Shown here: one piece after another, positions 1 through 5,433 of the stretch
How the letters are laid out: each line of letters begins with the position of its first letter
How positions within the stretch are numbered: position 1 is the first letter of the stretch
Source of the DNA: a virus
Taxonomy: Duplodnaviria; Heunggongvirae; Uroviricota; Caudoviricetes
IMG/VR virus record: IMGVR_UViG_2531839486_000011
Direction: 5' to 3' (one strand)
Length of the DNA stretch: 5,433 nucleotides
Program-made: the position numbers and the translations under genes
Notes under the pieces: generated by a model
Told to the model about the DNA's origin: nothing
The model's database searches: none
What the model saw: only the letters and a program-made list of their open reading frames with translations

Positions 1-324
1 TCCGCTTGTACAACCCGTAACTGCGGCGCGTACAGCAAGTGTTTGTGCGGCAAGTATGCCAAACCAGTCGGCGGCATTCCGCAGCCGCTTCAGGAGAGCC
101 ACGTCAGATAATGTTGCAACGTCATGGAGCTGAGCCCATGCAGTGACTTCACGTAATGACATCCCCCCGGGGCCGTAAGCCAGCCCCAGACGTAGCAGAG
201 TTGCAGCATCACGAATTTCGCGGCGGCGGGTTAGAGCCCCGGCATTACGTGCCGAAGTATCCAGTTCTTCGGGCTTACCAATATGGGCCAGAATTGCTGA
301 CCAGTTATCGTGAGAGTAATTCAT
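1..324 (-). CDS. insL: IS186 transposase InsL, N-terminal 108 codons (gene runs off the left edge)
   Basis: Minus-strand translation from the ATG at 324-322 gives MNYSHDNWSAILAHIGKPEELDTSARNAGALTRRREIRDAATLLRLGLAYGPGGMSLREVTAWAQLHDVATLSDVALLKRLRNAADWFGILAAQTLAVRAAVTGCTSG, matching my recollection of InsL. It is absent from the ORF track because the window edge truncates it. Confidence 0.85.
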   Translation of the reverse strand, partial: MNYSHDNWSAILAHIGKPEELDTSARNAGALTRRREIRDAATLLRLGLAYGPGGMSLREVTAWAQLHDVATLSDVALLKRLRNAADWFGILAAQTLAVRAAVTGCTSG

Positions 325-379
325 CGGCACGTTAAATCATATCAGGCGTAATACCACAACCCTTAAGTTAGCGCTTATG
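1..379 (-). mobile_element. IS186 (IS4 family) insertion sequence, terminal portion; the element continues beyond the window start
   Basis: The reverse complement of 330-379 reads CATAAGCGCTAACTTAAGGGTTGTGGTATTACGCC..., which I recognise as the IS186 terminal inverted repeat. The transposase start lies 55 bp inside the end. Sequence character changes abruptly at 379/380. The other end is off-window, so the target duplication cannot be confirmed. Confidence 0.85.
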
Positions 380-401
380 GGATTCTCCCCCGCCTGGTCT
401 C

Positions 402-557
402 TTACTCCTCAGGTTCGTAAGCTGTGAAGACAGCGACCTCCGTCTGGCCGGTTCGGATTCGTACCTCGCAGAGGTCTTTCCTCGTTACCAGTGCCGTCAC
501 TATGACGGTTAAACAGATGACGATCAGGGCGATTAACATCGCCTTTTGCTGCTTCAT
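402..557 (-). CDS. hokD: Hok/Gef family type I toxin, 51 aa (small membrane-depolarising peptide)
   Basis: The internal ATG at 557-555 of the 70-aa track ORF gives MKQQKAMLIALIVICLTVIVTALVTRKDLCEVRIRTGQTEVAVFTAYEPEE: one hydrophobic helix followed by the conserved TRKDLCE...EVAVF...AYE core of Hok/Gef/RelF. SD AAGGAG lies 9 nt upstream. Assignment to the hokD/relF subtype rather than hokC is from memory and less certain than the family call. Confidence 0.85.
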   Translation of the reverse strand: MKQQKAMLIALIVICLTVIVTALVTRKDLCEVRIRTGQTEVAVFTAYEPEE

Positions 558-614
558 AGCCTGCTTCTCCTTGCCTTTCGGCACGTAAGAGGCTAACCTA
601 GATTTGCCGTTCAT
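402..614 (-). CDS. Mok-like regulatory reading frame (in-frame N-terminal extension of hok, 70 aa)
   Basis: The track ORF 402..614 shares frame and stop with hok and starts 57 nt upstream (ATG at 614-612, SD-like TGAGG upstream). Chromosomal hok loci have such a mok frame that couples hok translation. Whether it is translated here cannot be judged from sequence. Confidence 0.45.
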   Translation of the reverse strand: MNGKSRLASYVPKGKEKQAMKQQKAMLIALIVICLTVIVTALVTRKDLCEVRIRTGQTEVAVFTAYEPEE

Positions 615-660
615 AGATTGAGCCTCAGATTAATGTTAAGCGTCTTGCAGGACGCGTAAT
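606..660 (+). ncRNA. Putative Sok-like antisense RNA opposite the mok start (coordinates approximate, placed by analogy)
   Basis: Hok loci carry a short antisense RNA complementary to the mok translation-initiation region. A possible + strand promoter is TTGCCT (571-576), 17-bp spacer, TAACCT (594-599), which would start transcription near 606. This is positional inference only. Confidence 0.2.
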
Positions 661-1070
661 GTTAACTGGGGCTTTTCTCTATCTGCCTTTGGTGTTCATG
701 CCTGAGACAGATAGCCTCAAGCACCCGCAGCCATTCTACTTAACTCCCGTTACCTCGCCAATATAAAATCAATCAGAAAGGCGATCCATAAGAACAACAG
801 CAAGACAATAAATTGCCATTACAGCTGCAATAGCCAGCGCACATTTGAGAACCAGCACGACAACCTCCTGTATTGGACGTACACCAGTCCTGATAAATAT
901 GAGGCTGTCTCATCATTGATGAGATACAACTATTGGGTATAGTTTCTGTGATTTTGTTCTGTAGAAATGGAACACAACAACCAGTCACCACCAGCACTTC
1001 TTTAAATACGCCAAGTCCGACGCAAGCTAACCTTCTAGTCCGCTTTGAGCGAAAAGCAGACTGTCACGCG

Positions 1071-1175
1071 TTGAAGTTAATTGTATTACTTAGATAAACA
1101 CTATCATTTTCCTGACGTTAAGTTGTATCTTTGATAGGATTAAAAAACGTATAGATAGCTTATGCTACTGAGGGA
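1071..1175 (+). promoter_or_regulatory. AT-rich upstream region of the 1182-1991 gene with Shine-Dalgarno GAGGGA (1170-1175); promoter hexamers not resolved
   Basis: Several sigma70-like hexamers are present (TTGAAG 1071-1076, TTGTAT 1081-1086 and 1123-1128, TTGATA 1131-1136, TATCAT 1102-1107, TATAGA 1150-1155), but no pair has ideal spacing. The SD sits 6-7 nt before the ATG at 1182. Confidence 0.3.
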
Positions 1176-1181
1176 ATAAAA

Positions 1182-1991
1182 ATGACGAAAATTAGTGAAC
1201 GATGGAAGCACAATGGCATTACTGAAGGTTATTGCAATATTTGTGGGAAATATGGCTTTCTCACAAAAGATCATGTTCCTCCAAAGTGCGCCATAACCTT
1301 AGGCCCTGTTTTGCAGAAAACAGTTAGCGAATTTTTTGGTATTCAGGAACCAGTTAAACCATTAAATGCTAAAAATGGCTCTTATTTCAGAACCATTTGC
1401 AGCCACTGTAACAATAAGGTATTAGGTGGGCTCGATGTTGCAATTGAAAATGTAACAAAGTCCTTTAAAGAACAGTTAAGTCGATATATGAATGGTATGA
1501 ATGTATATCCATTCATTAGAATACCTTTTGATAGCATATCTTTCACTAAGGCTATGATTGGGCACGTGCTATCAGCAACTTCAGTTGAAGATTGTAAAAA
1601 AGAACCCGTAGATAGCCCCTTCTATACACCTTTAAAGGATTATGTTTTGGGTAAAAATTCAAGTTTTGAGGAAACTCATGATATTTACTACTGGTTTTAC
1701 CCACACAGAATGCACATATCCGCTCAAAGTGTAGCATTTATGAACGAAGGACATGTGGCATTTATTTGTGCTTTACATTTTTTTCCTATCGGTTTTATTA
1801 TCACAATGAAAAATGAAGGAACATACCCTGCCCACTCTACAAAATTAGAACTTGAAGATAAATTCCTTACATTTAATATGACCTCTATAAATTATGAGTA
1901 TACGACATTTCCATTTGTAAATCTTAAGGGAAACCAAATGTATGCGATAAGCAACGGTCATACTTGTGTGAGTTATCCAATAATTAAGTGA
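1182..1991 (+). CDS. Hypothetical 269-aa protein with N-terminal HNH-like (His-Me finger, zinc-ribbon) nuclease motif; AT-rich, probably horizontally acquired
   Basis: Long ORF with a good RBS. The protein has C18-x2-C21, D31-H32 (TKDHVPPK), Asn candidates at 62/65 and C73-x2-C76-N77 (CSHCNN), the order expected for a zinc-stabilised HNH fold, although the DH to second CxxC spacing (40 aa) is longer than typical. The C-terminal ~190 aa are unrecognised. Hand-sampled G+C is about 35 percent against about 50-55 percent in flanking genes (not computed over the whole gene). Confidence 0.75.
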   Translation: MTKISERWKHNGITEGYCNICGKYGFLTKDHVPPKCAITLGPVLQKTVSEFFGIQEPVKPLNAKNGSYFRTICSHCNNKVLGGLDVAIENVTKSFKEQLSRYMNGMNVYPFIRIPFDSISFTKAMIGHVLSATSVEDCKKEPVDSPFYTPLKDYVLGKNSSFEETHDIYYWFYPHRMHISAQSVAFMNEGHVAFICALHFFPIGFIITMKNEGTYPAHSTKLELEDKFLTFNMTSINYEYTTFPFVNLKGNQMYAISNGHTCVSYPIIK

Positions 1992-2044
1992 CGGCTAAAT
2001 CATACAATCTACGCATGTTCACTTTCTACATATACCATCTATAA

Positions 2045-2070
2045 TGTCCGCTGTTGGCACAAAGCGGACA
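2045..2070. terminator. Stem-loop between convergent genes (8-bp stem TGTCCGCT/AGCGGACA, 10-nt loop); possible weak bidirectional terminator
   Basis: Perfect 8-bp inverted repeat at 2045-2052 and 2063-2070. On the minus-strand transcript it is followed by UUAUAGAU; on the + strand it is not followed by a U-run. It lies between the stop of the + gene (1991) and the stop of the minus gene (2138). Confidence 0.3.
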
Positions 2071-2137
2071 ACCACGCTAGCTCTACCCTGTGCCACAAAA
2101 TGTCAATTTGCATCTGAACTAATGCACTTTAATCTCG

Positions 2138-2560
2138 TCACTTCAATAAATACCGAACATCACCCTGATAAAACGACAATATGCGCTGCATAACTTCACT
2201 CTTCCGGCACTCGCGACAGATTATGTTCTGACGCCTGTCGTAGCGACGTATTTCTCCGTCAGGTAATGACCAGATAAGGTCCGGATCAACCGCAGATGGT
2301 TTCTTCAGCTTTGCCCTTGAGAGCTTTTTACGGGCATTTTGCCAGTCCTTACGCGCCTGTTCAGACGGGAATAACCCGTAACCAGAGTTGTATACATCGC
2401 CGCTGGCAACCAGTTCTCTTGCGAGAACGCTCATCAGATATCTTGTCGCACCTGTCTTGACTTCCAGTTGCCGTAACGTCTCACGCCCACTCTGGCGTAC
2501 GAGTTCAACAACCTGTCCTTTAATTTTTTCCCGCTCTTCTTGTGTAAAAACTTTTGCCAC
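2138..2560 (-). CDS. Hypothetical phage protein, 140 aa, in the position of the second replication gene (helicase-loader slot); GTG start
   Basis: Track ORF 2138..2560. The start codon is GTG (reverse complement of 2558-2560) preceded by a strong SD AGGAGG 4 nt upstream. It is basic and has a C-terminal CRECRK motif. No family recognised; it does not resemble lambda P or DnaC-type loaders. Confidence 0.7.
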   Translation of the reverse strand: MAKVFTQEEREKIKGQVVELVRQSGRETLRQLEVKTGATRYLMSVLARELVASGDVYNSGYGLFPSEQARKDWQNARKKLSRAKLKKPSAVDPDLIWSLPDGEIRRYDRRQNIICRECRKSEVMQRILSFYQGDVRYLLK

Positions 2561-2600
2561 AAGCCCTCCTGAAAATTACCTCATGACCAGAAATTAACAC

Positions 2601-3671
2601 TTACCCCCTGAAGCCCGGCGGAATTTCGTTATCCGGTTCAGAAATATGATTCACACAACGCTGGTTGTTCGTGCCGCTTACCGGGAGCAACCAGGGGTTC
2701 TCAAAATTCCGGTCCGGTCCAAAAAACGTCGTCGCTCGCTGAACAAATTCCGTTCCCGTTTTCCCGGTAGCCGCCAAGTATCTTGCGTAACGCCTCACGC
2801 CATCCAGCATGGCTTCTGGTGGCACCCCCTCGCGTAATCTGGCCTTCCAGGCACTGAAAGCGGATTTCTTCGGGTTTGCTCCGGCACGCAACGGGTACTC
2901 CCGCCAGACCTGTTCGAACACATCCGGATAATCCACTCGTCCCACAGACTGCCCGGTGTTTTCCGGGACTACCCGATCGGCTTCCCGCTGAATGGCGGAA
3001 TCGGCTTCGGGCTGCTGCAGTTGGTGTGATTGCTCCGGCCTTGCGGTCATCACCTGCTGCACAGCGCCCGAATCGGCTTTCAGCGCATACGCTGAATCGG
3101 CTTCCGGTGTCGTGCCTGCTGGCTGACCAAGATTGACGGTCTGAACATCCCCTGCCTGGTTCGTGGCGTTTTTTACGCCATGGACCATAGTGTTTTGATC
3201 TTCTTGATCTGTATCTTTATCTGTATCTTTATCTGTCGTGACTCGTCGTGACATGTGCGTGACATTTCGTGACGCGCCGTGACAATCGCCATTTTGTTCC
3301 CGCTTTCTTTCCCTCTCTCGCTGCGCCCTCTTGCGCTCTGCAGGAGATTTTGCGGTTTGCGAAATATTGCCGTTGTCCTCTTTAAGCACCTGGCGTTTTT
3401 CCCATCCAGTGATTAAATCACCATCAAGTACCCGCCCCTGCATCGTCTGCAAAATTGAATCAATTACCTCTTCTGTCACGTCGAGCGCACTTGCCAAATC
3501 TTCTGTCGTGACATCAATGTGACCTCGCGTGACATTTCGTGACGCGCTCACCAGGAGGTGGATATACACTGCCATCACTGTTGCAATTGGCTGCCCTGAC
3601 ACTCTGGCAATTGTTCGCCACTTAGGGTCATTTGGCATGTCATGCCATAATCTGAGCCAGGCGTTAGCCAT
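2601..3671 (-). CDS. Putative phage replication initiator / replisome organiser (O-like position), about 356 aa
   Basis: Track ORF 2601..3677 begins at a GTG. The ATG two codons in (3671-3669) has a better SD (GAGG about 5 nt upstream), so I place the start at 3671. It is the third gene of the cro-side operon. The coding sequence contains iteron-like phased repeats and encodes a low-complexity acidic linker (TDKDTDKDTDQEDQ) between two domains, as in lambda O with ori inside the gene. Domain identity itself was not recognised with certainty. Confidence 0.7.
   Translation of the reverse strand: MANAWLRLWHDMPNDPKWRTIARVSGQPIATVMAVYIHLLVSASRNVTRGHIDVTTEDLASALDVTEEVIDSILQTMQGRVLDGDLITGWEKRQVLKEDNGNISQTAKSPAERKRAQRERERKREQNGDCHGASRNVTHMSRRVTTDKDTDKDTDQEDQNTMVHGVKNATNQAGDVQTVNLGQPAGTTPEADSAYALKADSGAVQQVMTARPEQSHQLQQPEADSAIQREADRVVPENTGQSVGRVDYPDVFEQVWREYPLRAGANPKKSAFSAWKARLREGVPPEAMLDGVRRYARYLAATGKTGTEFVQRATTFFGPDRNFENPWLLPVSGTNNQRCVNHISEPDNEIPPGFRG
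3207..3284. repeat. Repeat cluster 1 inside the replication gene: 12-bp tandem ATCTGTATCTTT (about 2.5 copies, 3207-3236) followed by five CGTGAC motifs at 10-11 bp phasing (3237, 3247, 3258, 3268, 3278)
   Basis: Read directly from the sequence. Spacings of 10, 11, 10 and 10 bp equal one helical turn. Candidate origin iterons. Confidence 0.5.
3475..3547. repeat. Repeat cluster 2 inside the replication gene: (C/T)GTGAC motifs at 3507, 3518, 3528, 3538 (10-11 bp phasing) plus an inverted copy GTCACG at 3475-3480
   Basis: Read directly from the sequence. Includes a 21-bp exact direct repeat of cluster 1: GCGTGACATTTCGTGACGCGC at 3257-3277 and 3527-3547. Confidence 0.5.
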
Positions 3672-3741
3672 ACTCACCTCTTCTGATACCGAATCTTTTA
3701 CTCACGAGTTGCCGGAAGCGATTCGATATGGCTATTATCAC

Positions 3742-4167
3742 TCAATGCACTGCCACAGCATTTCCTGCCGGGCCACCACGGTTCATCTGATTGAAACCGG
3801 CGATTGCCACTGCGACAAAATCATCAGCGTCTCTCACCAGTCGCTCCCGCGTCTCCACCAGCTCCCGAAAATAAGCTGAACTGTGGCTGCGCATTCTGGC
3901 CACCAGCAAAGGTGGCATTGCCTTTTCGATCGCTGGTAACAACGCCTGAATTTTTTCAACTGCATCAGGGGTGTCTTTCTCTACCCAGCGGAAAATTTTC
4001 TGGGTATTGCGAGCCAGGGCTTCCGGATGGCTGTCGTCATACAGTTCTGGGAACGTCATACCCAGTTCAAAATAAGCCCTGGTTATTTCAGCTGCCGGAA
4101 CTTTTTCACCGTCCGGATGCGCCCAGGCATTCATCGCCATGCGGATGTGTTCATGCTTGATTTTCAT
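3742..4167 (-). CDS. ydaT: YdaT-like protein (CII-position protein / toxic component of the Rac-type YdaS-YdaT module), 141 aa
   Basis: Track ORF with ATG at 4167-4165 and SD AGGAG 8 nt upstream. The N-terminus MKIKHEHIR and the size match my recollection of Rac YdaT. It is the second gene after the Cro-like gene and overlaps its stop by 17 nt. Confidence 0.7.
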   Translation of the reverse strand: MKIKHEHIRMAMNAWAHPDGEKVPAAEITRAYFELGMTFPELYDDSHPEALARNTQKIFRWVEKDTPDAVEKIQALLPAIEKAMPPLLVARMRSHSSAYFRELVETRERLVRDADDFVAVAIAGFNQMNRGGPAGNAVAVH

Positions 4168-4432
4168 GAATCAAGCTCCTAGAAAGTGGTTGTGTTAACG
4201 TTTTGGTATCTTCCAGCTCGGGCCAAATATTCATCCAATCAAAAGGCCTTAGTTGCTGACGTGTAACTTCACCATTACTGGCTCGCTCAATAAGGACACA
4301 TAACGATGCCCCTAACACTTGACCTTTACTCAATGCCTTTCTTAGATAACCGATGCTGGTACCACACTCGCATGCAAACATACGCTGTTCATCTGACGAA
4401 AGAGAATTGAGAAATATTCTTAATTCTTCCAT
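4151..4432 (-). CDS. ydaS: Cro/YdaS-like small DNA-binding protein, 93 aa
   Basis: Track ORF with ATG at 4432-4430 and SD AAGGAG 6 nt upstream. It is the first gene of the operon divergent from the repressor. The motif ...IERASNGEVTRQQLRPFDW...WPEL resembles the YdaS/Cro-like family (recalled, not searched). Confidence 0.7.
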   Translation of the reverse strand: MEELRIFLNSLSSDEQRMFACECGTSIGYLRKALSKGQVLGASLCVLIERASNGEVTRQQLRPFDWMNIWPELEDTKTLTQPLSRSLIHENQA

Positions 4433-4532
4433 AGCTACTCCTTAGTAAACACAGTAAAGAATACCCACAGGTAAACAAAAGTCAATACCCACAGGTTGTT
4501 TACCTTGCGGTAATCGCATCTATTATTTACCT
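4433..4532. promoter_or_regulatory. Divergent promoter/operator region between the Cro-like gene and the repressor gene, with two operator-like sites TACCCACAGGTA (4462-4473) and TACCCACAGGTT (4486-4497)
   Basis: Minus-strand candidate promoter: -35 TTGACT (4485-4480), 16-bp spacer, -10 TATTCT (4463-4458). Plus-strand candidate: -10 TATTAT (4521-4526) placing +1 at about the repressor ATG (4533), with no SD, so a leaderless mRNA as for lambda cI from PRM; its -35 is weak. The two sites are 24 bp apart and overlap the promoter elements. Confidence 0.45.
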
Positions 4533-4952
4533 ATGGACAAATATGAATTTAGACGACAGCAACTCATCAAAATTCGTGATGAGAAATGCGATGGTAAAGC
4601 GGTTAACGTGGCCAGAAAGATCGGGCGCGAGCCTTCTTATGTATCAAGAATGTTGTACCCAGAGGGGAAAAAGGGAAAAAAACGGATCGCTGATGATATG
4701 GTGGAGATTATCGAAGAGTCCTTTGGGTTACCCCGGGGATGGATGGATGGTATCGTTTCATCATCAACGAACACAGCCTCCAGTTATGAAACAAGGGTTC
4801 TAACGCCACGACAACGTATTTTTTTAGATCTCTTAGACGAACTGCCAGAAAGTGAAGCGGATAACTTATTAAAAACTCTTGAAGAGAAAAAACAGTATTA
4901 CAATATGATCTACGAAGAAATCCGTAAAAAGAAAGCACAAAACGCATCATAG
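4533..4952 (+). CDS. Prophage repressor-like HTH DNA-binding protein, 139 aa (cI/RacR functional position)
   Basis: Track ORF with ATG at 4533 and no SD (consistent with a leaderless transcript). Probable helix-turn-helix around GKAVNVARKIGREPSYVSRML. It is divergent from the Cro-like operon. No peptidase S24 motif was recognised. Confidence 0.7.
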   Translation: MDKYEFRRQQLIKIRDEKCDGKAVNVARKIGREPSYVSRMLYPEGKKGKKRIADDMVEIIEESFGLPRGWMDGIVSSSTNTASSYETRVLTPRQRIFLDLLDELPESEADNLLKTLEEKKQYYNMIYEEIRKKKAQNAS

Positions 4953-4994
4953 CTCACCAAACAACTAGTCACCAGTTAAGACACCGCAAAAAGT

Positions 4995-5035
4995 TACCCA
5001 TGGGTATTTACTTTTTAAATACCTATGGGTATCCT
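4995..5035 (+). promoter_or_regulatory. OL/PL-like region: perfect 12-bp palindrome TACCCATGGGTA (4995-5006) and near-copy TACCTATGGGTA (5020-5031) flanking a candidate promoter (-35 TTTACT 5007-5012, -10 TATCCT 5030-5035)
   Basis: Palindromes read directly from the sequence. They share the TACCCA...GGTA half-sites of the two sites in the divergent region, with a similar 25-bp centre spacing. Located downstream of the repressor gene and upstream of the small + strand genes. Confidence 0.45.
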
Positions 5036-5217
5036 TCTTTTCATACCAACCCACCCCGCCCCACAGAATGCAGGGCAATACTTCGAGTTACCAGGCAGTG
5101 GTCAGGGGTTAAGTAGCCAGCCCGAGGCGTAAGAACATGACGGCAGGGTTCAACTTTAATAACTATGCAGCAGGTTTTTGTTCCGCTACCCCGGCGTTAA
5201 GGGGAAATGAGGTCAGC

Positions 5218-5373
5218 ATGGATACTATCGATCTTGGCAACAGCGAATCTCTGGTATGTGGCGTGTTCCCCAACCAGGACGGTACGTTCACCGCGATGAC
5301 GTATACCAAAAGCAAAACGTTTAAAACCGAAAATGGTGCCCGTCGCTGGCTGGAAAGAAACTCAGGTGAGTGA
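5218..5373 (+). CDS. Small prophage protein, 51 aa, YdfA/YdaF-like (DUF1391-like); alternative upstream start at 5137 gives 78 aa
   Basis: The track ORF is 5137..5373. The internal ATG at 5218 has a better SD (GAGGT 5-6 nt upstream) and gives MDTIDLGNSESLVCGVFPNQDGTFTAMTYTKSKTFKTENGARRWLERNSGE, the size and sequence type I recall for the small proteins next to Rac/Qin repressors. Confidence 0.6.
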   Translation: MDTIDLGNSESLVCGVFPNQDGTFTAMTYTKSKTFKTENGARRWLERNSGE

Positions 5374-5374
5374 T

Positions 5375-5433
5375 ATGGATTTCGACACAATCATGGAAAA
5401 GGCTTACGAAGAATACTTCGAAGGTCTTGCCGA
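5375..5433 (+). CDS. Small hypothetical protein, 5' end only (MDFDTIMEKAYEEYFEGLA...), continues beyond the window
   Basis: ATG at 5375 lies 1 nt after the upstream stop codon (5371-5373), with SD-like GGTGAG at 5365-5370, suggesting translational coupling. It is not in the ORF track because no stop falls within the window. Confidence 0.45.
   Translation, partial: MDFDTIMEKAYEEYFEGLA

Follow-up and report, generated by a model that had tools for sequence, protein, structure and literature searches.

A 5,433-nt stretch of a caudovirus record (IMG/VR IMGVR_UViG_2531839486_000011; the window) carries a hokD-type toxin gene without the relBE genes that stand next to hokD in Escherichia coli K-12. 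The locus raises the question of which arrangement is the original one and where the genes around this hokD come from. A first-pass annotation had answered with reshuffling between cryptic prophages, in which hokD came to lie beside a Rac-type immunity and replication module.

The window can be assigned to a Qin-type lambdoid prophage of E. coli, as part of its early-right region. Positions 379–5433 are 100% identical in two independent complete genomes, including fS25a, where the segment sits in an intact-looking prophage at ompW with the order int-xis-exo-ydfD-dicB-ydfC-ydfB-ydfA ... hokD-DUF968-RusA-Q. Read leftward, the window leads from the start of the ydfA operon through a cI-like repressor gene, operators, a Cro-like gene and a YdaT/CII-like gene, and then through an O-like replication initiator gene, a DUF977 (Ren-like) gene and a hypervariable cargo slot to what appears to be a complete hokD/mokD/sokD type I toxin-antitoxin locus. 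The features as far as the slot are as follows.

5375: start of ydfB, directly after ydfA
5218–5373, plus strand: ydfA (DUF1391), which opens the leftward operon of Qin type (Pfam DUF1391; RefSeq annotation in fS25a)
4990–5036: OL-like palindromic operator pair of the TACCCATGGGTA type (repeat search)
4533–4952, plus strand: CI-like repressor gene, 139 amino acids (phrog_5736, E = 4.4e-70)
4459–4536: OR-like operator cluster with repeats of (A)ATACCCACAGGT-type sites, lying between the genes for the Cro-like and CI-like proteins (repeat search)
4151–4432, minus strand: Cro-like regulator gene (phrog_35; YdaS_toxin 25.8 bits, below the cut-off of 30)
3742–4167, minus strand: YdaT-family/CII-like regulator gene (Pfam YdaT_toxin 39.6 bits, cut-off 21; phrog_163)
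2601–3671, minus strand: replication initiator gene, lambda O-like 'replisome organizer' (phrog_3729, E = 5.5e-258; RefSeq annotation in F1005)
2138–2560, minus strand: DUF977/Ren-like exclusion protein gene (Pfam DUF977, 104 bits; phrog_142)

The backbone would be homologous to that of K-12 Qin with a different immunity and replication allele. K-12 Qin, with its ydfA-ydfB-ydfC-dicF-dicB operon and hokD-rem-ydfU-Q region, has the same backbone order, and its DNA matches the window at 379–571 (hokD, 99% identity) and 5180–5433 (ydfA, 96% identity) only. It differs in that its immunity and replication alleles show about 30% protein identity to those of the window, its replication genes and hok leader are lost and its slot carries flxA-ydfV-relBE in place of orf269 and IS186. 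The Cro/YdaT-family/O-like/DUF977 order is shared with the Qin-type prophages of E2865 and E. coli B, and the DUF977 protein is 93% identical to its E2865 counterpart over the first 121 of 140 residues. In the sequenced temperate Escherichia phage Tritos (OV696610.1), the YdaT-like, O-like and DUF977 proteins are 98–99% identical to those of the window, HokD is identical and the slot has the same boundaries (1061 and 2043), yet the two repressors share just 39% identity and the Cro genes are unrelated; the Tritos slot holds a gene for a 444-aa hypothetical protein, and IS186 is missing. The O-like gene contains internal GTGAC-type repeats at 3245–3283 and 3505–3543.

The cargo slot accounts for the part of the reshuffling claim that stood. 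The first-pass annotation had proposed that alignment would define exchange breakpoints, and alignment to strain F1005 and phage Tritos placed them sharply at 1061/1062 and 2042/2043.

1062–2042: exchangeable cargo ('moron') cassette of one gene (breakpoints in alignments to F1005, Tritos, CH4796 and 47-1826)
1182–1991, plus strand: orf269, 269 amino acids (phrog_21495, E = 3.5e-195; PHROG category function unknown)

The slot between DUF977 and hokD has at least six alternative contents; other strains carry QueH, DUF5677, other hypothetical genes, nothing or flxA-ydfV-relBE. It is probably a recombination hotspot whose present occupant is the orf269 cassette, of low GC content (32–37% in the GC profile). 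The cassette DNA is about 95% identical in the P2-like phage pro147 and 99% identical on plasmid pYS2250-1.

The product of orf269 (WP_000161640.1; family size about 270 residues) has 92 homologues spread across Gammaproteobacteria and an invariant CxxC...DHVPP...CxxCN motif. This motif, with its DH(V)PP(K) centre, resembles those of HNH (His-Me finger) nucleases, and the CxxC...DHIIPK of a phage HNH endonuclease aligns with it residue for residue. The earlier description of an HNH-like gene in the exchanged segment was right about the segment and, as to HNH, matches the motif but no significant search result. The protein had no match in Pfam or NCBIfam, no significant hit in a PDB sequence search and no PADLOC defense family at E ≤ 0.1; Pfam HNH_5 gave sub-threshold matches in 33 of 44 homologues (best E = 0.0023), and hhalign against the phage HNH gave a probability of 1.3%. 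The AlphaFold2 model is confident (pLDDT 92.7) and found no significant Foldseek match, with Hpy99I appearing at E = 5 only. Unlike HNH proteins, the orf269 product has about 41 residues inserted between DH and the second CxxC and a beta-rich C-terminal domain of 170 residues without known counterpart. Its homologues occupy the lambdoid DUF977-hokD slot, the accessory hotspot among the tail genes (Z/fun) of a P2-like phage, a site flanked by IS26 on a resistance plasmid, the 3′ side of an inovirus-type (filamentous) prophage in Vibrio and, in Plesiomonas, an island with HEPN_AbiU2 and Shedu-type genes. orf269 is a candidate defense gene; tentatively, and with less than even chances, it could encode an uncharacterized single-gene anti-phage or exclusion nuclease whose cassette moves as a complete unit among the cargo hotspots of mobile elements that are not related to one another.

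Beyond the slot lies the toxin locus, and its elements are listed below.

402–557, minus strand: hokD, 51-aa Hok/Gef membrane toxin (Pfam HOK_GEF, 81.6 bits)
402–614, minus strand: mokD, 70 amino acids, which extends hokD in frame on its 5′ side (its ATG, at 614, falls exactly on the mokC start annotated in K-12)
552–726, minus strand: hok mRNA 5′ leader (Rfam RF01794)
606–682, plus strand: sokD, antisense RNA antitoxin (coordinates by homology to annotated K-12 sokC and sokE)
729–721, minus strand: 5′ tac element TGCGGGTGC, reaching 3 nt 5′ of the Rfam match
733–761, minus strand: putative hok promoter, TTGGCG, 17-nt spacer, TAGAAT (consensus scan)

The identification as hokD held up: all 51 residues are identical to K-12 HokD (RelF), which places the gene in the hokD subtype of Hok/Gef type I toxins. 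By alignment, the leader appears complete on the plasmid R1 paradigm, with a mok reading frame and a Sok RNA gene. RF01794 was matched over its full length (1–157; 110 bits against a gathering score of 59, E = 3.4e-25), and the putative promoter would start transcription at about 726, where the Rfam match begins. MokD would serve as translational coupler for hokD. Positions 604–690 fold (−34 kcal/mol, z = −5.15) into a long hairpin with a U-rich tail after it; the consensus scan detected no sokD promoter. This leader region is absent from K-12 Qin.

The window lacks the K-12-type relBE-hokD (relBEF) operon, as relB and relE do not adjoin hokD; the first-pass annotation was also correct that no RelB or RelE frame lies upstream. 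No coding remnant was found anywhere in the window, the best hits of a permissive tblastn search (E = 2.2–2.5) being at chance level. With K-12 relE-to-flxA DNA as query, blastn-short returned matches of at most 24 nt, apart from 14 nt adjoining hokD, and none above chance level in 615–1180. The K-12 match breaks off 14 nt before the hokD start codon, at the point where relE abuts in K-12.

Which state is derived can be judged from its frequency and from the completeness of the locus. Among 5,426 complete E. coli genomes, hokD with its native leader was found in 4,022, a count that takes in matches down to about 88% identity and perhaps hokD-like loci from other prophages and from plasmids, and the K-12 relE-hokD junction in 1,165, which makes the former about 3.5 times commoner. 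Because of this difference, K-12 is probably the rearranged state, by parsimony and locus completeness rather than a dated phylogeny. The hokD-relBE arrangement would be derived, since the rearrangement that put relBE beside hokD in the K-12 lineage would have removed the hok promoter, mokD and sokD. Inactivation of K-12 hokD by rearrangement has already been published (PMC7232551 and PMC12214031, each of which cites Pedersen & Gerdes 1999). The absence of relBE here is no unusual loss, and the exchange described by the first-pass annotation, although real, had been framed the wrong way round by taking K-12 as the norm.

The actual disruption in the window is an IS186 insertion downstream of hokD, which the first-pass annotation had overlooked.

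1–378, minus strand: left end of IS186/IS421 (the match to all IS-free genomes starts at 379)
379–389: target-site copy GGGATTCTCCC, the hotspot for IS186 insertion, 12 bp beyond the hokD stop codon

The window contains one IS end only, with the transposase N-terminus (codons 1–108, from 324 to 1) and, ending ...GCGCTTAT at 378, a terminal inverted repeat; the terminal sequence is identical to that of K-12 IS186A and IS186B. An IS4-like IS421 transposase is annotated at the hokD junction in eight genomes (F1005 and seven other chromosomes). In F1005, the 11-bp target GGGATTCTCCC stands on both sides of the IS as a clean target duplication, and the empty site in fS25a reads GGCGAGGGATTCTCCCCCGCC. 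The terminal inverted repeat, the transposase and a 10–13-bp G/C-flanked target duplication together support assignment to IS186/IS421 (IS4 family). In K-12, the annotated ends of IS186A (at hokC) and IS186B (at hokE) fall in the same alignment column as the insertion in the window, 12–19 nt past the hok stop codon depending on where the IS boundary is drawn, and all three share a conserved GCGGGG..ATCCC target. The window differs in that the locus hit is hokD, inside a prophage, and K-12 hokD itself was disabled through the relBE rearrangement and not by IS186. K-12 hokA, hokC and hokE are inactivated by IS elements (PMC7232551, PMC12214031).

The insertion separates hokD from its 3′ fold-back element. 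In the IS-free allele of fS25a, GCACCCGCA (hok strand) lies 56–64 nt 3′ of the hokD stop codon, beyond the insertion point, and is perfectly complementary to the 5′ element TGCGGGTGC. In the window, this 3′ fold-back element (fbi) is not contiguous with the transcript, as IS186 intervenes 12 nt past the stop codon. IS186 would shift fbi about 1.3 kb from the transcript body, its position beyond the IS being assumed from F1005. The consequence of losing fbi follows from the established hok/sok model of plasmid R1: the stable, inert pool of full-length hok mRNA could not form. The locus would then be disabled as a post-segregational killer, and sokD would keep it harmless.

Three other explanations were weighed against this account. 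Judged by protein families and DNA alignment, the immunity and replication module is not derived from Rac, and we regard as very unlikely a scenario in which a Rac-type module entered a Qin-like element by recombination, with loss of relBE in the event and an HNH gene filling the gap. The window does resemble Rac (racR-ydaS-ydaT-ydaU-ydaV-ydaW) in its YdaT-family gene, which passes the threshold (PF06254), in a divergent repressor/cro pair followed by replication genes and in carrying DUF1391 on the far side of the repressor (77% protein identity), and the 1062–2042 cassette is real. Protein identity to the Rac module is 33–37%: YdaT is 33% identical along its whole length, and YdaS 37% identical across 54 residues. 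However, Qin YdfX is as close to the YdaT-family protein (37%) as Rac YdaT is, DNA similarity to Rac across the module is a single 30-nt match and YdaT alone among the five Rac families passes its threshold. The Cro-like protein falls short for YdaS (PF15943), for which Rac YdaS itself scores 107.7 bits, and Pfam searches of the window found no YdaU (DUF1376), YdaV (IstB/DnaC-like) or YdaW (DUF1627). The O-like protein has no Pfam match and just 19 C-terminal residues in common with YdaU, no DnaC-like gene is present and downstream of the O-like gene stands DUF977 in place of DUF1627. The repressor shows no relationship to RacR (no tblastn match to Rac at E < 1e-3), and its C-terminal 47 residues are 32% identical to DicA (NCBIfam DicA subfamily, E = 2.8e-5). 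The earlier contrast between a YdaS/YdaT-type and a DicA-type module thus survives for YdaT but not for YdaS or the repressor, and it is weakened further by K-12 Qin YdfX and DicC, which also weakly match YdaT and YdaS. YdaT-family and DUF977 genes are, moreover, native to Qin-type prophages, no relBE trace remains, an intact hok leader occupies the place where relBE would sit and the relBE-free state is that of the majority. The Pfam comparison and DNA alignments already contradict a Rac graft, and the differing allele would represent normal lambdoid modular exchange.

An assembly chimera or one-off artefact, such as an IS misjoined to a prophage, would fit the observation that no record in the E. 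coli collection covers 1–5433 at 100% identity (the best full-span match reaches 82% coverage), yet it is barely credible given the two genomes identical over 379–5433, an IS-hokD junction (300–470) that recurs at 98.8% identity or more in seven complete chromosomes, at about 96% in others and at about 95% in many plasmids, and the clean 11-bp duplication in F1005. It is also unlikely, if less so than either of these, that IS186 is neutral and hokD still acts in toxin-antitoxin function or phage exclusion, with the transcript ending or being processed in the IS end and sokD sufficing. The promoter, mokD, sokD and the hokD reading frame are all intact, and the IS leaves the coding sequence untouched; against this, the fbi complement lies beyond the insertion point, and equivalent-site IS insertions in hokA, hokC and hokE are treated as inactivating (PMC7232551, PMC12214031). 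We therefore consider it highly probable that the window represents the early-right part of a Qin-family prophage with an exchanged immunity and replication allele, a cargo slot and an IS186-hit hokD, and that the relBE-hokD arrangement of K-12 is derived.

As first filed, the finding amounts to routine lambdoid mosaicism. A defined, sharply bounded cargo slot in Qin-type prophages is of modest value in itself, and its occupant orf269, from a widespread family with a confidently predicted but unmatched fold, is a reasonable candidate for phage defense. The corrective value lies in hokD: the relBE-hokD of K-12, often the reference, appears to be a minority rearranged state, and the full hokD/mokD/sokD locus the common form. 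Also of modest value is one more independent instance in which IS186 has landed at this same nucleotide after a hok gene; it supports the view that IS186 has a hotspot in the conserved, G/C-flanked sequence on the 3′ side of hok genes, through which these toxins would be repeatedly disabled.

The features listed here, with coordinates and strand, were placed on the window from its open reading frames, from family scans and from BLAST of the entire sequence.

Features of the window
1-378, end of an IS186/IS421 element
402-557 (-), hokD
552-726 (-), hok mRNA leader, a full-length match to Rfam RF01794
1182-1991 (+), orf269, a 269-aa ORF
2138-2560 (-), DUF977/Ren-like gene
2601-3671 (-), O-like replication initiator
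3742-4167 (-), YdaT/CII-like gene
4151-4432 (-), Cro-like gene
4533-4952 (+), 139-aa CI-like repressor with TACCCAnnGGTA-type operator repeats on either side
5218-5373 (+), ydfA

By BLAST, two complete E. coli chromosomes were 100% identical to window 379-5433. In fS25a, a genome carrying the IS-free allele, the segment lies within an intact-looking lambdoid prophage at ompW, with int-xis-exo-ydfD-dicB-ydfC-ydfB-ydfA on one side and hokD, a hypothetical gene, DUF968, RusA, Q, lysis, terminase and head genes on the other. The backbone of this prophage is Qin-family. As lambdoid prophages go, the context of the window is ordinary; its arrangement is not new and has been sequenced in many genomes and in a phage isolate. 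Within the O-like gene (3202-3283 and 3505-3543), three tandem 12-nt repeats (TCTT(G/T)ATCTGT(A/C)) and two clusters of GTGAC repeats were observed, in a position resembling that of the origin iterons within lambda O. Operator-like (A)TACC(C/T)AnnGGTA repeats at 4459-4536 and 4990-5036 flank the repressor gene and resemble OR and OL; a weak Rfam match to 'mir-2041' at 4995-5031 is this operator palindrome and nothing more.

The toxin gene was confirmed to be hokD, as its product is the same as K-12 HokD at 51/51 residues and the DNA is 99% identical. The first-pass annotation had described a hokD-type toxin without relBE, a description that stands: the hok gene is of the hokD subtype and relBE remnants were not detected. 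Permissive tblastn of the window with K-12 RelB and RelE returned only chance matches (both E at least 2.2), as did the wider set of RelB, RelE, YdfV and FlxA (E 0.05 or worse). At the DNA level, K-12 relE-to-flxA gave chance-level matches of at most 24 nt besides the 14 nt adjoining hokD. Codon 47 of hokD (416-419, -) is a Tyr TAC in a TACG context near the C-terminus and corresponds to the site of the TadA-dependent A-to-I editing (Tyr to Cys) reported in K-12 hokC, hokD and hokE transcripts (PMC12214031).

When the window was aligned with the IS-free allele and with K-12, similarity to K-12 was seen to begin at AGGAGAAGCAGGCT, just 14 nt 5' of the hokD ATG. Beyond this point K-12 carries the 3' end of relE, whereas the window carries a complete hok leader, matched over its full length by RF01794 at 110 bits (gathering score 59). 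The positions of mokD and sokD were obtained by mapping the annotated K-12 mokC, sokC and sokE through the alignment. The mokD start mapped to 614, the exact ATG of a 70-aa in-frame ORF, and sokD to about 606-682 (+); folding of 604-690 (z = -5.15) gave a long hairpin and, after it, a U-rich tail. From the promoter-like site at 761-733 (-), the hok transcript would start at about 726. At a coverage of at least 80%, hokD joined to its native leader was found in 4022 of 5426 complete genomes and the K-12 relE-hokD junction in 1165, in agreement with the end of K-12 similarity 14 nt 5' of hokD and the full leader in the window. Papers that summarize Pedersen & Gerdes (1999) attribute the inactivation of K-12 hokD to a genetic rearrangement and that of hokA, hokC and hokE to insertion elements (PMC7232551, PMC12214031). 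Taken together, the leader match, the genome counts and the published inactivation of K-12 hokD indicate that the complete locus, hokD without relBE, is the common one and that K-12 is the exception.

A relBE-bearing Qin-type prophage in E. coli E2865 offers a view of this junction. Its relE-relB-ydfV-flxA-IS3-ydfW-ISEsa1 segment, between 7075-7090 and 11704-11732, is bounded by direct repeats, 16 nt long, of the region around the hokD ribosome-binding site (ATAGCCTGCTTCTCCT), and the distal repeat copy is joined to the 3' end of DUF977 via TT(T/C)CGGCAC microhomology (window 576-584 versus 2205-2213). From their sequences, the repeat and microhomology look like the scar of a rearrangement that would have given the K-12 arrangement.

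Comparison of the window with seven loci defined an exchange slot between the DUF977 gene and hokD, with a sharp boundary on the DUF977 side (2039-2043 in four loci) and a variable one on the hokD side (791 to 1061).

Contents of the slot
orf269: 80 genomes
DUF5677 and a hypothetical gene: F1005, an IS186-bearing comparison strain
444-aa hypothetical gene: phage Tritos
QueH: many strains, O157:H7 and HUSEC2011 among them
two small hypothetical genes: CH4796
empty by deletion: E. coli B
ydfW-flxA-ydfV-relBE: E2865 and K-12

The relBE genes are one cargo of this slot among others. Given these alternative contents and the GC contrast between the orf269 cassette (32-37%) and its flanks (45-58%), the proposal that cassettes have been reshuffled between prophages was right in kind. 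A 29-aa hydrophobic ORF at 771-860 (-) (MLVLKCALAIAAVMAIYCLAVVLMDRLSD), just upstream of the hok promoter and with an AGGAGG ribosome-binding site, was considered as a possible second small toxin and is not claimed as a gene; family scans gave no match to it, QueH-type loci lose similarity at 791, inside the ORF, and it is unlikely to be a conserved gene. A 74-aa ORF at 773-997 was dropped for want of support.

The cargo in the window, orf269, belongs to phrog_21495 (function unknown in PHROG) and was matched by neither Pfam, NCBIfam nor PADLOC, nor by PDB sequences in a profile search; a literature search on accession WP_000161640 found nothing. Its 92 homologues, mostly of 268-280 aa, come from Enterobacterales, Vibrio, Pseudomonas and others and are named 'chaperonin' or 'metal-binding protein' at source. 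Invariant residues include C21, D30-H31-V32-P33-P34, C73, C76, N77, D85 and H128. AlphaFold2 predicted the fold with confidence (pLDDT 92.7, pTM 0.92), and a Foldseek search of PDB and BFVD with the complete model found no match (best E 0.057, TM-scores at most 0.15). The N-terminal 108 residues, predicted alone to bring out any small HNH fold, gave a poor model (pLDDT 68.7), for which Foldseek returned zinc-finger noise only. The earlier label 'HNH-like' holds at the level of the motif, as 33 of 44 homologues gave sub-threshold HNH_5 matches and the motif can be aligned with the CxxC...DHIIPK motif in an HNH endonuclease from a phage, but none of these matches reached significance.

Members of the family occur as single-gene cassettes across several unrelated mobile contexts, with copies in the window (1182-1991) and in the comparison loci L007 (4088-4897), L009 (5145-5954), L014, L016 and L018. 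In the P2-like phage pro147, the cassette has genes for the tail sheath on one side and for tail-fibre assembly on the other, a position that we take from P2 gene order to be the Z/fun locus. This locus and a tail-gene site have been named as P2 defence and accessory-gene hotspots (PMC13586616). On a tet(A) resistance plasmid, an identical protein adjoins IS26. Distant homologues, too, have mobile elements or defence genes around them: the Vibrio one directly follows the 3' end of an inovirus-type prophage, the Pseudomonas one belongs to an island bounded by a recombinase, and the Plesiomonas one shares an island with HEPN_AbiU2 and a Shedu-type (SduA_C) gene. A role for orf269 as a candidate defence or exclusion gene is a reasonable hypothesis, and as an experimental candidate it is of modest added value.

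A Rac-type origin had been proposed for the immunity and replication module, and the comparison with Rac argues against import from that prophage. Rac DNA gave a single 30-nt match to window 2100-5000 and nothing else; protein identity was 33% for YdaT and 37% for YdaS (54 residues), no window protein matched RacR and YdaU shared just 19 C-terminal residues. By Pfam, Rac has YdaS, YdaT, DUF1376, IstB-like and DUF1627, whereas in the window YdaT alone exceeds threshold; equating the DUF977 gene with Rac YdaW was ruled out because YdaW is DUF1627. The description of the module as YdaS/YdaT rather than DicA type survives in part: YdaT_toxin scores above the Pfam cut-off but YdaS_toxin below it, the C-terminus of the repressor is DicA-like, and YdfX and DicC of K-12 Qin themselves weakly match YdaT and YdaS. 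Qin-type prophages less decayed than that of K-12 (E. coli B strain C3029 and E2865) carry, in this order, HTH repressor, Cro, YdaT-family, O-like, DUF977 and hokD genes; across the first 121 of 140 residues, the DUF977 protein of E2865 shares 93% identity with that of the window. In Tritos, the YdaT-like, O-like and DUF977 proteins are 98-99% identical to those of the window, whereas at 7581-8334 (window 4151-4952) Cro is unrelated and the repressor just 39% identical. Sequence comparison of these two loci thus indicates that the immunity genes are exchanged separately from the replication genes beside them. Such fine-grained swapping of immunity alleles on a common backbone is usual, and the module is a case of it, not an import from Rac.

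The IS186 element at 1-378 was missed in the first-pass annotation, whose observations were otherwise largely correct and whose interpretation was partly supported. All IS-free genomes start matching the window at 379. The empty site reads GGCGAGGGATTCTCCCCCGCC, the IS in F1005 has GGGATTCTCCC at both ends, and window 1-389 comprises the IS186/IS421 end and a target copy GGGATTCTCCC, which puts the insertion point 12 bp beyond the stop codon of hokD. A four-way alignment puts the window junction in one column with the annotated ends of IS186A (hokC) and IS186B (hokE) of K-12. At a coverage of at least 80%, the IS-hok junction was found in 940 genomes, including seven chromosomes at an identity of at least 98.8% and many plasmids at ~95%. 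As a case of an IS186-hokD hotspot, the locus is of modest added value. The IS-free allele carries, 56-64 nt after the stop codon, the sequence GCACCCGCA; it is perfectly complementary to the 5' TGCGGGTGC (729-721), which identifies the two by sequence as the expected pair of fbi, the 3' fold-back element, and tac, its 5' partner in the hok mRNA. IS186 stands between them. In the R1 hok/sok model, fbi-tac pairing holds the full-length mRNA inert and stable; by analogy, we infer that the IS186 allele would no longer build the mRNA reservoir for post-segregational killing.

Follow-up and report, generated by a model that had tools for sequence, protein, structure and literature searches.

The DNA analysed here (the window) is a stretch of 5,433 nucleotides that covers the immunity, replication and nin-like region of a lambdoid prophage (Table 1). 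On its minus strand, next to the end of an insertion sequence, lies a small toxin gene (ATG 555-557, TAA 402-404), whose 51-aa product matches the Pfam family PF01848 (HOK_GEF; E 3e-23, 81.6 bits against a cut-off of 22) and is identical in sequence to HokD/RelF of E. coli K-12, a protein that is toxic when over-expressed. The same protein, WP_000813254.1 (HokD), is the PGAP call on identical DNA in other genomes, including those of the loci L001 and L002 described below, and it is also the call for the hokD gene of a K-12-type relB-relE-hokD locus (L010). The toxin ORF is enclosed in frame by a mok-like frame that has its own start codon (ATG 612-614) and its own Shine-Dalgarno sequence, a GAGG located 8 nt 5' of this ATG, and the annotation of K-12 mokC/hokC presents the same nested layout. 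These elements lie where the preliminary description of this DNA had put them. By its sequence, this is a type I toxin-antitoxin locus, hok/mok/sok of the hokD type, carried by a lambdoid prophage within its early-right operon. Two neighbouring ORFs, of 269 aa and 29 aa, gave no PADLOC or Pfam match.

The region 5' of hok was delimited with the Rfam model RF01794 ('sok'), which matches 552-726 on the minus strand from end to end; with a score of 110 bits (gathering score 59) and an E of 3e-25, the hok/sok leader is not a chance match. The model reads the hok-sense strand, and it does likewise at K-12 hokC and hokE, whose antisense genes, sokC and sokE, have been annotated on the other strand. 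Thus, what the match marks out is the hok leader, which runs from +1 (~726) up to the hok ATG, and for the same reason its use as an indicator of the direction of Sok was rejected. The +1 is placed at ~726 by two approaches that agree, namely the spacing of the predicted sigma-70-like promoter and the first base of the Rfam model. On the opposite strand we mapped a putative Sok-like RNA, whose ends, transferred by alignment, fall at 606-682 when the annotated sokC of K-12 is used and at 607-681 when sokE is used. It is predicted to have a single-stranded 5' tail that lies over the mok ATG, followed by a long hairpin and then by CUUUUCUCU, and its fold (-33 kcal/mol, z -5.8) was equalled in stability by 0 of 200 shuffles. 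The sok promoter, which was not flagged by the consensus promoter scan, is presumably the one placed by homology to K-12. Both the hok promoter and the sok gene had been guessed to lie within 560-760; that guess stands, and the promoter scan and the mapping from sokC and sokE now place both of them precisely.

Table 1. Features of the hok locus and of its prophage surroundings, in window coordinates
Feature	Position	Strand	Basis
IS186 (IS186/IS421, IS4 family), transposase-proximal end	1-379	-	100% identity to K-12 copies; terminal repeat; PGAP
IS186 target motif GGGATTCTCCCCC, hok strand GGGGGAGAATCCC	379-391		Junction comparison with L001 and other IS186 insertions
Retained hok 3' UTR stub, mRNA nt 326-347	380-401	-	L001 alignment; hairpin 5' arm and loop
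hok toxin ORF, 51 aa	402-557	-	Pfam match; PGAP accession WP_000813254.1
mok-like frame, 70 aa	402-614	-	ORF list; GAGG before ATG; K-12 mokC layout
hok mRNA leader	558-726	-	RF01794 match; folding; contains tac, ucb, Sok target and mok initiation region
Predicted sok promoter	571-599	+	Homology to the region 5' of annotated K-12 sokC; -35 TTGCCT 571-576, 17-nt spacer, -10 TAACCT 594-599
Predicted Sok-like antisense RNA, ~77 nt	606-682	+	Ends mapped via alignment from K-12 sokC and sokE
ucb element (mRNA nt 53-59)	674-668	-	Leader folding
tac element (mRNA nt 1-12)	726-715	-	Leader folding
Predicted hok promoter	761-733	-	Consensus scan; -35 TTGGCG 761-756, 17-nt spacer, -10 TAGAAT 738-733
269-aa gene, strand opposite to hok	1182-1991	+	
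Ren-like gene	2138-2560	-	
Replication initiator	2601-3677	-	
CII/YdaT-like gene	3742-4167	-	
Cro/CI-like gene	4151-4432	-	
Repressor-like gene	4533-4952	+	

The IS186 end and its target site

The first 379 nt of the window are 100% identical over their whole length to IS186A, IS186B and IS186C of K-12 MG1655, and this identity bears out the earlier placement of an IS186 terminus at position 379, only 22 nt past the hok stop codon. The terminal inverted repeat of the element ends there (...CCCTTAAGTTAGCGCTTATG; terminal sequence ...AACCCTTAAGTTAGCGCTTATG). The start codon of the transposase gene insL is found at 322-324, and its first 108 codons are open up to the window edge, where the gene is partial; identical IS DNA is annotated elsewhere by PGAP as an IS4-like IS421-family transposase. 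hok and insL are co-oriented. The distance between the hok stop codon and the end of IS186 (380-401) carries an uncertainty of +/-1 nt, because G379 can be assigned either to the IS or to its target.

The remaining copy of the target makes up the loop and the 5' arm of the GC hairpin that follows the hok stop codon, and the non-IS part of the window has no other G3-4 N5-7 C3-4 motif. All the IS186 junctions that we examined fall in G-run/N5-6/C-run hairpins. In K-12, hairpins of the G4N6C4 type carry IS186 at hokC (IS186A; target GGGGATCACTCCCC, with the IS in the opposite orientation), at hokE (IS186B, co-oriented as in the window) and at the terminator of nupC, a non-hok site (target GGGGATAATTCCCC), while further insertions in such a hairpin were seen at a plasmid hok (L006) and at another prophage hok (L007). 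Two hokD-type loci, L002 and L003, have a co-oriented IS186 whose junction is 1 nt off that of the window, and duplications that measure 11 bp in L002 and 10 bp in L003; in two viral contigs (L008 and L009) the element is in the opposite orientation and hok is only 96-97% identical. The analogous insertions (L002, L003, L009 and K-12 hokC) present 10-11 bp duplications of the same hairpin sequence. If the window, which contains one end of the element, derives from a simple insertion of this kind, the sequence to the left of the IS would read ...GGTGGCGAGGGATTCTCC(C) and go on into fbi and the terminator as in L001, and 10-11 bp of the target would be duplicated. The published target consensus of IS186 is reportedly a GC-rich palindrome composed of a G-run, N6 and a C-run (SaiSree and colleagues, 2001). 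The hok hairpin is a near-consensus match to this target preference, and this fit explains the location of the IS186.

The hok 3' end and its relatives

As an uninterrupted reference we used the locus of the ETEC strain 120899 (L001), whose identity to window 379-1180 was checked directly: it is 100%, with no IS, and several complete E. coli genomes match likewise. L001 is collinear with window 379-4172 at 99.3%, and downstream of hok it carries a small hypothetical gene, DUF968, RusA and the Q antiterminator. The idea that the window locus is a dead remnant, independently of the IS, was considered and rejected, the ORF, the leader and sok being 100% identical to the uninterrupted copies.

The hok 3' UTR of L001 is 93 nt long, of which 22 nt still adjoin hok in the window. 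Its GC hairpin, GGCGGGGGAGAAUCCCUCGCC, begins 8 nt past the stop codon; past the position of the junction come CUCGCC..., then the fbi element (CCUCAACGCACCC) and then the intrinsic terminator AACCCGCTTCGGCGGGTTTTGTTTTTT. This terminator (AACCCGCUUCGGCGGGUUUUGUUUUUU) is confined to the uninterrupted locus; in the window, mRNA nt 347 is directly followed by IS sequence, and 71 nt are thereby detached from hok, comprising fbi, the terminator and the hairpin's 3' arm. Thus, fbi is contiguous with the mRNA in L001 and not in the window, where the post-stop GC stem-loop is split by the IS and is not followed by the terminator. The preliminary description had asked whether the complete 3' UTR might lie within 380-401; aligned to L001, the 93 nt do not fit. 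Its proposal that the 3' UTR has been truncated or replaced by IS sequence holds in so far as 71 of the 93 nt lie beyond the IS, and requires one refinement: in loci analogous to the window the 3' module sits beyond the far side of the IS, and, judged by this analogy, the missing module is displaced, not deleted.

Folding of the intact and chimeric transcripts gave a coherent picture of what this separation could do. In the minimum free energy (MFE) structure of the intact 418-nt mRNA of L001, nt 1-12 (GGGUGCUUGAGG) pair with nt 374-386 (P >= 0.97), a pairing predicted to be the tac-fbi end-pairing of the closed hok mRNA. When this mRNA is shortened at its 3' end (<=372 nt), its 5' end pairs with nt 53-59 (AAGCCCC) and the same is seen in hok-IS186 chimeric RNAs of 347, 600 and 726 nt, with a probability of 0.92-0.96 for the pairing of nt 1-8 with nt 53-59 in the longest of them; this is predicted to be the tac-ucb stem of the open, 'activated' form. 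For the 400-nt chimera a metastable 5' hairpin is predicted, and most of it persists in the 500-nt fold. In the chimeras folded (347-726 nt), the visible 379 nt of the IS offered no stable replacement for fbi; the only contact was one of 4 bp, in the 500-nt chimera. The post-stop hairpin itself has a predicted energy of -17.3 kcal/mol in the intact mRNA and of only -6.7 in the chimera, as most of its 3' arm has given way to IS sequence.

The locus shares features with several known systems and differs from each of them: (i) K-12 hokC(gef)/mokC/sokC with IS186A and hokE/sokE with IS186B belong to the same toxin family and have the same leader architecture, with RF01794 scores of 118 bits at hokC and 84 bits at hokE. 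As stated in the preliminary description, these K-12 loci carry an IS immediately downstream: it is the same IS in the same post-stop GC hairpin, 19 nt (hokC) and 18 nt (hokE) past the stop codon versus 22 nt in the window. In contrast to them, the window locus is a hokD-type paralogue (co-oriented hokC junctions are 88.6% identical over the junction query), it lies in a lambdoid prophage and not at a site of the chromosomal backbone, and its target fits the G4N6C4 pattern less perfectly than theirs. (ii) K-12 hokD (relF), located in the Qin prophage downstream of relBE, encodes the identical Hok protein and shares with the window's allele 98.5% DNA identity from the terminator through the ORF, as well as the neighbourhood of window-type loci, with a DUF968 gene (ydfU) downstream. 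It keeps the whole 3' UTR, with hairpin, fbi and terminator, but the homology ends at ~571, 14 nt 5' of the hok ATG, where relE replaces the entire leader, and K-12 hokD is without mok start, sok, ucb, tac and promoter. The window, by contrast, keeps the 5' half, and the 3' half is no longer contiguous with it. This comparison shows the K-12 hokD and the window allele to be complementary halves of a single ancestral locus. (iii) The tac-fbi closure, the tac-ucb open form and the metastable 5' hairpin of the R1 hok/sok prototype were all recovered, as predictions, by folding the intact homologue, and the mok-hok overlap and a Sok with a 5' tail and a terminator hairpin are also common to both. 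However, protein and RNA have diverged from R1, the locus is carried by a prophage and not by a plasmid, the 3' module is detached in the window, and mok is in frame with hok, as in K-12 mokC. (iv) Uninterrupted hokD/hokW-mokW loci, annotated HokD or MokW, are present in the sequenced temperate phages Tritos, Evi and mEp460 and in Stx2 phages. Over hok/sok and the upstream spacer, those of Tritos, Evi and mEp460 are 91.9-97.5% identical to the window and that of ETEC strain 120899 is 100% identical. These phage and ETEC loci occupy the same position, between replication/Ren-like and DUF968-RusA-Q genes, but with a continuous 93-nt 3' UTR and no IS.

We also looked at how frequent such junctions are in 5426 complete E. 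coli genomes, and counted as a co-oriented junction any match that covers 80% or more of the 121-nt junction query. Co-oriented IS186-hok junctions were found in 1017 of them, those sampled being mostly hokC/mokC (88.6% identity), plus plasmid-borne hokD-type copies. At the closely related hokD-type locus (98-99% identical) the junction occurs in only 7 of the 5426 genomes, whereas an uninterrupted hokD-type 3' UTR is present in 4563. The seven hokD-type junctions differ by 1 nt from that of the window, and the 1-1180 query is not covered in full by any complete E. coli genome; the exact junction was not found in genome contigs, viral contigs or complete E. coli genomes. Insertions in both orientations, counted as independent, at hokC, hokD-type, hokE and plasmid hok copies might suggest that IS186, for which the hairpin that stabilises active hok mRNA is a near-perfect target, is a systematic and recurrent disarmer of hok across E. 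coli, in a real relationship between toxin and IS and not by coincidence, but we regard this as very unlikely. Under this same unlikely reading, where the insertion is co-oriented, as in the window, the constitutive hok promoter may moreover drive insL, coupling the transposase to the toxin promoter.

Predicted consequences for hok expression

We consider it probable that the insertion of IS186 in the post-stop hairpin has left this hokD-type locus disarmed for as long as Sok is made, the choice of the site being explained by the target preference of the element. Without fbi, the transcript would be unable to form the closed, stable and untranslatable full-length form and would default to the tac-ucb 'activated' fold, to which Sok would bind and which RNase III would then destroy; with the 3' hairpin lost, there would also be no barrier against 3' exonucleases. 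Since neither a closed form nor 3' protection would be available, no activatable reservoir of hok mRNA would build up, and the locus would be disarmed, with no delayed killing as long as Sok is made. We infer these functional steps from structure prediction and from the precedent of R1 and K-12. For R1 hok, a closed form (tac/fbi), an open form (tac/ucb), the binding of Sok and the decay by RNase III are established, and the open form is the translatable one and also the one that is bound by Sok and degraded by RNase III; moreover, in the terminal 3' stem, replacing one base so that a C-G pair is lost is enough to eliminate both the truncated mRNA and toxicity, and the absence of truncated mRNA in the two mutants tested is blamed by the authors on 3'-5' exonucleases (PMC9841398). 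For K-12 gef/hokC, the view given in another report is that IS186 probably disrupts fbi and processing, and the gene is reportedly still transcribed and under the control of its antisense RNA (PMC3562002). Since gef/hokC is transcribed despite an equivalent IS186, 'disarmed' is not to be equated with transcriptionally dead. The preliminary description had left the outcome as 'deregulated or silenced'; of the two, silencing has the stronger support, since the hairpin that protects the 3' end of the active mRNA in R1 hok is here split by the IS as well.

Deregulation would mean that, with fbi lost, every transcript is translatable at once, in constant dependence on Sok, and that the toxin is leakier and more dangerous, causing, for example, quick killing when transcription stops or a phage infects. 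The predicted open tac-ucb fold of the chimera, a form translatable in R1, is compatible with this, as are the hok ORF, both Shine-Dalgarno sequences and the promoter, all of them intact and identical to those of uninterrupted copies, and the reported transcription and antisense regulation of K-12 gef with its IS186. Yet the open form is equally the substrate of Sok and RNase III, and one-base weakening of the 3' stem costs the hok mRNA its active species and its toxicity; here, most of the 3' arm is lost. For cells to be killed once transcription has ceased, the mRNA must outlive Sok, a property that would be lost here, and IS186-bearing hok alleles are common and evidently tolerated, all of which makes deregulation quite unlikely. 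The disarmed reading would also fail if hok transcripts crossed the 1.34-kb IS and reached the displaced fbi and terminator, since such an mRNA, closed over a 1.7-kb loop, could still be processed and activated. No convincing intrinsic terminator stands in the way on the hok/insL strand of IS186, where the sole candidate is a weak 5-bp stem, and in L002, the closest complete analogue, the MFE structure of a hypothetical 1768-nt read-through RNA does pair nt 1-12 with the displaced fbi. However, an MFE structure ignores kinetics: while 1.4 kb are being made, the 5' end would be in the tac-ucb or metastable fold, open to Sok and to ribosomes. Rho, endonucleases and the translation of insL by ribosomes would fragment such an RNA, and processing from its 3' end would meet no protective hairpin beside hok. 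Nor is the orientation conserved, with opposite insertions at the same site in K-12 hokC, L008 and L009. Rescue by read-through is thus most improbable.

A different objection is that the insertion is functionally irrelevant, a neutral strike of IS186 at one of its preferred targets, the locus having had no selectable function in this prophage even before. IS186 is found in G-run/C-run hairpins wherever it was examined, the non-hok terminator included, and uninterrupted chromosomal hok loci reportedly give no post-segregational killing, so that the IS may have changed little phenotypically. In addition, hok/sok shows no secondary decay, being 100% identical to uninterrupted copies, and a recent neutral event would look alike. 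This objection, however, concerns selection and not the molecular consequence, and is therefore compatible with disarmament; besides, the uninterrupted hokD-type 3' UTR of 4563 of the 5426 genomes and of viable phages argues that the intact form is maintained. We consider irrelevance rather unlikely. The disarmed locus thus remains our preferred reading.

Meaning of the insertion

The phenomenon is already known, since an IS186 just past the hok stop codon has been described for K-12 hok loci, reportedly by Pedersen & Gerdes 1999, and, as far as sequence comparison goes, the protein, the locus and the IS are each identical to catalogued sequences; only the exact junction is absent from the collections searched. 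Its importance is mainly one of correct annotation, as another case of IS186 at hok, here at a prophage hokD-type paralogue. The element also sits inside the early-right operon, upstream of Q, so that the inducibility of the prophage may be affected as well. Finally, the uninterrupted and the IS-bearing versions constitute a natural allele pair, with 100% identity across hok/sok, that is suited to testing what fbi and the 3' hairpin do in a hok locus of a chromosome or prophage.

Comparison with the K-12 hokC and hokD loci

At hokC, IS186 is co-oriented with hok in many complete E. coli genomes (matches H82-H91 to the co-oriented junction query, ecoli_genomes), whereas in K-12 MG1655 (locus L004) the element lies in the same hairpin but in the opposite orientation. 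With both orientations present at one hokC hairpin, the element must either have inserted there independently more than once or have been turned round by an IS-mediated inversion. The hokD locus of K-12 differs in another way: its relE-hokD junction (1740-1830 of L010, a K-12-type relBE-hokD locus) corresponds to window position ~571, and homology breaks exactly at the -35 element of the predicted sok promoter. Since this breakpoint precedes the hok ATG by 14 nt, K-12 hokD retains the hok Shine-Dalgarno sequence and carries relE in place of all the upstream control.

In the hok gene studied here the Tyr47 codon is UAC and is followed by G (window 416-419, minus strand); UACG is the context of A-to-I editing by TadA, which would recode Tyr to Cys. 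In a preprint surveying Hok proteins, editing is reported for hokB, and the mRNAs of hokC, hokD and hokE are said to show something similar.

Reading frames and repeats around the early genes

Features other than hok and IS186 in the window
Feature	Position	Strand	Remarks
29-aa ORF	769-858	-	GTG start, MLVLKCALAIAAVMAIYCLAVVLMDRLSD; adjoins the hok promoter on its upstream side, co-oriented
269-aa ORF	1182-1991	+	Opposite strand to the early operon; flanked by the Ren-like gene and hok
Iteron-like repeats	3202-3283 and 3505-3543		Within the replication initiator gene
Operator-like repeats	4459-4515 and 4990-5036		Either side of the repressor-like gene (4533-4952)

The 269-aa ORF encodes paired CxxC motifs close to its N-terminus. 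Pfam and PADLOC searches returned no match to it, its sole match being phrog_21495 (unknown function), which spans the full length, and its RefSeq entry, WP_000161640.1, is named hypothetical protein. Because it is placed much as a moron would be, it is a candidate for an accessory or exclusion gene. The 29-aa ORF, strongly hydrophobic, has no family match, is unannotated in the RefSeq genomes inspected and contains a weak terminator-like stem (834-815).

The iteron-like array in the replication initiator gene begins with three tandem 12-mers (TCTTKATCTGTM) and continues with several repeats containing CGTGAC. At a distance of 260 nt there is another copy, 39 nt long and 72% identical; these iteron-like repeats are probably the phage origin. 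The operator-like repeats, comprising two copies of AATACCCACAGGT together with TACCCATGGGTAT and TACCTATGGGTAT, which form a 21-nt inverted repeat, occupy the divergent promoter region and recur directly downstream of the repressor-like gene. An Rfam match to mir-2041 (4995-5031) is spurious and corresponds to the operator-like palindrome.

IS186 within the early operon

IS186 (window 1-379) sits in the rightward early operon, with the replication and hok genes on one side and the DUF968, RusA and Q antiterminator genes on the other, these downstream genes being taken from positions 320-2857 of L001, the uninterrupted locus of ETEC strain 120899. The insertion might exert a polar effect on the activation of the late genes and in this way alter the inducibility of the prophage.

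Follow-up and report, generated by a model that had tools for sequence, protein, structure and literature searches.

The Locus and Its Gene Content

The window, that is, the whole stretch of DNA that was analysed, comprises 5,433 nucleotides of a tailed-phage record (IMGVR_UViG_2531839486_000011; Caudoviricetes). An HNH-like gene on the plus strand lies convergent to a leftward operon, and it is enclosed together with its upstream region between two short palindromic sites. The features of the locus are the following:

1038-2069, plus strand: complete mobile cassette of 1032 bp, from the left site through a putative promoter region and the HNH gene to the right site
1038-1061: left site, GAGCGA class, GTCCGCTTT GAGCGA AAAGCAGAC (9-nt arm, 6-nt spacer, 9-nt arm)
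1112-1140, plus strand: putative own promoter, read by eye
1170-1174, plus strand: Shine-Dalgarno sequence GAGGG, 8 nt before the ATG
1182-1991, plus strand: ORF of the HNH-like gene, ATG start, 269 aa
1233-1412, plus strand: candidate HNH/His-Me finger core, residues 18-77 (from invariant columns, HNH_5 matches in relatives, hhalign and AF2)
1436-1988, plus strand: C-terminal domain, residues ~86-269, a helical part followed by a beta-rich part
2046-2069: right site, TGGCAC class, GTCCGCTGT TGGCAC AAAGCGGAC
2138-2560, minus strand: DUF977/Ren-like gene, leftward operon
2601-3677, minus strand: replication protein gene, leftward operon
3742-4167, minus strand: YdaT-like gene, leftward operon
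4151-4432, minus strand: YdaS/Cro-like gene, leftward operon

The product of the ORF is the same protein as WP_000161640.1, which is carried on plasmids, and in PHROGs it matches only the unnamed family PHROG 21495. A sequence-only reading of the window had described the gene as AT-rich, as equipped with its own Shine-Dalgarno sequence and as pointing against the operon in the manner of morons. The composition holds: GC is 0.325-0.38 between 1100 and 2000, whereas the flanking backbone has 0.41-0.61. In the immunity region GC likewise descends to about 0.36 (at 4400-4600 and 4800-5000), and the ORF is not the sole AT-rich stretch. The Shine-Dalgarno sequence is likewise where it was said to be, and it is kept in the P2-like phage pro147 and in the plasmids. 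The gene is indeed convergent to the operon, but the argument drawn from its orientation falls, because orientation is set by the asymmetric pair of sites and other cargo of the same slot points either way. Upstream of the gene, a -35 element CTGACG (1112-1117), a 17-nt spacer, a TG dinucleotide (1132-1133) and the hexamer TAGGAT (1135-1140) might together form a weak extended -10 promoter; the arrangement falls in cassette sequence that pro147 shares and stays below the threshold of the consensus promoter scan, which found no promoter in 1062-1181.

The HNH-Like Core and the C-Terminal Domain

The N-terminal core is laid out as C18xxC21, then D30-H31-V-P-P-K, an insertion of about 22 residues, and C73xxC76-N77. 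The motif had been proposed at residues 18-77 from the letters alone, and it is borne out by C18, C21, D30, H31, C73, C76 and N77 being invariant or nearly so in both a set of 48 and a set of 100 homologues, with the correction that the presumed catalytic histidine, named as H32 in a proposed mutant, is H31. Among the 100 distant members, whose mean column identity is about 20%, the strictly invariant positions are C18, C21, H31, C73, C76, N77, G127, W171 and P202. The family counts 92 close homologues and 1,714 representatives across Gammaproteobacteria (E<=1e-3, 50%-identity clustering level), and dN/dS of the ORF against six other copies is 0.06-0.19. Judged by these comparisons, the family is evidently large, conserved and under purifying selection.

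Profile searches, the check that had been suggested for the motif, give a divided answer. The window protein itself reaches Pfam HNH_5 (PF14279) only below threshold (11.5 bits and E 0.3, where 27.5 bits are required), the other sub-threshold Pfam match being zf-TFIIIC, and it has no match at E<=10 among the 5,027 models of PADLOC-DB v2.0.0. On the other hand, 61 of the 100 distant relatives match HNH_5 at E<=0.1 (best E 1.9e-6), and some of them also match Endonuclease_7, HNH or PtuB, although the PtuB models of PADLOC are touched by only four of the 100, through the HNH core. Membership of the window protein in the HNH superfamily is thus transitive, resting on the matches of its relatives. 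In a profile-profile alignment with hhalign, the motif falls on the HNH core of the Septu nuclease PtuB (E 6.5e-4, probability only 27%). The AF2 model places beta strands at 15-17 and 24-31, the latter ending at H31, and a helix at 74-81 that carries C76-N77; taken together, residues, model and PtuB alignment give a histidine after a strand, an asparagine on the next helix and two CxxC pairs, as in HNH nucleases. Structure comparison was uninformative on the HNH-like N-terminus: searches with the predicted model recovered no His-Me finger or nuclease, and the N-terminal 109 residues modelled alone, without an alignment, reached a pLDDT of only 39. On balance, the product of the ORF is likely a zinc-dependent DNA-cutting enzyme of unassigned role.

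AF2 models the whole chain with a pLDDT of 93 and a pTM of 0.92, and the C-terminal ~180 aa are both conserved and confidently modelled, with D85, G127-H128, W171/Y173/P174, F200/P202 and P244 standing out in the alignments. This domain has no Pfam match and, in the structure searches, no structural match in the PDB, which extends to the domains that read modified bases (SRA, PUA/EVE, the McrA N-terminal domain and others). The first impression, that the protein could not be matched to a named defence family, holds: beyond PADLOC, there is no match in NCBIfam, both family profiles searched against PDB sequences returned nothing meaningful, the accession is absent from the DefensePredictor supplements, and the literature covered, which leaves out most subscription journals, contains no description of this HNH protein family or of the 24-nt sites.

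A Cassette Bounded by Two Related Sites

Both 24-nt sites are palindromic and related to one another, sharing the general form GTCCGCT-N10-AGCGGAC, and a match of this kind arose in none of 200 shuffles. The right site coincides with a stem-loop that had been seen at 2045-2070 and placed at the 3′ end of the gene. The hairpin is real (2046-2069, with 7-bp arms GTCCGCT/AGCGGAC and one extra U-A pair at 2045/2070), but not as a canonical terminator: there is no T-run after it on either strand, terminator prediction did not call it, and the region folds no better than shuffled sequence (z = -0.1), which speaks against that role. Like a moron in the sense of Hendrix, an independent transcription unit present in only some of otherwise homologous phages, the gene shows foreign composition (GC 0.35 against ~0.5 in the flanks) and variable presence, the contents of the slot varying; at its ends it has only the sub-threshold promoter read by eye and this uncalled hairpin.

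The boundaries of the cassette are traced by several alignments. Identity by blastn to the IncF plasmids L009 and L010 covers exactly 1038-2069/2061 and nothing else in the window, at 99.6-99.7%. The P2-like phage pro147 aligns with 1096-2069 at 94.5% identity. Homology to the MS8345 prophage ends at 1052 and restarts at 2043, backbone homology restarts at the first base past the right site, and in prophages otherwise 98-99% identical the cassette is replaced by other cargo. These alignments uphold the suggestion that the gene was acquired separately from the prophage backbone. Comparison of related prophages, proposed as a way to learn whether the slot is variable, has given a clear result: the lambdoid hok-DUF977 hotspot is either empty or carries cargo, of which at least 12 alternatives are flanked by the same two 24-nt sites.

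The distribution of half-sites points to the mechanism. Outer half-sites are constant in the hok/DUF977 backbone and inner half-sites are specific to the cargo, which places the exchange within the 6-nt spacers. On plasmids L009 and L010, hybrid sites are found in which T1 combines the left part of S1 with the right part of S3, T3 the left of S3 with the right of S1, T2 the left of S4 with the right of S2, and T4 the left of S2 with the right of S4. RecA-type homologous recombination at the boundaries was considered and rejected, since only 7-8 nt of identity are shared at the crossover points and the hybrids are exact reciprocals of one another. Reciprocal hybrids, crossover in the spacer and one site pair around unrelated cargo are what an exchange platform would leave behind. 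Along arrays, GAGCGA and TGGCAC sites alternate, and one array of four cassettes in the slot contains, as a module in its own right, a tyrosine recombinase of 200 aa (WP_001752951) that consists of the Phage_integrase catalytic domain only, with its catalytic Tyr in the motif TVRYLG, and whose nearest PDB relative is XerD (E~1e-3). The cassette would accordingly travel by a double, site-specific exchange at its GAGCGA and TGGCAC ends, and the most likely catalyst would be this small recombinase.

The 18-base core of the TGGCAC site occurs in 116 viral contigs. Only ~4 of the 116 loci lie in P2 tail-gene context, so these sites do not serve the P2 hotspot in general. The viral scan for the GAGCGA class specifies 15 bases, at which on the order of 100 chance matches are expected by estimate, and the loci L166-L228 that it yielded were set aside; a GAGCGA site was counted only if it lay no more than 8 kb upstream of a TGGCAC site, where the estimated chance is ~8e-4 per locus.

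Distribution and Neighbourhood of the Cassette

The cassette is found in lambdoid prophages, on IncF plasmids and in pro147, where it lies in the tail-gene region and is flanked by the genes for the sheath and for tail-fibre assembly. We take its position in pro147 to be the fun locus, by the gene order of P2. It is present on at least 50 plasmids, most of them predicted to be conjugative, and the family extends to an inovirus, a P2 remnant, recombinase islands and chromosomal islands lacking phage or plasmid genes nearby. Within E. coli the gene is patchy (149 of 5,426 genomes). The neighbouring genes are entirely different among lambdoid phage, P2-like phage, plasmid, inovirus and chromosome; a search of 34 loci for a conserved partner gene found none, and the HNH gene is always solo.

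The same pair of sites encloses 23 cargo classes in 70 viral contigs, the HNH cassette being class 1 (11 viral contigs), and the hok/DUF977 backbone of the window is common to twelve of these classes. PADLOC identifies among the same-slot cargo PD-T7-1 (3.7e-157), ThsB (8.9e-128), PDC-S33 (5e-119), PD-T7-5 (1.5e-40), AbiH (1.8e-27) and PDC-S39 (three proteins). By these profile matches, most of the recognisable cargo in the site-bounded slot is anti-phage, and validated defence systems sit in the same prophage slot, between the same site pair, in other strains. Elsewhere, the 129 neighbours of family members include four SMODS cyclases, a complete Septu pair, two ATPases (one GajA/OLD-like, the other NsnB-like), components of restriction-modification systems and numerous recombinases, counts that are not fully independent because six loci (L021-L026) share their context. 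Non-defence cargo is also present, namely QueH in the same region of some prophages and one plasmid module with DUF2254 and betT, which makes guilt by association probabilistic. The P2 locus that holds fun has been described as a defence-enriched hotspot (PMC9519451), and a defence hotspot inside the P2 tail genes has also been reported (PMC13586616).

Function of the HNH Protein

The idea of a candidate anti-phage effector, raised from the sequence alone, gains strong guilt by association from the defence genes that share its slot and its neighbourhoods. In our judgement, the 269-aa protein is probably a stand-alone nuclease directed against phages, or against mobile DNA, and carried as exchangeable cargo; as the cassette is replaced by known defence genes in related prophages, it most likely represents an undescribed single-gene phage defence. 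The HNH core would cut nucleic acid with H31 as general base and with N77 and either D30 or D85 as metal ligands, and its four cysteines would hold zinc. Since neither an immunity gene nor an antitoxin gene is present in the cassette, the host must be spared in some other way. It is conceivable that the C-terminal domain confines cutting to something absent from the host, for instance modified or phage-specific DNA, following the type IV logic of McrA; the lack of any match to a reader domain makes an enzyme of the McrA type less likely, but does not lower the odds of a McrA-like mode of action. A more doubtful suggestion is that the domain restrains the nuclease until a cue of infection appears, according to an abortive-infection logic.

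A defensive nuclease has to be weighed against an accessory one. A nuclease moron could benefit its element or host in some other manner, by excluding competing plasmids or prophages, processing DNA at induction or acting as counter-defence, and such readings, taken together, seem unlikely. They draw on the presence of the cassette on many plasmids, mostly predicted to be conjugative, as well as on phages, on the QueH and DUF2254/betT cargo that the slot or platform also carries, and on the protein having no tie to a specific phage target; they have to contend with the anti-phage nature of most recognisable same-slot cargo, with the defence systems that neighbour the gene in other genera, and with the chromosomal islands in which neither phage nor plasmid genes are close by. 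The toxin of an addiction module, with an unrecognised small RNA or peptide in the cassette as antitoxin, would fit the adjacency of hok/sok in the prophage, the toxin-antitoxin genes around the cassette on plasmids, and the conserved non-coding sequence of 120 nt upstream and 78 nt downstream of the ORF. The cassette contains no second ORF of at least 70 aa and no Rfam match, and the neighbouring toxin-antitoxin systems lie outside its boundaries and are thus unrelated neighbours, which makes a toxin most improbable.

Two further readings concern the motif itself. The HNH-like pattern could be a structural zinc ribbon in a regulator or adaptor devoid of catalysis, in line with source annotations such as "metal-binding protein" or "chaperonin", with the sub-threshold HNH_5 match and with fold searches that recovered no nuclease. 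Nevertheless, D30-H31 and N77 are near-invariant across 100 members besides the four cysteines, which would not be expected of a purely structural ribbon, most distant members match HNH_5, and the source names carry no evidence, for which reasons we regard a non-catalytic protein as very unlikely. An HNH nuclease joined to an extra domain is also a common architecture of homing endonucleases, and the gene could, as had been offered alternatively, be a freestanding selfish nuclease that cleaves alleles lacking the cassette and is propagated by repair-mediated copying, to which its patchiness in E. coli lends some weight. This alternative is scarcely probable: the same two sites bound 22 unrelated cargo classes without any HNH gene, whereas homing would leave co-converted flanks and no fixed ends, each type of element has different genes around the cassette, Pfam detects no NUMOD, IENR1 or other such DNA-binding domain, and the gene resides in temperate elements and plasmids, not inside conserved genes of lytic phages.

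If the defence reading of the HNH protein is true, its family is a widespread single-gene addition to the anti-phage repertoire. With a recognisable HNH core and a remainder that has no match among solved structures and named families, the protein is a promising place to look for a new means of recognising infection or foreign DNA. The ends of the cassette would offer a concrete mechanism for the rapid swapping of defences in phage hotspots, and this probably outweighs the interest of the protein itself; the recombination processes at the P2 and P4 hotspots have been said to "still need to be elucidated" (PMC13586616). The same cassettes are found on IncF resistance plasmids and P2-like phages as in the lambdoid hotspot. 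Should this be confirmed, new defence genes could be mined by way of the site pair, much as attC sites serve for integrons, and the platform would provide a natural equivalent of engineered recombinase-mediated cassette exchange. The full combination, in which an undescribed platform of a minimal recombinase and two heterospecific sites, akin to integrons yet distinct in how it works, shuttles self-expressed defence cassettes between conjugative plasmids, P2-like phages and lambdoid prophages, and in which the HNH protein also founds a single-gene anti-phage family with the C-terminal domain as specificity or sensor module, is put forward only tentatively.

Comparison with Known Systems

Septu PtuB and other HNH-type defence nucleases (PF14279, PF01844) have the same zinc-HNH core, CxxC...[D/E]H..PK...CxxCN, and the PtuB profile alignment covers exactly this core of the window protein; like PtuB nucleases, the family is found in defence islands. 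Unlike Septu, the cassette has no PtuA ATPase and none is conserved in the 34 loci, and unlike PtuB, the core contains the ~22-residue insertion and is followed by an unrelated C-terminal domain. A Septu-like pairing with PtuA was rejected, as the adjacent Septu in locus L035 is complete with its own PtuB. McrA, the type IV (modification-dependent) HNH restriction enzyme of the e14 prophage in E. coli K-12, likewise stands alone in its prophage, measures ~270-280 aa, joins the HNH nuclease to a single further domain and lacks both a methyltransferase and an immunity partner, a likeness that suggests a way for a lone nuclease to stay harmless to its host. The HNH of McrA is C-terminal, whereas that of the window protein is N-terminal, and the non-HNH domains have no detected similarity in sequence or fold. 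As a small AT-rich solo gene in a variable slot of a temperate phage, the HNH gene resembles P2 fun(Z), PD-T7-1 and PD-T7-5 (Vassallo et al. 2022, PMC9519451). Homologues of the latter two occupy the very slot of the HNH cassette, and none of the three is related in sequence to the HNH protein. With I-HmuI and the Mob/Seg-type phage HNH homing endonucleases, it has in common the HNH motif plus an extra domain and a patchy distribution in phages, but it differs from them in having no associated target gene, in its discrete recombination-site ends and in its occurrence on plasmids and chromosomes.

The cassette as a whole is best compared with integron cassettes (IntI/attC) and the pdif modules of Acinetobacter (XerC/XerD), which are also short modules between imperfect palindromes, arranged in arrays, reshuffled with their orientation kept, linked to a tyrosine recombinase and able to carry defence genes. 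Integrons are recognised by attC sites of the form R″-L″...L′-R′ with a GTTRRRY core and by an IntI of ~320 aa with a specific insertion. Neither the present sites nor the 200-aa recombinase, a catalytic domain only and itself a module, have these hallmarks: the sites are 24 nt long (9-6-9), come with two heterospecific spacers and contain no attC R or L box and no dif-like sequence. Defence cassettes do occur in integrons (bioRxiv 10.1101/2024.07.02.601686). Unlike those of integrons, the cassettes described here bring their own putative promoter regions, and the platform that would exchange them resides within phage genomes and plasmids.

The HNH gene in its prophage setting

The window belongs to a Qin/Rac-type lambdoid prophage, a near-identical copy of which is inserted beside ompW in ETEC strain 2265; the copy of the target ORF in that strain (WP_000161640) bears 'hypothetical protein' as its sole annotation.

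Genes of the window
402-726, -, complete hok/mok/sok type I toxin-antitoxin locus (Pfam Hok/Gef E 3e-23; Rfam sok 110 bits)
1182-1991, +, target ORF (HNH gene)
2138-2560, -, DUF977/Ren-like gene
2601-3677, -, replication initiator, 358 aa
3742-4167, -, YdaT/CII-like gene
4151-4432, -, YdaS/Cro-like gene
4533-4952, +, DicA-like repressor
5137-5373, +, DUF1391/YdfA gene

The Shine-Dalgarno sequence, convergent orientation and Cys/His/Asn motif that a sequence-only reading had described for ORF 1182-1991 are all present, as is its AT-richness (GC 0.33-0.38 versus 0.41-0.61 in the flanks), but the catalytic-type histidine is H31 and not H32. The stem-loop placed at 2045-2070 does form a hairpin, which corresponds to the right-hand boundary site of the cassette (2046-2069); lacking a T-run, it is not a canonical terminator. 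A consensus scan detected no promoter upstream of the ORF, and a putative weak extended -10 promoter at 1112-1140 was seen by eye only.

Three further features of the prophage were noted. The hok/mok/sok locus lies just beyond the left edge of the cassette slot. The replication-initiator gene contains iteron-like repeats at 3202-3283 (three tandem 12-mers, TCTTTATCTGTA, then multiple CGTGAC-containing repeats) and, 260 nt away, at 3505-3546, which by analogy with lambda O probably represent a phage origin embedded within its initiator gene. Finally, two clusters of palindromic repeats of about 13-20 nt (AATACCCACAGGT and TACCCATGGGTAT types), at 4459-4515 and 4990-5036, border the DicA-like repressor gene, one on each side, and probably represent the immunity region's left and right operator sets.

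A large family with a conserved HNH-type motif

The proposal that the ORF encodes an HNH-like nuclease fared differently for the protein and for its relatives. The window protein falls under all curated thresholds (Pfam HNH_5, E 0.3, residues 18-35) and gives no match in PADLOC at E<=10 or in NCBIfam; in PHROGs it matches family 21495, of unknown function, over its full length. Its 92 close homologues, from Enterobacterales, Vibrio, Pseudomonas, Alishewanella and others, carry placeholder names such as 'chaperonin' or 'metal-binding protein'. The family is large, an exhaustive profile search having retrieved 1,714 representatives at E<=1e-3, and it is well conserved: among 100 distant members (mean column identity 20%), C18, C21, H31, C73, C76, N77, G127, W171 and P202 are invariant, and G16, I20, L27, D30, P33, P34, L81, G82, D85, H128 and P244 nearly so. 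HNH-type profiles do match many of these 100 members, with HNH_5 found in 61 (best E 1.9e-6), Endonuclease_7 in six, HNH in two and the PADLOC models of PtuB, the HNH subunit of Septu, in four. Profile-profile comparison with a PtuB alignment (E 6.5e-4, probability 27%) aligns G-YCxxC...L-DHVPPK...F-xIC-xCN of the family to YCHLCE...LAVEHIKPK...FLLICTxCNS of PtuB, from which the family differs by an insertion of about 22 residues. In a confident AlphaFold2 model built from a 48-sequence alignment (pLDDT 93, pTM 0.92), H31 ends strand 24-31 and C76-N77 lie on helix 74-81, a predicted placement that matches the expected beta-beta-alpha layout. The gene is under purifying selection (dN/dS 0.06-0.19).

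Residues ~86-269 form one domain, helical first and beta-rich second, with conserved residues at G127-H128, W171/Y173/P174 and F200/P202. This domain has no match in Pfam, PDB sequences or PDB folds, and its sole match in BFVD is one uncharacterised Myoviridae protein.

At 34 loci in diverse Gammaproteobacteria, the HNH gene is in most cases more AT-rich than its flanks and stands alone, with no conserved partner gene. In Serratia a family member stands at the end of a P2 remnant, in Vibrio one occupies an inovirus's accessory end, and others belong to a serine-recombinase island of Pseudomonas and a small variable islet of Motilimonas. A small serine recombinase neighbours the HNH gene at 9 of the 34 loci, more often than any other gene; this gene type has recently been put forward as a defence-system marker (PMC13552941). 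The neighbourhoods resemble defence islands: the 129 immediate neighbours include four SMODS cyclases, both genes of a complete Septu system (PtuA+PtuB), GajA/OLD-like and NsnB-like ATPases and restriction-modification components, besides five resolvases, four tyrosine integrases and two transposases. A pair of ~167-aa and ~259-aa genes also recurs beside family members (positions +1/+2 in L023-L025, +2 in L026 and -7/-8 in L021, relative to the HNH gene). Assigned by length, the four SMODS/CBASS-type cyclase matches most likely correspond to the 257-259-aa proteins; the ~167-aa partner looks like a two-transmembrane effector, and the pair like a minimal cyclase-effector system.

The cassette as a mobile unit

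The HNH gene lies on a discrete mobile cassette. In blastn, plasmid identity to the window runs exactly from 1038 to 2069, and both ends are 24-nt imperfect palindromes (arm-spacer-arm, 9-6-9), of which none is expected in the window by chance.

Boundary sites of the cassette
1038-1061, left site, GTCCGCTTT GAGCGA AAAGCAGAC
2046-2069, right site, GTCCGCTGT TGGCAC AAAGCGGAC

At least 50 plasmids of Escherichia, Shigella, Klebsiella and Enterobacter carry the cassette at identity >=99%; most are conjugative by prediction, and the three inspected are all of IncF types. The P2-like phage pro147 matches window 1096-2069 at 94.5% nucleotide identity, ending abruptly on both sides, and carries the cassette between its tail sheath and tail-fibre-assembly genes, which we take to be the Z/fun position of P2. 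In E. coli, this P2 version is present in 21 genomes. Vassallo et al. (PMC9519451) report the P2 locus with fun as a second defence-enriched hotspot, and a 2026 survey places a defence hotspot inside the P2 tail genes (PMC13586616).

Exchange at the boundary sites

In the IncF plasmid NZ_CP020517 (L009), four modules parted by the cassette sites follow in the order A-B-C-D; in NZ_CP084503 (L010) the order is C-B-A-D, with every orientation unchanged.

Plasmid modules and sites
A: L009 3298-4728, -, 476-aa hypothetical protein WP_001460374 (no Pfam or PADLOC match)
B: L009 5301-5903, L010 6993-7595, -, 200-aa tyrosine recombinase WP_001752951
C: HNH gene
D: DUF2254 plus betT
Sites on L009: 3197-3220, 5259-5282, 5943-5966, 6951-6974, 10624-10647
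Sites on L010: 5943-5966, 6951-6974, 7635-7658, 9697-9720

The four junction sites of NZ_CP084503 are exact reciprocal hybrids of those of NZ_CP020517, S1 with S3 inside GAGCGA and S2 with S4 inside TGGCAC. The crossover points share just 7-8 nt of identity, a length typical for strand exchange within a tyrosine-recombinase spacer. RecA-dependent recombination was rejected for these junctions, as such identity is below what it needs.

The E. coli MS8345 prophage backbone (L015) is 98-99% identical to the window, its homology ending at 1052, the left spacer end, and restarting at 2043; the stretch in between is taken up by another cassette, of two genes and 2.2 kb, with a GAGCGA site on the left (760-783) and a TGGCAC site on the right (2976-2999). 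Scanning IMG/VR with the 18-base core of the TGGCAC site returned 116 contigs, against ~2 estimated by chance. In 70 of the 116, a GAGCGA-class site of matching orientation stands 0.4-4.7 kb upstream (chance rate ~8e-4 per locus, our own estimate). The stretches between the paired sites make up 23 sequence classes of 1-3 genes, mostly AT-rich and in either gene orientation. Twelve classes, that of the HNH gene among them, occupy the hok/DUF977 backbone of the window, whose homology restarts at the first base past the TGGCAC site. Across these 12 the outer half-sites, GTCCGCTTT and AAAGCGGAC, are constant, whereas each class has inner half-sites of its own (the inner GAGCGA arm comes in 16 variants, 54 of 56 fitting the majority variant of their own class), as exchange inside the spacers predicts. 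On this pattern, the 24-nt sites are recombination sites that exchange within their spacers. Because the two ends of the cassette have different spacers, single-crossover insertion is not expected, and the pattern fits replacement through two crossovers, i.e., cassette exchange.

The 200-aa recombinase of module B may catalyse this exchange. It consists of a catalytic domain only (Phage_integrase, E 1e-17), its nearest solved relative being XerD (E ~1e-3), and belongs to a family of at least 8,000 candidates at E<=1e-10 with generic names only; the best 120 of these are 76-100% identical and come from many gammaproteobacterial genera, e.g., Proteus, Providencia, Pantoea and Idiomarina. Its gene is itself a TGGCAC-to-GAGCGA module, is present in four viral contigs at 93% identity and, in Erwinia aeris and Onishia, also has the HNH gene close by. 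Its loci besides the two plasmids are L094, L110, L123, L017 (4458-5057), L041 (317-931) and L051, one of the four contigs, where it sits in the same slot within a four-cassette array (3232-8642, reverse-complemented) ordered G-326aa-T-recombinase-G-449aa-T'-18bp-G-314aa-T (G, GAGCGA; T, TGGCAC).

Other cargo of the slot

The slot is variable in related prophages. A PADLOC scan of 37 cargo proteins from the 22 non-HNH classes shows that validated defence systems occupy it.

PADLOC matches of slot cargo include
PD-T7-1, E 3.7e-157
ThsB, E 8.9e-128
PDC-S33, E 5e-119
PDC-S39 (3 proteins), E 2e-102
DrmD-like, E 5e-96
PD-T7-5, E 1.5e-40
AbiH, E 1.8e-27
PDC-S66, Ppl, LmuB, SduA, weaker scores

Defence genes thus predominate in the slot without being its only content, its non-defence states in related prophages being QueH or empty. 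In many related E. coli prophages, hokD and DUF977 enclose a QueH (epoxyqueuosine reductase) gene, co-oriented with the operon (L012 1893-2558; L013 2269-2934) and followed by a degenerate site with spacer TGACGC or TGATGC; either QueH belongs to the backbone or it represents a third spacer class.

The commonest cargo class, in 15 viral contigs, is the MS8345-type two-gene cassette (L015 897-2876), which encodes proteins of 332 aa, weakly matching GNAT, and of 319 aa, weakly matching a HEPN/RES N-terminal domain. PADLOC finds nothing meaningful in it, the sole match being PglX to the 319-aa protein (E 0.009), and it is a candidate for another undescribed defence system.

A probable defence nuclease on a proposed exchange platform

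The HNH protein is rated as an HNH defence-type nuclease with an additional unassigned domain, and we lean towards reading it as a defence nuclease that acts on its own and travels as exchangeable cargo. Its nuclease activity is predicted, and its role would be anti-phage. The host might be spared because the C-terminal domain supplies target specificity, following a type IV-restriction-like logic as in McrA, or because autoinhibition would be lifted by an infection cue, as in abortive infection. The sequence-only reading had offered a freestanding homing endonuclease as an alternative, pointing to the architecture of N-terminal HNH plus C-terminal DNA-binding region; this is disfavoured because the cassette boundaries also bound unrelated cargo and the flanking genes change from element to element.

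The protein is absent from PADLOC 2023 and from the DefensePredictor supplements, and neither its accession nor the site sequences were found in the literature, coverage of which was incomplete, so that an earlier description is possible; likewise, the searchable literature yielded no description of the 24-nt cassette-exchange platform. Compared with the protein, this platform is the more surprising result. Its logic is similar to that of integrons and pdif modules, from which it differs in having its own sites, recombinase and hosts.

Follow-up and report, generated by a model that had tools for sequence, protein, structure and literature searches.

What occupies the place behind a phage replication initiator when the replication module carries no recognisable helicase-loader gene? 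The question is raised by a 5,433-nt stretch of DNA from a tailed-phage record (Caudoviricetes; IMG/VR virus record IMGVR_UViG_2531839486_000011), called the window below, in which an initiator gene is directly followed by an ORF of 140 codons (2138..2560, minus strand). The initial annotation, made from the sequence alone, placed this ORF in the helicase-loader slot of a replication operon and treated its product as unrecognised, either a novel replication accessory factor or a nin-region type protein.

Coding status, family and build of the protein

The ORF starts with GTG, three bases (CTT) downstream of the Shine-Dalgarno sequence AGGAGGG (2564..2570, minus strand; read from the sequence), and a 40-nt spacer (2561..2600, minus strand) separates it from the initiator stop codon. 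The GTG start, the strong Shine-Dalgarno sequence and the location directly downstream of an initiator-like gene are thus as first described. The start position is conserved in 78 related loci, as GTG in 58 and ATG in 20, with a GGAGG kept at the same distance upstream. A search of 90% protein clusters recovered 889 homologues, of which the top 120 are ~140 residues long and mostly carry the name 'DUF977 family protein', and HMMER, run exhaustively over 1.8 billion representatives at 50% identity, matched 102 of them. Full-length relatives range from 117 to 155 residues and align end to end, so the window copy is not truncated, and the idea that it might be the remnant of a longer gene finds no support. 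Comparison of the window allele with 46 other alleles gave dN/dS values of 0.06–0.13. The GTG start codon and the location at a mosaic boundary adjoining an insertion are features that a chance ORF or the decayed leftover of a longer gene might show, but the Pfam match spans the full length of the protein and, together with the end-to-end alignments, the dN/dS values and the conserved Shine-Dalgarno sequence, refutes this reading and excludes it. These results identify the ORF at 2138..2560 as a genuine gene under strong purifying selection.

The gene is of an already known kind. RefSeq holds an identical protein (WP_001151221.1, 100% identity, annotated 'DUF977 family protein'), and a CDS identical to the window gene sits in an E. 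coli prophage integrated beside ompW. The Pfam family DUF977 (PF06163) is matched with E = 7.3e-30 and 104.2 bits against a gathering cut-off of 22.1, and residues 1–135 cover model positions 1–133 of 134, essentially end to end. The protein also matches PHROG 142, 'Ren-like exclusion protein', with E = 1.9e-45; lambda Ren (NP_040633, 96 residues; from NC_001416) matches the same PHROG with E = 1.6e-41. BLASTP aligns window residues 112–131 (NIICRECRKSEVMQRILSFY) with lambda Ren residues 73–92 (NLVFKECRQSAAMKRVLAVY) at E = 5e-6. Alignment of a profile of ten DUF977 proteins to Ren with hhalign gives 94% probability and E = 1.1e-7 over 77 columns, which include both the winged helix and the C-terminal motif. 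The motif common to the window protein and lambda Ren is N-x4-E-C-R-x-S-x2-M-x-R-x-L-x2-Y, and an alignment of lambda Ren with 15 DUF977 proteins shows no substitution at N112, E117, C118, S121, M124 or R126. Sequence and profile comparison place the window protein in the Ren family (DUF977 = PHROG 142, annotated also 'LygF'), which is catalogued in Pfam, PHROG and RefSeq and does not bear out the label 'unrecognised'.

The protein had been described as basic with a C-terminal CRECRK, and both features were found: the pI is 9.9, K+R is 29 against 18 for D+E, and residues 113–119 read ICRECRK. CRECRK is the core of the family signature. A zinc-binding CxxC knuckle or finger was considered for this element and rejected; four Cys/His ligands are needed, Cys115 and Cys118 are the only cysteines of the protein, the first of them is Phe in lambda Ren, and there is no conserved His or further Cys. 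Apart from 'DUF977 family protein', members of the DUF977 family carry the names 'LygF' or 'hypothetical protein'. In the literature, 'DUF977', 'LygF' and 'Ren-like exclusion protein' turned up as bare names, and no paper on function was found. The window protein had no match in NCBIfam or PADLOC, and a PDB sequence search yielded just noise.

DUF977 matches come from Escherichia and Shigella phages and genomes. Spread beyond these two genera was assessed from the 50%-cluster search and contig look-ups; a strict-pattern contig scan gave 5 loci. Copies 91–99% identical to the window gene occur on two MAG contigs assigned to Collinsella and Veillonella (L087 and L089), which are most likely mis-binned E. 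coli prophage DNA.

An AlphaFold2 model of the window protein was built on 19 sequences and has a mean pLDDT of 75. It predicts a winged helix-turn-helix of three helices and a beta wing over codons 7–65 (2366..2542, minus strand), with pLDDT ~90 over residues 11–70 and helices at residues 7–24, 29–36 and 40–53. A basic helix with a net charge of +5 follows at residues 67–84 (10-residue block means of pLDDT 91 and 84), then a low-confidence linker at residues 85–110 (pLDDT ~52) and two short helices with the conserved motif at residues 116–130 (pLDDT 63–75). Alignment, BLASTP and hhalign define this motif within the family as YDRxxNxIC-x-ECR-x-S-xx-M-x-R-[IV]-L-x-FY, encoded by codons 107–131 (2168..2242, minus strand). 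Mean column conservation is 0.75 in residues 107–131 versus 0.29–0.60 elsewhere. The putative recognition helix (residues 40–53) scores 0.38, among the lowest values in the protein, and the linker between the basic helix and the C-terminal motif is poorly conserved. High conservation in the C-terminal helix and low conservation in the recognition helix suggest that the former contacts a conserved partner, and they speak against a conserved operator-reading role for the winged helix.

This architecture bears on whether the protein could be a sequence-specific winged-helix transcription regulator with no direct replication role, for example one that controls read-through into the nin-like or cargo region or represses the adjacent cargo gene. 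The N-terminal winged helix is predicted at high confidence, the pI is that of a basic protein, PHROG 2391 'DNA binding protein' matches residues 1–81, the structural neighbours are MarR, GntR, ArsR and IclR regulators, and one distant family member (L092, described below) is encoded outside a replication block. The Foldseek matches to these regulators in PDB and BFVD are weak, however (E of at least 0.02); they span only the generic 60-residue winged helix, and neither database gave a whole-protein match. The positive charge is concentrated in helix 67–84 and the C-terminal motif rather than in the helix-turn-helix, the invariant element is the C-terminal motif and not the recognition helix, and the same allele adjoins many different downstream cargoes. 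A dedicated regulator is therefore an unlikely reading of the gene.

Position relative to the initiator and loader genes

The genomic position of the gene was compared across 80 IMG/VR loci that encode close relatives (L006–L085), which were fetched and their upstream genes classified. The Ren-like gene closes the replication block in 80/80 loci, in keeping with the membership in a replication operon originally proposed for it. Fifty-nine loci have the window arrangement of initiator, the same 40-nt spacer and Ren-like gene, with an initiator of either the 358-aa window type or a lambda-O-like type of 320–339 aa. A DnaC/IstB-like loader and a DUF1627 gene lie between the initiator and the Ren-like gene in 16 loci. 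Four loci have a 348-aa initiator variant followed by a lambda-P-like loader (PHROG 109, E = 2e-63), DUF1627 and the Ren-like gene, and the remaining locus has initiator, DUF1627 and Ren-like gene. Near-identical alleles (at least 91% identity) sit behind both the DnaC-like and the lambda-P-like loaders, and a near-identical allele follows three unrelated initiator types, the third being the YdaU/DUF1376 type found among the DnaC-like loci.

A gene that takes the place of the loader would be expected to exclude other loaders from its module. Instead, the Ren-like gene coexists with DnaC-like loaders in 16 loci and with P-like loaders in four, always downstream of them, so synteny does not uphold the helicase-loader slot proposed at the outset. 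Since loaders co-occur between the initiator and the Ren-like gene (20/80 loci), the slot that the gene fills is that of ren rather than that of the loader. The gene order in lambda (NC_001416) is O, P, ren, ninB, and that in phiSTEC1589-Stx1c is O, DnaC, 'YdaW family' (DUF1627), DUF977. The alternative of a novel accessory factor or a nin-region type protein consequently survives in its second half, which came close in that the gene is a homologue of ren, between P and ninB; the novelty does not hold.

The junction between initiator and Ren-like gene is a clean module boundary. Between phiSTEC1589-Stx1c and the window, homology breaks off precisely with the initiator stop codon and picks up again at the Ren-like Shine-Dalgarno sequence, and the cassette of DnaC-like and DUF1627 genes replaces the 40-nt spacer in other prophages. 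A deletion scar left by loss of such a DnaC-DUF1627 cassette was looked for at these breakpoints and not found. The module in the window is simply one without a loader gene.

Distant family members (30–41% identity) have the same last-in-replication-block placement on 4/5 informative contigs, among them a 41%-identity relative (L099) located directly after an IstB/DnaC-like gene. The exception is a 30%-identity DUF977 member at 5001–5402 of L092, which lies in an early-left operon in the order YdfE-like exonuclease, Gp157, DUF977, ParB-like, ..., integrase. The DUF977 family is thus not strictly tied to the replication block, and the L092 placement weakens the case for an obligatory link to replication.

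What speaks for a novel helicase loader, or for an adaptor essential to loading that would stand in for lambda P or DnaC where modules lack a loader, is that the Ren-like gene is the sole gene from the initiator to the end of the replication block in the window and in 59/80 loci, with no DnaC-, P- or DnaB-like gene in that interval; the viable phages Tritos and Evi show the same two-gene arrangement. The comparison of loci speaks against it, because alleles at least 91% identical follow dedicated loaders of both kinds and the L099 relative directly follows an IstB/DnaC-like gene. In lambda the homologue coexists with P and is non-essential (PMC10695390). Pfam, NCBIfam and PHROG give no match of the window protein to lambda P, DnaC/IstB or DnaB, as the initial annotation had also noticed, and structure prediction, which it had recommended, yields a winged helix plus a short helix with no ATPase motif and no loader-like fold. 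Lambda P (PHROG 109) and the DnaC/IstB AAA+ proteins (PF01695) have in common with the window protein only the location that it occupies right after the initiator in this window, with no likeness in sequence, motif or fold. A loader function for the Ren-like protein is very unlikely.

The initiator itself offers a better account of why no loader gene is present. The 358-aa product of 2601..3677 (minus strand) is a replication initiator or replisome organiser that matches PHROG 3729 'replication initiation protein' with E = 5.5e-258, and its residues 124–358 match PHROG 1701 'DnaD-like helicase loader'. Its C-terminus, ..QRCVNHISEPDNEIPPGFRG (2601–2663, minus strand; the last ~20 codons), resembles the very C-terminal end of E. 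coli DnaT, the host protein, RDVNTVSEPDSQIPPGFRG; over the last 25 residues of the initiator the identity is 60% (E = 1e-7). Across the 80 loci, a tail of the form ..VN.[IV]S.PD..IPPGFRG ends the 358-aa organiser and also the lambda-O-like and YdaU/DUF1376 initiator types. It occurs with or without a phage DnaC-like gene and is missing only from the 348-aa initiator variant, the one ahead of the lambda-P-like loader. The tail looks like a shared host-factor docking peptide; a literature search for 'PPGFRG' found it in no paper. Helicase recruitment most likely proceeds via the DnaD-like C-terminal domain and the DnaT-like tail of the initiator, which would engage host DnaB-DnaC. That the Ren-like protein acts in loader-less modules (59/80 loci) as an adaptor, together with the DnaT-tailed initiator, to recruit host DnaB-DnaC is highly improbable. 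If it were true, the Ren-like protein would be a functional substitute for a loader and Ren would gain a biochemical role.

The initiator gene contains repeats of its own. Copies of [C/T]GTGAC form clusters at 3237–3283 and 3507–3543, with five and four copies at a spacing of 10–11 nt, which puts the copies on the same face of the helix. These clusters resemble an iteron-type origin within the initiator gene, as in lambda O. A tandem 12-nt repeat at 3202–3225 (initiator codons ~151–159) encodes the acidic sequence TDKDTDKDTD.

The insert boundary and the rest of the window

The initial annotation had regarded the gene as the last of the phage backbone before an AT-rich moron insertion, and mapping of the boundary by BLASTN of the window against 83 related loci supports this. 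Backbone homology over the Ren-like gene ends at 2042–2047 in 60/83 loci, ~95 nt past the stop codon, leaving a conserved 3' flank (2043..2137, minus strand) at whose far end the homology stops. On the hok/sok side homology ends at ~1052–1063, or at 746/791. The AT-rich cassette between these limits (1063..2042) is common to only 8/83 related loci, its GC content is 0.32–0.37 over ~1050–2050 versus ~0.5 in the flanks, and the distance from the Ren-like gene to hok varies from 1.0 to 3.5 kb among loci. The region after the Ren-like gene is a hypervariable cargo slot. A pattern scan for an intrinsic terminator downstream of the Ren-like gene found none, and the fold z-score was -0.84, so no convincing terminator was detected there.

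The cassette carries a 269-aa ORF on the opposite (plus) strand (1182..1991), whose product matches only PHROG 21495 (unknown function) and has no Pfam or PADLOC match. Its sequence contains CxxC...DHVPPK...CxxCN, which looks HNH-nuclease-like. Phage Tritos has a PADLOC PDC-S15 candidate defence gene in the same slot. Possibly the slot is a hotspot for defence genes or morons, and the 269-aa ORF an undescribed candidate of this kind.

On the other side of the initiator lie a cII/YdaT-like gene (3742..4167, minus strand), a Cro/YdaS-like gene (4151..4432, minus strand) and a divergently transcribed gene for a 139-aa repressor (4533..4952, plus strand). Beyond the cargo cassette are a hok-family toxin ORF (402..614, minus strand; Pfam HOK_GEF, E = 3e-23; hokD in relatives) and the sok antisense RNA (552–726; Rfam RF01794, 110 bits). 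The window begins with the end of an IS4-like IS421 element (1–378), whose transposase N-terminus runs off the window on the minus strand. This IS421 end, which adjoins hokD directly, has thousands of 100% identical copies in E. coli; homology of related prophages to the window starts only at position 379.

Probable role and comparison with known systems

What is known of ren function comes from lambda. According to bioRxiv 10.1101/2021.04.19.439022 and its supplement, lambda ren overlaps, and is co-translated with, O and P; heteroimmune lambda with a mutant ren gene shows poor growth on lysogens that are Rex+, and the mutations that suppress this defect lie in O and P (Toothman and Herskowitz 1980, as cited in the supplement). 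The same source finds by bacterial two-hybrid that Ren binds RexA and RexB, and considers ren 'likely involved in DNA replication'. Escape from Rex exclusion is the only known ren phenotype, and it is known only for lambda. A RexB-Ren interaction is also found in yeast two-hybrid (PMC3224144). A CRISPRi essentiality map, with polar effects on Q bypassed, confirms that plaque formation does not require ren (PMC10695390).

The reading that we favour, with a probability of about 80%, is that the window gene, as a member of the Ren family, is to Rac/Qin-like E. coli prophages what ren is to lambda, closing the early operon, and that it encodes a dispensable accessory of the replication complex. 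The comparisons above show the family membership, the two-part build and the last-gene position, which is constant across initiator types and with or without a loader gene; the role is the inferred part. The gene would be expressed as the last cistron of a rightward early operon in the order cro-like, cII/YdaT-like, initiator, optional loader, Ren-like. On this reading the Ren-like protein is not the helicase loader. By analogy with lambda genetics and the two-hybrid results, it may associate with the phage replication initiation complex as a dispensable accessory. Its benefit would be conditional, allowing the phage to replicate without triggering, or succumbing to, Rex-type abortive exclusion. 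A conserved partner would dock on the C-terminal helix, and contacts to DNA or protein would come from the variable winged helix.

The mechanistic half of this explanation carries lambda genetics over to a protein of ~21% sequence identity. Pfam and PHROG searches, and the annotation of the prophage with the identical CDS, show no rexAB in the prophage immunity region, so no evident target for the only known Ren phenotype lies in cis. Should the proposed role be correct, the exclusion system that matters would be one from other prophages or from the host. The function of the protein may also have diverged from that of Ren, given the ~44 extra residues of the basic helix and linker.

The lambda observations can also be read as pointing to a direct anti-defence inhibitor that acts on abortive-infection proteins (RexA/RexB-like or others) of the host or a prophage, independently of the replication machinery. 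The Ren-RexA/RexB two-hybrid interactions and the Rex sensitivity of ren mutants (bioRxiv 10.1101/2021.04.19.439022; PMC3224144) are what such an inhibitor would show, and the PHROG category is 'moron, auxiliary metabolic gene and host takeover'. In addition, K-12 ydaW, from the neighbouring and distantly related YdaW/DUF1627 family, was reported to block RcaT, the toxin of retron-Sen2 (bioRxiv 10.1101/2020.06.22.160242). Against this, the suppressors in O and P point to the replication complex as the site of action, the gene is coupled tightly and almost universally to replication genes rather than to anti-defence islands, it has no PADLOC match and no anti-defence annotation, and YdaW belongs to another family. 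An inhibitor of this kind is conceivable, though we regard it as doubtful.

The separateness of the YdaW family was established directly. The DUF1627/YdaW genes examined lie at 4392–5162 of L002 and at 5753–6313 of L005 (K-12 ydaW). K-12 Rac YdaW / DUF1627 (PHROG 630) is the neighbour gene in many modules of the order initiator, loader, DUF1627, DUF977, and is absent from the window. It has two winged helices, the second distantly like the Ren N-terminal domain (PHROG 142, E = 1e-6), and lacks the C-terminal ECR...M.R.L..Y motif. K-12 YdaW matches the DUF1627 gene of phiSTEC1589 with E = 5e-51. Identity of the window gene with K-12 ydaW was rejected, as the BLASTP comparison gave E = 8.6 and YdaW is of the DUF1627 family; transfer of the RcaT-blocker result to the window gene was rejected for the same family assignment and lack of similarity. 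There are hints that the operon part around the DUF1627 and Ren-like genes may encode anti-defence functions.

For annotation, the favoured reading as counterpart of lambda ren means that the gene should be labelled Ren-like / DUF977, not a new replication factor or loader. Lambda ren was genetically defined in 1980, and its relatives end the replication operons of many E. coli prophages. Experiments have concrete starting points in the invariance of the C-terminal helix and in the fixed place of the gene at the end of the block; both are properties of a catalogued family and not discoveries specific to the window.

Compared with the DUF977/'LygF' proteins of Rac-like, Stx and other E. coli and Shigella phages, the window protein is a full-length member with no substantive difference, and the proteins of Tritos, Evi, Rac-SA53 and the phiSTEC1589-Stx1c phage are 82–99% identical to it. 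Lambda Ren is the more distant relative. It shares with the window protein membership of PHROG 142, the N-terminal winged helix and the C-terminal N-x4-ECR-x-S-xx-M-x-R-[IV]-L-x2-Y, and with the window gene the place of last cistron past the replication genes and ahead of a nin-like region. Overall identity between the two is only ~21%, and lambda Ren falls short of the Pfam DUF977 model, which the window protein passes. The window protein is ~44 residues longer, with the basic helix 67–84 and the low-confidence linker inserted between the shared parts. Lambda carries both rexAB and the P loader, whereas the window prophage has neither.

Follow-up and report, generated by a model that had tools for sequence, protein, structure and literature searches.

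Phased GTCACG repeats within the initiator gene of a Qin-like lambdoid prophage: a probable iteron-type replication origin

Two clusters of one short, helically phased repeat lie inside the coding sequence of a prophage gene at the O position of a lambdoid early operon, which raises the question of whether they form a replication origin, serve as operators, or reflect a repeated peptide in the gene product. We analyzed a stretch of 5,433 nucleotides (IMG/VR record IMGVR_UViG_2531839486_000011, hereafter the window), for which an original prediction had proposed origin iterons or initiator binding sites comparable to those within lambda gene O.

The window represents the early region of an E. 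coli prophage that is lambdoid and Qin-like. It contains hokD with the sok RNA (402-726), an ORF without an assigned function (1182-1991, + strand), a DUF977/Ren-like gene (2138-2560, - strand), the replication initiator gene (2601-3677, - strand), a YdaT/CII-like gene (3742-4167, - strand), a Cro/YdaS-like gene (4151-4432, - strand), a divergent DicA-like repressor (4533-4952, + strand) and a DUF1391 gene (5137-5373, + strand). Coming behind the cro-like and YdaT/CII-like genes, the initiator gene stands at the O position of this lambdoid early operon, and no P- or DnaC-like gene was found downstream of it in this prophage. It displays 100% identity to the gene of a prophage integrated beside ompW in a human faecal isolate, and the induced phages vB_EcoS-689R5, Tritos and Evi are 98-99% identical. 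When 5426 complete E. coli genomes were compared by megablast, the whole gene or a portion of it was detected in 2699, and at least 80% of its length in 1647; the copies are usually annotated as 'hypothetical protein', and relatives of the gene are found in prophages of many proteobacterial genera.

The gene has a GTG start and encodes 358 amino acids (WP_001262357.1, annotated by NCBI as 'hypothetical protein' or 'phage replisome organizer'). The protein matches phrog_3729, 'replication initiation protein', over residues 3-358 with an E value of 5.5e-258. AlphaFold2 predicted with confidence an N-terminal domain (aa 5-95) that begins with three helices and continues with a helix-turn-helix at 58-65/69-79 and a beta wing at 80-90; this winged-helix domain (aa 1-95, encoded at 3393-3677, - strand) is the presumed iteron-binding domain. 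It is followed by a basic helix (aa 112-128) and by a long low-confidence segment (aa 130-246, pLDDT ~30), an interdomain linker that is probably disordered according to the model. A helical C-terminal domain (aa 252-319, pLDDT 85-93, encoded at 2721-2924, - strand), which is an exchangeable module as described below, precedes a low-confidence tail whose DnaT-like end (aa 335-358, ...QRCVNHISEPDNEIPPGFRG) lies with the stop codon at 2601-2675 (- strand).

No usable family for the initiator was found in Pfam or NCBIfam. The Pfam family of lambda O, Phage_rep_O, gave no match even at E <= 10, a threshold at which just weak matches to HTH_Crp_2 and PF09681 appeared; the latter scored 14.5 bits, below the cut-off of 23.3 (E 0.04-0.13), its alignment covering profile positions 1-104 or 1-118 of 121. 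PHROG families of 'replisome organizer' proteins matched at E values of 4e-6 and 2e-4, and the predicted fold of the N-terminal domain is close to the N-terminal winged helix of DnaD and of the DnaD type. The initiator is thus at most remotely related to the winged-helix class of 'replisome organizer' proteins (PF09681). Among the PHROGs, the C-terminal domain matches families of DnaD-like helicase loaders and of primosomal proteins; the last 24 residues of the tail match 'primosomal protein 1' (PDB 6aep and 2ru8, E 0.003) and align with positions 156-179 of NCBIfam PRK02854, the extreme C-terminus of host DnaT. Full-length DnaT was not recovered, the PRK02854 equivalog giving 19 bits versus a cut-off of 201 with these last 24 residues as the aligned part; as judged from the alignments, the DnaT likeness is a common tail motif and not membership of the DnaT family.

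Read on the gene strand (-) the repeat is GTCACG, that is CGTGAC on the + strand, where it occurs 10 times in the window versus 1.9 copies expected, a number reached by none of 200 shuffles. Cluster D (3237-3283, - strand) consists of five GTCACG copies in one orientation, with + strand starts at 3237, 3247, 3258, 3268 and 3278 and hence spacings of 10/11/10/10 bp, so that all five copies were found where they had been predicted; it encodes aa 132-147, in the low-confidence linker. Cluster U (3507-3543, - strand), for which four copies had been proposed, holds three exact ones (3507, 3528 and 3538) plus a one-base variant, GTCACA at 3518 (TGTGAC at 3518-3523 on the + strand), in which the core GTCAC is kept. 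Its spacings are 11/10/10 bp and it encodes aa 45-57 (ASRNVTRGHIDVT), which form the loop of the winged-helix domain that connects helices 31-47 and 58-65. A single inverted copy, likewise predicted and exact, is located at 3475-3480 (+ strand), ~30 bp downstream of U in the direction of the gene; it overlaps the codons of D66-V67-T68 and in the predicted fold encodes the turn before helix 69-79.

The two clusters also have in common a 21-bp direct repeat, GCGTGACATTTCGTGACGCGC, confirmed as exact at 3257-3277 and 3527-3547 with 0 expected, and Tandem Repeats Finder independently reported two arrays, one with a 10-bp period (3235-3284) and one with a 12-bp period (3202-3236). All of these motifs fall within the ORF 2601-3677, in agreement with the earlier placement in the O-position gene, and the repeated ASRNVT peptide noted at that time is present in the product as SASRNVTRGH (aa 44-53) and GASRNVTHMS (aa 134-143). 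The unit can be described as a head-to-tail iteron of ~10 bp (mean spacing 10.1-10.3 bp) with an asymmetric core, GTCACG(C), of 6-7 bp; no dyad symmetry of the lambda type was detected within the iterons. In the complete 46-kb genome of phage Tritos, whose gene is 98.6% identical, U and D are the sole GTCACG clusters.

One genome per bacterial species was scanned for relatives, which yielded 66 related loci from Gamma-, Beta- and Alphaproteobacteria and a few other phyla. In 25 of these (56-99% protein identity), from hosts including Escherichia, Serratia, Rahnella, Pseudomonas, Bordetella, Acidovorax, Stenotrophomonas and Chromobacterium, GTCAC arrays are found at the same two positions of the gene: U comprises 3-6 copies around nt 116-186, and D comprises 3-6 copies, for the most part near nt 370-470. 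Across related loci D holds 3-7 copies, and both its spacers and the peptide it encodes vary. The layout in two clusters, at first noted as unusual, is a conserved design throughout the family and not particular to this prophage.

When 21 loci representing different genera were aligned by codon, same-residue pairs used the identical codon in 86-87% of cases where that codon overlapped a core, versus 41-44% elsewhere (Mann-Whitney p = 4e-6). V49 is encoded by GTC, T50 by ACG and G52 by GGT in 21/21 loci and S46 by TCA in 20/21, compared with a background usage of 16% (GTC), 20% (ACG), 20% (GGT) and 15% (TCA) elsewhere in the same genes; third positions in the spacers vary freely, and R51, whose third base belongs to a spacer, uses four codons. 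The inverted copy is present in 20 of the 25 GTCAC-type loci; V67, which it overlaps, is encoded by GTG, and synonymous identity at this codon is 99%. The motifs are thus clearly conserved beyond codon constraint, with frozen synonymous sites, as expected from the original prediction.

Moreover, because the spacing is 10 bp, U and D alike present their cores in each of the three reading frames, which gives rise to the recurring dipeptides VT, (C/G)H and SR. In two E. coli relatives having the same N-terminal half and another C-terminal half, the GTCACG cores of D are invariant and the spacers differ; one E. coli relative carries a +1/-1 indel pair that turns SRNVTH into SRICHD with every core kept, and a 21-bp insertion in U of E. 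coli relatives amounts to exactly two extra iterons. These comparisons clearly point to selection acting on the DNA motif and not on the peptide. Such conservation shows that a DNA-level function is under selection, and in itself would be compatible with functions other than replication initiation.

The surroundings of D bear on which function this is. Directly after D the gene strand reads ACAGATAAAGATACAGATAAAGATACAGATCAAGAAGATCAA (3195-3236, - strand), an AT-rich and, on that strand, purine-rich tract of the form (GATAAAGATACA)n that encodes DKDTDKDTDQEDQ; with 32.5% G+C it is the G+C minimum of the gene and a candidate DNA-unwinding element. At least two GATA[AC]AG/GATAAGA units, forming a (GATAAA/GATACA/GATAAG)n tract, are found right after the last iteron in 45 of 62 related loci, with any iteron type. 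A DnaA-trio-like reading of the (GATAAA)n tract was considered and set aside, since the motif would fit every second triplet only; in a simpler view GAT-AAA is the most AT-rich coding option that is open and hydrophilic.

Beyond the tract lies an inverted repeat (3157-3187) able to form a hairpin with 13 pairs on the + strand, G-T included, and folding of this segment as + strand DNA gave -10.9 kcal/mol (z = -5.5). Inverted repeats that are G+C-rich and of unrelated sequence are enriched at this position in the related loci (p = 3e-7), the mean perfect stem measuring 6.0 bp versus 5.0 bp in control windows; the loop TCNCTACGNTC is common to four loci whose stems differ in a compensating fashion. 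For the region of the iterons and the tract, single-strand folding showed no structure above chance (z = -0.6). D, the tract and the hairpin are all contained in the linker-coding region (aa 130-246), and iterons succeeded by an AT-rich tract and then an inverted repeat make up the anatomy of an origin. The parallel with lambda gene O holds for the O position and the AT-rich tract beside D; it does not extend to the protein, which is not a homologue of lambda O, as the Phage_rep_O search indicated.

This anatomy is also what weighs against an alternative in which the arrays are operators, bound by the initiator or by another regulator so as to obstruct or autoregulate early rightward transcription, with replication starting elsewhere. 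The conservation at DNA level, which proves just a selected DNA function, is compatible with operators, and U lies 130 nt into the gene, in a transcribed region, accompanied by an inverted copy. A weak promoter-like match on the + strand overlaps D; however, it agrees at 9/12 positions and is no commoner than in shuffled sequences, that is, at chance level. The junction of D with an AT-rich tract (45/62 loci) and an inverted repeat fits the anatomy of an origin better than that of an operator, and the complete Tritos genome, with no further iteron cluster, offers no alternative origin candidate carrying the motif. Arrays of 3-7 head-to-tail sites are, in addition, typical of origins. We consider the operator explanation unlikely.

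In more distant relatives, which lack GTCAC, the places of U and D are taken by arrays of CGAACGC, GTAACGC, GGAACGC or CTACG, likewise spaced by 10-11 bp. When U and D were each assigned an iteron type from their dominant core, the two types agreed in 44 of the 47 loci in which both were detected (25 GTCAC, 14 CGAAC and 5 GTAAC), as expected if one sequence-specific protein reads both arrays. The subfamilies would then have come to differ in initiator specificity. The peptide encoded by U changes along with the iteron type, being ASRNVTRGH in GTCAC loci and ASNATERGRT in CGAAC loci, the latter corresponding to the three-frame translation of a CGAACGC array.

No residue of the putative recognition helix or the wing separates GTCAC-type from CGAAC-type proteins; within the folded domain the positions that do so are 48, 49, 50 and 53 only, all of them in the U-encoded loop. 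In one sub-clade an extra iteron copy encodes a putative recognition-helix residue, which is H with GTCAC and N with GTAAC. It could be imagined that the loop residues encoded by U take part in reading the core, so that the binding site and its reading head would reside in the same nucleotides, an idea to which we give little credence. If true, homogenisation of the repeats would shift the specificities of origin and initiator together and provide a built-in route to new replication specificities.

Cluster U could be dispensable, D alone being functional and U a by-product, either a duplicate of D kept alike by gene conversion or a sequence tolerated in an unconstrained loop. Seven related loci have D with U undetected, and the exact 21-bp segment common to both clusters is consistent with sequence exchange. 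A passive by-product would nevertheless decay at 50-70% protein identity, whereas U is kept in at least 44 loci across classes of Proteobacteria with its synonymous sites frozen (GTC for V49 in 21/21), and its inverted partner is conserved as well (20/25). We regard this possibility as decidedly unlikely. That the repeats reflect nothing more than a repeated peptide or codon bias, as the two occurrences of ASRNVT in the protein and the conservation of ASRNVTRGH in many homologues might suggest, is extremely improbable and refuted by the indel, synonymous-site and frame results, given that codons used at 15-20% elsewhere are fixed in 20-21/21 loci, that cores in all three frames stay constant while the D peptide varies, and that subfamilies with another core carry the matching translated peptide.

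The distance between U and D is 249-270 bp in 22 of the 25 GTCAC-type loci (249, 258, 267 or 270 bp) and ~260 bp here, and a constant helical register is not clearly kept among these loci. As the distance is set mainly by the length of the intervening protein domain and lacks a constant register, it gives no independent support for looping, and neither favours nor rules out DNA looping.

The gene is modular. In the megablast comparison with the 5426 complete E. coli genomes it splits into blocks 2601-3196 and 3214-3677, and the homology of the N-terminal module to E. coli relatives stops a few bases past the AT-rich tract; thus the N-terminal domain forms a single inherited unit with U, D and the tract, and the C-terminal module is exchanged. 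The relatives have a different C-terminal domain followed by a 'replication protein P' gene, and the C-terminal module of this prophage is also found behind other N-terminal DNA-binding modules (PF13730). Co-inheritance of an N-terminal module with the origin is the known pattern of origin-specificity modules in lambdoid phages. Defining the origin also accounts for assemblies and gene calls that break inside the initiator gene, as seen in the numerous 'partial' database entries that stop where the two modules join.

Taken together, the GTCACG repeats are quite likely iterons for the winged-helix domain of the product of their own gene and would together form the replication origin of the prophage, a reading supported by strong comparative evidence (frozen synonymous sites, cores in three frames, indels, the phrog_3729 match and the AT-rich tract) in line with what had been predicted. 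On anatomical grounds D and the AT-rich tract are best read as the core origin, with iterons and a putative unwinding element, and U is best read as a conserved auxiliary array that the initiator would bind. This probable origin-in-initiator-gene design is a variant of the lambda arrangement and is common to a large prophage family that is so far undescribed; no publication on the initiator family or the repeats was found in the open-access literature searched, including papers on the 'Eru' replication regions of Stx phages. The oriJ of the K-12 Rac prophage was considered as a known counterpart and set aside, the O-position gene of Rac, ydaU, encoding a DUF1376 protein of a different family.

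We observed the anatomy of the locus, selection on the DNA motif, matching cores in U and D, co-inheritance with the N-terminal module and the predicted winged-helix fold, and from these we infer binding, unwinding, helicase recruitment and a role for U. The winged-helix domain would bind each ~10 bp unit, so that an array would load several initiators on one face of the helix; these would distort the DNA and open the AT-rich tract at 3195-3236, after which the exchangeable C-terminal module would recruit the host DnaB helicase. In this prophage, since a P- or DnaC-like gene is absent downstream, the DnaT-like tail could connect the initiator with the host primosome and in this way recruit DnaB, and in the E. 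coli relatives a P-like partner may do so. U would be a second loading array for the same protein, which may promote assembly of the origin complex in cis, through looping or a higher local concentration, or alternatively may throttle transcription or replication when the initiator is abundant.

Defining the origin leads to a candidate minimal replicon and to a marker for replication and incompatibility modules in lambdoid and Stx-related prophages. The family is also a clean natural case of DNA-binding sites constraining a coding sequence in three frames, and its paired changes of iteron and peptide offer natural specificity variants for studies of initiator-origin co-evolution.

The iterons of the lambda O family are 18-19 bp long, dyad-symmetric and bound by dimers. 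The locus described here resembles the lambda-type class in its anatomy, with 5 + 4 + 1 putative sites in the initiator coding sequence, a flanking AT-rich region and a position in the linker. As in lambda, the origin would lie inside the gene of its own initiator, in the part encoding the interdomain region, and the gene has an equivalent location in the early rightward operon; putative initiator sites form an array that is flanked on one side by a candidate AT-rich unwinding region, and the N-terminal DNA-binding half forms one specificity module with the origin while the C-terminal half is exchangeable. In contrast, the protein shows no sequence relationship to lambda O, the iterons are short (~10 bp), asymmetric and without dyad symmetry, a second array lies ~260 bp upstream in codons of the DNA-binding domain, and a P-like gene is absent downstream. 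For comparison, the lambda origin comprises four iterons and a 39-bp high-AT region (PMC6022878).

In phage SPP1, oriL consists of AB boxes and an adjacent AT-rich DUE embedded in the replisome-organizer gene 38 (G38P), and a second G38P-binding region, oriR, is located far off in the genome (PMC5737612). The prophage likewise has repeats and a candidate DUE inside an organizer gene, as judged by anatomy; its protein gives the weak, nearly full-length match to PF09681, a family built on such proteins, and some copies are named 'phage replisome organizer' by NCBI. It differs in that both arrays are in the gene, with none elsewhere in the Tritos genome, and in the unrelated sequence of the repeats.

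Two separate clusters of the same short initiator repeat are known from satellite phage P4 (ori and crr) and from plasmids P1 (incA) and R6K, where one cluster is the origin and the other acts as a helper in cis or in negative control through looping or handcuffing. The P4 clusters are intergenic and kilobases apart, and plasmid iterons measure 17-22 bp; here, on the other hand, a distance of ~260 bp separates two clusters that are each translated within the initiator. An origin with iterons and an AT-rich region inside the initiator gene is thus of an already known kind, represented by lambda and SPP1. As far as the sequence comparisons indicate, the present locus differs in the short asymmetric iteron, the conserved second array in codons of the DNA-binding domain, the conserved hexamer-repeat tract and the existence of several iteron specificities within one family.

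The two iteron arrays lying within the initiator gene, D (window 3237-3283) and U (3507-3543), share an exact identity of 21 bp (3257-3277 in D, 3527-3547 in U) that covers two cores together with the spacer between them. Since iteron spacers vary freely elsewhere, the inclusion of the spacer in this identity suggests, at the level of sequence, a recent exchange between U and D by gene conversion or slippage; such an exchange is a possible route by which the core types of both arrays are kept in step.

Core types vary among the closely related initiators of a sub-clade from Erwinia, Pantoea and Enterobacter (related loci L029, L025 and L027), in which the iterons, located at gene nt 120-240, are either GTCAC or GTAAC, with both cores mixed within a single locus in L025. 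An additional iteron copy in this sub-clade falls within the stretch coding for the putative recognition helix, where the GTCAC core encodes the peptide ERHV (CGT CAC GTT) and the GTAAC core encodes ERNV or SNV (CGT/AGT AAC GTT).

Directly past the AT-rich tract that adjoins D we found an inverted repeat (window 3157-3187; fold z = -5.5 on the + strand). The same position in related loci, approximately 450 nt into the gene, is occupied by G+C-rich inverted repeats of unrelated sequence. Four of these loci (L006, 2940-2966; L023, L057 and L064) have the loop TCNCTACGNTC in common and their stem differences are compensating; some of these are synonymous changes that occur in pairs (L006 has CCT/GTA where L023 has CCC/GTG). 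The inverted repeat may be a third origin element, for example a signal for initiation on single-stranded DNA or for assembly of a primosome.

A large share of the database entries for the initiator are labeled as partial (P0001-P0020, P0123, P0130 and others), ending or starting at about residue 150-200; assemblies and gene calls appear to break within the gene, either where its modules join or in the repeat region. In some metagenomic relatives (P0036, P0058, P0073, P0097, P0099 and P0103) the linker and C-domain are replaced by an HNH endonuclease domain (PF01844/PF14279), fused directly to the N-terminal domain of the initiator.

A hok/sok locus (402-726, - strand), a toxin-antitoxin system of type I, is also present in full in the window, comprising a Hok/Gef family ORF (402-614) and sok RNA (RF01794; 552-726; 110 bits). 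Between the hok and replication genes, on the strand opposite to theirs, lies an AT-rich ORF of 269 aa (1182-1991, +) with several CxxC motifs; no match was detected in Pfam or NCBIfam, its sole match being PHROG 21495, a family of unknown function. In phage Tritos this position is taken by another, larger gene; it resembles a slot for cargo of the moron or defence type.

The initiator ends in 24 residues (aa 335-358; window 2601-2675, - strand), GTNNQRCVNHISEPDNEIPPGFRG, that are a close match to the very C-terminal end of DnaT (primosomal protein I) from E. coli, the matched structures being PDB 6aep, 2ru8 and 9zbt. Downstream of the initiator this prophage has no P- or DnaC-like loader gene, whereas in relatives carrying another C-module a 'replication protein P' gene comes next. 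Because of this resemblance and this difference in gene content, the sequence suggests that the phage initiator mimics DnaT, which would give it access to the helicase-loading machinery of the host.

Follow-up and report, generated by a model that had tools for sequence, protein, structure and literature searches.

Among the known immunity regions closest to the locus described here are those of two E. coli prophages, CP-933P (Sp12) of O157:H7 and Rac of K-12. YdaT of CP-933P is a characterised DNA-binding protein and a functional analogue of lambda CII. Its box has been footprinted and its activation of the promoter PRE has been shown (PMC9986795, PMC8630535). Rac YdaT likewise binds its box and activates PRE (PMC11879457). 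In CP-933P the PRE start was placed within the box, whereas in Rac the activated promoter lies about 190 bp away, inside ydaS. The mRNAs of lambda cI and of paaR2 are leaderless (PMC8630535).

The locus lies in a window of 5,433 nucleotides, the whole stretch of DNA that was analysed. With a probability of roughly 85%, it is an ordinary immunity region, that is, a lysis/lysogeny switch resembling lambda cI-cro-cII, and not a toxin or addiction module.

Genes of the Locus

Three open reading frames make up the locus.

3742..4167, minus strand: ydaT, a CII-functional-analogue transcription factor of 141 aa, with a POU-like helix-turn-helix (HTH) domain and a tetramerisation helix
4151..4432, minus strand: cro-like gene, 93 aa, 'YdaS family' in the annotation of some genomes; Shine-Dalgarno sequence AAGGAG 6 nt upstream of the ATG
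4533..4952, plus strand: prophage repressor gene, 139 aa; lambda-repressor-like HTH in residues 1-75, disordered linker in 76-86, two-helix DicA/PaaR-like C-terminus at about 89-139

The calls agree with the original prediction in the placing of all three genes, in their divergence and in the 17-nt overlap of the minus-strand pair, which is the shared segment 4151-4167. The 141-aa frame starts MKIKHEHIR, and a 100-bp intergenic region (4433-4532) separates the pair from the plus-strand gene. RefSeq annotates the same three coding sequences in identical prophages, as 'toxin YdaT family protein', 'transcriptional regulator' and 'hypothetical protein'. The 17-nt overlap is also found in CFT073, in a paaR/parE-type prophage of O157:H7 and in the dicC/ydfX pair of Qin, and is thus a conserved feature rather than a chance one.

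The identical prophage carries int, xis, exo, dicB, an O-like gene, Q, and lysis, terminase, portal and protease genes, with DicF in the left arm (the PL side). The host element looks like a complete lambdoid prophage of E. coli. In the whole window, hok/sok alone is a bona fide element of addiction type.

YdaT and Its Box

The 141-aa protein had been predicted to be YdaT-like, and it is a genuine member of the family. It scores 39.6 bits against Pfam PF06254 (cut-off 21) and aligns over its full length (141 aa) with K-12 Rac YdaT at 33% identity (E 9e-16). Much closer matches have solved structures: it is identical at 139 of 141 positions to YdaT of E. coli CFT073 (PDB 3C4R) and at 120 of 141 (85%) to CP-933P YdaT (PDB 8BT1). 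Through this identity it has the POU-like HTH fold and the C-terminal tetramerisation helix, and its recognition helix (residues 50-61) is the same as that of CP-933P, Arg60 and Trp61 included. It also matches PHROG 163, 'CII-like transcriptional activator'. The suggestion that YdaT is a CII-like DNA-binding protein agrees with the Pfam, Rac and PDB matches and with the work on CP-933P (PMC9986795, PMC8630535).

A predicted binding site for YdaT is found where the cro-like gene and ydaT meet.

4157..4174, unstranded: YdaT box, predicted OM-type operator, TTGATTTTCATGAATCAA; an exact TTGATT-N6-AATCAA, the published site (PMC9986795)

The box spans the cro stop region, the interval from the ydaT Shine-Dalgarno sequence to the ATG, and the first ydaT codons (ATG AAA ATC AA, for MKI). 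The segment shared with it encodes the last seven residues of the Cro-like protein (LIHENQA). The motif matches once in the window, against 0.00 matches expected by chance, and this is its sole exact copy in a 29-kb prophage stretch (L001), in which a search for further boxes (analogues of PI or PaQ) gave only chance-level matches with two mismatches. The Rac box, ATGATTCATGAAAATCAA, likewise spans the ydaT ATG. By analogy with the CP-933P and Rac proteins, the window YdaT would bind this box and activate a reverse promoter. A promoter scan of 4100-4432 found no consensus-like plus-strand promoter as a PRE candidate.

The Cro-like Protein

The 93-aa protein had been proposed to be both Cro-like and of YdaS type. 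The first part holds, while the second is true at most in the sense of a remote relationship. Residues 1-73 are 73% identical to Cro of coliphage mEp043, and identity to the divergent Cro genes of related Salmonella and Pantoea loci is 60-67%. The protein also matches PDB 8C7K/8CO2, 'antirepressor protein Cro' (E 1e-10); a literature search by these PDB codes found no paper on it. Similarity to YdaS is far weaker. The score against Pfam YdaS_toxin (PF15943) is 25.8 bits, below the cut-off of 30, and the match to K-12 YdaS covers 28 aa at 54% identity by BLAST (E 1e-6) and 53 columns by hhalign (probability 70%, E 3.9e-5). The position of the gene is that of ydaS: first in the rightward operon, divergent from the repressor gene and directly upstream of ydaT.

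The Repressor

The repressor was originally predicted to be of RacR type. This does not hold up, since the alignment with K-12 RacR has a BLAST E value of 2.3 and an hhalign profile probability of 0.1%. Nor does a search of Pfam and NCBIfam match any HTH family, even at E 10; it returns only a sub-threshold match to the DicA C-terminus.

Closer relatives are found separately for the two ends of the protein. The N-terminal part is a lambda-repressor-like HTH domain that is 65% identical to the DNA-binding domain of mEp043 CI (about 65-82% over the mEp043, Salmonella and Pantoea loci together). The C-terminus resembles DicA (33% identity, E 1e-7) and a PaaR-type repressor (E 3e-5), shares with them the tail motif (L)xPxxxxLLxxFxxLPExEQ and is predicted to form two helices. 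The DicA match is confined to the C-terminus; the weak alignment with the PaaR-type protein begins at residue 24 and so reaches into the HTH region. By alignment, the repressor is an mEp043-type CI DNA-binding domain joined to a DicA/PaaR-like C-terminus.

In the alignment, the S24 (PF00717) part of the homologues has no counterpart in the 139-aa repressor. The repressor is therefore predicted not to be inactivated by RecA-stimulated autocleavage.

One possible, if on balance unlikely, origin of this arrangement is a natural domain swap. The S24 autocleavage domain of an SOS-cleavable, mEp043-type CI would have been replaced by an oligomerisation tail of DicA/PaaR type, with the DNA-binding domain, its operators and the Cro partner all retained. 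In that case, a RecA-blind prophage would be carried by about 15% of E. coli genomes and would have to be induced via some antirepressor or through stochastic switching. It might also be homoimmune with superinfecting SOS-inducible mEp043-type phages, and hence cross-regulate with them.

Putative Operators and Promoters

The palindrome TACC-N4-GGTA has four exact copies in the window, where chance would give 0.03, and all fall within two clusters. In 29 kb of identical prophage, the same four exact sites are found and no others. A fifth site, with one mismatch, brings the putative operators to three between the divergent genes and two beyond the 3' end of the repressor gene.

4462..4473, unstranded: OR1, putative operator TACCCACAGGTA; TACC-N4-GGTA, its place kept in mEp043, Salmonella and Pantoea
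4486..4497, unstranded: OR2, putative operator TACCCACAGGTT; one mismatch, a GGTT variant as in mEp043; centre at -41.5 from the predicted PRM start
4501..4512, unstranded: OR3, putative operator TACCTTGCGGTA; motif match, overlapping the PRM -35 hexamer
4995..5006, unstranded: OL2, putative operator TACCCATGGGTA; motif match, kept in mEp043, Salmonella and Pantoea
5020..5031, unstranded: OL1, putative operator TACCTATGGGTA; centre at -16.5 from the predicted PL start, as for OR1 at PR

Three predicted promoters accompany them.

4458..4485, minus strand: PR-like promoter; TTGACT (4485-4480), 16-nt spacer, TATTCT (4463-4458); scan score 9/12; predicted start at about 4451
4499..4526, plus strand: PRM-like promoter, from the promoter scan; TTTACC, 16-nt spacer, TATTAT
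5007..5035, plus strand: PL-like promoter; TTTACT, 17-nt spacer, TATCCT; read by eye, 8/12, below the scan threshold; predicted start at about 5042

OR1 overlaps the -10 hexamer and spacer of PR, and OR2 abuts its -35 hexamer; the two operators share a 13-nt direct repeat, AATACCCACAGGT, 24 bp apart. The layout of three plus two operators is common to the mEp043, Salmonella and Pantoea loci, while none of the Rac, Qin and paaR-type loci examined contains the motif. A literature search on mEp043 found no operator study. With OL and PL, the regulatory elements of the module reach about 5036, past the end at 4952 that the original prediction gave it.

The -10 hexamer of PRM ends 6 nt before the repressor ATG, which places the predicted start at A4533 and makes the mRNA leaderless. 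No Shine-Dalgarno sequence is present ahead of this ATG. A TAnnAT -10 hexamer is found at the same distance from the conserved start, ATGGA(C/T)AAATA, in mEp043, Salmonella and Pantoea. At the place of PL, better hexamers align in mEp043 (TAGACA-17-TATATT, upstream of N) and also in Salmonella.

The palindrome pair at 4995-5031 could instead serve chiefly as an intrinsic terminator that ends the repressor transcript, a reading that is unlikely. A scan flagged a terminator-like 16-bp stem and T-run here, and the RNA folds with a dG of -22.9 kcal/mol (z -6.2). However, two copies of a palindromic operator yield a hairpin automatically, and only 5 of the 16 pairs in the stem are G-C. In mEp043, Salmonella and Pantoea the T-run is not kept, unlike the TTACC..GGTA half-sites with their spacing of 25 bp, and the mEp043 pair is found upstream of N, the usual place of OL and PL. 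The two functions could also coexist.

Proposed Switch

The gene identities, motifs, conservation, promoter geometry and mosaicism of the locus suggest the following binding and regulatory events in the window prophage.

In a lysogen, the 139-aa repressor would be made from the leaderless PRM transcript. Bound to OR1 and OR2, it would close PR and with it transcription of the cro-like gene, ydaT, the replisome organiser and other genes to the right. Bound to OL1 and OL2, it would close PL, from which ydfA/ydfB/ydfC, DicF, dicB, ydfD, exo, xis and int would be transcribed. At OR2, centred at -41.5, the repressor probably stimulates PRM, and OR3 would serve for negative autoregulation.

Upon infection or derepression, PR would yield YdaT together with the Cro-like protein, a competitor for the same operators. 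A YdaT tetramer on the box at the cro/ydaT junction may then turn on a PRE-like promoter, whose transcript would run antisense through cro into the repressor gene and so establish repression.

A Mosaic Cassette

Part of the locus appears to be exchangeable as a unit.

4175..5043, unstranded: exchangeable immunity cassette, comprising the DNA-binding part of cro, OR, the repressor gene and OL/PL; mosaic junctions at both bounds

Identity to an O157:H7 locus (L004) stops directly after the YdaT box. Comparison with O157:H7 DNA rests on L004, a paaR-type paralogue and not CP-933P itself: L004 was considered as CP-933P and rejected because its repressor begins MMSALE, and published PaaR2 begins MQKKE. 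Megablast of 3680-5140 against phage genomes matches only the flanks (query 1-500 and 1365-1461). The cassette is absent from phage genomes by this method; mEp043 and Tritos were found by tblastn. GC content is 40-44% in the cassette and 49-54% in ydaT.

Of 5426 complete E. coli genomes, 824 contain the cassette and 3036 this type of ydaT. Cassette identity is at least 97.6% in nearly all of the 824, and 822 of them cover at least 80%. Among isolated phages, Tritos and the vB_Eco series share this ydaT and the modules on either side.

Alternative Explanations

In the original prediction, the locus was a RacR/YdaS/YdaT-type toxin-repressor or addiction module: YdaT, the Cro-like protein or both would be toxic, and the repressor would be kept since its loss kills. 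This is very unlikely. In Rac, depletion of RacR derepresses ydaS-ydaT and is lethal (PMC5700377, PMC5700373), but the repressor of the window is unrelated to RacR. Rac YdaT causes filamentation via rcsA (PMC11879457), and the window protein is truly homologous to YdaT; yet its identity to Rac YdaT is only 33%, and the 85% identical CP-933P YdaT neither showed detectable toxicity (PMC8630535) nor activates rcsA, the route of toxicity in Rac (PMC11879457, Fig. 7C). The toxic phenotype is specific to Rac. Prolonged overexpression of CP-933P YdaS and PaaR2 does cause growth defects (PMC8630535), but YdaS and YdaT did not behave as a toxin-antitoxin pair in the tests of PMC8630535 or in those of Christensen-Dalsgaard 2010, as relayed by PMC5917428 (also cited in PMC9986795).

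Beyond historical Pfam names, none of the three matches a toxin family, and all are HTH DNA-binding regulators. The operon lacks the toxin and cognate labile antitoxin of a type II system, and PADLOC defence-system models match neither the module genes nor a neighbouring orphan gene. Everything expected of a cI-cro-cII switch is present in the module, namely operators, PRM, PR, PL and a PRE box.

A point in favour of the addiction reading comes from the single genome among the 824 without the repressor gene, which has also lost PR, PL and the Shine-Dalgarno sequence of cro. The repressor is probably essential in the lysogen, as any prophage repressor is. Lethality upon its loss would be expected anyway, and is more simply explained by derepressed DicF/DicB/YdfD and lytic genes.

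Also very unlikely is a decaying cryptic-prophage remnant with a dead switch, hitch-hiking genes and relic operators and promoters: many E. coli prophages with YdaT and a dicB arm are defective (Qin, Rac, CP-933P), an IS421 copy adjoins hok/sok in the source strain and the repressor is unable to respond to SOS, but the three reading frames, five operators and YdaT box are all intact, the cassette is near-uniform across its 824 genomes, genes for integrase, excisionase, replication, Q, lysis, terminase, portal and protease are found in the identical prophage, and isolated phages share ydaT and the flanking modules.

Significance

As a prophage immunity region, in which a repressor faces a cro-like gene and a true member of the ydaT family, the locus calls for a correction of labels. 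'Toxin YdaT' (RefSeq and Pfam) and 'hypothetical protein' (RefSeq, for the repressor) are the names that hundreds of E. coli genomes carry, CFT073 and an O127:H6 strain among them. The repressor, operators and promoters of a common immunity type now have explicit coordinates, which can be used in prophage annotation and in forecasting superinfection immunity and the SOS-dependence or independence of induction. The mechanism is a known one, and none is newly opened. In this immunity type, an mEp043-like cassette (cro, operators and CI DNA-binding domain) forms a mosaic with a DicA-like tail and a CII analogue of CP-933P type.

Comparison with Known Systems

CP-933P (PaaR2/YdaS/YdaT; PMC8630535, PMC9986795). 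Both loci have a short non-S24 repressor, a PRM transcript that is leaderless (by prediction in the window), a divergent cro-like gene overlapping ydaT, OR and OL clusters, and a ydfA...dicB arm downstream of PL. YdaT is 85% identical, with the same recognition helix and the same junction box. The immunity specificity differs, however. Identity of Cro to its counterpart in L004, the paaR-type O157:H7 locus, is only about 27%. The DNA-binding domains of the repressors are unrelated, and what likeness there is lies mainly in the C-terminal tail. The operators are TACC-N4-GGTA in the window but GTTTAGTAA-type repeats in CP-933P. Unlike in CP-933P, the window repressor gene is not followed by a paaA2-parE2 toxin-antitoxin pair.

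Rac (PMC5700377, PMC5700373, PMC11879457). The order of repressor, divergent cro-like gene, ydaT and replication gene is the same. YdaT is homologous (33%), a box lies across the ydaT start codon, and Rac YdaT activates repressor transcription from a reverse promoter. In contrast, the window repressor is not homologous to RacR, the likeness to YdaS is limited to the HTH core, and ydaS and ydaT of Rac do not overlap, as the window pair does. The toxicity of Rac YdaT via rcsA is not common to the CP-933P-type YdaT group, to which the window protein belongs.

Qin (DicA/DicC and the dicB operon, K-12). Shared features are the repressor C-terminal domain, the left arm ydfA-ydfB-ydfC-DicF-dicB-ydfD and the 17-nt overlap, there between cro-like dicC and the YdaT remnant ydfX. 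No similarity to the window proteins was detected for the N-terminal HTH of DicA or for DicC. Qin YdaT is truncated (ydfX/ydfW), whereas that of the window is full-length.

mEp043 (cI/cro), with lambda cI-cro-cII as the paradigm. Cro (73%) and the CI DNA-binding domain (65%) are similar, and the OR1-OR2-OR3 and OL1-OL2 sites agree in motif, order and spacing, down to the GGTT variant of OR2; the -10 hexamer is likewise set for a leaderless cI mRNA. The mEp043 cI product has 228 aa and an autocleavable S24 domain, in place of which the window repressor has a DicA-like tail. Where mEp043 carries a lambda-type cII and N, the window prophage carries YdaT and a dicB-type left arm.

Layout of the module and its prophage

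The three-gene arrangement given in the original prediction is confirmed. Two minus-strand genes overlap by 17 nt (4151-4167), and a 100-bp spacer separates them from a divergent plus-strand gene.

3742-4167, minus strand: ydaT, ORF of 141 aa (MKIKHEHIR...)
4151-4432, minus strand: cro-like gene, ORF of 93 aa
4533-4952, plus strand: repressor gene, ORF of 139 aa

From position 379 onward, the window is 100% identical to a prophage adjoining ompW in several E. coli chromosomes. This prophage looks complete. It carries int, xis, exo, dicB, the immunity region, a replisome organiser, hokD, RusA and a Q-like antiterminator, along with lysis genes, terminase, portal and protease. There RefSeq labels the ydaT gene 'toxin YdaT family protein', the cro-like gene 'transcriptional regulator' and the repressor gene 'hypothetical protein'.

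A chimeric repressor

Judged by its matches, the 139-aa protein is a prophage repressor. Its proposed membership of the RacR type did not hold up, homology to RacR being rejected (BLAST E 2.3; profile comparison 0.1% probability). Homologues were sought among 5.8 billion proteins. Residues 1-75 share 65-82% identity with the N-terminal domain found in LexA-family (S24 peptidase) repressors of 221-242 aa from Salmonella, Pantoea, Klebsiella, Edwardsiella and others, and this domain is 65% identical to that of the phage mEp043 cI. The last ~50 residues align with the C-terminus of DicA (33% identity, E 1e-7) and also with that of a PaaR-type repressor (E 3e-5). In an AlphaFold model (pLDDT 83), the N-terminal domain is helical (four DSSP helices), the linker (76-86) is disordered and the C-terminal part consists of two helices. 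Taken together, the two matches and the model make the repressor a chimera of a CI-type DNA-binding domain and a DicA-type tail; it has no autocleavage domain. Neither this repressor nor its operators are apparently described in the searchable literature.

The Cro protein

The 93-aa protein had been called both Cro-like and a possible YdaS. The first description stands: it is 73% identical to the Cro of coliphage mEp043 across residues 1-73 and 60-67% identical to the products of Cro genes in Salmonella and Pantoea loci, and PDB entries titled 'antirepressor protein Cro' match it at E 1e-10. The link to YdaS is weaker. The Pfam YdaS_toxin score is 25.8 bits, under the gathering score of 30. 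Against K-12 YdaS, BLAST matches 28 residues, and the hhalign probability across the HTH core is 70%. The protein can thus be regarded as a Cro with a remote relationship to YdaS. The DNA that codes for its final seven residues, LIHENQA, is a segment common to other YdaT modules.

YdaT and its binding site

The predicted YdaT assignment proved sound. The 141-aa protein is a genuine YdaT: it reaches 39.6 bits with Pfam PF06254 (cut-off 21), and its alignment with K-12 Rac YdaT covers the full length (33% identity, E 9e-16). It is identical at 120 of 141 positions (85%) to YdaT of the O157:H7 prophage CP-933P (PDB 8BT1), which places it by sequence in the CP-933P branch, not the Rac branch. A CFT073 protein, PDB 3C4R, is identical at 139 of 141; this YdaT of the same immunity type is titled 'uncharacterized protein'. 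Recognition-helix residues 50-61 are the same in the window and CP-933P proteins, including Arg60, the sole residue of that helix reported as invariant across the family (PMC9986795).

CP-933P YdaT, a tetramer with a POU-like HTH, footprints 5'-TTGATT-N6-AATCAA-3' at the ydaS end and switches on a PRE-like promoter directed at the repressor gene, which makes it functionally equivalent to lambda CII (PMC9986795, PMC8630535). The window contains exactly one copy of this site, with 0.00 expected by chance, and the 29 kb of identical prophage contain no other exact copy.

4157-4174: predicted YdaT box, TTGATTTTCATGAATCAA, exact match to the published site

The box falls within the final codons of the cro-like gene, and its minus-strand reading includes the ydaT start codon and first codons (ATG AAA ATC AA). 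The Rac box, ATGATTCATGAAAATCAA, likewise spans the Rac ydaT ATG. The box probably contributes to the conserved MKIK N-terminus of YdaT proteins. Its position also agrees with the finding of a 17-nt overlap in CFT073, in an O157:H7 prophage of the paaR type and in Qin dicC/ydfX. A ydaT of the window type occurs in 3036 of 5426 complete E. coli genomes, beside variously annotated Cro genes.

Predicted operators and promoters

The motif TACC-N4-GGTA occurs in the window in four exact copies, against 0.03 expected, and once more with one mismatch.

4462-4473: OR1, predicted operator, divergent spacer
4486-4497: OR2, predicted operator, divergent spacer
4501-4512: OR3, predicted operator, divergent spacer
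4995-5006: OL2, predicted operator; the OL pair lies 43 bp downstream of the repressor stop
5020-5031: OL1, predicted operator, downstream of the repressor gene
4485-4458, minus strand: predicted PR-like promoter, TTGACT-16-TATTCT (promoter scan)
4499-4526, plus strand: predicted PRM-like promoter, TTTACC-16-TATTAT (promoter scan)
5007-5035: predicted PL, weaker and sub-consensus, TTTACT-17-TATCCT (8/12 match)

From these coordinates, OR1 would be centred at -16.5, overlapping the PR -10, and OL1 would sit at the same -16.5 relative to PL. OR3 would cover the PRM -35. OR2 would abut the PR -35 and be centred at -41.5 from the PRM start, the position at which lambda CI bound to OR2 contacts RNA polymerase. 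The repressor ATG lies 6 nt past the end of the PRM -10 hexamer and no Shine-Dalgarno sequence is present ahead of it, so a leaderless repressor mRNA starting at A4533 may be expected. Such mRNAs have been shown for lambda cI and paaR2 (PMC8630535).

The sequence TTATTTACCTATGG at 4523-4536, over the repressor start codon, repeats the left half of OL1, TTAAATACCTATGG. This could be a fourth half-operator, a weak one, located on the start of PRM transcription.

The OL palindromes jointly form a 16-bp hairpin followed by a T-run (4995-5040, plus strand; dG -22.9 kcal/mol, z -6.2). This looks like a terminator directly after the repressor gene; the T-run is not kept in mEp043, Salmonella or Pantoea.

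The layout of three plus two operators recurs in mEp043, where one cluster lies upstream of cI and one upstream of N, in two Salmonella loci and in Pantoea. OR1-OR2 spacing is kept at 24 bp (25 bp in Pantoea) and OL spacing at 25-26 bp. In alignments the TTACC...GGTAA half-sites are invariant and neighbouring bases variable; a TAnnAT -10 ahead of the conserved ATGGA(C/T)AAATA start is also invariant. Rac, Qin and the paaR-type locus lack the motif. The predicted operators thus travel with the CI DNA-binding domain and Cro, regardless of the repressor C-terminal domain. Such co-travel is, short of footprinting, the best available evidence for the predicted operators.

Toxicity and addiction

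By the precedent of Rac, the module could be read as a toxic, addiction-like element, as the original prediction inferred. In Rac, RacR depletion is lethal and YdaT activates rcsA, leading to filamentation (PMC5700377, PMC5700373, PMC11879457). However, the window YdaT belongs to the CP-933P branch (85% identity, against 33% for Rac), and CP-933P YdaT does not activate rcsA (PMC11879457, Fig. 7C). Jurenas et al. saw no toxic effect of CP-933P YdaT and held that YdaS-YdaT is not a toxin-antitoxin system (PMC8630535); Jobling's argument from genetic context agrees. The addiction-like role was thus not borne out.

Loss of the repressor would probably still be lethal in a lysogen. In the identical prophage, PL leads into ydfABC, DicF sRNA, dicB and ydfD, and PR leads to replication and, via Q, lysis. 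Repressor essentiality would therefore be an ordinary property of a prophage repressor, and DicF, dicB and ydfD are the likeliest source of lethality upon derepression. The sole bona fide toxin-antitoxin or addiction-type element in the window is hokD/sok.

402-726, minus strand: hok/sok locus with the hokD toxin gene (annotated CDS 402-557), Pfam HOK_GEF 81.6 bits
552-726: sok antisense RNA of hokD, Rfam RF01794, 110 bits
17716-17767 (plus strand) and 17942-18318 of L001, the 29-kb identical prophage stretch: DicF sRNA (Rfam 76.7 bits), dicB and ydfD, PL arm, downstream of the window

Mosaic structure and distribution

Megablast matches to phage genomes are confined to 3680-4180 and 5044-5140. 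DNA identity to an O157:H7 locus covers the ydaT 5' end and the YdaT box and ends at ~4175; this comparison stands on L004, a paralogous paaR-type locus, not on CP-933P itself. The intervening cassette has a GC content of 40-44%, against 49-54% in ydaT. Of 5426 complete E. coli genomes, 824 carry it (4175-4990), among them CFT073 and an O127:H6 strain, almost always at >=97.6% identity. The locus thereby shows the classic lambdoid pattern of an exchangeable immunity cassette beside a shared CII/PRE module.

In E. coli 2018-166 (NZ_CP075632.1; L010 3740-3830), an IS1A element stands in place of a segment that begins 6 bp ahead of the cro ATG and takes in the repressor, OL/PL and ydfABC. This is the sole genome among the 824 carriers without the repressor. 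PR, the cro Shine-Dalgarno and PL are also gone, and cro, the ydaT-family gene and the replication genes are retained, all without a promoter. As evidence on repressor loss, this variant is suggestive but anecdotal.

Other features of the window

Positions 1-378 hold the end of an IS421 (IS4-like) element and match many copies of it at 99.8% identity. Since the best prophage matches begin at 379, the source strain has IS421 inserted beside the hok/sok locus.

1182-1991, plus strand: orphan gene, 269 aa, PHROG 21495 (function not assigned there)
2138-2560: DUF977 gene, matching the PHROG 'Ren-like exclusion protein' family
2601-3677, minus strand: replisome-organiser (O-like) gene, 358 aa, with GTGAC-rich iteron-like repeats in the coding sequence
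3202-3237, 3245-3283 and 3505-3543: repeats within the replisome-organiser gene

The orphan gene lies in a low-GC island (32-37%, against ~50% around it) and is transcribed against the early-right operon. Pfam and PADLOC searches gave no match; the N-terminus has an HNH-like CxxC...DHVPP...CxxCN pattern, with HNH_5 at E 0.3 only. It is possibly a moron or defence gene. In the replisome-organiser gene, a 12-nt tandem repeat (x3) encodes TDKD repeats, and the last 24 residues of the protein resemble DnaT. No P/DnaC-like loader gene follows; the DUF977 gene is next.

Relation to known systems

How induction would work when the chimeric repressor cannot be cleaved is mildly interesting, as is the possibility of homoimmunity with SOS-inducible phages of the mEp043 type.

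Escherichia phage Tritos (OV696610.1), an isolated phage, shares the replisome-organiser gene and the DicF/dicB/ydfD arm with the window prophage. Its CI is of the short form and shares 39.5% identity with residues 21-139 of the window repressor. The gene at its YdaT position matches the window ydaT at ~96% in DNA, and its 'Rha family transcriptional regulator' label is probably a mis-annotation.

The O157:H7 F7508 locus (L004 4289-4690) is of the paaR/paaA(relB)/parE type, and its YdaT is 90% identical to that of the window. Its repressor starts MMSALE..., whereas published PaaR2 starts MQKKE, so the locus is paralogous and not CP-933P.

Functionally and architecturally, the PaaR2-YdaS-YdaT region of CP-933P is the same kind of element as the window module, and Rac and Qin are more distant members of that kind. 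The predicted immunity specificity of the module is a different one, which it would share with phage mEp043.

Follow-up and report, generated by a model that had tools for sequence, protein, structure and literature searches.

The short palindromes that flank the repressor gene of this viral sequence are, with a probability of roughly 0.85, operators for the repressor of a Qin-like lambdoid E. coli prophage and form part of its immunity region. The stretch of DNA that was analysed, called the window throughout, comprises 5,433 nucleotides of IMG/VR record IMGVR_UViG_2531839486_000011. Three of the predicted operators lie within the gap of about 100 bp between the divergent cro and repressor genes, while two more accompany a PL-like promoter on the far side of the repressor gene, the first of them (OL2) beginning 42 bp after the repressor stop codon (4952). 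These sites yield the recognition sequence (A/T)(T/A)TACC(C/T)-NN-(A/G)GGTA(A/T)(A/T), most likely bound by the 139-aa repressor as a dimer and probably by the YdaS-like Cro as well. The features of the region are listed below in order of position.

3742-4167, minus strand: YdaT, the CII analogue, 141 aa (Pfam YdaT_toxin; phrog_163, CII-like activator)
4151-4432, minus strand: Cro analogue, YdaS-like, 93 aa, first gene of the PR operon (phrog_35, E 5e-23)
4157-4174: YdaT operator OM, TTGATTTTCATGAATCAA, spanning the ydaT start codon and the 3' end of cro
4458-4485, minus strand: PR-like promoter of the cro/ydaT/replication operon; -35 TTGACT (4485-4480), 16-nt spacer, -10 TATTCT (4463-4458)
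4462-4473: OR1-like predicted operator, TACCCACAGGTA, exact motif match in the spacer of PR, sharing 2 bp with the PR -10
4486-4497: OR2-like predicted operator, TACCCACAGGTT, one arm degenerate (GGTT), between the PR -35 and the PRM -35 and abutting both
4499-4526, plus strand: PRM-like promoter of the repressor gene; -35 TTTACC (4499-4504), 16-nt spacer, -10 TATTAT (4521-4526)
4501-4512: OR3-like predicted operator, TACCTTGCGGTA, exact motif match over the -35 and spacer of PRM
4533-4952, plus strand: immunity repressor, 139 aa (phrog_5736, transcriptional regulator, E 4e-70)
4990-5041, plus strand: RNA hairpin of OL2 and OL1 from the terminator scan, a 16-bp stem and 5-nt loop followed by UCCUUCUUUU; candidate intrinsic terminator of the repressor transcript
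4995-5006: OL2-like predicted operator, TACCCATGGGTA, exact match and perfect palindrome directly 5' of the PL -35
5007-5035, plus strand: PL-like promoter of the ydfABC-dicF-dicB early-left operon; -35 TTTACT (5007-5012), 17-nt spacer, -10 TATCCT (5030-5035)
5020-5031: OL1-like predicted operator, TACCTATGGGTA, exact match in the PL spacer, its final 2 bases being the first 2 of the -10
5218-5373, plus strand: ydfA (DUF1391), first gene of the PL operon (Pfam DUF1391; RefSeq annotation of identical DNA)

The exact motif TACCNNNNGGTA (TACCN4GGTA) occurs four times in the window against an expectation of 0.03, and four exact matches were reached in none of 200 shuffles. A preliminary description of this DNA had suggested a search for the 12-mer elsewhere in the prophage. 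When the search was extended to the 45-kb locus (30 kb of prophage and 15 kb of host flank), the same four matches were returned alone (0.23 expected), all of them within the two intergenic regions. That description had listed four 12-mers, at 4462-4473, 4486-4497, 4995-5006 (a perfect palindrome) and 5020-5031, and these are present as given, as are the start-to-start spacings of 24 bp between OR1 and OR2 and 25 bp between OL2 and OL1. Its arrangement of the sites into two pairs stands only in part: all four sites are real, but a third upstream site, an exact match at 4501-4512 lying over PRM, was overlooked, and the upstream cluster is therefore a triplet rather than a pair. OR3 starts 15 bp after OR2, a distance that also separates their centres, and joint occupancy of the two sites and their filling order are not readable from sequence at this spacing, which is counted against the main reading. 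The centre of OR2 falls at -41.5 relative to the repressor ATG. A weak sixth match, TACCTATGGACA (4528-4539, overlapping the ATG, with three mismatches), is missing from every related locus and for that reason was rejected as chance.

A promoter scan of 4380-5240 called exactly two promoter-like sites, PR, which matches the consensus at 9 of 12 positions, and PRM, each of which overlaps operator sites. With 8 of 12 consensus positions, PL fell below the threshold of the scan and went uncalled, a point counted against the main reading; it is recognised by the same operator/-35/operator/-10 design as is found in PR here and at PL in 12 related loci. The earlier proposal that OR-like and OL-like sites sit on promoters is supported, as the scan places PR and PRM on the sites and the layout recurs in phage mEp043 and 11 other loci. 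Transcription from PR would start near 4451 and give a leader of 19 nt with the Shine-Dalgarno sequence AAGGAG (4443-4438), while the start at PL is predicted at about 5041-5043.

The preliminary description had also suggested a leaderless repressor transcript, and comparative evidence speaks for it. Between the TATTAT hexamer (4521-4526) and the repressor ATG at 4533 there are 6 nt and no Shine-Dalgarno sequence. This ATG is the first start codon of the repressor ORF and specifies the N-terminus MDKYE, which does not vary between homologues. In all 12 related loci, a -10 hexamer stands 6-7 nt 5' of a repressor ATG that likewise lacks a Shine-Dalgarno sequence. The paaR2 gene of the CP-933P type shows the geometry of the window repressor (GATAAT, 6 nt, ATG), and in CP-933P the paaR2 mRNA was found to be leaderless by 5' RACE, N-terminal sequencing and mass spectrometry (PMC8630535). 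The start of PRM is accordingly predicted at or beside A4533 of the ATG, and a start at that position would make the repressor mRNA leaderless.

Further evidence that the palindromes function as operators comes from phylogenetic footprinting. The comparison set consists of 12 loci with a similar repressor N-terminal domain and a homologous Cro, namely phage mEp043 and 11 others from Edwardsiella, Brenneria, Pantoea, Leclercia, Yersinia, Arsenophonus, an Escherichia species and two metagenome-assembled genomes. The repressor N-terminal domains of these loci are 66-82% identical to that of the window, and a Cro homologue (57-73% identical) is encoded divergently from the repressor gene in each. 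In every locus, sites occur some 72, 47 and 32 nt 5' of the repressor start codon, and a downstream pair is present. The OR1 equivalents lie 71-75 nt 5' of the ATG and the OR2 equivalents at -47 to -50, where the 3' arm is degenerate (GGTT, GGCC, GGGC or GACA) in every related locus. Those of OR3 lie at -32 to -35 in 12 of 12 loci, with the central 4 bp the most variable, and those of the OL pair are 24-26 bp apart around a promoter in all 12, with the same placement relative to its -35 and -10. Across loci, OR1, OR3, OL1 and OL2 retain both TACC/GGTA arms, and information content reaches 1.4-1.8 bits per position in the arms while the centre and flanks vary. An earlier ranking of the upstream sites as the weaker and the downstream sites as the stronger finds no support here; the comparison shows only that OR2 is always degenerate. 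OR3, which lies over the repressor promoter, is the site through which the repressor gene could itself be shut off, and hence the actual repressor/cro choice made.

In the same comparison, the motif tracks the repressor N-terminal domain and Cro rather than the repressor C-terminal domain. The C-terminal domain is an S24 peptidase in 9 of the 12 loci and a short helical type, as in the window, in the other 3. The Tritos prophage, which has the same C-terminal domain joined to another N-terminal domain, served as a negative control, and the motif is missing from its intergenic regions. It is likewise missing in an Advenella relative whose repressor N-terminal domain is 42% identical and in which no Cro homologue was detected. 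One DNA-reading module with one operator geometry (pairs 24-25 bp apart, 15 bp from OR2 to OR3) occurs with two unrelated C-terminal domains.

The repressor itself consists of a helix-turn-helix N-terminal domain (residues 1 to about 76), a disordered linker (77-86) and a helical C-terminal domain of the DicA/PaaR2 type (92-138). In an AlphaFold2 model (pLDDT 86), a helical domain at the N-terminus is joined by a linker to two helices at the C-terminus, and a fold search with this model returned phage and XRE-type helix-turn-helix repressors as the best matches, the best E-value being a weak 1.8e-3. Matches to the ADAR1 Z-alpha domain from a PDB sequence search with the repressor were insignificant (E 0.08 or worse) and were disregarded. 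Neither Pfam nor NCBIfam assigns the protein to a helix-turn-helix family; the sole match is a sub-threshold one to the DicA C-terminal domain, NCBIfam NF007257, which is confined to residues 86-136, scores 23.9 bits where the cutoff is 101 and so falls short of the full-length DicA equivalog. That Pfam fails to recognise the N-terminal domain is counted against the main reading, as are the weak E-values of the fold search. BLASTP aligns the repressor with PaaR2 of the CP-933P-type locus at 23% identity over 90 residues (E 9e-9) and across both domains, which makes it a remote homologue of PaaR2; its C-terminal domain is of the DicA type. Its N-terminal domain is 65-82% identical to those of S24-type phage repressors. 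Peptidase_S24 is absent from the repressor by both Pfam and the AlphaFold2 model, and induction would therefore be expected to proceed via an anti-repressor or bistable switching, not via RecA-mediated cleavage. RefSeq still labels this repressor a 'hypothetical protein'.

The divergently encoded Cro analogue is 73% identical to mEp043 Cro and 36% identical to CP-933P YdaS (E 5e-17), while its match to Pfam YdaS_toxin stays below the cutoff. Since BLAST yields no alignment between the repressor N-terminal domain and Cro, the idea of detectably alike recognition helices was dropped, and the shared recognition of the operators by both proteins is argued by analogy with lambda and CP-933P only. 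YdaT matches PDB 3c4r (E 2e-91) and 8bt1, the CP-933P YdaT (E 1e-80). Its operator OM is an exact match to the repeat 5'-TTGATTN6AATCAA-3' footprinted in published work (PMC9986795), and the 18-mer recurs unchanged at the corresponding junction of the CP-933P-type locus. The preliminary description had proposed a lambda-like genetic switch; comparative evidence upholds the core of that proposal, to which YdaT and its operator at 4157-4174, outside the interval then described, add a third arm.

Several other explanations of the palindromes were weighed. Chance repetition in AT-rich intergenic DNA might be entertained for a region of 40-44% GC, but it is already refuted by the counts, with no shuffle reaching four exact matches and all matches in 45 kb falling in the two intergenic regions, and by a layout conserved across genera. 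Very improbable is the two-pair model, with just two upstream operators and none over the repressor promoter; the two upstream sites on which it rests are real and 24 bp apart, yet the third exact match overlaps the -35 and spacer of PRM and recurs at the same offset in 12 of 12 related loci. Somewhat more room might be given to another binder, be it a host factor or the YdaS-like Cro by itself, the 139-aa protein then exerting its effect elsewhere, since Cro accompanies the motif just as strictly as the repressor N-terminal domain. The Advenella relative, where a more distant N-terminal domain goes with loss of the motif, would speak for the repressor, but it fails to separate the two proteins because a Cro homologue was undetected there too. 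The N-terminal domain is preserved at 66-82% identity across genera while the C-terminal domain was swapped, as expected if the N-terminal domain reads the sites. In the homologous CP-933P system, PaaR2 and YdaS each gave footprints in the intergenic region (PMC8630535). A different binder is judged very improbable.

A remaining alternative concerns the OL pair (4995-5031), which could mainly be an intrinsic terminator of the repressor gene, its palindromes being hairpin arms and their likeness to the upstream sites secondary. The terminator scan does call the pair (16-bp stem, 5-nt loop, T-rich tail) and calls no other terminator-like site between the repressor stop and PL. The predicted RNA fold is stable (minimum free energy -24.1 kcal/mol, z = -4.3), and among the 12 loci the window hairpin is the most stable and the sole uninterrupted version. 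At the equivalent position, the Tritos prophage and the L017 locus of strain EDL933 have a T-run sequence that is terminator-like by eye. Such a hairpin supplies an alternative reason for part of the OL symmetry and to that extent is counted against the main reading. Similar palindromes 25 bp apart, however, pair with each other in any case, and the pair is conserved in the 12 related loci at a constant position relative to the -35 and -10. Most hairpins of the related loci are weak (-7 to -18 kcal/mol), with large internal loops and without a U-tract, and in several loci the pair lies 1-2.5 kb 3' of the repressor gene, sometimes past a separate terminator-like sequence (by eye). A role mainly in termination is consequently quite improbable, and the OL palindromes are taken here as operators. 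That the pair serves as operator and terminator both is plausible, even if the odds lean somewhat against it. In the window lineage, the OL2-OL1 spacer may have turned self-complementary, giving rise to the uninterrupted 16-bp stem and U-tract. If so, one 50-bp element would block read-through from an always-on repressor gene into the toxic dicF/dicB operon and would also be the repressible PL promoter. A broader idea, that the OL pair doubles as terminator of a leaderless repressor mRNA and that pairwise cooperativity and OR-OL looping at this operator layout are independent of a particular oligomerisation domain, is speculative and on balance unlikely.

Reading the palindromes as repressor operators suggests how the switch might operate. 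In the silent prophage, repressor on OR1 and OR2 and on OL1 and OL2, perhaps bound cooperatively within each pair of sites 24-25 bp apart, would shut PR and PL, the latter through sites that bracket its -35 and fill its spacer. Repressor at OR2, given the position of the site at -41.5, could also stimulate PRM, and surplus repressor, or Cro, at OR3 would shut it. YdaT made from PR may bind its operator at the cro/ydaT junction and thereby activate an establishment promoter directed toward the repressor gene, as in CP-933P. Induction may then occur via an anti-repressor or bistable switching.

The closest described switch is that of CP-933P/Sp12 of E. coli O157:H7, which consists of PaaR2, YdaS and YdaT (PMC8630535, PMC9986795). 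Reporter assays showed repression of PR, PRM and a PL promoter by PaaR2 and YdaS, and the exact binding sequences of PaaR2 were left open in that study (PMC8630535). The reference locus of the CP-933P type (L018) was located by a published primer sequence; L017 was rejected as CP-933P, as its repressor starts with MMSA, not MQKKE, and its YdaT is not the 8bt1 sequence, and is a paralogous prophage of EDL933. Gene order is shared (ydaT, ydaS, a gap of about 100 bp, repressor, PL and a dicB-type operon), as are a repressor without S24 that is homologous over both domains, a homologous Cro and a closely related YdaT. Also common to both are the identical 18-bp YdaT operator at the cro/ydaT junction, the spacing of -10, 6 nt and ATG, and operators at OR and at a PL promoter just 5' of a shared leader sequence. 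The half-sites differ, being of the TTTAGT type in CP-933P (published consensus GTTTAGTAA) and TACC in the window, and the CP-933P operators are described as four 18-bp palindromes and three other repeats, whereas the window has a 3+2 arrangement. By this sequence comparison, the immunity specificity of the window is different from that of CP-933P. All three sites for TAGTN4ACTA with at most one mismatch in L018 fall in the OR and PL regions, which is a lead only, as the count at two mismatches is not above chance. Unlike CP-933P, the window has no paaA2-parE2 toxin-antitoxin pair after the repressor gene, and its module sits in what looks like a complete prophage whereas CP-933P is cryptic.

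With phage mEp043 (GenBank PV340537, JQ182734), the operator motif, number and offsets and the promoter design are all identical to those of the window. The cI N-terminal domain is 65-76% identical and Cro 73% identical, and the two phages probably have the same or nearly the same immunity specificity. They differ in that mEp043 cI has 228 aa and an S24 peptidase domain, its cII is annotated as cII and not as YdaT, an N gene follows PL, and an extra gene and a separate terminator-like sequence (by eye) lie between cI and OL.

For lambda, the comparison draws on established knowledge of OR1-3, OL1-3, PR, PRM, PL and the leaderless cI. As in lambda, three operators lie between divergent PR and PRM and overlap both promoters, with the cro-proximal operator inside PR, the middle one beside the PRM -35 and the last within PRM. 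In each pair the sites are spaced 24-25 bp, and PL carries its own operator set, 3' of the repressor gene and on the same strand. The repressor start codon, which lacks a Shine-Dalgarno sequence, sits at the predicted transcription start, and a CII-type establishment arm is present. The proteins of the window, however, have no sequence relationship to cI or Cro detectable in these searches. The operator core is 12 bp (14-16 bp with flanks) against 17 bp in lambda, and the distance between OR and OL is about 530 bp against about 2.4 kb. OR2 and OR3 are 15 bp apart instead of about 23, and OL has two sites instead of three; both of these differences are counted against the main reading. Without S24, the window repressor is not expected to undergo the RecA-mediated cleavage known for lambda, and the CII analogue is the unrelated YdaT.

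The Qin prophage of E. coli K-12, with its DicA/DicC/dicBp system, shares the placement of a short, non-cleavable repressor directly 5' of ydfA-ydfB-ydfC-dicF-dicB, and the C-terminal ~50 residues of the window repressor match the DicA C-terminal domain. Operators in Qin occur in the divergent intergenic region and at the promoter of the dicB operon, as here (bioRxiv 10.1101/2023.04.14.536235). The N-terminal DNA-binding domain and the operators are nonetheless different, the window has a YdaS-like Cro in place of DicC, and ydaT is present.

Literature on mEp043, on the repressor accession and on its PHROG family yielded no operator study; thus no experimental study was found of the operator specificity seen here, while the kind of switch itself is well understood. 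None of the present results overturns that understanding. The comparative footprint yields a clear definition of the operator, wTACCy-NN-rGGTAw, together with a map of the 3+2 sites of a PaaR2 relative. The natural swap of S24 and PaaR2/DicA-type C-terminal domains on one DNA-binding module also offers ready material for studying the exchange of induction mode and cooperativity between lambdoid phages.

The immunity module occupies about 4180-5045 in a prophage that looks complete. On the left, homology to other prophages ends at about 4179. On the right, sequence in common with other Qin-like prophages resumes at about 5043-5045, which coincides with the predicted PL start; in CP-933P, the shared sequence likewise begins directly past the PL933P region. 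All that is particular to this type of immunity lies between about 4179 and 5043-5045. Directly upstream of the ydfABC-dicF-dicB operon, which encodes cell-division inhibitors affecting growth and phage resistance, the module most likely controls that operon. PADLOC, Pfam and NCBIfam gave no match for a 269-aa ORF, and hokD/sok is found nearby, as in Qin. Among 5426 complete E. coli genomes, 824 (15%) carry the module, nearly always in one copy, and these carriers include ST131, APEC and O157:H7 strains.

In a Qin-like lambdoid prophage of E. coli, the window corresponds to the immunity and replication region. Five operator-like 12-mers within it sit on three promoter-like elements (PR, on the cro side; PRM, of the repressor gene; and PL, ahead of ydfABC-dicF-dicB) and are co-inherited with the repressor N-terminal domain and Cro. 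By sequence comparison, all three regulators are homologous to the tested set of CP-933P, a prophage of E. coli O157:H7.

Genes, operator-like sites and predicted promoters of the window
2138-2560, minus strand: DUF977 gene
2601-3677, minus strand: replication-initiator gene
3742-4167, minus strand: ydaT
4151-4432, minus strand: cro, YdaS-like
4462-4473: OR1-like 12-mer, TACCCACAGGTA
4486-4497: OR2-like 12-mer, TACCCACAGGTT, carrying a mismatch to the motif
4501-4512: OR3-like 12-mer, TACCTTGCGGTA, 15 bp past OR2, an exact motif match
4485-4458, minus strand: PR-like element from the promoter scan, -35 TTGACT (4485-4480), 16 nt, -10 TATTCT (4463-4458)
4499-4526, plus strand: PRM-like element from the promoter scan, -35 TTTACC (4499-4504), 16 nt, -10 TATTAT (4521-4526)
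4533-4952, plus strand: repressor gene, 139 aa
4995-5006: OL2-like 12-mer, TACCCATGGGTA
5020-5031: OL1-like 12-mer, TACCTATGGGTA
5007-5035, plus strand: PL-like element repeating the PR design, OL2 just before it, -35 TTTACT (5007-5012), 17-nt spacer with OL1, -10 TATCCT (5030-5035)
5218-5373, plus strand: ydfA

Between cro and the repressor gene lie 100 bp, and 42 bp separate the repressor stop codon from OL2. In genomes identical to the window, ydfA is followed by ydfB, ydfC, dicB, ydfD, an exonuclease gene, xis and int.

The preliminary description had placed four related 12-mers in two pairs flanking the repressor gene, and all four are found where it put them, spaced 24 bp apart upstream and 25 bp downstream. 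Both members of its upstream pair are real, but a third, exact-match site at 4501-4512 had been overlooked. The window contains four exact copies of TACCNNNNGGTA where 0.03 are expected, and none of 200 dinucleotide-preserving shuffles of it reaches that number. The search elsewhere in the prophage that it proposed was made in a 45-kb genome stretch (L004; 30 kb of prophage and 15 kb of host DNA) that is 100% identical to the window across 379-5433. Its only exact matches are the same four sites, against 0.23 expected, with no further exact copies within the 30 kb of prophage. A sixth, weak match over the repressor start codon (4528-4539, three mismatches) was dropped as unconserved in relatives.

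Over its first 80 or so residues, the repressor shares 65-82% identity with the N-terminal domains of numerous S24 peptidase phage repressors of 221-242 aa, among them cI of lambdoid phage mEp043. Twelve related loci were compared, namely mEp043 and 11 genome loci from Edwardsiella (two), Brenneria, Pantoea, Leclercia, Yersinia, Arsenophonus (two), an Escherichia species and two metagenome-assembled genomes. All twelve have three sites upstream of the repressor ATG (at about -72, -47 and -32), a downstream pair with members 24-26 bp apart, and a divergent Cro homologue 57-73% identical to that of the window. The downstream pair lies 0.46 to 2.5 kb away, the distance varying with the number of intervening genes. 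When 60 sites are pooled over both strands, the half-site is (A/T)(T/A)TACC(C/T), with 1.4-1.8 bits per position in TACC, 0.6-0.9 bits in the flanks and almost none at the centre. The 3' arm of OR2 is degenerate throughout (GGTT, GGCC, GGGC or GACA), and OR3 has the most variable centre of all. The repressor C-terminal domain is of the S24 type in nine of these loci and short and helical in three. Two negative controls come out as expected: the motif is missing from the Advenella relative, which is 42% identical, and no such sites occur in the intergenic regions of prophage Tritos, which shares the C-terminal domain with the window and has a different N-terminal domain. Taken together, the twelve loci and the controls show that the motif travels with the repressor N-terminal domain and Cro, as operators should. 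Five related loci (L002, at 4054-4075, and L008, L010, L011 and L013) also carry, some 21 bp upstream of OL2, a wide-spaced palindrome, TACCTG-N10-CAGGTA, in which the half-site is unchanged and the spacing is greater by one helical turn. It is absent from the window and could represent a third, unusually built OL element.

A consensus promoter scan of 4380-5240 returned exactly two promoter-like sites, PRM and PR. OR1 fills the PR spacer and overlaps its -10 hexamer, OR2 lies between the -35 hexamers of PR and PRM, and OR3 overlaps the PRM -35 hexamer and spacer. PL matches 8 of 12 consensus positions, below the scan threshold; the operator/-35/operator/-10 arrangement recurs in every related locus, and the hexamers there are often better, e.g. 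TTGATA...TATATT or TAGACA...TATATT. With start sites placed 7 nt past each -10, transcription is predicted to begin at 4451 (PR), 4533 (PRM) and about 5042 (PL). The first possible start of the repressor ORF is ATG 4533, which has no Shine-Dalgarno sequence ahead of it, and the MDKYE N-terminus is invariant in repressor homologues. A -10-like hexamer precedes the repressor ATG by 6-7 nt in 12 of the 12 related loci. In the CP-933P-type locus L018, GATAAT is followed after 6 nt by the paaR2 ATG, and transcription of paaR2 starts at the start codon according to 5' RACE, N-terminal sequencing and mass spectrometry (PMC8630535). A leaderless repressor mRNA, already suspected in the preliminary description, is thus a prediction for this locus that is well supported by this conservation and by the paaR2 analogy.

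As similar palindromes 25 bp apart, OL2 and OL1 are able to pair with one another, and in the window their spacer is self-complementary too. The result is a hairpin with a 16-bp stem and a 5-nt loop, followed by UCCUUCUUUU (-24.1 kcal/mol, z = -4.3). Equivalent folds in the other 11 loci folded reach -7 to -18 kcal/mol; they are interrupted by large internal loops and lack a U-tract. From the repressor gene to PL, the window has no other terminator-like site, and L017, a second prophage switch of E. coli O157:H7 EDL933, and Tritos have at that position a T-run-containing sequence that is terminator-like by eye. A second function is possible for the hairpin, that of stopping PRM transcripts ahead of the toxic dicF/dicB operon. 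We read this as adding to the operator role rather than replacing it.

Of the known switches, that of CP-933P has in PaaR2 a distant homologue of the repressor (23% identical, E 9e-9), and the alignment takes in both the presumed recognition helix and the C-terminal domain. Cro is homologous to YdaS (36% identical, E 5e-17), and YdaT is close to identical with PDB 3c4r and matches 8bt1, the structure of CP-933P YdaT, at E 1e-80. An exact copy of the 18-bp repeat footprinted by YdaT, TTGATTN6AATCAA (PMC9986795), lies where cro and ydaT meet (4157-4174), and L018 carries the same 18-mer. The last 50 or so repressor residues match the C-terminal domain of DicA, and the C-terminal domain of Tritos CI is 72% identical to that of the repressor. 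In an AlphaFold2 model (pLDDT 86), the N-terminal domain is helical, residues 77-86 form a disordered linker and two helices follow at the C-terminus; the best fold matches of the model, with weak E-values, are the repressor of a Salmonella temperate phage, from a structure that includes the anti-repressor, and further helix-turn-helix proteins of the XRE type.

Repressor dimers would bind OR1 with OR2, and OL1 with OL2, as cooperative pairs, thereby closing PR and PL. Repressor on OR2, centred at -41.5, would touch RNA polymerase at PRM, in the way that lambda cI contacts the polymerase from about -42. OR3 could serve as the route both for autorepression and for shut-off of PRM by Cro. YdaT may drive an establishment promoter towards the repressor gene, for which TGtTAACGT at 4193-4201, picked out by eye, is a tentative candidate. 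Since the repressor lacks an S24 domain, induction might proceed by an anti-repressor or by bistable switching, as described for DicA/Rem (bioRxiv 10.1101/2023.04.14.536235). OR and OL are about 530 bp apart, and looping between them is conceivable because PaaR2 forms octamers (PMC8630535).

On the ydaT side, the homology of many other E. coli prophages ends at about 4172-4179, within the 3' end of cro. On the other side, L017 and Tritos, both Qin-like prophages, are nearly identical to the window from about 5043-5045 on, which coincides with the predicted PL start, and L018 has by eye the same leader sequence just past its PL region. The interval 4180-5045 is therefore a classical 'imm' cassette comprising most of cro, OR, the repressor gene and OL/PL. 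It is present in 824 of 5426 complete E. coli genomes, at 99% identity or more in 701 of them. This is a new immunity specificity, for which no earlier description was found in the searchable literature, in a kind of switch already known and of unsurprising design. For DicA, itself a short repressor, a similarity to the lambdoid CI and P22 C2 repressors has been described (bioRxiv 10.1101/2023.04.14.536235), so the C-terminal domain swap is unsurprising as well. The result leaves current models unchallenged. It is useful as annotation, and it provides a clean map of the operators in a prophage module that is widespread and most likely controls dicBF.

The leader from the predicted PL start to ydfA (5045-5217) is nearly identical in the window, L017 and Tritos, three prophages whose immunity modules differ, and the L018 leader starts with the same sequence; it opens with a C-rich tract, ACCAACCCACCCCGCCCCAC. 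Such conservation of about 170 untranslated nucleotides suggests a regulatory role. L017 itself (NZ_CP120944.1, 3405807-3411241) is paralogous to and distinct from CP-933P. It encodes a PaaR-like HTH_3 repressor (133 aa, starting MMSA), a RelB/ParE-family pair, ydaS and ydaT, and has its own operator type, AAAAACTGT...ACAGTTTTT palindromes at OR and PL alike.

Elsewhere, the terminal portion of an IS4-like IS421 element, inserted beside hokD/sok, occupies window 1-378 and shows 100% identity to annotated IS421 family transposase copies; otherwise identical genomes lack it there, their homology starting at 379. The adjoining type I toxin-antitoxin locus (402-726, minus strand) comprises a Hok/Gef family toxin ORF at 402-614, of which RefSeq annotates a 51-aa HokD core, and sok antisense RNA at 552-726 (Rfam RF01794, 110 bits). 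A 269-aa ORF of unassigned function (1182-1991, plus strand, opposite to its neighbours) lies inside a 35-38% GC island. Its entire length is matched by phrog_21495 (unknown function); it has no match in Pfam, NCBIfam or PADLOC, and it looks like a moron, an extra prophage-carried gene. Within the replication-initiator gene, TCGTGAC(A/G) repeats at 3236-3290 and 3500-3545 (four exact against 0.27 expected, with looser copies by eye) look like origin iterons placed inside the gene for the initiator, an arrangement known from lambda O. Lastly, the repressor gene contains a run, GGGGAAAAAGGGAAAAAAACGG, at 4664-4684. Database proteins P0012, P0015 and P0018 begin in an alternative frame at ATG 4543 (MNLDDSNSS...) and are back in the repressor frame beyond the run, so that the repressor alleles of some E. 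coli genomes are frameshifted and presumably dead.
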